DNA of 32,000 nucleotides from Mucisphaera calidilacus (lineage in GTDB: Bacteria > Planctomycetota > Phycisphaerae > Phycisphaerales > Phycisphaeraceae). The notes under the pieces were generated by a model, which searched no databases, was not told the DNA's origin, and saw only the letters and a program-made list of their open reading frames with translations. This document shows positions 1 to 32,000 of the stretch, in pieces. Made by a program: the position numbers and the translations under genes. The stretch's first letter is position 1, and each line of letters starts with the position of its first letter. The stretch lies in the NCBI RefSeq assembly GCF_007748075.1, contig NZ_CP036280.1, positions 270,001-302,000 on the forward strand, given 5' to 3'.

Positions 1-738
1 TTTCTCGAGTCGCTTGCGTCGCTGCCTGATGCTTTTCCTGAACTGGCGGGCTCGTTCGGGGTAGAGCTGTTCGTGTCGGTCGAGTTGGTCGAGCGCGGCT
101 TGCGCGTCGCCTAGCCTGGTGTAGGCATCGGTGAGCTGGATGAGCAGAGCGCCGGCTTCTTCGGCCTGCTGGCTGACGAGTTCGTCGGTATGGGCCTGGG
201 CCTCTTCGATCTGGTTGGTCTGGATGAGGACTTCGATGAGTTGTAGGAGGGTTTGCTTGTCGTGGCTGAGGGCGAGTGATGCGGAGAGTGCGTCGAGGGC
301 GAGCTCGTCTACGCATCGGTTGTAGGCGACGGCGGCGGCGAGGCGGAGGGTGTCGGGGTTGTCGGACTGCTCGTCGATCACGCTTTGGAGCATGGGCTTT
401 TTCTGTTGATCGCTCATGCAGGTGACGGCGAGTTCGAGAAGCTCGCGTGCGTACTCGGCGGTGGGGCTGTTCTCGTAGTTCTGTTTGACGGACGGCCAGC
501 GGACGTCGTGGAGCTGTTCCCAGTCACGGTGCGGGACCATGGTGCCCATTTTGCATTGCGGGCATTCGCCGAGGATGCGTTTTCGGCCGAGGGGGATCAG
601 CGGGAGGAGGTAGAAGCAGAAGTAGCGAGAGGTGTCGTAGTCGCGTAGGAGGCCGTTGTGGCCTCAGTGATCGCAGGTGTCTCTGTGCAGCAGGAAGTTC
701 TTCTGGTTGAGATTCTTAATGCCCCAGACAATCAGCAT
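1..738 (-). CDS. Zinc-ribbon N-terminus plus helical/TPR-like protein; 3' end lies outside the window; frame interrupted by an in-frame TGA at 664-666 (pseudogene, sequencing error or Sec codon)
   Basis: My own minus-strand translation from ATG 738-736 gives MLIVWGIKNLNQKNFLLHRDTCDH*GHNGLLRDYDTSRYFCFYLLPLIPLGRKRILGECPQCKMGTMVPHRDW... The frame stays open to position 1. The layout is CxxC(G)...hydrophobic FxFxxxPxIP...CxxC, followed by Leu/Ala/Gln-rich helical repeats. The ORF track omits it because it runs off the window edge and is split by the TGA. Confidence 0.55.
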
Positions 739-888
739 GCGTCAACCCCTTTCGGGGATCATCATACAGGGAGATCGTTTGAGTGTGTCGGGCTGGCGTG
801 AGGCGTGTGTGAGGGTATGCGTTGTTACTTGTCGCGACCCTACTGCGCTTGCGCGGTGGAGGGCTAAGGCGTGTGCTGCGATTCCGGT

Positions 889-3105
889 TCAGGCGCTGCG
901 TCGCCTGGCGAGGGCGAGGCCGGTGAGGGCGAGTGTGACGAGTGAGTTGGGTTCGGGGATGAGGTGGAAGGTGACTTCGCCTGTGGTCATGAGGCTGGAG
1001 GTGTCGAAGCTGCCGGGGCCGTGGTACTCGATGGCGTCGAAGGTGCCGGTGATGTCGGCGTGGGTCCAGTCGAAGAGCTGGTAGGTGACGCCGTCGAGGA
1101 GCAGGAGGTCTGCGAGCGTGAGGTCGTCGTCGAACTCGAGGATCAGGGTGCCGGCGATCTGGACGGGGGTTTGCGGGTCGGCGAAGGTGATGGTGGAGCC
1201 CCAGTCCTTGTCGGCGAAGACGAGGTGGATGGCGGCGGTGGGCGTCATGATCAGTCGTTCGTGGAAGGTGATGGGGATGGGCTGGTCGTGTGATTTCGGC
1301 TGGTAGTCCCAGATATAGGCTTCGTCGTGGAGGAGCTGGAATCCCTGGAAGGAGCCGTCGGGGCCGATGTAGGTGGCATTGCCTTGAAGGCTGCTCAGTT
1401 GCTCGGGGGTGAGGTTGGTCGCTCCGCGGAAGTCGACAAGTGAGAGTTTGGTCAGCAGGAAGCTGGCCTGATCGAGGTTGGTATTGGTGAGGTTGGTGCT
1501 GTGGAGTGTGGCAACGAAGAAGTTGCTGTGTGCGAGGTTGGCGCCGGCGAGGTCCCAGCCGGAGAGGTCGTGGCCTTCGAGGCCGAGCCCCGGCAGATGG
1601 CCCTGTTGGTAGCTGAGAGTGCTTTCGAGCATGTCGCGGGTGAGTTTGTTGTGGCTGGATGCCGTCGTGTTGAAGTTGGCATAGGCGATGGTGGCGTTCG
1701 TGATGACGATGCCGGTGGTGTTGGTTTCGCTGAGGTCGAGGCGGTCGAGGTTGAAGCCGCTGAGGTCGAGTCCGGTGAGGCTGATGGCGGGGAGCGTGAT
1801 GCCTGAGAGGTCGCGGTGCTGGTAGCTGCGGGTGCTCAGGAGTTTTTGTTGTGAGAAGCCCGTGGTGTCTTTGAGGTTGACGCCCGTGATGGAACTGTTG
1901 GTGAAGTTCGTGGTGGCGAGGTCGGTCTCTTTGAGGCTGGCGTTGGTGAGGTCGACGTCGGTGAAGTCGGTGTTGTGCAGGGTGGCCTTGTCGAGTTTGG
2001 TGCCGACGAGGGTACTGCCTTTGAGCTTGAGGCCGGTCAGGTTGGCGGCCTGGAGGTTGGTGTTGGTCAGATCGGTGTGATCGATGGTGATGGTGCGACC
2101 ATCTATGCCGTACAGGTTGACGCCTGTGAGGTTGGCGTGGGTGAAGTTTGCGCCTGTGAAGGAGGGGCTGTCGTTGCTAGAGGTCATGATGGCGTTGGAG
2201 AGATTGGCGTAGCTGAAGTCGACGTAGAGGAAGCGTGTCGGTCCGCTTTCGAACCAGGCGTTGCTGAGGTTGGCGTGGCTCAGGTCGCTGTACGAGAGAT
2301 CACAGTTGTTCACGTAGATGTTTTCAAGATTGGCGTGGCTCAGATTGGCGCCGATTAGCTTGCTGTCGAGGTAGTTGGAGTTTCTGAGGTTGGCGTGGCT
2401 GAGATTGGCGGCGATGAGGGTTACTTCGTAGAAATGGGAGCCCTGGAGGTTCTGGCCGGAGAGGTCCCAGTCGGTCATGGTGCTGCGGGAGAATGAGACG
2501 TTGGACAGGTTTTTGTTGCGGTAGCTCGCGGTGCTGTAGAGTTGTTCTGCGGTGAAGCCGCGGGGTGTTGCGGCCGTGATCTCGATGCCTGTGATGATGG
2601 TGTCGGTGAGGTTGGCACCGAACAGATTGACTTCGCTGAGTCGTAGATTCGAGAGGTTGGACCCGGTGAGGTCGGCGCCCGTGAGATCGACCTCGGACAT
2701 CGAACGGTTGGATAGATCGACGTGGGTCAGGCGGGCGTTGCTCAGGTCGGATGCGTGGAAGGCGGTGTCGTCGAGGTTGGCGTGGCTGAGGTCGGCGTCG
2801 GCGAGTCGTGTGTCGATGAACAGCACGCTGGTGAGGTTCGCGCGGACCAGGTCGGCGTTGGTGAGGTTGGCGTGGCTGATGTCGGCCTTGTTGAGGTTGG
2901 CATCGCGCAGCCATGCCATGGTGAGGTCGCGTGCTGTGAGGTCGGCTCGTGGTTCGGCGGTAGCTCCTGCGCCCCCGGGCGCGAGGGTGGTGGACTGTTG
3001 TTTGCCCAGGGAGGGGTTGGCGGGGTCGATGTATTGCCACTGGTAGATGTTGGCGTGGGTGGTGGTGGTGCAGAGGGTGAGTGCAGCGATCCATGCGGTT
3101 CTCAT
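889..3105 (-). CDS. Large secreted pentapeptide-repeat protein with C-terminal PEP-CTERM sorting signal
   Basis: ORF 889..3213; preferred start is ATG 3105 (MRTAWIAALTLCTTTTHA signal-like peptide) with AGGAG 6 nt upstream. It carries dozens of A(D/N)LxX pentapeptide repeats (ANLNKADISHANLTNADLVRANLT...). The C-terminus IPEPNSLVTLALTGLALARRRSA has the PEP motif, a TM helix and a basic tail. Confidence 0.85.
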   Translation of the reverse strand: MRTAWIAALTLCTTTTHANIYQWQYIDPANPSLGKQQSTTLAPGGAGATAEPRADLTARDLTMAWLRDANLNKADISHANLTNADLVRANLTSVLFIDTRLADADLSHANLDDTAFHASDLSNARLTHVDLSNRSMSEVDLTGADLTGSNLSNLRLSEVNLFGANLTDTIITGIEITAATPRGFTAEQLYSTASYRNKNLSNVSFSRSTMTDWDLSGQNLQGSHFYEVTLIAANLSHANLRNSNYLDSKLIGANLSHANLENIYVNNCDLSYSDLSHANLSNAWFESGPTRFLYVDFSYANLSNAIMTSSNDSPSFTGANFTHANLTGVNLYGIDGRTITIDHTDLTNTNLQAANLTGLKLKGSTLVGTKLDKATLHNTDFTDVDLTNASLKETDLATTNFTNSSITGVNLKDTTGFSQQKLLSTRSYQHRDLSGITLPAISLTGLDLSGFNLDRLDLSETNTTGIVITNATIAYANFNTTASSHNKLTRDMLESTLSYQQGHLPGLGLEGHDLSGWDLAGANLAHSNFFVATLHSTNLTNTNLDQASFLLTKLSLVDFRGATNLTPEQLSSLQGNATYIGPDGSFQGFQLLHDEAYIWDYQPKSHDQPIPITFHERLIMTPTAAIHLVFADKDWGSTITFADPQTPVQIAGTLILEFDDDLTLADLLLLDGVTYQLFDWTHADITGTFDAIEYHGPGSFDTSSLMTTGEVTFHLIPEPNSLVTLALTGLALARRRSA

Positions 3106-3184
3106 CGTCGACTCCTGTTTTCCCGGCGGGTTGATGGGTTCCCCGAGTTGATGGTTCAGCGTGAAGGATTCATCAGAATCCATG

Positions 3185-3213
3185 TTTATCTTTAGATGGG
3201 GGGGGGGTGTCAA
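3185..3213 (-). promoter_or_regulatory. Putative sigma70-like promoter with a C10 homopolymer in the spacer (minus strand: TTGACA-C10-atctaaa-GATAAA)
   Basis: Reverse complement of 3185-3213 reads TTGACA CCCCCCCCCC ATCTAAA GATAAA. The -35 hexamer is perfect, the spacer is 17 nt, and the -10 is a weak 4/6 match. It lies about 80 nt upstream of ATG 3105. Confidence 0.35.
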
Positions 3214-3250
3214 GGTTAGGAATTAGATAATTATTGGGGGTGAGGGGAGA

Positions 3251-3385
3251 CACACACGGTCAACTCGGGGAGTCGGTTGCAGTGTGGCACCCCAAGCTCG
3301 CGCTTGGGGCTCGTAGGGGTCAGAGAACACTGGGGTCTGTGGTTTACACACAGCAACCTCGGGGACTCGGTTGCAGTGTGCCACC
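3251..3385. repeat. Two copies of a ~40-bp hairpin-forming intergenic repeat (3251-3291 and 3347-3385), with a GC hairpin (3290-3309) between them
   Basis: Copy 1 is cacacacggtcaactcggggagtcggttgcagtgtggcacc; copy 2 is cacacagcaacctcggggactcggttgcagtgtgccacc. Copy 2 folds as CACACAGCAACC/GGTTGCAGTGTG with 11 of 12 pairs. A third partial copy, ggggagtcggttgaag (3417-3432), overlaps the 3' end of the next gene. Confidence 0.6.
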
Positions 3386-3412
3386 CGGGATTGGTGGTTT
3401 TCTACAGCAGCT

Positions 3413-4327
3413 TCAGGGGAGTCGGTTGAAGGTTTTGAGTATTTTGAGATTGTGGAGGGTGAGGTGGCCGGCCCATTCCTGTTTGGCGGTCAGCCAGGTC
3501 TCTTCGTGCTGGTTCCACTGCCAGGCGGGTTGCCAGCTGCCGTCGGGTGATTGTTGATTGATGAGGAAGTCGAGGTTGGCGTCGAGGGCGTCGCCGAATG
3601 TGGTGGCGAGGGGGTGGTCGGGTGTGTGGCAGAACCAGAGGGGTTGCGGGCCGTAGTGGTGCCAGTCGTCGGGGTTGGTGGCGGTGACGGCGAGTGCCAT
3701 GGCGGTGATCCGTTGGCTGGCGCGTCGGGCGTTGTCGCCTGTGAGGGTCTGGGCGTAGCGTTGGGCGCAGAGCAGGGCGTGGGGCTCGGGCTTGTCGGTC
3801 ATGTGGAGCCAGAGCATGGCGTGGTTGTTGAGGATGTTGAGGAGGGTGGTGTCGGCGTCGGGTGCGTAGCGGTTGAGGTGGCCGATGATTTCGAGGGTGG
3901 GGTTGGGCCAGAGTTCGTGGTCTTTGTCGAAGCTGACGGGCGGCTTGTAGTCCCACCACGGGGCCCGGGGGTGGTGGTCGACGGCGGGTGGTGTGGCGGG
4001 CCAGCTGTTGGTGGAGGTGTCGCGGGTGTCGAGGAGGTATTGGATGGCGTTGCGGACGATGGGGTGTCCGGCGGGTGTGTTGAGGGTGGTGGTGATCTGG
4101 AGGGCGACGGTGGTGGCGAGGGGCGAGGCGTCGGGGAGTCGGAAGTCGGGTTCGAGCGCGTGGCCGAAGCCGCCATCGGCGTTCTGGTAGCGGGCGAGTT
4201 GGTTGAGGGCGTCGTCGGCGGGGGCGTTTTCGAAGGCGTGGTTGTAGAGGGCGGCGTCGAGGGGGCGGGCGTGGTGGCTGATGAAGTCGGCGGCTCGGCG
4301 GAGGATATCGGGTGTGCGTGTGGTCAT
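3413..4327 (-). CDS. Prenyltransferase/terpene-cyclase-like (alpha/alpha toroid) repeat protein; function unknown
   Basis: 304-aa ORF with ATG at 4327. It has QW-like motifs (YQNADGGFGH, INQQSPDGSWQPAWQW) typical of the squalene-cyclase/prenyltransferase beta-subunit fold. Confidence 0.6.
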   Translation of the reverse strand: MTTRTPDILRRAADFISHHARPLDAALYNHAFENAPADDALNQLARYQNADGGFGHALEPDFRLPDASPLATTVALQITTTLNTPAGHPIVRNAIQYLLDTRDTSTNSWPATPPAVDHHPRAPWWDYKPPVSFDKDHELWPNPTLEIIGHLNRYAPDADTTLLNILNNHAMLWLHMTDKPEPHALLCAQRYAQTLTGDNARRASQRITAMALAVTATNPDDWHHYGPQPLWFCHTPDHPLATTFGDALDANLDFLINQQSPDGSWQPAWQWNQHEETWLTAKQEWAGHLTLHNLKILKTFNRLP

Positions 4328-4368
4328 GGGCGTGATTGTAAGGTTGTGGTGTGGTGTAGCATGGGGTG

Positions 4369-5265
4369 ATGGATCAGGATGTGGCAGGGCGGATTCTCGG
4401 GATTGACCTTGGTGGGACCAAGACGGCGGTCGTGCGGGGCGATGCGACGGGACGTGTTCTGGCTCGCGAGGTGTTCCCGACGGCGGGTGCCGAGGCGACG
4501 TTAGGGCGGGTGGTGGACGCGGCGCGCGGCTTTGGTGTGGCTTTCGAGCGTGTAGGCATTGCGTGTGGTGGGCCGATCGATGGTGTTCGTGGTTGTCTGA
4601 TGTCGCCTCCGAATCTGCCGGGCTGGTCGGGCGTGGCGTTGGTGGATTGGGCGGAGCGTGCGTTTGGGTGTCGCGTGGCGATGATGAATGATGCGAATGC
4701 GGGCGCGTTGGCGGAGTGGCGGTGGGGAGCGGGTCGGGGGATGTCGGATGTGGTGTTTCTGACCTGCGGCACGGGGCTTGGTGCGGGGATCATTGCGGGC
4801 GGGCGGTTGTTGTCGGGCGCGAGTGGCAACGCGGGTGAGGTCGGGCATGTCCGCCTGACGGAGCAGGGGCCGGAGGGCTACGGGAAGCAGGGGAGTGTCG
4901 AGGGTTGGGTGTCGGGCGGGGGGATCGGGAGGGCGGCTTCGGATGGTGGTTGGGGTGAGGGCGTGACGGCGAAGGACGTGGTGTTGGCGGCGGACGCTGG
5001 CGATGCGGGGGCCCGGGCGATTCTGGACGCGGCGGGGCAGAAGCTGGGTCGGACGGTCGCGTTGCTGGTGGATGTGTTGAATCCGCAGGCGGTGATACTC
5101 GGTTCGCTTTACGTGCGGGCACGTCGACACCTGGAGCCGGGGATGCGTCGTGTCGTGGAGGCCGAGGCTCTGCCCGAGCTGCTGGGCGTGTGCAGGGTGG
5201 TCCCGGCGGAGTTGGGCGAACGGATCGGTGATCTTCAATCTTTGGCAGCGGGGCTTGAGGCATGA
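4369..5265 (+). CDS. ROK-family sugar kinase (glucokinase / N-acetylhexosamine-kinase-like)
   Basis: ILGIDLGGTKT ATP-binding N-terminus and MNDANAGALAEWRWGAG ROK signature. The ORF opens with GTG 4366 followed by ATG 4369. Confidence 0.8.
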   Translation: MDQDVAGRILGIDLGGTKTAVVRGDATGRVLAREVFPTAGAEATLGRVVDAARGFGVAFERVGIACGGPIDGVRGCLMSPPNLPGWSGVALVDWAERAFGCRVAMMNDANAGALAEWRWGAGRGMSDVVFLTCGTGLGAGIIAGGRLLSGASGNAGEVGHVRLTEQGPEGYGKQGSVEGWVSGGGIGRAASDGGWGEGVTAKDVVLAADAGDAGARAILDAAGQKLGRTVALLVDVLNPQAVILGSLYVRARRHLEPGMRRVVEAEALPELLGVCRVVPAELGERIGDLQSLAAGLEA

Positions 5266-5891
5266 GAGACGATGTGCTTGACGACATGGTGAAGTGTTAC
5301 CCGGAGCTGGGCTCGTTGCGTGAGGACGTTCGTGCGGCGGGTGTTATGTTGATTGATGCTTTCAGGGCAGGGGGGAAGGTGTTGATCGCCGGGAATGGCG
5401 GCAGCGCGGCTGATGCGGATCACTGGAGCGGCGAGTTGTTGAAGGGTTTTGAGTCGCGTCGGCCGCTGCTGTCTTCGGAGCGAGCGGGGTTGTCGGAGGG
5501 GTTGGCGGTCGGGCTGCAGCGGGGTCTGCCCTGCATTCCCCTGACGGGGTTTTCGGCGTTGAGCACGGCGGTGTGCAACGACATGGATCCGTCGCTGGTG
5601 TTCGCTCAGCTGGTGATGGCGCTTGGTCGATCGGGAGACGTGTTTGTGGGGTTGTCGACCTCGGGGGATGCGTTGAACGTCTGTTCGGCGGCGGAGGTTG
5701 CGCGGTCGCGGGGGATGAGGGTGTTGGGGATGACGGGTTCGGGCGGTGGTGCTTTGGCGTCGTGGTGCGATATCTGCGTGCGTGTGCCTGAGACGCGTAC
5801 GAGTCGTGTGCAGGAGTTGCACCTGCCTGTGTATCACGCGTTGTGTCTGTTGGTGGAGGGTGCGTTGTTTGGTGGTGATTCGGAGTATTGA
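5262..5891 (+). CDS. SIS-domain sugar-phosphate isomerase (GmhA/phosphoheptose-isomerase-like)
   Basis: VLIAGNGGSAADADHWSGEL and GLSTSGDALNV SIS motifs. The ATGA overlap with the upstream ROK gene suggests translational coupling. Confidence 0.75.
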   Translation: MRDDVLDDMVKCYPELGSLREDVRAAGVMLIDAFRAGGKVLIAGNGGSAADADHWSGELLKGFESRRPLLSSERAGLSEGLAVGLQRGLPCIPLTGFSALSTAVCNDMDPSLVFAQLVMALGRSGDVFVGLSTSGDALNVCSAAEVARSRGMRVLGMTGSGGGALASWCDICVRVPETRTSRVQELHLPVYHALCLLVEGALFGGDSEY

Positions 5892-6995
5892 ATGCGTGTG
5901 TTTGTGGATGGTCATCTGGATCTGGCGATGAATGCGTTGGTGCTGCGGCGGCGGATCACGGAGCCGCTGTCGGTGGTGCGTGAGGACGAGTCGGGTTGCA
6001 CGTCGCCGGGCTGGGGTGAGGCGACGGTGACGCTGCCGGAGTTGAGGCGTGGGGGCGCGGTGATGGTGGTGAGCACGTTGCTGGCGCGGGTTCGGCCCTG
6101 GCGGGTGGCGTGGGGTGAATGTGGCAGGGCGACGGGTGATTTTGCGGACGCGGACATGGCGCACGCGTGTGCGATGGCGATGCTGGATTACTACCGGTGT
6201 CTGGAGGATCGCGGGTTGATTCGGATGGTTCGTGGTGCGGGTGATCTGCCGGGCGGAGATCGTGCGTTGGGTGAGGATGAGCCGTTGGCGTTGCTGGTGA
6301 CGATGGAGGGCGCGGACCCGGTTCGTGATCCGGAGGATCTGCACCGCTGGTACGGGTTGGGGTTGCGGACGCTGATGCTGGCGCACTTCGGTCGGTCGCT
6401 GAGTGCGCACGGGACGCCTAGCGAGGGGGATGATTTCCGGGTTGAGGATGTGGAGGGTCCGTTGACGGACCTTGGGCGTGGGTTGTTGCGTGAGATGGAG
6501 GGCTTGGGGATGGCGTTGGACGTGTCACATTTGTCGGACACGTCGCTGGCGGAGGCGCTGGATCGTTTTGGCGGCCGGGCGTACGCGAGTCACTGTGGTT
6601 GTCGGTCGCTGGTGCCGGGGTGTCAGCGTGATTTGGAGGACGCGATGATCAAGGCGCTGGCGGAGCGTGGCGGCGTGATCGGCGTGCCGCTTTTTAGTCC
6701 TTACCTTGTGCCCGGTTTGACGGAGGGATCGGCGCGGGAGACGTGTGGTCTGGATGATGTGGTGGATCATCTTGAGCGTTTGCGGGATGTTGCGGGCACG
6801 GACGAGGCGGTGGCGTTGGGGACGGATATGGATGGCGGGTTTGGTTTGTCGGCGACGCCTGTGGGTATTGACGGTAGCGGTGATCTGCCGCGGCTGGCCG
6901 AGCGGATGCTGGTGCGTGGTTGGGACGAGGCGTCGGTGGGTCGCGTGTTTGCGGGGAACTGGCTGCGGTTCTGGGGCGAGGTTCTTTCCGCGTAG
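5892..6995 (+). CDS. Peptidase M19 (renal/membrane dipeptidase) family metallohydrolase
   Basis: VDGHLDLAMN, LDVSHLSD and GTDMDGGFG motifs. The ATG follows directly after the stop of the SIS gene. Confidence 0.75.
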   Translation: MRVFVDGHLDLAMNALVLRRRITEPLSVVREDESGCTSPGWGEATVTLPELRRGGAVMVVSTLLARVRPWRVAWGECGRATGDFADADMAHACAMAMLDYYRCLEDRGLIRMVRGAGDLPGGDRALGEDEPLALLVTMEGADPVRDPEDLHRWYGLGLRTLMLAHFGRSLSAHGTPSEGDDFRVEDVEGPLTDLGRGLLREMEGLGMALDVSHLSDTSLAEALDRFGGRAYASHCGCRSLVPGCQRDLEDAMIKALAERGGVIGVPLFSPYLVPGLTEGSARETCGLDDVVDHLERLRDVAGTDEAVALGTDMDGGFGLSATPVGIDGSGDLPRLAERMLVRGWDEASVGRVFAGNWLRFWGEVLSA

Positions 6996-6997
6996 CG

Positions 6998-7984
6998 TCA
7001 GGGTTTAGGCAGGGTGTCGTAGCCGGCGGTCCAGATGAGGATGCGTTGGGCGAACTCGCGGTTGTCTGCGTGTGCGAGTCGTGTGCCTTCGCCTGCGTTC
7101 CAGAAGGTGTTTCGGTCGAAGGTGGCGAGGACGCGTCCCTGTCCGATCTCGGCGATGGCGAGTGCGGCGTCGCGGTCGGGCTGGTATGGGCCGATGTCGG
7201 GGTCCTGTGTGTCCAGGTGGTTGAGTCGGAGCTTGCCGCCCAGGCCGCCGTGCTGGAGTCGGGCGAGCATGACGGCGGGTTCGGAGACGCGGATGACGCT
7301 GACGCCCTCGCCGCGGTAGTGGACGCCCGCGTCGGGTCCGTCGGGTGACTGGTGTCCGCCTGCGTCGAAGTCGTTGAGGTAGTGGGGTTGTTCGTAGGTG
7401 TTGATGAGGTAGTTGCCGGCGCCGTTGTCGCGCATCATGAACATGCCGAACTGGGTGATGATGTCGTTGTCGGATGTGCGTCCAGGGGTGTTGCCGAGTC
7501 CGACCTTGCGGAAGTGACCGCCGAAGGCGGAGTCGCTCCAGACGATGAGTCCGCCTCCGCCCTGGATCCAGTCGGCGACGGCCTGAGCTTCGCTGGTGCC
7601 CTGGTTGCCGGTGTCGGTTTCGGTGGTGAATCGTCGGTTGTTGGAGGCGAGGATGAGCACGTCGTATCGGCCGAGGAAGGCGGGGGTGAGGACGACCTGG
7701 GTGTCGAGTCGTTCTTCGGTTCGGAAGCGGACGCCTGCTTTGCGCATGAGGGGTGCGTTGTGGTCTTCGATGGCCTGTCGGAACTGGCTCATGCCGCGTC
7801 GCTGATCGTGTGTGTCGTCGAGGCGCATGGGGTGGAAGGGTGGTTTGCCGGTGACGGCGGGGTTGTTGCCGTCTTCGTCGACGTTGCCATACAGATAGAG
7901 CACGTGGCTTGTCTCGGGCTGTGCGCTCGCGGTGGTGTTGAGGCAGAGAAGGAGCAGAAGGAGGGTGAGGCAGCGTGACGGCAT
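6998..7984 (-). CDS. Secreted hypothetical protein, possibly with a ThuA/class-I-glutamine-amidotransferase-like fold
   Basis: Signal peptide MPSRCLTLLLLLLCLNTTASA and GGAGA RBS 7 nt upstream of ATG 7984. Motifs YDVLILASN and GGGLIVWSD resemble ThuA/GATase1-like proteins. The functional call is weak. Confidence 0.6.
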   Translation of the reverse strand: MPSRCLTLLLLLLCLNTTASAQPETSHVLYLYGNVDEDGNNPAVTGKPPFHPMRLDDTHDQRRGMSQFRQAIEDHNAPLMRKAGVRFRTEERLDTQVVLTPAFLGRYDVLILASNNRRFTTETDTGNQGTSEAQAVADWIQGGGGLIVWSDSAFGGHFRKVGLGNTPGRTSDNDIITQFGMFMMRDNGAGNYLINTYEQPHYLNDFDAGGHQSPDGPDAGVHYRGEGVSVIRVSEPAVMLARLQHGGLGGKLRLNHLDTQDPDIGPYQPDRDAALAIAEIGQGRVLATFDRNTFWNAGEGTRLAHADNREFAQRILIWTAGYDTLPKP

Positions 7985-8018
7985 GGTGCTTCTCCGGTGT
8001 GTGCAGGTGCTTGTGATT

Positions 8019-9587
8019 CTACTCGCGCGTTTCGGTGTCGATCTGGCTGAGTAGTTCGGTGGCGGCGTGCTGGGGGAGGATGCCGTCTTCGTCGACGCGT
8101 CGGTTGATGGCGCGCATCTGCTGCATGGAGATGGTGTTGACGAGGGGGGTGAGCTGGTTGATGACCGTGGGGTCGCTGCCGGCGTCGGGGCTGAGGAGGA
8201 TGAGGGCTTCGTAGGGGGGGAAGGCCTGTCGGGGGTCTTCGAGGACGAGCAGGTCGTAGGTATCGACGCGTCCGTCGGTGGTGTAGGCGGTGATGACGTC
8301 GACCTCGCCTGAGCCTGCGGCCTGGTACATGATGGCGGACTGCATGGAGACCTGGGCGGCGAAGGTCATGCTGTAGGTGTCGAGGAGTCGCTGCCACTCG
8401 GGTCGCGCGAAGAATTCCTGATCGGAGGCGATGGAGAGCTGGTCGGCGTGTCGGGCGAGGTCTTCGATGGTGGTGATGCCGAGTTCTTCGGCGAGGGAGC
8501 GTCGGATGGCGAGTGCGTAGGCGTTCTCGAAGCCGAGGCTGTCGAGGCAGGTGATGTTTTTCTCGTCGCGGAGCCATTCCTGGACGGCGTTGCGCATGTC
8601 GTCTTTGGGGACGAGGTCCTGTTGTCCCATGACGGTGGCCCAGATGGTTCCGGAGTAGTCGACGTAGGCGTCGATCTCGCTGTTGCTGAGTGCTTCGAAG
8701 ACGACGGTGGAGCCCATGCCCATGCGGTAGCTGATGTTGTAGTCGTCTTCGAGGACCTGTCCGATGAGGTGGCCGAGGATGTAGGACTCGTTGAAGTTCT
8801 TGGCGCCGACCTCGAAGGCGGGTTTGTCGCTGGCCGCGGCGGGTGCGAGCCAGAGGAGTGCGGCGATGGCGGTGGCGGCGAGTGTGGCGGAGGCGGTGAT
8901 GAGAGCGGGTTTGTTGCGGTTGGCGACTGAGGACTCGATCCATGCGAGGGTGCCGTCGAGGAGGATGGCGAGGATGGAGGCGAGTATGCAGCCGACGATG
9001 ACCTGCATGGCGTTGATGGTCTGGAGGCCGGCGATGATGGGGTCGCCGAGCGAGGGCTGTCCGATGAGCGTGGAGAGGGTGGCGATGCCGACGGTCCAGA
9101 CGGTGGCGGTTCGGATGCCGGCGAGGATGACGGGCGCTGCGAGCGGGAGTTCGAGGTGTTGTCGTCGCTGGGTGGTGGTGAGTCCCATGGCGTCGGCGGC
9201 CTCGATGAGTCGGTGGTCGATGCCACGGATGCCAACGATGGTGTTTCGGAGGATGGGGAGTATGGCGTAGAGGGTGAGCGCGATGATGGTGGGGAGGAGT
9301 CCGATGGATCGGAAGAGTGCGTTGTCGCTGGCGGTGAGTTGCTGGATGGTGTTGTTGGCGAGGACGAGGAGCATGAAGATGAGAGCGAGGAAGGCGAGTC
9401 CGGGGATGGTCTGGAGGATGGAGGCGATGCCGAGGATGACGGCGCGTGTGCGTGGGTGTTTTCGGGCGAGTGCGATGCCGAGCGGGATGCTGATGGCGGA
9501 TGCGAGTCCGATGGCGATGAGGACCAGGAGGACGTGCCAGGCGAGGAGTCGCGGGGTTCCTTCGAGATGGAGGAGCCAGTCAGCCAT
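8019..9587 (-). CDS. Osmoprotectant (glycine-betaine/choline-type) ABC transporter, fused permease and substrate-binding protein
   Basis: The N-terminal ~215 aa is a multi-TM BPD-type permease with the loop IEAADAMGLTTTQRRQHLELPLAAP. The C-terminal ~300 aa resembles an OpuC/OpuB-type binding domain (FEVGAKNFNESYILGHL, IDAYVDYSGT). Confidence 0.8.
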   Translation of the reverse strand: MADWLLHLEGTPRLLAWHVLLVLIAIGLASAISIPLGIALARKHPRTRAVILGIASILQTIPGLAFLALIFMLLVLANNTIQQLTASDNALFRSIGLLPTIIALTLYAILPILRNTIVGIRGIDHRLIEAADAMGLTTTQRRQHLELPLAAPVILAGIRTATVWTVGIATLSTLIGQPSLGDPIIAGLQTINAMQVIVGCILASILAILLDGTLAWIESSVANRNKPALITASATLAATAIAALLWLAPAAASDKPAFEVGAKNFNESYILGHLIGQVLEDDYNISYRMGMGSTVVFEALSNSEIDAYVDYSGTIWATVMGQQDLVPKDDMRNAVQEWLRDEKNITCLDSLGFENAYALAIRRSLAEELGITTIEDLARHADQLSIASDQEFFARPEWQRLLDTYSMTFAAQVSMQSAIMYQAAGSGEVDVITAYTTDGRVDTYDLLVLEDPRQAFPPYEALILLSPDAGSDPTVINQLTPLVNTISMQQMRAINRRVDEDGILPQHAATELLSQIDTETRE

Positions 9588-10356
9588 GGTCGTTTCCGTT
9601 GCGGACGAGTGCTGCGAGTTTGACGGAGCGTTCGAGGGGGTCGTGGATGAGTCGTTCGACGGTTTCGCTGCCCGGGTTCTGTGCGAGTTCGGCGGGTGTT
9701 GCGCAGCGGACGATGTTGCCCTGGGCCATGACGGCGATGCGGTCGGCGAGGAGCAGTGCCTCGCCGATGTCGTGGGTGACCATGACGGTGGTGAGGTTGA
9801 GTCGTTTGTGGATGGCGAGGAATTCCTGCTGGAGTTCGTCGCGGTTGAGGGGATCGATAGCGCCGAAGGGTTCGTCCATGAGCATGATGCGAGGTTCGAC
9901 GGCGAGGGCTCGGGCGATGCCGACGCGTTGTCGTTGTCCGCCTGACATCTGTCGGGGGAGTCGATCGGCGTACTCGTCGGGGTCGAGGTTGACGAGGTTG
10001 AGGAGTTCGGTGGAGCGATCTCGGGTCCTGGATCGGTCCCAGCCGATCATGCGTGGGATGAGGCTGACGTTTTCGCGTGCGGTGAGGTGCGGGAAGAGGC
10101 CGACTTCCTGGATGACGTAGCCGATGGATCGTCGCAGGGAGACGACGTTCTGCGTGAGGATGTCGTCGCCTTCGATGCGGATGGTTCCCTCGGTGGGGTC
10201 GATGAGTCGGTTGATGAGTCGGAGGGTTGTGGTCTTGCCGCAGCCCGACTCGCCGACGAGGACCACGAGTTCGCCCTGGCGGATCTCGAGGGAGACGTCA
10301 TCGACCGCGGTGGCACCACCCGCGAAGCGTTTGGTGACGTTTTCGAGGTTGATCAA
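9580..10356 (-). CDS. ABC transporter ATP-binding protein (OpuCA/ProV-like, short form)
   Basis: Walker [10 protein letters not shown], signature [15 protein letters not shown], Walker [17 protein letters not shown] start at 10356 in a TTGA overlap with the upstream gene; 8-nt overlap with the downstream permease gene. Confidence 0.85.
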
Positions 10357-11168
10357 GCGAGCGCTTCCTGGAGCCTTTCGGCCGGGAGTTCGTTGATCTT
10401 GTGGGCGATCATGGCGAGGTAGTAGAGGGGTTCGCCTGAGGTGCTGAGTCGGTGCTGGTAGCGTAGCCAGGCGTCGACGCGTAGGACCTTGGCTTCGGAG
10501 AGTTCCTGGATGAGCGCGGCGAATCCGCTGTCGTCGGAGGGTGCCAGGAAGTTTTCCTTGATGTTGAAGACGACCCAGCCGGGCGTTTCGATGAGGTCGA
10601 GCGACTTGAGGAAGGCGGCGGCGGGGACGTCGCCGAAGCCGAGCGCAGCGACGGTGGTGAGGCAGTTGAGCTTGGCCTCACGGATGGTTTTTTCCTGCTC
10701 TTCGTCGAGGTCGGTGAGGTCGGCGATCAGGTAGTCGTCGTAGACCCAGGGTCGGTCGCGTTCGGCGGCTTTCTTGGCTTCAGGGATGATGTCGAGTCCG
10801 ATGACGGCGTCGGCGCCGGCGTCGATGAGTTGTTCGCCGACCATGCCGTTGCCGGCCCCGAGGTCGAGGATGCGGAGTCCGCTGAGGTCGGCCTGCTCGT
10901 CCTGTTCGAAGACGGTCTCGAGGAGTCGGACGACCTGCTTGGGCGAGCAGCACTTGAGCATGCGGTAGAAGAGCGACTCGTAGAGCCCGGGGTGCATGAA
11001 GATCTTGTTGTAGTCGTGGAAGCGGATGACTTGTGTTTCGCCATCGACGGTGAGTTCGCACCACTCCTCGTCCTGCCCCATGAGTCCGTTCTCGGTGGGG
11101 AGGCAGATCTCGTAGCGTCCGATGGTTGCGTCGAGTGAATCGGGGGTGGAATTGTCGAGTTGTGTCAT
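10353..11168 (-). CDS. Class I SAM-dependent methyltransferase; substrate unknown
   Basis: SAM-binding motif [27 protein letters not shown]. Preferred start is ATG 11168 (MTQLDNS) with AGGTGA 4 nt upstream. The longest ORF reaches 11237, but no RBS precedes that start. Confidence 0.7.
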
Positions 11169-11487
11169 GACATCACCTGTTGTTGACTGCGTGTCTTGCG
11201 TTCGATGAATAACCTTCGCCGAGTGTTTCTGGCTCATCGGAGAAGGTTGGCCTTGTGTCTTGGTTATTCCGGTCTAACAAAGCTGAGTGTGATGTCAAGT
11301 CTGCGGGTTTGAAATGCGGGCGCAGATCGACGCAATTATCTTGATAACTGGTTGTATGGCTGGGGTTATGCGTGTTGTGTGTTTTTTGTTGAGGAGGGAG
11401 GTGTGATGCGCATCTTTGCAGTGGTGATCAGATGGTCCTGAGTTTTTCGAGGTTCTGGCGAACGGCGGGTGCGTGTGTGGGTGGGTG

Positions 11488-12072
11488 TTATGAGGGGTCG
11501 GCGGGTGAGTCGGGTCGGTCGATCTGGTCGACGAGGGGGACTTGTTGGGTGCCTTGGGTGACGTGGATGGCTTTCTGGAAGAAGAGGTTGTTGGGGATGC
11601 GGATGACGCCTTGGTCTTCGTGCTGGAGGACGGTGTAGAGGAGGGTGAAGTCGATGACCTTGCCGCGTGTGGCTTCGCCCATGAAGGCGATGGTGTCGCC
11701 GATCATGAAGGGTCGTGTGATGAGGAGGATGAAGCAGCAGAGGAGGTTGGAGAGGATGGACCAGACGGCGAAGAATCCGATGGCGACGAGCGCGAGGATG
11801 GCGGTGAGTGTGGCCCAGGCGTCGTCGAGGATGCCGGCGGTTTTGAGGGCGTAGAAGAGTAGGATGACGGAGCTGATCCAGAAGAGGATCCGGTTGATGA
11901 TGCGTGCGATGCCTGGCGAGATGCGGTCGCGTCGGACGAGTGCGGTGAGGGACCGCCTGGCCATGGTTTTGGCGACGAGGAGGATGACGAGGACGACGAG
12001 GACGCGTAGGAGTGAGGGCCCGTAGAGGGTGAGGAGGTCGGGAGCGGTTTGTGCGAGGGTGGTGTTATTCAT
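11488..12072 (-). CDS. Small mechanosensitive ion channel (MscS family)
   Basis: 194 aa with three hydrophobic helices, then an MscS beta-domain-like segment PFMIGDTIAFMGEATRGKVIDFTLLYTVLQHEDQGVIRIPNNLF. Confidence 0.7.
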   Translation of the reverse strand: MNNTTLAQTAPDLLTLYGPSLLRVLVVLVILLVAKTMARRSLTALVRRDRISPGIARIINRILFWISSVILLFYALKTAGILDDAWATLTAILALVAIGFFAVWSILSNLLCCFILLITRPFMIGDTIAFMGEATRGKVIDFTLLYTVLQHEDQGVIRIPNNLFFQKAIHVTQGTQQVPLVDQIDRPDSPADPS

Positions 12073-12149
12073 CAGTCATTACGGTATACCCGAGTTGATC
12101 GAAAATCGATAACAAGGGGTAAGGTTGGTTGATGTGGGTAGGGGAGTAT

Positions 12150-13005
12150 CACGGACCTGCACCGGGGAGGCTATGAGGTTTGTCGAGCACGGACCTGCAG
12201 GAACAGGTCCGTGGCACCGGGGAGGTGGTGAGGTTTGTCGAGCACGGACCTGTAGGAACAGGTCCGTGGCACCGGGGAGGTGGTGGGGTTTGTCGAGCAC
12301 GGACCTGTAGGAACAGGTCCGTGGCACCGGGGAGGTGGCGGGGTTTGTCGAGCACGGACCTGCAGGAACAGGTCCGTGGCACCGGGGAGGCTATGAGGTT
12401 TGTCGAGCACGGACCTGTAGGGACAGGTCCGTGGCACCGGGGAGGTGGTGGGGTTTGCCGAGTACGGATCTGCAGGAACAGGTCCGTGGCACCGGGGAGG
12501 TGGTGGGGTTTGCCGAGTACGGATCTGCAGGAACAGGTCCGTGGCACCGGGGAGGTGGCGGGGTTTGTCGAGCACGGACCTGCAGGAACAGGTCCGTGGC
12601 ACCGGGGAGGTGGTGAGGTTTGTCGAGCACGGACCTGTAGGAACAGGTCCGTGGCACCGGGGAGGTGGTGGGGTTTGTCGAGCACGGACCTGTAGGAACA
12701 GGTCCGTGGCACCGGGGAGGTGGCGGGGTTTGTCGAGCACGGACCTGCAGGAACAGGTCCGTGGCACCGGGGAGGCTATGAGGTTTGTCGAGCACGGACC
12801 TGTAGGGACAGGTCCGTGGCACCGGGGAGGTGGTGGGGTTTGCCGAGTACGGATCTGCAGGAACAGGTCCGTGGCACCGGGGAGGTGGTGGGGTTTGCCG
12901 AGTACGGATCTGCAGGAACAGGTCCGTGGCACCGGGGAGGTGGCGGGGTTTGTCGAGCACGGACCTGCAGGAACAGGTCCGTGGCACCGGGCACCGGGGA
13001 GGTTG
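12150..13005 (+). repeat. Upstream tandem array: one truncated plus 15 head-to-tail copies of a 55-bp hairpin/G-rich unit (REP-like)
   Basis: Unit starts (tgtcg/tgccg) fall at 12181, 12236, 12291, 12346, 12401, 12456 ... 12951, exactly 55 bp apart. Consensus: tgtcgagcacggacctgYaggaacaggtccgtggcaccggggaggtggtggggtt. Stem is cacggacctg/caggtccgtg. Segment 12181-12565 is identical to 12566-12950. Confidence 0.95.
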
Positions 13006-13031
13006 TGGTGTAAAGATGTATTTATTATAGT
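13003..13031 (+). promoter_or_regulatory. Putative promoter of the transposase gene (TTGTGG - 17 nt - TATAGT) in an AT-rich island; predicts a leaderless or near-leaderless mRNA
   Basis: TTGTGG at 13003-13008 and TATAGT at 13026-13031; the ATG at 13039 is 8 nt downstream and has no SD sequence. The inverted repeat gtaaaga (13010-13016) / tctttac (13032-13038) brackets the -10 element. Confidence 0.35.
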
Positions 13032-13038
13032 TCTTTAC

Positions 13039-13527
13039 ATGATGATGTCGTATCGTAATGAGATGAGGCGTCGTGAAGTCGTCGGTCCTCGGTTTTTGAC
13101 ATTCTCTTGTTATCGACGATTTGCGTTGTTTCGTGAGGTTGCATGGCGTGATCTGTTTGTTTCTTCGCTCTTGTCTGCACAAGCGAGGTATGGATTTCGT
13201 CTTTATGCTTGGGTTGTGATGCCTGAGCACGTGCATCTGGTACTTGATCCGAAGCGGGTTGCGACCGGTGACGTCCTCCGATCGATCAAGCAGCCTGTGG
13301 CGCAGCGAGCAATTCGTGTCTGGCGTCAACAAGGATCCTCAATTCTGAAGGCAATCGCAGTAGGAGATGGGTATCGGTTCTGGCAGGCAGGCGGGGGATA
13401 TGACCGGAATGTCAGAGATGAGGATGAACTGGTGCAGAAGATTCGTTATGTCCGGGAGAACCCGGTGAAACGTGGATTGGTCGAGCGACCAGAGGATTGG
13501 GCATGGTCGTCGGTCTCGTGGGGATAG
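13039..13527 (+). CDS. REP-associated tyrosine transposase (RAYT; IS200/IS605-like Y1 HUH TnpA family)
   Basis: HUH motif in AWVVMPEHVHLVL. C-terminal block FWQAGGGYDRNVRDEDELVQKIRYVRENPVKRGLVERPEDWAWSS carries the catalytic Tyr. The N-terminal strand PRFLTFSCYRR also fits. The track ORF (12445..13527) extends spuriously into the repeat array. Codons end in A/T visibly more often than in neighbouring genes. Confidence 0.85.
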   Translation: MMMSYRNEMRRREVVGPRFLTFSCYRRFALFREVAWRDLFVSSLLSAQARYGFRLYAWVVMPEHVHLVLDPKRVATGDVLRSIKQPVAQRAIRVWRQQGSSILKAIAVGDGYRFWQAGGGYDRNVRDEDELVQKIRYVRENPVKRGLVERPEDWAWSSVSWG

Positions 13528-13894
13528 AGCACGGACCTGTAGGAACAGGTCCGTGGCACCGGGGAGGTGGTGGGGTTTGTCGAGTACGGACCTGTAGGAA
13601 CAGGTCTGTGGTACCGGGGAGGTGGCGGGGTTTGTCGAGCACGGACCTGCGGGAACAGGTCCGTGGCACCGGGGAGGTGGCGGGGTTTGTCGAGCACGGA
13701 CCTGTAGGAACAGGTCCGTGGCACCGGGGAGGTGGTGGGGTTTGTCGAGCACGGACCTGCAGGAACAGGTCCGTGGCACCGGGGAGGTGGTGGGGTTTGT
13801 CGAGCACGGACCTGCAGGAACAGGTCCGTGGCACCGGGGAGGTGGTGAGGTTTGTCGAGCACGGACCTGCAGGAACAGGTCCGTGGCACCGGGG
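13527..13894 (+). repeat. Downstream tandem array: about 7 copies (5 full, 2 partial) of the same 55-bp unit in the same orientation
   Basis: Unit starts at 13578, 13633, 13688, 13743, 13798 and 13853, 55 bp apart. The first unit begins at the last base of the transposase TAG stop. The array ends 7 nt before the icd stop codon. Confidence 0.95.
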
Positions 13895-13901
13895 TCGTCG
13901 G

Positions 13902-15146
13902 TCAGTCCATATGTTTGACGATGGCGTTGCCGAATTCGGAGCACTTGAGGAGTGTGGCGCCGTCCATGAGTCGTTCGAAGTCGTAGGTGACGGTCTTGGC
14001 GGCGATGGCGCCGTTCATGCCCTTGATGATGAGGTCGGCGGCTTCGTTCCAGCCGAGGTGTCGGAGCATCATCTCGCCTGAGAGGATGACGGAGCCGGGG
14101 TTGACCTTGTCCTGGTTGGCGTACTTGGGTGCGGTGCCGTGGGTCGCCTCGAAGATGGCGTGTCCGGTGTCGTAGTTGATGTTGCCGCCCGGGGCGATGC
14201 CGATGCCGCCGACGCAGGCGGCGAGGGCGTCGGAGATGTAGTCGCCGTTGAGATTGAGGGTGGCGATGACTTCGTACTCGGCGGGTCGGGTCAGGATCTG
14301 CTGGAGCATGGCGTCGGCGATGACGTCCTTGATGGTGATGGTCTTGCCGTTTTTGGGAGAGGTGAAGGTGCACCACGGGCCGCCGTCGAGCTCGGTGGCG
14401 CCGAAGTGTTTTTTGGCGGTCTCGTAGCCCCACTGCATGAAGGCACCCTCGGTGAACTTCATGATGTTGCCCTTGTGGACGAGGGTGACGGAGTCGCGTT
14501 CGTTGTCGATGGCGTACTGGATGGCGGCTTTGACGAGTCGCTCGGTGCCTTCCTGGGAGACGGGCTTGATGCCGATGCCGGCGGTGTCGGGGAAGCGGAC
14601 CTTGGCGAAGTGGTCGGGGAAGTTCTCTTTGAGGAGTTGTTTGGCTTTTGTGCAGTCGTCGGTGCCGTGCTCGAACTCGATGCCGGCGTAGATGTCCTCG
14701 GAGTTCTCGCGGAAGATGACCATGTCGGTGAGGTCGGGTCGCTTGACGGGCGAGGGGACGCCTTCGAACCATCGGACGGGCCGGAGGCAGGTGTAGAGGT
14801 CGAGGATCTGCCGGAGGGCGACGTTAAGGGATCGGATGCCGCCGCCTGTGGGCGTGGTCAGGGGGCCTTTGATGCCGACGAGGTATTGGCGGAAGGCGTC
14901 CAGGGTCTCGTCGGGCAGCCAGTTGCCGGTCTGGTTGTGTGCTTTTTCGCCCGCGAGGACCTCGAGCCACGCGATTTTGCGGTCGCCTTGGTAGGCCTTG
15001 TCGACGGCGGCGTCGAGGACGGTCTGTGAGGCGTGCCAGATGTCGGGTCCGGTGCCGTCGCCCTCGATGAAGGGGATGATCGGGTTGGCGGGGACGTCGA
15101 GTTTGCCGTTGTTGAGGGTAACGGGCTGGCCGGTGGCGGTGGTCAT
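13902..15146 (-). CDS. icd: NADP-dependent isocitrate dehydrogenase (homodimeric type)
   Basis: 414 aa with [27 protein letters not shown] and [26 protein letters not shown] motifs. GGAGA RBS upstream of ATG 15146. Confidence 0.95.
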
Positions 15147-15187
15147 GGGGGGTCTCCGAGGTTGCGTTTCGTCTTCTGGCGGTCAGT

Positions 15188-16234
15188 TTAGCAGGGGGCG
15201 TTTGGTTCGTTGGCCTGCGTGGCGTTCCACTGCCGGGTGATGCCTTCGAGGAGTGAGGTTGTGGGCTGGTAGCCGAGTTTGGTGCGGGACTTGGTGATGT
15301 CGGCGGAGGTTCGGTTGACGTCGCCTGGCTGCATGGGTTTGCGGTCGATAATCGGCTGCTTGCCGACGACCTGTCCGACGGTCTCGATCATCTGTGTGAG
15401 TGAGACGGGGTCGGACCCGCCGAGGTTGAAGATGTCGAAGCGTGGGGCGGTGTCGGGCGTGTCGGCGGCCTGCTGGGTGGTGTGGGTGTCGGAGCCGCAG
15501 TAGCGAGCGGCGGCGATGACGCCGGCGACGATGTCGTCGATGTAGGTGTAGTCGCGTGAGGTCGAGCCGTCGCCGAAGACGGGGATGGGTTGTTCGTCGG
15601 CGACGAGTTTGAGGAACTTGGCGATGGCGAGGTCGGGTCGTTGTCGTGGCCCGAAGACGGTGAAGAACCGCAGGGCGACGACGGGGAGCTGGTGGAGGTG
15701 GGCGTAGGTGTGGGCGATGAGTTCGCCTGCGCGTTTGGTGGCTGCGTAGGGGCTGATGGGTCGGTCGACGGGGTCGTGTTCGGCGAAGGGGACTTTTTTG
15801 TTGTTGCCGTAGACGGAGGAGGAGGAGGCGAAGACGAATCGGGGTTTGTCGTTCATCTCGGCGGCGGCATCGAGGAGGTTGACGGTGCCGTCGAGGTTGA
15901 CGGCGGTGTAGAGGGAGGGGGATTCGATGGAGGGCCGGACGCCTGCCATGGCGGCGAGGTGGATGACGACGGCGGGTTGTTCGTGTTCGAAGAGGCCGTG
16001 GACGGCCTGTCGTTCGCGGATGTCGATTTCGGAGAGGGTGAAGCGTGGGTTGTTGAGGGCGGGTGCGAGGTTGGCGCGTTTGGTGGCGGGGTCGTAGAAG
16101 GTGTTGAAATTGTCGATGCCGAGGACGGTGTGTCCTTCGGCGAGGAGGTTATCGACGAGGTGGGAGCCGATGAATCCTGCGGCGCCGGTGACGAGGATGG
16201 TGGCATCGGTGGGGAGGCTGTTGAGGTCTGGCAT
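15188..16234 (-). CDS. NAD-dependent nucleotide-sugar epimerase/dehydratase (UDP-glucuronate/UDP-glucose 4-epimerase-like)
   Basis: Rossmann motif ILVTGAAGFIGSHL, catalytic YAATKRAGE (YxxxK) and NFNTFYDPATKRANL. The start is uncertain: ATG 16234 (given here) or TTG 16252. Confidence 0.8.
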   Translation of the reverse strand: MPDLNSLPTDATILVTGAAGFIGSHLVDNLLAEGHTVLGIDNFNTFYDPATKRANLAPALNNPRFTLSEIDIRERQAVHGLFEHEQPAVVIHLAAMAGVRPSIESPSLYTAVNLDGTVNLLDAAAEMNDKPRFVFASSSSVYGNNKKVPFAEHDPVDRPISPYAATKRAGELIAHTYAHLHQLPVVALRFFTVFGPRQRPDLAIAKFLKLVADEQPIPVFGDGSTSRDYTYIDDIVAGVIAAARYCGSDTHTTQQAADTPDTAPRFDIFNLGGSDPVSLTQMIETVGQVVGKQPIIDRKPMQPGDVNRTSADITKSRTKLGYQPTTSLLEGITRQWNATQANEPNAPC

Positions 16235-16265
16235 TCGGATTTCCGGTAGCAAGCTCTTTTTTGCG

Positions 16266-16293
16266 TTGACAACGGTTGATTGGAGGGTAGTCT
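16266..16293 (+). promoter_or_regulatory. Putative promoter of the leuA leader (TTGACA - 16 nt - TAGTCT)
   Basis: Perfect -35 hexamer at 16266-16271 and a -10-like TAGTCT at 16288-16293. It lies in the divergent region between the epimerase gene and leuA. Confidence 0.35.
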
Positions 16294-16302
16294 TATGTCG
16301 GT

Positions 16303-16380
16303 ATGAAAGCGACTGCGACGCTTATTCTCAACCTTAACGGTCTTCTGGCGCTGCTTACGAGCGGTGAATCAGCCGGATAG
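16303..16380 (+). CDS. Leu-rich leader peptide (25 aa) of a putative leuA transcription attenuator
   Basis: My translation is ATG AAA GCG ACT GCG ACG CTT ATT CTC AAC CTT AAC GGT CTT CTG GCG CTG CTT ACG AGC GGT GAA TCA GCC GGA TAG, giving MKATATLILNLNGLLALLTSGESAG. It has 7 Leu in 25 residues, 4 of them CTT. A strong terminator follows 32 nt later, then leuA. Confidence 0.55.
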   Translation: MKATATLILNLNGLLALLTSGESAG

Positions 16381-16411
16381 GGTTGTGTCGACAAGACGCA
16401 TGTTCACAGCA

Positions 16412-16440
16412 CCCTGTTCGGCGACGGACGGGGTTTTTTT
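16412..16440 (+). terminator. Intrinsic terminator (attenuator) directly upstream of leuA
   Basis: Stem CCCTGTTCG (16412-16420) / CGGACGGGG (16425-16433), 9 bp including two G:U pairs. GCGA tetraloop, then T7 (16434-16440). Confidence 0.7.
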
Positions 16441-16482
16441 ATGGGAATGTATGGGGACGAATCCCCGACGAGGAGCCTTGCG

Positions 16483-18069
16483 ATGGCCACGACGCAGACG
16501 GACGATGAACAGCAGCCGACGACGCGTATCCGGATCTTCGACACGACGCTCCGTGACGGCGAGCAGTCGCCCGGCGCGAGCCTGAATCACGCGGAGAAGG
16601 TGGAGATTGCGCGTCAGCTCGAGCGTCTGGGCGTGGACGTGATCGAGGCGGGTTTCCCGATCACGAGCGTGGGTGATTTCGAGTCGGTGCGTGCGATCGG
16701 TCAGGAGGTGGAGGGGCCGATCGTGGCGGGCTTGTCGCGTTGTGTGCCGAGGGACATCGATCGTGCGGGCGAGGCGCTCAAGGATGCGCACAAGCCTCGG
16801 ATTCACGTGTTCTGCGCGACGTCGAAGATTCACCGCGAGCACAAGCTGCGCAAGGCGTTTGATGAGATCGTGAAGCTGTCGGTGGACTCGGTGCGTCGTG
16901 CGCGGGAGTTCGTGGATGACGTGGAGTTTTCGCCTGAGGACGGCAGCCGGACGGAGTTGAATTACCTGGCGGAGATCACGGCGGCGGTGATCGAGGCGGG
17001 GGCGACGACGGTGAACATCCCGGACACGGTGGGGTATTCGGTGCCGGCGGAGTACGGGCACATCTTCGCGGAGCTGCGTCGGCAGATTCCCGAGATTGAC
17101 CGTGATGGGATTTACCTGTCGAGTCACTGCCACAACGATCTGGGGTTGGCGGTGGCGAACTCGCTGGCGGCGGTGGCGGGGGGTGCGCGTCAGGTCGAGT
17201 GCACGATCAACGGGATCGGCGAGCGTGCGGGGAACGCGGCGCTGGAGGAGATCGTGATGGCGCTGCGGACGCGTAGCGATCACTTTGGCCGGTACGTGAC
17301 GAACATCGACACGACGCGGATCTATCCGACGAGTCGGATGGTGTCGAGTCTGACGGGTCTGTCGGTGCAGCGGAACAAGGCGGTGGTGGGCGACAACGCG
17401 TTCGCGCACGAGAGCGGGATCCATCAGGACGGCGTGCTCAAGCATCGCGAGACGTACGAGATCATGGACCCGCGTGACATTGGTGTGCCGGCGTCGAAGC
17501 TGGTGCTGGGCAAGCACTCGGGGCGTCACGCGTTGGCGGACCGGCTGGAGCAGCTGGGGTATTCGGTGGAGGAGTCGATGCTGCAGCAGGTTTACGAGCG
17601 TTTCAAGGCGTTGGCGGACAAGAAGAAGGACGTTTATGACGAGGACATCGAGGCGATCGTCGATCAGCTGATGGAAAAGAGCCGTGCGTTGTGGACGCTC
17701 AAGCAGTTCCAGGTGATTGCCGGGACGGGCGCGATGCCGACGGCGACGGTGACGCTGGCGGATTCTTCGGGGCAGGAGAAGACGGAGGCGTCGGTGGGTG
17801 ACGGGCCGGTGGACGCGATCTACTCTGCGATCCAGTCGATCACGGGTGTTCGTGTGCGGCTCGAGGATTTCGCGACGCGTTCGATCACGCAGGGCAAGGA
17901 TGCGCAGGGCGAGGTGCAGGTGCGTGTGGATCATCACGGGCAGAAGGCCCGGGGTCGCGGTCTGTCGACGGACACGGTGGAGGCGGCGACGCTGGCGTAT
18001 CTGGCGGCGATCAACCGGATCCGGACGGCTCCGCTGGAGACGGCGGAGGCGGAGGCGGCTTCGCCATGA
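16483..18069 (+). CDS. leuA: 2-isopropylmalate synthase
   Basis: [33 protein letters not shown] and a C-terminal LeuA regulatory domain. Preferred start is ATG 16483 with GAGGAG 7 nt upstream. The longest ORF starts at 16441, immediately after the terminator T-run. Confidence 0.95.
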
Positions 18070-18653
18070 TGCTGGCGGCGCGGGAGGTCGGGTTGCGTGA
18101 CGGGGGGGTTGTGTTGCTGCGTTCGCCTGAGGAGGCGGACGTGGAGCGGCTGCTGGGGTATCTGGATCGCGTTCGCCAGGAGACGGACAACCTGTTGTTT
18201 TCGCCGCTGGACCCGCTGCCGAGTGTCGAGGAGGAGCGTCAGTGGGTTCGTCGGAGTCTGGAGGGCCCGCGGAGCCTGACGGTGGTGGCGGAGCGGGGTG
18301 ATGAGCTTGTGGCGTGTTGCGGGGTGGAGGGTTTTGACAACGTTCGGCGGGCGCACGTGGTGAATCTTGGGATCTCGGTGCTGGCGGCGTGGCGGGGGCT
18401 TGGGCTGGGTCGTGTGCTGATGGAGACGCTGATTGACTGGTGCAGGGCGCACGATGAGGTGACGGTGGTGCAGCTGGGGGCGCTGGCGGACAACCTGCGT
18501 GCGTGCGGGTTGTACCGGTCGCTGGGGTTCGTGGATGAGGGGCGTCGTGTGCGGGCGTACTGCCGGGAGACGACGGGTTACGTGGATGAGCTTTTGATGA
18601 GCCTGTGGGTGGGGGAGGGCGTGGGGGCGTCGGCGGGGGTCGGTTCGGAGTAG
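18066..18653 (+). CDS. GNAT-family N-acetyltransferase (RimJ/RimL-like)
   Basis: Acetyl-CoA binding region ISVLAAWRGLGLGRVLMETLIDW and a GLYRSLGF motif. ATGA overlap with the leuA stop. Confidence 0.75.
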   Translation: MMLAAREVGLRDGGVVLLRSPEEADVERLLGYLDRVRQETDNLLFSPLDPLPSVEEERQWVRRSLEGPRSLTVVAERGDELVACCGVEGFDNVRRAHVVNLGISVLAAWRGLGLGRVLMETLIDWCRAHDEVTVVQLGALADNLRACGLYRSLGFVDEGRRVRAYCRETTGYVDELLMSLWVGEGVGASAGVGSE

Positions 18654-18690
18654 ACTGTTTGTCAGCATTCAGAAGGCAACGGAGGCCGCT

Positions 18691-20127
18691 GTGACTCAGA
18701 TCATCAGGCAGTTGTCGGGCGTCGAGGATCCCACGCACATCAAGCATTTTGTGTTGGACACGAATGTGCTGCTGCACAATCCGAACGCTCTGTACATGTT
18801 CGACGACAACCAGGTCATTGTCCCGTTCGCGGTGCTGGAGGAGTTGGACAAGTTCAAGAAGGCGAATGATGACGTGGGTCGTTCGGCGCGTGAGGTGATT
18901 CGTCAGCTGGACCGGCTGCGTCAGAAGGGTCGTCTGGCGGACGGGGTGGCGTGGAACGACAAGGGCGGTTCGATCCGTGTGGATTTCGCGGAGGACGTCC
19001 GGCCCAAGGCGTTGACGGACCAGGTGCCGGACAACCGGATCATCGGGGTGGCGTGGGGTCTCAAGGAGCGTGGTTTCCGGTCGATCATGATCACGAAGGA
19101 CATCAACGTCCGCTTGAAGAGTGATTCGCTGGGGATCCAGACGGAGGACTTCGAGGCCCAGAAGGTTGACATCGACCACCTGTACGCGGGGTACACGACG
19201 CTGGACGTGGCGGGTGAGCTGATCGACCAGCTTTATGAGGAGAAGCAGCTGGAGGTGGAGGCGTTGGCGCCGTCGCCTGAGGCGGGGTTGCTGGAGCCGC
19301 TGGGGCCGTCGGTGCTGGACGAGGACGAGGGTCTGGAGTTGCACGCGAACCAGTTTGTGCAGCTGCGGAACGCGGTGGACGAGTCGCACACGGGCTTGGC
19401 GCGTCGTCTGGCGGACACGGACCACCTGATCCCGGTGCACGGCCCGCGGAAGCCGGTGACGGGGATCATGGCGCGGAACGTTCAGCAGACGATGGCGCTG
19501 GATCTGTTGCTGGATGACGAGATCAAGCTGCTGACGCTTTTGGGCACGGCGGGGACGGGCAAGACGTTGCTGGCGTTGGCGGCGGGGATGACGAAGGTGT
19601 TCGCGGAGCAGCGTTACGACAAGCTGCTGGTGGCGCGGCCGATCATGCCGATGGGCCGGGACATCGGTTATCTGCCGGGTGACAAGGACGAGAAGTTGTC
19701 GGCGTGGATGCAGCCGATTTTCGACAACCTGCAGTACCTGTTGTCGACGCGTGGTGCGGGGTCGCAGCACGCGGAGTCGAAGCAGCCGGAGCAGCGGATC
19801 GAGTACCTGATGTCGAGCGGTCAGCTGGTGCTGGAGCCGCTGACGTATATTCGTGGCCGTTCGATCCCGCACCAGTTCATGATCATTGACGAGGCTCAGA
19901 ACCTGACGCCTCATGAGGTGAAGACGATCGTGTCGCGTGTGGGTGAGGGGACGAAGATCGTGCTGACGGGTGACATTGCGCAGATCGACAACCCGTACCT
20001 GGACGCGTCGTCGAACGGCTTGTCGTTCATGGTGGAGCGTCTCAAGGGCGAGGCGCTGGTGGGTCATGTGCTGCTGGCGCGGACAGAGCGTTCGGAGCTG
20101 GCGTCGCTGGCGGCGGAGAAGCTGTAG
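18691..20127 (+). CDS. PhoH2-type protein: N-terminal PIN domain fused to a PhoH-like ATPase
   Basis: PIN motifs FVLDTNVLLHNP and FAVLEELD. P-loop GTAGTGKTLLALAAG and Walker B FMIIDEAQNL. GTG start with GGAGG 6 nt upstream. Confidence 0.85.
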   Translation: MTQIIRQLSGVEDPTHIKHFVLDTNVLLHNPNALYMFDDNQVIVPFAVLEELDKFKKANDDVGRSAREVIRQLDRLRQKGRLADGVAWNDKGGSIRVDFAEDVRPKALTDQVPDNRIIGVAWGLKERGFRSIMITKDINVRLKSDSLGIQTEDFEAQKVDIDHLYAGYTTLDVAGELIDQLYEEKQLEVEALAPSPEAGLLEPLGPSVLDEDEGLELHANQFVQLRNAVDESHTGLARRLADTDHLIPVHGPRKPVTGIMARNVQQTMALDLLLDDEIKLLTLLGTAGTGKTLLALAAGMTKVFAEQRYDKLLVARPIMPMGRDIGYLPGDKDEKLSAWMQPIFDNLQYLLSTRGAGSQHAESKQPEQRIEYLMSSGQLVLEPLTYIRGRSIPHQFMIIDEAQNLTPHEVKTIVSRVGEGTKIVLTGDIAQIDNPYLDASSNGLSFMVERLKGEALVGHVLLARTERSELASLAAEKL

Positions 20128-20218
20128 AGGGGGTGTGAAACGTGGCGGGGGCGTGCGGTGCCGCGGGCAGGTCTTCGGCTGCGGTTTCGATCTATGCAGA
20201 GCCGGTCGGCGTTGGTGT

Positions 20219-20899
20219 TTAGTTGTCGAGGGCCGGGGGTTTGAGGGGCAGGGTGGGTCCGGGGACGATGCCGAGGCGTCGGAAGGCGGGGTCGATGTCG
20301 GGGTGGTCGGGGTCGACGTAGGCGGCGTAGCGGAGGTTGCGTGCCGCGTGGACGTTGTCGTTGATGGACTCGAAGAAGCGAGCGGCGGCGAGGTAGGGTT
20401 CGGGGTCGTCGGGCTGGGCGAAGTTGGCGGCTTTCTGGAAGGCGACGGCGGCGAGGTCGTGGTCGCCGAGCTTGATCATGTAGTCGGCCTGTCGGAGGTA
20501 GGAGCGGACGCTGGGGTCTTCGGCGGTGGTGGTCTCGAGGAGGTCGTAGAGGTCGATGGGTCGGTCCTGCTTGTAGAGGGCCTCGGCGAGCCGGTCGAGG
20601 GCGCGGTTGGCGAGAGTGGTGTCGTGCCGTCGTGCGGCGACGACCTTTTCGAGTTCGAACTGCGCCTCGCGGTATTGACCCTCGTTCAGCAAGCATTCGC
20701 CGAGGTAGAGTCGTGCGCGGTGGTCGAGGGGTTCTTTGTCGAGGCAGGCGCGGTAGTGGTCGATGGCGGCGGCGTACTCGCCCCGTGCCTGGGCGGTCTG
20801 TCCCTTTTCGCGGTGCATGGTTGCGGTGACGCAGCCTGCGGCGAGCAGGGTCAGGGCGGCGAGGGTGAGGGCGGCGGCGATGTTATGAATACGGGTCAT
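20219..20899 (-). CDS. TPR-repeat lipoprotein
   Basis: Preferred start is ATG 20899 (MTRIHNIAAALTLAALTLLAAGC, lipobox LAAGC) with GGAGA 8 nt upstream. TPR-like helices include YAAAIDHYRACLDKEP and GQYREAQFELEKVV. Confidence 0.75.
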   Translation of the reverse strand: MTRIHNIAAALTLAALTLLAAGCVTATMHREKGQTAQARGEYAAAIDHYRACLDKEPLDHRARLYLGECLLNEGQYREAQFELEKVVAARRHDTTLANRALDRLAEALYKQDRPIDLYDLLETTTAEDPSVRSYLRQADYMIKLGDHDLAAVAFQKAANFAQPDDPEPYLAAARFFESINDNVHAARNLRYAAYVDPDHPDIDPAFRRLGIVPGPTLPLKPPALDN

Positions 20900-21014
20900 C
20901 CGTGGGTCTCCGGGGGATCCGGGGGCGTTGTACCGAATGAACATCGGCGTTTCGTGGGTTTTGAGATTACCGCCTGGGGTTGACGGGGGCCAGCGGAGCG
21001 GCGAAGAGGGGTTT

Positions 21015-21395
21015 ATGGACGGACCGGGATTCGTGATTCTGGAGCACCGGCTGCCTGGCGCGCCGCATTTTGACCTGATGCTGTCGCTCGGGGCGTGTCG
21101 TGATCCGGAGGCGCGGGATCTGTGGACGGTTCGTGTGGGGGAGCGGCCGGGGGGCTGGGCGGGTCGCGTGGTGGTGGCGGATCGGCTGGCGGATCACCGG
21201 CGGGCTTACCTGAGGCGGACGGGGCTGGTGTCGGGGGGGCGCGGGACGGTTCGGCGGGTGGATCGGGGGCGGTTGTGGGTGCACCGTCTGGCGGAGGGTC
21301 TGGTGGATGTTTCGGTGTGCGGGCGTGTGGTGGCGGGGCGGCTGCGTGGCGAGCGTCTGGCGGGGGATCGCTGGCGGCTGTCTTTTCGTGTTTGA
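21015..21395 (+). CDS. Small stand-alone LigD N-terminal (3'-phosphoesterase-like, PF13298-type) domain protein
   Basis: FVILEHRLPGAPHFDLML ... ADRLADHRRAYL ... GLVSGGRGTVRRVDRG follows the FVxQxH..HYDLRLE..EDHPxxY..G.G.V pattern. Start is ATG 21015 with a GAGGGG RBS. The track ORF begins at 20928, inside the divergent gene. Confidence 0.55.
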   Translation: MDGPGFVILEHRLPGAPHFDLMLSLGACRDPEARDLWTVRVGERPGGWAGRVVVADRLADHRRAYLRRTGLVSGGRGTVRRVDRGRLWVHRLAEGLVDVSVCGRVVAGRLRGERLAGDRWRLSFRV

Positions 21396-21478
21396 GCGTG
21401 GGGGTCGCCGACGTATAGTGGAGAGACAGGTCTGCTGTTTCATGTCTTTTGGATCACCCGGATCAGGGAGTTGAACTG

Positions 21479-21868
21479 ATGTCTGACAAGCCGATTGATG
21501 ACAAGGAACTTCTGGACAACGCGATCCCGATTCCACACCAGGAGGACGAGCTGCTCGAGCCGATCGACGTCTCGGAGGAGTCGGCGTCTTTGGAGCCGGA
21601 CAAGAAGCCGAAGATCACGTCGTTCGCGGAGCGTGAGCACCGGAAGGTGGAGTGGAAGCGTGCGCCGATGCAGACGGGGACGGGCGCGTGTCACGTGAAG
21701 ACGTTCGTGACGAAGCTGCGTCTGGATGCGTTGGAGCACATCGATGAGATCGTGAACGCGTGGTTGGACGAGAACCCGACGTACGAGGTGAAGTTCGTGA
21801 CGACGACGGTCGGCAAGCTGGTGGGCAAGACGACCGAGGACGCGTTGATCATGAACGTGTGGGTTTGA
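21479..21868 (+). CDS. Hypothetical protein (acidic N-terminus, conserved-looking C-terminal alpha/beta domain)
   Basis: ATG 21479 with GGGAG 9 nt upstream. Codon usage matches neighbouring genes. I recognise no motif. Confidence 0.6.
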   Translation: MSDKPIDDKELLDNAIPIPHQEDELLEPIDVSEESASLEPDKKPKITSFAEREHRKVEWKRAPMQTGTGACHVKTFVTKLRLDALEHIDEIVNAWLDENPTYEVKFVTTTVGKLVGKTTEDALIMNVWV

Positions 21869-21951
21869 GCCGATTCGGTCGGGGGGATGTTTTTGGTCTT
21901 CGGGGGCTATGATTGGGGGTGTCTGGTGTTCCATGAAGGAAGGATGATCTG

Positions 21952-22443
21952 ATGATTGCGAAATCGGGAATGCGTGCTACGAAGAATCATGTGGCGGCTG
22001 AGTCTCGCGAGAAGCTGGTGGCGATGCAGAACGGTCTGCTGGCGGCTTTGACGGACCTGCACAGCCAGTTGAAGCAGGCTCACTGGAACCTGCGTGGGCC
22101 GGGGTTCATTGCGCTGCACGAGATGTTTGACGAGGCGGCGGGTGAGGTGACGGGGTACATCGACGACGTGGCGGAGCGGATCGGTCAGCTGGGTGGACTG
22201 GCGTCGGGGACGGTTCGGGATGCTGCTGCGGCGACGCCTCTGGCGGCGTACCCGGAGGGCCTGACGGAGCAGGCGATGACGATCGAGGTGGTGTCGACGG
22301 CGCTGGCGGAGACGGCGAAGCGTACCAGGCAGGCGATCGACGATGCGGACAATCTGGGCGATCAGGTGACGGCGGATTTGTACACGGAGATCACGGCGGG
22401 TCTGGACAAAACTTTGTGGTTTGTGGAGTCGCATGTCGGATGA
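21952..22443 (+). CDS. dps: Dps-family DNA-protection/ferritin-like protein
   Basis: LHSQLKQAHWNLRGPGFIALHEMFDE and DDVAERIGQLGG are typical Dps ferroxidase-site helices. Confidence 0.85.
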   Translation: MIAKSGMRATKNHVAAESREKLVAMQNGLLAALTDLHSQLKQAHWNLRGPGFIALHEMFDEAAGEVTGYIDDVAERIGQLGGLASGTVRDAAAATPLAAYPEGLTEQAMTIEVVSTALAETAKRTRQAIDDADNLGDQVTADLYTEITAGLDKTLWFVESHVG

Positions 22444-22471
22444 TGGGGTGGGTTTGCGGTAAGCTCCGCCC

Positions 22472-25471
22472 ATGCTTGAGACCAACCCCTTCCCGCAGTT
22501 TGACCTTCCCCGCCTGGCCCGTGCGAAGACTCGTCTCGAAGAGATGATCTGGCGGGTGGATCCCTCGCCTCTGGCGGTGTCGCAGTCGAAGCCGACGCGT
22601 GACCACGTGACGTTCGCTGAGGCGAAGAAGCTCGCGTTCAAGCCTGTGAAGCGGACGCCTCGTTATTGGGGCAAGGTGTTTGACCAGTGCTGGTGGCGGG
22701 TTGAGATCCCCAAGCTCAAGGGTGATGAGCAGGTTTATCTGCTGTGGCGGGACCGGGGGGAGGCGACGTTGTACGCGGATGGCGAGCCGGTGTACGGGAT
22801 CGACCCGGGGCACCATTTTGCGCCGCTGCGCAAGGGTGTGAAGCAGTGGATGGTGGAGTCGGCGTGCTGCCGGACGGGGATCTGGGTGCCTGGCGAGACG
22901 CAGGGTCTGGAGGCGGAGGGGAGTCGTTTCGAGGGTGCTTTCCTGGCGTACCGTGATGATGAGGCGTGGGGTGCGTTTCATGATTTTGACGTGCTGATCC
23001 AGTTGCTGGACGAGCTGCGTCTGCCGGACTACCCGTCGCGGGTGAATCGTTATGACGCGGTGGGGTACAAGCCGGAGCTGCACGCGGCGGAGCCGACGTT
23101 CCGCTGGATGCTCGAGCGGATGAGTCGTTCGGTGGATGCGCTGGACCGCGAGGGCGTGGGGGCGATGCGGAAGGTGCTGGCGGAGGTTTACCGCGGGCTT
23201 CAGGGGATGGACGAGAAGGTCAAGGCGGTGTTGACGGGGCATGCGCACATCGATCTGGTGTGGCTGTGGCCTGAGCGTGTGGGCGAGTTCAAGGCGATCC
23301 ACACGTTCTCGAACACGCTGAGCATCCTGGAGCAGTACCCGGAGTTCCGGTTCGGTTATTCGCAGCCGGCGAGTTACCAGGCGGTGGAGCGTCGTTGTCC
23401 GTCGCTGATGAAGCGTGTGCGGGCGGCGATTGATTCGGGTGCGTGGGAGGCCACGGGCGCGATGCAGGTGGAGTCGGACACGCAGCTGCCTTGCGGCGAG
23501 GCGCTGGTGCGTGCGGTGGCGTTCGGTCAGCGTGGCTTCAAGGAGGTGCGTGGCGAGGCGAGTCGTGTGTTGTGGCTGCCCGACGTGTTCGGGTATTCGG
23601 GTTGTGTGCCGCAGATTCTTGCGGGTTTTGGTGTGCCCTATTTCTTCACGACGAAGCTGCACTGGTCGACGGGTCAGCGTTTCCCGTACACGAGTTTCCG
23701 CTGGATGGGTCACGACGGCAGCGAGGTGCTGGCGCACGTGATCTGGAATCACTACAACATGGAGGCGAAGCCTCAGGAGCTGATCCGTCTGGCGGAGCAT
23801 CATCGTCAGGCGGCGGTTCACGACGAGTTCCTGGTGCCGACGGGCTTTGGCGACGGCGGCGGCGGTGCGACGGAGGGGATGCTGGAGCGTGCGCGTCGGA
23901 TCAAGGATCTGCGTGGCGTGCCGAATGCGTCGTGGGGCGGGATCGAGCCGTTCTTCGACCGGATGGCGGAGAAGCGGGACGCGTTGCCGGCGTGGCGTGG
24001 CGAGATGTACCTGGAGTTCCACCGTGGGGTTCAGACGACGCAGTGCGCGTTGAAGAACTACTACCGGCGTGCGGAGCGCCAGTTGCAGGTGCTGGAGGCG
24101 GTTCACGCGGTGAAGGGGATGGGGCCGGTGGACCCTGTGCTTTGGGAGCGTGTGCTGTTCGCGCAGTTCCACGATTATCTGCCGGGCAGCTCGGTGCGTG
24201 AGGTGTATGACGAGGCGGTGCCCGAGTTGGCGTCGATCGGTGATGTGGCTGAGAAGGAGGCGGCGGGGGCGTTGAAGGGTCGTGGCAAGGCGTGTGTGTT
24301 CAACCCGCTGGCGCAGCCGATGACGGCGGCGGTCAACGGTGCGATGCGTCAGCTCCCGCCCTTGAGCGGTGTTGAGGTGGATTCGCTGGACGCGATCGTT
24401 GCGGGTGATGTCAAGGCGACGAAGCGTAGTCTTGTGAGTGAGCGTGTGGAGGCTCGGTTTGACGCGAAGGGGTGCGTGGTTTCGCTGGTGATCGATGGCG
24501 AGATGGTGCCGCTGGAGGGCGTGGCTGCGGAGCCCTGGGTGTTCCCGGATCAGCCGGCGATGTACAACGCGTGGGACGTGGACCGGCCGACGCTTGCGAT
24601 CGGCGAGGCGGTGTCGTCGAAGGCGGAGGTGGTGCTGGACGACTCGGACGGGTTGATGCCCAGGCTCAGTTTTACGCGTCGTGTGGGGGCGTCGAGTGAG
24701 ATGACGGTGTCGTACAGCCTGGATCCGGTGCGTCCTGTGCTGCACATGGACGTGGAGGTGGACTGGCAGGATCGTGACACGCTGCTGAAGCTGGTGTTCC
24801 CGACGGGTTACTGCGGTAAGCAGGCTCGTTACGGTGCTCCGTTCGGCAGTGCGCTGCGTGGGCAGTCGGCGGGCCCGCTGGCGAACGAGGCGATGTTCGA
24901 GAACCCGGGCAGCCGCTGGGTGACGGTTTCGGACGACACCGAGGCGGACGGTTTCATGGTGGTGACGGAGCGGACGTACGGCTTTGGTGTGCGTGAGGGT
25001 CAGGTGCATGTGAGCCTGGTGCGGAGTCCGCGGATGGGGCGCTCGGGCGATGCCCCGGTGGACTCGGAGGGTCGTGCCGAGCATGATTACGCGGACCTTG
25101 GGCGTCATCACTTCCGATTGGCGGTTGGGCGTTTCACGGCGGACGCGGTGCTAGAGGAGCAGCCGGCGGCGCTGGCGGACCTGCTTTACGCCGAGCCGAT
25201 TGAGTATCGCGGCGGGGCGACGGAGCCTGTGGTCTATGGGGTTGAGGGTTTGTCGTCGGTGGTGCCGAGTTGGGTGAAGCCTGAGCCGGGCGGGGGGATG
25301 ACGGTTCGGCTGCAGGAGTCGCTCGGGCGACGGGGTTGGGTGAGTCTGGACCTGGGTGGTCGCTCGTGGCACCTGACGGATCTGGCGGGTACGCCTGTGA
25401 GCGAAGCGACGACGCATCCGTGTGCGGTTGAGGTGAAGCCTTATCAGATCATCAGCGTGCGCGTGGGGTAG
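22472..25471 (+). CDS. Glycoside hydrolase family 38 alpha-mannosidase
   Basis: 999 aa. GHAHIDLVWLWP metal-binding motif, FGYSQPASYQ, WLPDVFGYSG and EFHRGVQTTQ. Confidence 0.85.
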   Translation: MLETNPFPQFDLPRLARAKTRLEEMIWRVDPSPLAVSQSKPTRDHVTFAEAKKLAFKPVKRTPRYWGKVFDQCWWRVEIPKLKGDEQVYLLWRDRGEATLYADGEPVYGIDPGHHFAPLRKGVKQWMVESACCRTGIWVPGETQGLEAEGSRFEGAFLAYRDDEAWGAFHDFDVLIQLLDELRLPDYPSRVNRYDAVGYKPELHAAEPTFRWMLERMSRSVDALDREGVGAMRKVLAEVYRGLQGMDEKVKAVLTGHAHIDLVWLWPERVGEFKAIHTFSNTLSILEQYPEFRFGYSQPASYQAVERRCPSLMKRVRAAIDSGAWEATGAMQVESDTQLPCGEALVRAVAFGQRGFKEVRGEASRVLWLPDVFGYSGCVPQILAGFGVPYFFTTKLHWSTGQRFPYTSFRWMGHDGSEVLAHVIWNHYNMEAKPQELIRLAEHHRQAAVHDEFLVPTGFGDGGGGATEGMLERARRIKDLRGVPNASWGGIEPFFDRMAEKRDALPAWRGEMYLEFHRGVQTTQCALKNYYRRAERQLQVLEAVHAVKGMGPVDPVLWERVLFAQFHDYLPGSSVREVYDEAVPELASIGDVAEKEAAGALKGRGKACVFNPLAQPMTAAVNGAMRQLPPLSGVEVDSLDAIVAGDVKATKRSLVSERVEARFDAKGCVVSLVIDGEMVPLEGVAAEPWVFPDQPAMYNAWDVDRPTLAIGEAVSSKAEVVLDDSDGLMPRLSFTRRVGASSEMTVSYSLDPVRPVLHMDVEVDWQDRDTLLKLVFPTGYCGKQARYGAPFGSALRGQSAGPLANEAMFENPGSRWVTVSDDTEADGFMVVTERTYGFGVREGQVHVSLVRSPRMGRSGDAPVDSEGRAEHDYADLGRHHFRLAVGRFTADAVLEEQPAALADLLYAEPIEYRGGATEPVVYGVEGLSSVVPSWVKPEPGGGMTVRLQESLGRRGWVSLDLGGRSWHLTDLAGTPVSEATTHPCAVEVKPYQIISVRVG

Positions 25472-25546
25472 CCCCCAACGAGCGTGGCTTGATATGTGCA
25501 GGGGGCAGGATCATGCGATGCCCCCGTATGTCACGCCGGGATGGAA

Positions 25547-25714
25547 TCATCCCCGGCCGACGAGGAAGTAGATGATAGCGCCGAGGAGGGGGAAGAGGAG
25601 GATGAGGATGATCCAGATGGTTTTCTTGCCGGTGCTCATGGGCTGGCCGACGACGTCAATGATGGCGTAGATGGCGACGGCCAGAACGACGAGGCTGAGG
25701 ATGAGTTCGAGCAT
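25547..25714 (-). CDS. Small membrane protein with a PLDc_N-type domain (55 aa); absent from the ORF track
   Basis: My translation is MLELILSLVVLAVAIYAIIDVVGQPMSTGKKTIWIILILLFPLLGAIIYFLVGRG. It has two TM helices and the IYAIIDV ... W ... P.LG...Y...GR pattern. GAGGA RBS 7-8 nt upstream of ATG 25714. Confidence 0.7.
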   Translation of the reverse strand: MLELILSLVVLAVAIYAIIDVVGQPMSTGKKTIWIILILLFPLLGAIIYFLVGRG

Positions 25715-25741
25715 GAGCGTTTCCTCGCTTGGGTTCGTTGA

Positions 25742-27076
25742 TCAGTGACGTCTTCTGAGTGTAACGAGGGCGAGGAGTGCGAGGGAGGCTGAGGCGGGTT
25801 CGGGGAGGAAAGCGGTCTTGTTGAAATTGGACGCGAGGACGGAGAGGTCGAGGAGGTTGGTGTTGTGGTCGCCGTTGAAGTCGGCACCGGACCACCCTCC
25901 GCCGGCGGTGTTGAAGCTGGCGGCGAGCGCGGAGAGGTCGAGGAGGTTGACGGTGCCGTCGAGGTTGGCGTCGCCTGCGATGGTGCCGTAGACGCGTTGG
26001 ATCCAGTGTTCAAGGTCATTGGCGTCGTGGCTGCCGTCGCCGTTGGCGTCGAACTGCTGGAGGTAGGGAGCGAGTGAGAGGAAGGAGGCGATGAGCAGGT
26101 CGGGGTCGTCGGCGTCGAGGTTGCCGTCGTTGTCGTAGTCGAAGAAGTCGAGGGAGGTGGCCCAACCGATGTCGTCGAGACCGGCGGCGTCGAGGTCGGT
26201 GAAGAGCTTGCGGTCGCCGATGGTGATGTCGGGGTCCATGGCGGTTTCCTGGGCGAAGATGGAGCCGTAGATGGTGCTGTCGGTGCCGGCCTGCCAGTGT
26301 GCGTTGTCTTCGGTGTGGACGGGGATGGTGGAGCCGAAGCTGGCGACGGAGGCGGTTCCGGTGAAGGCGCTGCTGGTGATGAGGTTTTTCCACTCGGTCG
26401 CGCCGAAGCCGACGGCGTGGGAGAGTTCGTGGAGCGCGACGGAGTAGAAGTCGGCGGTGCCGGGCGTAGGTTGGGTGGTGTAGTCGTAGGACCAGTCGGT
26501 GGAGTTGTCGCTGTCGAAGGTGATGGACCCGCCCCATCGCGCGAAGCCTGAGGGCTCGCCTCGGGTGGTGACGTCGCTGATGAAGCTCTGGCTGATGGCG
26601 TCGATCTCGTCGATTTCGGCCTGGGTGAAGAATCCGGAGGGCGAGACGCTGTAGCCGAAGCCGCCTGCGCCGCCGACGCCGAGGGTGTCGCCTGAGAGGC
26701 TTCGGCCGCCGGCGTAGATGCGGTATTCGTCCTGGGCGATGTCGAGGTTCAAGAGTGAGGTGCTGGCACCGGTGCCGGGGTGGCTGATGACGGCTTCCCA
26801 CTCGTAGGTGACGATGCCGTTGAAGGACTGGCTTTCGTAGGTCTCGGGTGTGCTGATGGGGTCGAAGGAGTCGGTGAGGATACTTGAGAGGTAGTGTGCG
26901 GCGGCTTCGAGTGAGGCCTTGGCCTGGAGTCCGGCGCTGAGCCCGTCGGGGTTGCCGGCGCCGAAGAAGTTGCTGGAGTCGTAGGTGTAGTCGATGACGA
27001 GGTTGACGGCGGATGCGGTGGGGGCGGCTGCGAGTGAGAGGGCGCAGGCGGCGTAGAGGCTGGCGGTTCGCGTCAT
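25742..27076 (-). CDS. Secreted putative zinc metalloprotease with dockerin-like repeats and a PEP-CTERM anchor
   Basis: Signal peptide MTRTASLYAACALSLAAAPTASA. HExxH motif in ALHELSHAVGFG. Dockerin/EF-hand-like repeats DANGDGSHDANDL, GDANLDGTVNLLDLSALA and DFNGDHNTNLLDLSVLA. C-terminus LPEPASASLALLALVTLRRRH. Confidence 0.75.
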   Translation of the reverse strand: MTRTASLYAACALSLAAAPTASAVNLVIDYTYDSSNFFGAGNPDGLSAGLQAKASLEAAAHYLSSILTDSFDPISTPETYESQSFNGIVTYEWEAVISHPGTGASTSLLNLDIAQDEYRIYAGGRSLSGDTLGVGGAGGFGYSVSPSGFFTQAEIDEIDAISQSFISDVTTRGEPSGFARWGGSITFDSDNSTDWSYDYTTQPTPGTADFYSVALHELSHAVGFGATEWKNLITSSAFTGTASVASFGSTIPVHTEDNAHWQAGTDSTIYGSIFAQETAMDPDITIGDRKLFTDLDAAGLDDIGWATSLDFFDYDNDGNLDADDPDLLIASFLSLAPYLQQFDANGDGSHDANDLEHWIQRVYGTIAGDANLDGTVNLLDLSALAASFNTAGGGWSGADFNGDHNTNLLDLSVLASNFNKTAFLPEPASASLALLALVTLRRRH

Positions 27077-27251
27077 GGTTCTCGTTCCTCCGAGCGTGCT
27101 GGTGTGTTGGATGAGGCGGCGTGTCTCAAGGTAAGGATACCCCAGGGTTGGCGTGGGGCCTCGGAAAAGGGTTGTACGGGGGTTAAAAACGGGTGTGTGT
27201 GCGGCTTGAGCGGGTTTTACGGCGGGACATCGGAGGCTCTACACTGTTGGC

Positions 27252-27671
27252 ATGGCCAGTGCACCGAAAACGACTGAAGACGGGCAGGGGGGTGGTTCGG
27301 GTGGTCGCAAGACGCAGCAGCGGGACGTGATCCGTCGTGTGCTGGAGGATGCGGGGCGTCCGCTGGCGGTGGGTGAGATTCTGGAGGCGTCGGGTGCGGT
27401 GCTGCCGAGCGTGGGGCAGGCGACGGTGTACCGGACGATTCGGTATTTCGATGAGCGTGGTTTGTTGACGCCTATTGAGTTGCCGGGCGAGCCGACGCGT
27501 TATGAATGGAAGCGATCGGATGCGCACGCGCACTTTACGTGCGAGGTTTGTGGTCGGACGTTTTGTGTGGACGCGGAGCGTGTGGCGGTGACGGTGCGTT
27601 TGCCTGCGGGCTTTGAGGCGGGCGAGCAGCAGGTGTTCCTGCGGGGTTGTTGCCCGGACTGCGCGGAGTGA
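27252..27671 (+). CDS. Fur-family metalloregulator (Fur/Zur/PerR type)
   Basis: TQQRDVIRRVLEDAGRPL winged-helix region, ATVYRTIRYFDERGLL recognition helix, and HAHFTCEVCG ... CCPDC metal sites. Confidence 0.85.
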   Translation: MASAPKTTEDGQGGGSGGRKTQQRDVIRRVLEDAGRPLAVGEILEASGAVLPSVGQATVYRTIRYFDERGLLTPIELPGEPTRYEWKRSDAHAHFTCEVCGRTFCVDAERVAVTVRLPAGFEAGEQQVFLRGCCPDCAE

Positions 27672-27719
27672 ACCAAGGTCATTGCGATGGCGGGGCGGGT
27701 GAACATCGGTCGCGCGATT

Positions 27720-27733
27720 GATAGAGATCTATC
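27720..27733. promoter_or_regulatory. Candidate operator: inverted repeat GATAGA-ga-TCTATC in an AT-rich patch
   Basis: Perfect 6-bp arms separated by 2 bp. It lies 49 nt after the Fur-family stop and about 107 nt upstream of the next gene's ATG. Confidence 0.3.
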
Positions 27734-27839
27734 CGGAGATTTTGCGCGACACTAACCATGGATTTGGGGGGGGGCTTATGCTCGCCGCGTTCTTGTTGTC
27801 GAGACGATTTCCCTTACATCTCAGAGGAGCAGACAGAAG

Positions 27840-29534
27840 ATGAAGACTTCGACGCGTATCGCGATGTTGGCGGCGATGGCCGCGGGTTCGGCGGGCCTTG
27901 AGGCTCGTGCGGCTCAGCCTTTCGGCCTGGTTGAGTTGAGCACTTATGCGCACACCGAGAATTTTGACGTGGGTGCGTCGGAGATCGCGTCGTATGACGC
28001 GGCGACGCAGCGGCTGTTCGTGATCAACGGAGAGACGGCGACGGTGGACGTGCTGGACATCTCTGACCCGACGTCGCCCGCGGCGTTGAGCGGTCTGGTT
28101 GTGGGTGCGGGCGAGCTGACGAGCACGGCGGTTTACAACAACGTGATCGCGGTGACGGCGAGCCTGGGTGATGGTCTGAACGGCACGCTAAGCTTCTTTG
28201 ACGCGACGACGCTGACGCAGATCGGTTCGACGTTTGAGGTGGACGCGACGCCTGACATGGTGACGTTCACGCCTGACGGCAACAAGATTCTGCTCGCGCA
28301 CGAGGGCGAGCCGGACTACGACGCGAATCTGGATCCCGAGGGTTCGATCGGTATTTTCAACGTTGCGGGTGGCGTAAGTCCGGCGACGGTTGCGGGCCTG
28401 GGCAGTGGTGATCTGCAGCTGGCGACGTTCAACGCTTTCGATGGCGACAAGGCTTCGCTGATCGGCGACGGTGTGCGTATCTACGGCAACCCGAAGGACG
28501 AGAACAGCGCGGACCTGGTGACGGTTTCGCAGGACGTTGAGCCCGAGTTCATCACGATCTCGCCTGACTCGACGACGGCGTGGGTGACGCTTCAGGAGAA
28601 CAACGCGCTGGCGATCGTGGACCTGACGACCGACACGGTGACGGACATTGTTCCGCTGGGCGTGAAGGATCACAGCGTTGCGGGTCAGGGCCTCGACGCG
28701 TCGGACAGGGACGACAAGATCAACATCACGACGCACCCGGTGTTCGGCATGTACATGTCGGATGCGATCGCGAATTTTCAGGCGGGCGGCCAGACCTACC
28801 TCGTCATGGCGAACGAGGGCGATGACCGCAGCGGCGAGGACGAGCGTATCGGTGACCTGTATGACGACGGCCTGATCGACGCGAGCAAGTTCGATGATCC
28901 GGACACGCTGTTCGCGAAGGAGAACCTGGGTCGGCTGAACGTGTCGACGGTGAACGCGGACACGGACGGCGACGGTCTGATCGACGTGCTCAACGCCTTT
29001 GGTGCTCGGTCGTTCACGATCCGCGACGAGGCGGGCAACATCGTGTTTGATTCGGGCGACATGATCGAGAAGATGATCGCGGAGGAGATTCCGCTTTACT
29101 TCAACGCGGACAACGACAACGCGGAGTTCGACACCAAGAGCGACTCGCAGGGTCCCGAGCCCGAGGGCATCACGGTCGGCGTGGTAGACGGCCGTACGCT
29201 GGTGTTCGTGGGCATGGAGGACGTGAGCGGCATCATGGTGTTTGACGTCACCGATCCGACGGACGTTCAGTACCAGAGCTACTACAACGACCGCGACTTC
29301 ACGGCGCAGCACGATGATGACGAGCCTGATTTTGACCTCGGTGCGCTGGGCCACACGGGTCCTGAGGGCCTGGTGTTCATCGATGCGGCGGACAGCCCGA
29401 CGGGCGTGCCGATGCTGATCGTCAGCTACGAGGTGACGGGCACGACGGGGATATATCAGATCACGCAGGTTCCGGAGCCTGCGTCGCTGACGCTGCTCGG
29501 TCTGGGTGGTCTGGCGATGACCCGCCGTCGCTGA
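27840..29534 (+). CDS. Secreted choice-of-anchor-I-like (phytase/esterase-like beta-propeller) protein with a PEP-CTERM anchor
   Basis: Signal peptide MKTSTRIAMLAAMAAGSAGLEARA and GAGGAG RBS. Motifs GASEIASYDAATQRLFVINGETATVDVLDISDPTSP and EPEGITV ... PEGLVFI. C-terminus VPEPASLTLLGLGGLAMTRRR. Confidence 0.7.
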   Translation: MKTSTRIAMLAAMAAGSAGLEARAAQPFGLVELSTYAHTENFDVGASEIASYDAATQRLFVINGETATVDVLDISDPTSPAALSGLVVGAGELTSTAVYNNVIAVTASLGDGLNGTLSFFDATTLTQIGSTFEVDATPDMVTFTPDGNKILLAHEGEPDYDANLDPEGSIGIFNVAGGVSPATVAGLGSGDLQLATFNAFDGDKASLIGDGVRIYGNPKDENSADLVTVSQDVEPEFITISPDSTTAWVTLQENNALAIVDLTTDTVTDIVPLGVKDHSVAGQGLDASDRDDKINITTHPVFGMYMSDAIANFQAGGQTYLVMANEGDDRSGEDERIGDLYDDGLIDASKFDDPDTLFAKENLGRLNVSTVNADTDGDGLIDVLNAFGARSFTIRDEAGNIVFDSGDMIEKMIAEEIPLYFNADNDNAEFDTKSDSQGPEPEGITVGVVDGRTLVFVGMEDVSGIMVFDVTDPTDVQYQSYYNDRDFTAQHDDDEPDFDLGALGHTGPEGLVFIDAADSPTGVPMLIVSYEVTGTTGIYQITQVPEPASLTLLGLGGLAMTRRR

Positions 29535-29563
29535 GACGGCATCTGATCCGATTCTGAGCCATG

Positions 29564-29594
29564 CAGCCCCGGCCTTGTGTCGGGGCTGTTTTTT
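29564..29594 (+). terminator. Intrinsic terminator
   Basis: Stem CAGCCCCG (29564-29571) / CGGGGCTG (29581-29588), 9-nt loop, then T6. Confidence 0.75.
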
Positions 29595-29734
29595 GGAATT
29601 GAAGTGTTTGCTTCGCGTTATGGTTCGATTTAGTCTAATGCGTGAAGACGTTCTGCGACGATAGACCTATAACTGGCTAGATATAGTTTGGGTACGTTTA
29701 CGTTTACACCTTCTTCCATTAAGGGAGCATCACG

Positions 29735-30283
29735 ATGATTCGCAGTAGCCTGTTTGTTGCCGGTCTCGCCACCAGCCTGGTCGCTTTGGGTGGTTGCTCG
29801 GCCCCTGAGCCGACGAGTGAGAAGATTGACGCGTTGACGACCAAGGCCGAGAAGGCCAAGGCGGAGCTGATCGAGGAGGATGCCAAGGTTGCGGACCTGT
29901 TCAGCAACGCCGTTGGCTACGCGATCTTCCCCGACGTGACCAAGGGTGCGTGGGGCTTCAGTGGTGCCCGTGGCATCGGCTTGGTTTACGAGGGCAGCAG
30001 CCCGACGGCGACGAGCTGTGTCGGTCACGGCGGCATCGGTTTTGGTCTGGGTGGCGGGACGTACAAGTACGTTCTGTTCTTCAACACGCAGGAGGCGTAT
30101 GACGCTTTCTACAGCGGCAAGTTCGGCTTCAATGCCTCGGCGACCGCGGTTGCCGGCCCGCACGGCAAGAGTGCTGACGCTGATTTCTTCAAGGACGTGA
30201 TCATCATCTCGAACGAGAATGTTGGTCTGTTCGCGAACGCCGAGATCGGCCTGCACGGCTTCGACACCGAGCCGATCGACTGA
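29735..30283 (+). CDS. Lipoprotein with a SYLF (Ysc84/DUF500) lipid-binding domain
   Basis: Lipobox VALGGC and AAGGGAG RBS. Motifs GYAIFPDVTKGAWGFSGARGIGLVY and GGIGFGLGGGTYKYVLFF. Confidence 0.7.
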   Translation: MIRSSLFVAGLATSLVALGGCSAPEPTSEKIDALTTKAEKAKAELIEEDAKVADLFSNAVGYAIFPDVTKGAWGFSGARGIGLVYEGSSPTATSCVGHGGIGFGLGGGTYKYVLFFNTQEAYDAFYSGKFGFNASATAVAGPHGKSADADFFKDVIIISNENVGLFANAEIGLHGFDTEPID

Positions 30284-30315
30284 TCCGCCCGGAAGAACTT
30301 GATTGCATGACGCAG

Positions 30316-30345
30316 CACGCCTCCTGACGGGGGCGTGTTGTTTTT
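30316..30345 (+). terminator. Intrinsic terminator between convergent genes
   Basis: Stem CACGCCTCC (30316-30324) / GGGGGCGTG (30329-30337), tgac loop, then ttgttttt. It overlaps the TAA stop of the minus-strand kinase gene. Confidence 0.65.
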
Positions 30346-31828
30346 AGGCGGCGTTTCGGTGGTCGTTCTGCCTGGCCCACTGGCTGCACCGAGCGATGAG
30401 GTGTTTGGCGTTGATGGGCTTGGAGAGGTAATCGTCGCAGCCGGCGTCGAGGCATTTCTGGCGGTCGGTGTCCATGACGTGCGCGGTGAGGGCGAGGATG
30501 GGGCCGGCGTAGTGGCTGGCCCGGAGTCGTCGTGTGGCCTGGTAGCCATCGAGGACGGGCATCTGCATGTCCATGAGGATGACGTGGGGGTGCTGATCGG
30601 CGGGTGTGTTCTCGATCGTCTGCACGGCGAGGAGGCCGTTGTCGCAGAGGGTGACGTCGGCCCCGGCCTTGCGCAGGTGGTGGGCGATGAGTCGCTGGTT
30701 GTCGGGTCCGTCCTCGGCGAGGAGGACGCGTCGATTCATGAGTGAGACGTCGCAGGTGGTGGGGGTGTTTTCGCAGCTGCGCCGCCGGTTCTCGCGTTCC
30801 AGCTCGGTGAGGATGTCGTCGGGGGCGATCATCTGGGCGTGGCTCAGGTCGCCGGTGTGCACGGTCAGGGTAAAGGTGCTTCCCTTGTCTTTGGTGGAGG
30901 CGATATCGATGCGTCCGCCGAGCAGTCGGGCGAGGCTGTTGGAGATGGAGAGTCCGAGACCGGTTCCGCCGAAGCGTCGCGACATGCTCGAGTCGGCCTG
31001 GGTGAATGCCTGGAAGCTGTTGAGTTGTTGGAGTTGTCCAGCCGTCATGCCGATGCCGGTGTCCCGGATGCTGAAGCTGAGCGTCTGTGTCGCAGCTTCG
31101 CAGCTGGCGACGATGTCGACGCTGCCGTGGGCGGTGAACTTGATGGCGTTGCCGATGATGTTGATGAGCACCTGCCTGAGGCGTGTGGGGTCGGTCTGGA
31201 TGATGGCGGGCAGGCTGCTGATAAAGCTCGAAGTGAGTTGGATCTGCTTGTCGTCGGCTCGCGGCTTCATGATCGCGACGACGTCGCTGAGGAGCCGGAC
31301 GGGGTTGGTGTCGATCATCTCGACGGACATGCGTCCGGCCTCGATCTTGGACATATCGAGGATGTCGTTGATGACGCTGAGCAGGTGGTTGGCGTTGTTG
31401 TGGATGGTGTGGGCGATGCGTCCGACTTGATCGGCGTCGTGTTCGATATCGATCTCGTTGTTGAGCAGTTCGGCGTAGCCAAGGATCGCGGTCATGGGTG
31501 TGCGGATCTCGTGGCTCATGTTGGCGAGGAACTCGGACTTGGCGCGGCTGGCGGCCTCGGCCTGATCGCGTGCGATGCGCATCTGCTCCTCGGCGATCGT
31601 TCGTTCGGTGATCTCGCGTCGCAGAGCCTCGTTGGCCTGCGCGAGTTCCATGGTCCGCTCGCGGATGGTCTGCTGCATGACGATGTTGGACTCGAACATG
31701 GCGTAGGCGCTGCCGGCGTTGTCGACGGTGCGTTCGATGCGGTCCATCATGGCGAGGTTCATGCGTTCGAGACGCTGAATATGTTCCCGCAGCTCGCGGA
31801 CCTCCTGGCTGTCGTCGTGCTGGTTCAT
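30344..31828 (-). CDS. Hybrid sensor histidine kinase / response regulator (HisKA + HATPase_c + REC), cytoplasmic
   Basis: H-box FLANMSHEIRTPMTAILGY. N/G boxes NIIGNAIKFT, DTGIGM and GGTGLGLSIS. C-terminal receiver VLLAEDGPDNQ ... ILMDMQMPVLDG ... LSKP. No TM segment; coiled-coil N-terminus. Confidence 0.9.
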   Translation of the reverse strand: MNQHDDSQEVRELREHIQRLERMNLAMMDRIERTVDNAGSAYAMFESNIVMQQTIRERTMELAQANEALRREITERTIAEEQMRIARDQAEAASRAKSEFLANMSHEIRTPMTAILGYAELLNNEIDIEHDADQVGRIAHTIHNNANHLLSVINDILDMSKIEAGRMSVEMIDTNPVRLLSDVVAIMKPRADDKQIQLTSSFISSLPAIIQTDPTRLRQVLINIIGNAIKFTAHGSVDIVASCEAATQTLSFSIRDTGIGMTAGQLQQLNSFQAFTQADSSMSRRFGGTGLGLSISNSLARLLGGRIDIASTKDKGSTFTLTVHTGDLSHAQMIAPDDILTELERENRRRSCENTPTTCDVSLMNRRVLLAEDGPDNQRLIAHHLRKAGADVTLCDNGLLAVQTIENTPADQHPHVILMDMQMPVLDGYQATRRLRASHYAGPILALTAHVMDTDRQKCLDAGCDDYLSKPINAKHLIARCSQWARQNDHRNAA

Positions 31829-32000
31829 GCTGCGTCCCCGATCGCGACGCCCGTCATGGTCTGGTTGACGTGTAGCCCGTTGTACTGCTCGCCATAGGTT
31901 GAGAACCCGACGACGGGTAGGCTGTGGAACGCCCGCCCCGCCTCAGCGAGTGTGCCGTTTTTCTGTGACTCCAGTCGCCGCATGATGCAGTCGAAGGCGA
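31825..32000 (-). CDS. FIST-domain sensor protein, C-terminal fragment (5' part lies outside the window)
   Basis: My translation of the minus strand is ...AFDCIMRRLESQKNGTLAEAGRAFHSLPVVGFSTYGEQYNGLHVNQTMTGVAIGDAA*. The GFSTYGEQ ... HNQT-like pattern is typical of FIST_C. Its TGA overlaps the ATG of the kinase gene (ATGA). Confidence 0.5.
   Translation of the reverse strand, partial: AFDCIMRRLESQKNGTLAEAGRAFHSLPVVGFSTYGEQYNGLHVNQTMTGVAIGDAA

Follow-up and report, generated by a model that had tools for sequence, protein, structure and literature searches.

How a RAYT gene came to lie between two long arrays of a single hairpin, all copies of which point the same way, is the question raised by a locus of the planctomycete Mucisphaera calidilacus. 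RAYTs are a known type of domesticated transposase that cuts hairpins. The window that we analysed is the whole 32-kb stretch of DNA that contains this locus. The species description is silent on repeats and transposases. How REPs multiply and what benefit a RAYT brings to the cell are still unsettled, and tandem amplification by the enzyme has been demonstrated in vitro only.

The repeat arrays and their neighbours

The locus fills the interval between the start of an MscS-type channel gene (12072) and the stop of icd (13902), as the earlier note had described, and the identity of both neighbours was confirmed by Pfam (Table 1). Within this interval, 22 complete hairpins and a partial one follow each other in a strict 55-bp phase, every one of them on the + strand. 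TRF reported array 1 at 12159-12991 (55-bp period, 15.1 copies, 93% matches, no indels) and array 2 at 13527-13894 (55-bp period, 6.7 copies, 95% matches). When read in register, the upstream array consists of 15 units (12185-13009) plus the partial unit 0, and the downstream array carries seven hairpins. Thus, the two same-direction arrays previously estimated at about 16 and about 7 copies stand, with the upstream count corrected to 15 full units and a partial one. Unique spacers are absent from both arrays, the 22-nt linker being invariant apart from point variants, and the exact 55-bp phase without such spacers that had been proposed earlier was borne out by both TRF and the register reading.

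Table 1. Positions of the features of the RAYT locus and its neighbours in the window
Feature	Positions	Strand	Basis or remark
MscS-type channel gene (PF00924), left neighbour	11488..12072	-	Pfam; start codon 78 nt from array
Partial unit 0	12150..12184	+	5' arm CACGGACCTG fused to linker CACCGGGGAGGCTATGAGGTTTGTC; loop and 3' arm (17 nt) gone
Upstream units 1-7, copy 1 of 385-bp higher-order repeat	12185..12569	+	Register reading
Upstream units 8-14, copy 2 of 385-bp higher-order repeat	12570..12954	+	Register reading
Upstream unit 15	12955..13009	+	REP intact; linker with 7-nt microduplication (CACCGGG CACCGGG), then diverges
AT-rich leader, upstream array to start codon	13010..13038		Sequence reading
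RAYT / TnpA_REP gene, 162 aa	13039..13527	+	ORF list, profile and PDB sequence searches, alignment
GGTCGTCGGTC, left member of 11-nt direct repeat	13505..13515	+	Inside the RAYT gene, at the codons for W-S-S-V
Downstream array, 6.7 units (7 hairpins), oriented like upstream array	13527..13894	+	TRF, hairpin matches, register
GGTCGTCGGTC, right member of 11-nt direct repeat	13893..13903	+	Directly after last unit; overlaps icd stop codon
Isocitrate dehydrogenase gene icd (PF00180), right neighbour	13902..15146	-	Pfam; complete C-terminus; stop codon 7 nt from last unit

A search with the hairpin CACGGACCTGYAGGAACAGGTCCGTG allowing ≤3 mismatches gave 22 matches where chance would give 0, all on the + strand and all inside the locus, and a looser family-level regular expression returned the same 22 hairpins. 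No copy was found elsewhere in the 32 kb, an absence that has little power because intergenic DNA outside the locus amounts to only about 1.3 kb in the window. As single-stranded DNA, one unit is predicted to fold into a 10-11 bp stem on the + strand (-17 kcal/mol, z = -6.6) and to be similarly stable on the - strand (-15.5 kcal/mol, z = -6.5). The REP itself is extragenic, measures 33 nt and reads 5'-GTGC-CACGGACCTG-loop-CAGGTCCGTG-CTC on the - strand; its foot is GTGC, compared to the unpaired GT[AG]G foot of the REP definition (an extragenic imperfect palindrome of 20-40 nt), and together with the 22-nt linker it makes up the amplified unit. The stems hold uncompensated C-to-T changes. Units 8-14 repeat units 1-7 without a single difference, and this perfect 385-bp duplication implies that a whole block was duplicated.

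The irregular junctions at units 0 and 15 look like a microhomology deletion and duplication, respectively. We considered them as RAYT cleavage sites and dropped the idea, since their breakpoints are ambiguous within 2-3 nt and microhomology-like. A G-quadruplex or another special role of the G-rich linker was likewise abandoned because the whole window is about equally G-rich on the + strand (an extreme GC skew of +0.30 vs 0.34-0.36 in the arrays), and the G-rich tail described earlier is therefore not a property of the repeat.

The RAYT gene and its missing C-terminal tail

The 162-aa ORF between the arrays scored 95.5 bits against the curated NCBIfam RAYT profile NF047646 (REP_Tyr_transpos; cutoff 80) and 26.1 against PF01797 of Pfam (cutoff 23), whereas its score against the IS200 equivalog NF033573 was 20.2, below the cutoff of 55. 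The first two are the profile searches by which the earlier note had proposed to check its reading of the ORF as a RAYT-type Y1 transposase, and both support it, as does the top PDB sequence match, 4er8 (TnpA_REP). MPEHVHLVL and IRYVRENPVKRGLVERPEDWAWSS are both present in the ORF. The HUH motif (H64-V-H66), Tyr137 and Asn141 are intact and are invariant or nearly invariant across the homologue alignment; Asn at Tyr+4 is a mark of RAYTs, the position being occupied by Gln in IS200/IS605 (PMC3333891). The guide-contact block was found as well, with FWQAGGGYDRNVRD aligning with IWQPRFWEHAIRN of E. coli (W94-Q95...E/D100-H/R101...R104, E. coli numbering), and the D/R variant of this block has been described for subclasses 2.5 and 2.7 (PMC6006769). 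In addition, the AlphaFold model of a homologue (P0007, 60% identical; pLDDT 93.6) had its best match, over 176 columns, in 4er8_A, whose fold includes a C-terminal extension. Judged by its sequence, the ORF is a RAYT-class HUH-Y1 protein of class 2 TnpA_Y1, and the 100% identical entry P0001 is already named "REP-associated tyrosine transposase" [Mucisphaera calidilacus] by NCBI. No second copy of the gene was found within the 32-kb window.

The C-terminal tail of the family (ARWYAGxxxGxVxID..., about 15-20 aa) is absent from this protein. After WAWSS, all aligned homologues (21/21) run on with ARWYAGxxxGxVxID, whereas the window RAYT stops at WAWSSVSWG. Its TAG stop and downstream unit 1 share one base, the last of the former and the first of the latter, which places the downstream array directly against the CDS and agrees with the earlier statement that the stop runs into the array. 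In E. coli, TnpA_REP lacking 13 C-terminal residues shows increased activity and that lacking 21 has lost it, and truncations at 131 and 144 are defective (PMC8266576). Because the end of the window RAYT aligns near E. coli residue 140, that is, between the defective delta131 and delta144 truncations, the tail-less protein is probably impaired or altered. The sole argument on the effect of the truncation is this E. coli analogy, and the C-terminal tails of E. coli TnpA_REP and of the planctomycete family are perhaps not equivalent.

The RAYT gene is also an outlier in codon composition. Its GC content is 52.8% compared to 63.1% for the window, and its third codon positions are atypical, with A occupying 18% of them compared to about 1% in the other + strand genes. 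This foreign-looking composition is in keeping with horizontal acquisition of a cassette, the REPs of which would have multiplied mostly in cis.

REPs of relatives and known systems

The hairpin belongs to a RAYT family widespread in Planctomycetota, whose cognate REP it is (CACNGACC...GGTCNGTG, GTGC foot): at L012, L013, L014, L094 and L095, CACTGACC...GGTCAGTG followed by GCAC adjoins RAYTs 55-62% identical. GTGC was the commonest foot, carried by 55 of the 104 unbiased hairpins near homologues. REP-like hairpins numbered 127 within 700 bp of 82 RAYT homologues compared to 17 in 198 kb further off (0.09 per kb). Relatives also carry REP doublets at a distance from the RAYT, e.g., in L012 (6886-6975). 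Of 34 homologue loci flanked by REPs on either side, 28 had inverted and 6 had direct flanks, which indicates that inverted flanks are usual, not universal, in this clade; in Mucisphaera the usual inverted arrangement was not seen, all 22 REPs being on the + strand. The longest same-direction run among the homologue loci was 3, compared to 15 and 7 in the Mucisphaera locus.

Tandem REP units were found beside RAYT homologues in L067 (60 bp x3), L026 (66 bp x2), L020 (60 bp x2.4), L021 (125 bp x2.9) and L073 (152 bp x2.7), and the arrays in L067, L026 and L020 are small and head-to-tail. Scanning of a genome-contig collection with CGGACCTGYRGGRACAGGTCCG gave 11 single matches, mostly due to chance and inside genes (e.g., in L007), and none in Mucisphaera outside the window, a result that counts only if that genome sits in the collection. 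An identical hairpin at the contig end of L002 (a Phycisphaerales MAG) was considered as part of a tandem pair and set aside, the preceding fragment fitting an inverted partner better. A protein search with six-frame array peptides for other arrays miscalled as ORFs gave 0 matches at E ≤ 10, with low power because even the Mucisphaera array ORFs are absent from the protein database.

Evenly spaced REP arrays, and REPIN clusters beside each RAYT, are known from P. fluorescens SBW25 (PMC3116915); BIMEs are neighbours of one third of the rayt genes, and a REP may directly adjoin the rayt stop codon (PMC2817692); moreover, models of RAYT-mediated tandem amplification have been proposed, and tandem copies can arise by strand transfer in vitro (PMC3333891). 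Each element of the layout (REPs in tandem arrays, clusters beside a RAYT, a REP against the stop codon) thus has a precedent, and the layout is unusually extreme, not unprecedented. The earlier premise that the locus breaks with known REP arrangements holds only in part: same-direction flanks do depart from the norm (28 of 34 inverted), but the claim that long uniform tandem arrays are foreign to REPs was overstated in view of these reports and of L067, L026 and L020.

The locus shares with the REPtrons of E. coli (yafM), Stenotrophomonas, Pseudomonas and Marinomonas a HUH-Y1 protein with Y-x-x-x-N and a WQ...D-R..R block whose best PDB match is 4er8, a gene bracketed by its own REP hairpin with a 4-nt foot, a REP abutting the stop codon, REP-containing units tandemly amplified beside the gene, and a concentration of REPs close to the gene, a pattern also reported for Marinomonas and Thauera. 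It differs from them in that its 22 REPs are one-directional, no inverted copy having been found in the locus or the window, and therefore form no REPIN or BIME; in that the foot is GTGC, not GT[AG]G; and in that the amplified unit is a single REP with a 22-nt linker and the protein lacks the family C-terminal tail. The arrays of SBW25 (Bertels & Rainey 2011) and the "singletons reiterated in tandem with flanking DNA" (Di Nocera 2013) likewise consist of a REP and a constant spacer repeated head-to-tail in strict phase, in several to about a dozen copies. However, these have been described away from RAYT genes, the RAYT-adjacent clusters there being REPIN clusters, whereas the Mucisphaera array surrounds its RAYT gene and truncates it, the CDS ending without the family tail where the downstream array begins. 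The metagenomic L067 (Ga0134121_10357885) has a run of three REP units of 60 bp, head-to-tail, upstream of a RAYT 44% identical and a single REP in the same orientation downstream of it; its copies are only 3 + 1, on a 1.3-kb short-read contig that may have collapsed more, and their orientation relative to the gene is opposite. A CRISPR array, which also has regularly spaced direct palindromic repeats, was rejected since the "spacers" are one invariant 22-nt sequence, none of the six Pfam-scanned neighbour proteins is Cas-like, no cas genes are found in the window and the Rfam scan gave no match.

Origin of the arrays

We consider it probable that the locus is a REPtron with an extreme, one-directional and local amplification, possibly decaying, and not a new system (see also PMC3733652). 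A REPtron comprises the gene of a RAYT, which is a HUH-Y1 single-strand DNA nuclease/ligase, and its cognate REP hairpin. The REP and its linker would have been amplified in place, head-to-tail, into the 15 and 7 units on either side of the gene. The RAYT may have seeded the first tandem copies on single-stranded DNA, cleaving and transferring strands at equivalent positions beside successive REPs, which would extend the amplification model of Ton-Hoang 2012 from an inverted pair to a single REP, and host recombination would then have enlarged the array and made it uniform. The latest step of growth was the duplication of the 385-bp (7-unit) block, a change such as arises when units recombine unequally or slip during replication. 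This explanation has against it that no in-sequence or biochemical signature of the RAYT making any junction was found, that the irregular junctions look like microhomology events and that the 11-nt direct repeat GGTCGTCGGTC on either side of the downstream array is no expected footprint of a Y1 enzyme. The alternative raised in the earlier note, a domesticated enzyme maintaining a structured array, found no support: the latest growth was a perfect 7-unit block duplication, and the RAYT has lost its tail. Since the annotation of the gene is already correct and no element of the arrangement lacks a precedent, the value of the locus is that of an extreme example, not of a new principle; with a 22-fold repeat, one REP orientation, a tail-less RAYT and a compact 3.5-Mb genome, it would be a convenient natural test case for strand specificity, for the role of the C-terminal tail and for the shares of enzyme and host recombination.

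The locus could instead belong to an ordinary REPIN population with many dispersed and mostly inverted REP copies, of which it would be the cluster next to the RAYT, enlarged by slippage. We regard this explanation as rather unlikely, although the relatives do hold REP doublets away from the RAYT, a third of rayt genes adjoin BIMEs and the window samples little other intergenic DNA. None of the 22 copies has an inverted partner, no further copy occurs in the remaining 30 kb, the contig scan added no Mucisphaera match (with the reservation given above), REP-like hairpins of the family are rare more than 700 bp from the gene, and the genome is compact, with a coding density of 91.7% (PMC8882080).

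Less probable still is an ongoing amplification driven by the enzyme, in which a RAYT deregulated by the loss of a regulatory C-terminal tail would add 55-nt REP-linker units head-to-tail on both sides by cleavage and strand transfer, purely in cis and without dispersal. Addition on one strand would account for the single orientation on both sides, and the intact catalytic residues, the exact phase without indels, the tandem copies built by strand transfer in vitro (PMC3333891) and the higher activity of E. coli TnpA_REP shortened by 13 residues (PMC8266576) are compatible with it. However, the latest event was a block duplication, not the addition of a single unit; the truncation maps between two defective ones in E. 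coli; the uncompensated C-to-T changes persist in the stems; and no cleavage-site signature could be identified. If such amplification were nevertheless real, the locus would be the first in-genome snapshot of RAYT-catalysed tandem amplification, so far proposed from in vitro data only, and would indicate that a single REP, not just an inverted pair, can serve as the amplified unit.

It is improbable that the host selected the array, with the RAYT being incidental, as a stabiliser or terminator at the 3' end of the icd mRNA, or for insulating the MscS gene or providing it with a long, structured leader. REPs have been reported to stabilise mRNA, terminate transcription and bind gyrase (PMC2817692, PMC3333891), the arrays occupy the whole icd-MscS intergenic space and are computed to form stable hairpins on both strands, and the sole sigma-70-like match, a putative site by its consensus (- strand, 13051 to 13024), points into the upstream array. 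Set against this, the terminator scan returned 0 intrinsic-terminator-like sites, the Rfam scan of the window gave no match, mutations in the stems are uncompensated and the relatives show no conserved array at equivalent positions; moreover, the perfect recent duplication argues for neutral turnover over selection.

Finally, a recently arrived and multiplied autonomous element of the IS200/IS605 type, with left- and right-end hairpins on the same strand as in IS608, is very hard to reconcile with the NF033573 score of 20.2 (cutoff 55) next to a passing RAYT equivalog, Asn instead of Gln at Y+4 (PMC3333891), 22 identical "ends", RAYT-specific motifs and a putative RAYT-specific extension, and a gene that is single-copy within the window and gives no evidence of mobility, and we rejected it despite the directly oriented flanking hairpins and the outlying composition of the gene. 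What IS608 and ISDra2 have in common with the locus is the HUH-Y1 fold and subterminal hairpins that lie on one strand at both ends.

Architecture of the repeat arrays

In the locus of M. calidilacus, a C-terminally truncated gene for a REP-associated tyrosine transposase (RAYT) is flanked on either side by head-to-tail, single-orientation arrays of repetitive extragenic palindromes (REPs). The arrays, hairpin, ORF and neighbouring genes had been described accurately in the earlier note: the hairpin CACGGACCTGYAGGAACAGGTCCGTG was found 22 times in the window (≤3 mismatches; 0 copies expected by chance), always on the + strand and always within the locus, and 15 and 7 units plus a partial unit 0 were read in register. 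Each 55-bp unit is composed of a 33-nt REP, GAGCACGGACCTG-YAGGAA-CAGGTCCGTGGCAC, and a 22-nt linker, CGGGGAGGTGGTGGGGTTTGTC. No hairpin was detected elsewhere in the 32-kb window, but intergenic DNA makes up only about 1.3 kb of this remainder and the absence of further REP copies is therefore weak evidence. As far as the window shows, amplification is restricted to the two flanks of the RAYT gene.

Features of the RAYT locus and its repeat arrays
Feature	Position	Strand	Details
Upstream array, 55-bp period	12159-12991	+	Tandem Repeats Finder: 15.1 copies, 93% matches, no indels
Partial unit 0	12150-12184		Register reading; without loop and 3' arm
15 upstream units	12185-13009	+	Register reading
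Upstream units 1-7	12185-12569
Upstream units 8-14	12570-12954
AT-rich leader, 29 nt			Between upstream array and ORF
Sigma-70-like promoter match	13024-13051	-	ACGACA-16-TATAAT (10/12)
RAYT ORF	13039-13527
Downstream array, 55-bp period	13527-13894	+	Tandem Repeats Finder: 6.7 copies, 95% matches
7 downstream units			First base is last base of the ORF's TAG stop; end 7 nt from icd stop codon
Direct repeat GGTCGTCGGTC, 11 nt	13505-13515; 13893-13903
10-mer core GTCGTCGGTC	13078-13087; 13505-13515; 13893-13903
MscS-type channel gene		-	Neighbour
Isocitrate dehydrogenase gene		-	Neighbour

Upstream units 1-7 match units 8-14 at every base, forming a perfect 385-bp higher-order duplication. Thus, the latest growth of the array was a multi-unit block event, which is a signature of unequal recombination or slippage and not of unit-by-unit enzymatic addition; the linker variants suggest that older blocks of 3-4 units were duplicated too. 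In addition, the direct repeat brackets the downstream array and the final 12 nt of the ORF, and all three copies of its core in the window lie within the locus (0.38 expected). This bracketing suggests that the 3' end of the RAYT gene was the site where the downstream array was inserted or expanded. The sigma-70-like match, the sole one in 11900-14100, spans the leader and the RAYT gene start and is aimed leftwards through the upstream array at the MscS gene.

In the locus, a RAYT gene that the array has truncated and its cognate REP are combined with strict phase, one orientation and a recent block duplication. Together with four proposed steps, these facts make up an explanation that we consider likely as a whole. 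The first tandem copies would have been made by the RAYT, cutting single-stranded DNA at equivalent sites next to successive REPs and transferring the strands, and the arrays would later have been expanded and homogenised by host recombination or slippage. Inverted partner REPs, as carried by relatives, would have been lost, and the enzyme would have lost its tail along the way.

The cognate REP and related loci

The closest homologues (loci L012, L013, L014, L094 and L095) are adjoined by hairpins with the pattern (G)AGCACTGACC-loop-GGTCAGTGGCAC, which match the M. calidilacus hairpin except at one compensated stem pair; the latter hairpin is the cognate REP of its RAYT clade. When perfect hairpins were searched for without bias within 400 nt of 82 homologues (L012-L093), GTGC was the commonest 5' foot 4-mer (55 of 104 hairpins), followed by GTGG (13). 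This implies that the Planctomycetota-centred RAYT family uses GTGC and not the canonical GT[AG]G; the foot-first form of the M. calidilacus REP is on the - strand. A contig of a Phycisphaerales MAG (L002, JBGALI010000028.1) starts inside a REP pair (1-71) whose complete hairpin, CACGGACCTGCAGGAACAGGTCCGTG, equals that of M. calidilacus, and whose very G-rich 33-nt spacer differs from the M. calidilacus linker; the MAG probably stems from a closer relative. The hairpin scan of the genome-contig collection, which may lack the M. calidilacus genome, gave no Mucisphaera match, and a low-power protein search with the translated frames of the array returned nothing.

Relatives were found at 80 metagenomic loci and at 4 more by exact look-up; the orientation survey covered 82 of them (L012-L093), while L094 and L095 were examined directly. 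A REP was counted where a hairpin carried a GCAC tail (chance rate about 0.8 per 32 kb). In the RAYT family, REP-like hairpins cluster strongly around the gene, with 127 located within 700 bp of it, compared with 17 in the 198 kb beyond. REPs lay on both sides of the gene at 34 loci, of which 24 had the canonical inverted form (tails away from the gene), 4 the other inverted form and 6 direct flanks, and orientations were mixed in all five closest relatives (e.g., -+ gene +- in L012 and -+ gene -+ in L095). Tandem units of inverted pairs adjoin the gene in L021 (125 bp x 2.9) and L073 (152 bp x 2.7), and single-REP head-to-tail units in L067 (60 bp x 3, with a further REP of the same orientation downstream of the gene), L026 (66 bp x 2) and L020 (60 bp x 2.4). 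Downstream of a 55%-identical RAYT in L014 (Ga0210110_1000065, 4534-4727), four REPs are spaced by 54-56 bp, the same period of about 55 bp as in M. calidilacus, but they alternate in orientation and their arrangement is BIME-like. The longest same-orientation run per flank at the surveyed loci was 3, a lower bound because short-read assemblies would collapse longer arrays, versus 15 and 7 in M. calidilacus. In L020 (WBZO01029190.1, 3115-3650), CAGTTGATGAGATGAATCTCTAAATAACAAAAACGGGGTGGCACGGA seems to include the RAYT homologue's final codons and stop, and it is found three more times downstream, along with REPs; therefore, the rayt 3' end seems to have been captured into the repeat module, like the capture described by Nunvar 2010 for proteobacteria.

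The earlier note had raised the possibility of a distinct RAYT-repeat arrangement. This interpretation is borne out in part: the length of the one-directional runs speaks for it, but each ingredient is already on record. BIMEs lie next to one third of rayt genes, a REP may directly follow the rayt stop codon, BIMEs capture rayt 3' ends, and REP accumulation is limited to the neighbourhood of the rayt gene in some species (PMC2817692). In P. fluorescens SBW25, evenly spaced single REPs form tandem arrays and every RAYT is accompanied by ordered clusters (PMC3116915), and tandem copies can be assembled by TnpA_REP strand transfer, for which explicit amplification models exist (PMC3333891). The M. 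calidilacus locus therefore belongs to a known phenomenon, of which it is an extreme, one-directional case, and does not represent a new kind of system. The arrays could also be the RAYT-adjacent cluster of an ordinary dispersed REPIN population, a reading compatible with the RAYT and REP identities; given runs in one direction only, we regard it as rather unlikely.

The RAYT enzyme and its missing tail

After WAWSS, all 21 aligned homologues go on with ARWYAGxxxGxVxID...(W), a tail with nearly invariant Arg and Gly that was confidently placed (pLDDT 95-98) in the AlphaFold model of the homologous protein P0007. The M. calidilacus RAYT ends with WAWSSVSWG*, at about E. coli residue 140 in the phmmer alignment, and the next bases are the downstream array. 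E. coli TnpA_REP cut at 131 or 144 is severely defective, and the protein lacking only its last 13 residues is hyperactive (PMC8266576). By indirect analogy with these truncations, an end near residue 140 suggests that the M. calidilacus enzyme is probably impaired or altered. The hyperactive variant could favour a deregulated enzyme that continues to drive amplification in cis, which the block duplication and the severe defects of the longer truncations make improbable. The locus would gain importance if the REP were restricted to it and the tail-less enzyme were active.

An array selected by the host for a structural or regulatory role appears more doubtful still. A single unit folds as ssDNA into a 10-11 bp hairpin on both strands (-17 and -15.5 kcal/mol; z ~ -6.5), and the stem substitutions in units 6, 7, 13 and 14 and in downstream unit 2 are each uncompensated C-to-T changes on the + strand.

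Profile searches confirmed the Y1/RAYT placement of the 162-aa product proposed earlier, with scores above the cutoffs of Pfam Y1_Tnp (26.1 bits; cutoff 23) and of the NCBIfam equivalog 'REP-associated tyrosine transposase' (95.5; cutoff 80). The alignment revealed HUH, Tyr137, Asn141 at Y+4, a RAYT signature (PMC3333891), and the WQ...DR..R block, which in E. coli contacts the guide tetranucleotide. The closest solved structure is E. coli TnpA_REP (4er8), and the P0007 model (60% identical, pLDDT 93.6) best matched 4er8_A over 176 columns. An IS200/IS605-like element is highly improbable, as the IS200 equivalog score was below its cutoff (20.2; cutoff 55) and only about 126 columns of the P0007 model aligned with IS200/IS605 transposases. 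Homologues number in the thousands, and most of the closest ones (50-62% identity) come from MAGs of Phycisphaerales and Planctomycetota. A RAYT annotation of the gene already exists, since an identical database protein bears the NCBI name 'REP-associated tyrosine transposase [Mucisphaera calidilacus]'.

Base composition of the gene and of the strand

The RAYT gene is a compositional outlier, with a GC content of 52.8% compared to 63.1% for the window, and with 38% G, 31% T, 18% A and 13% C at third positions versus about 58% G and 1% A in other + strand genes; either horizontal acquisition or relaxed selection would fit these values. The G-rich tail that the earlier note listed as a feature of the repeat unit turned out to be background, as the + strand of the whole window contains 15.1% A, 22.1% C, 41.0% G and 21.7% T (GC skew +0.30; 0.16-0.37 across all 4-kb bins). 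In + strand genes, G makes up 56-60% of third codon positions, and in - strand genes C makes up 72-73%; the skew is present in genes of both orientations and is therefore a property of the DNA strand and not of gene direction. A seemingly similar G-richness on one strand was observed in L094 and L095, from related Phycisphaerae.
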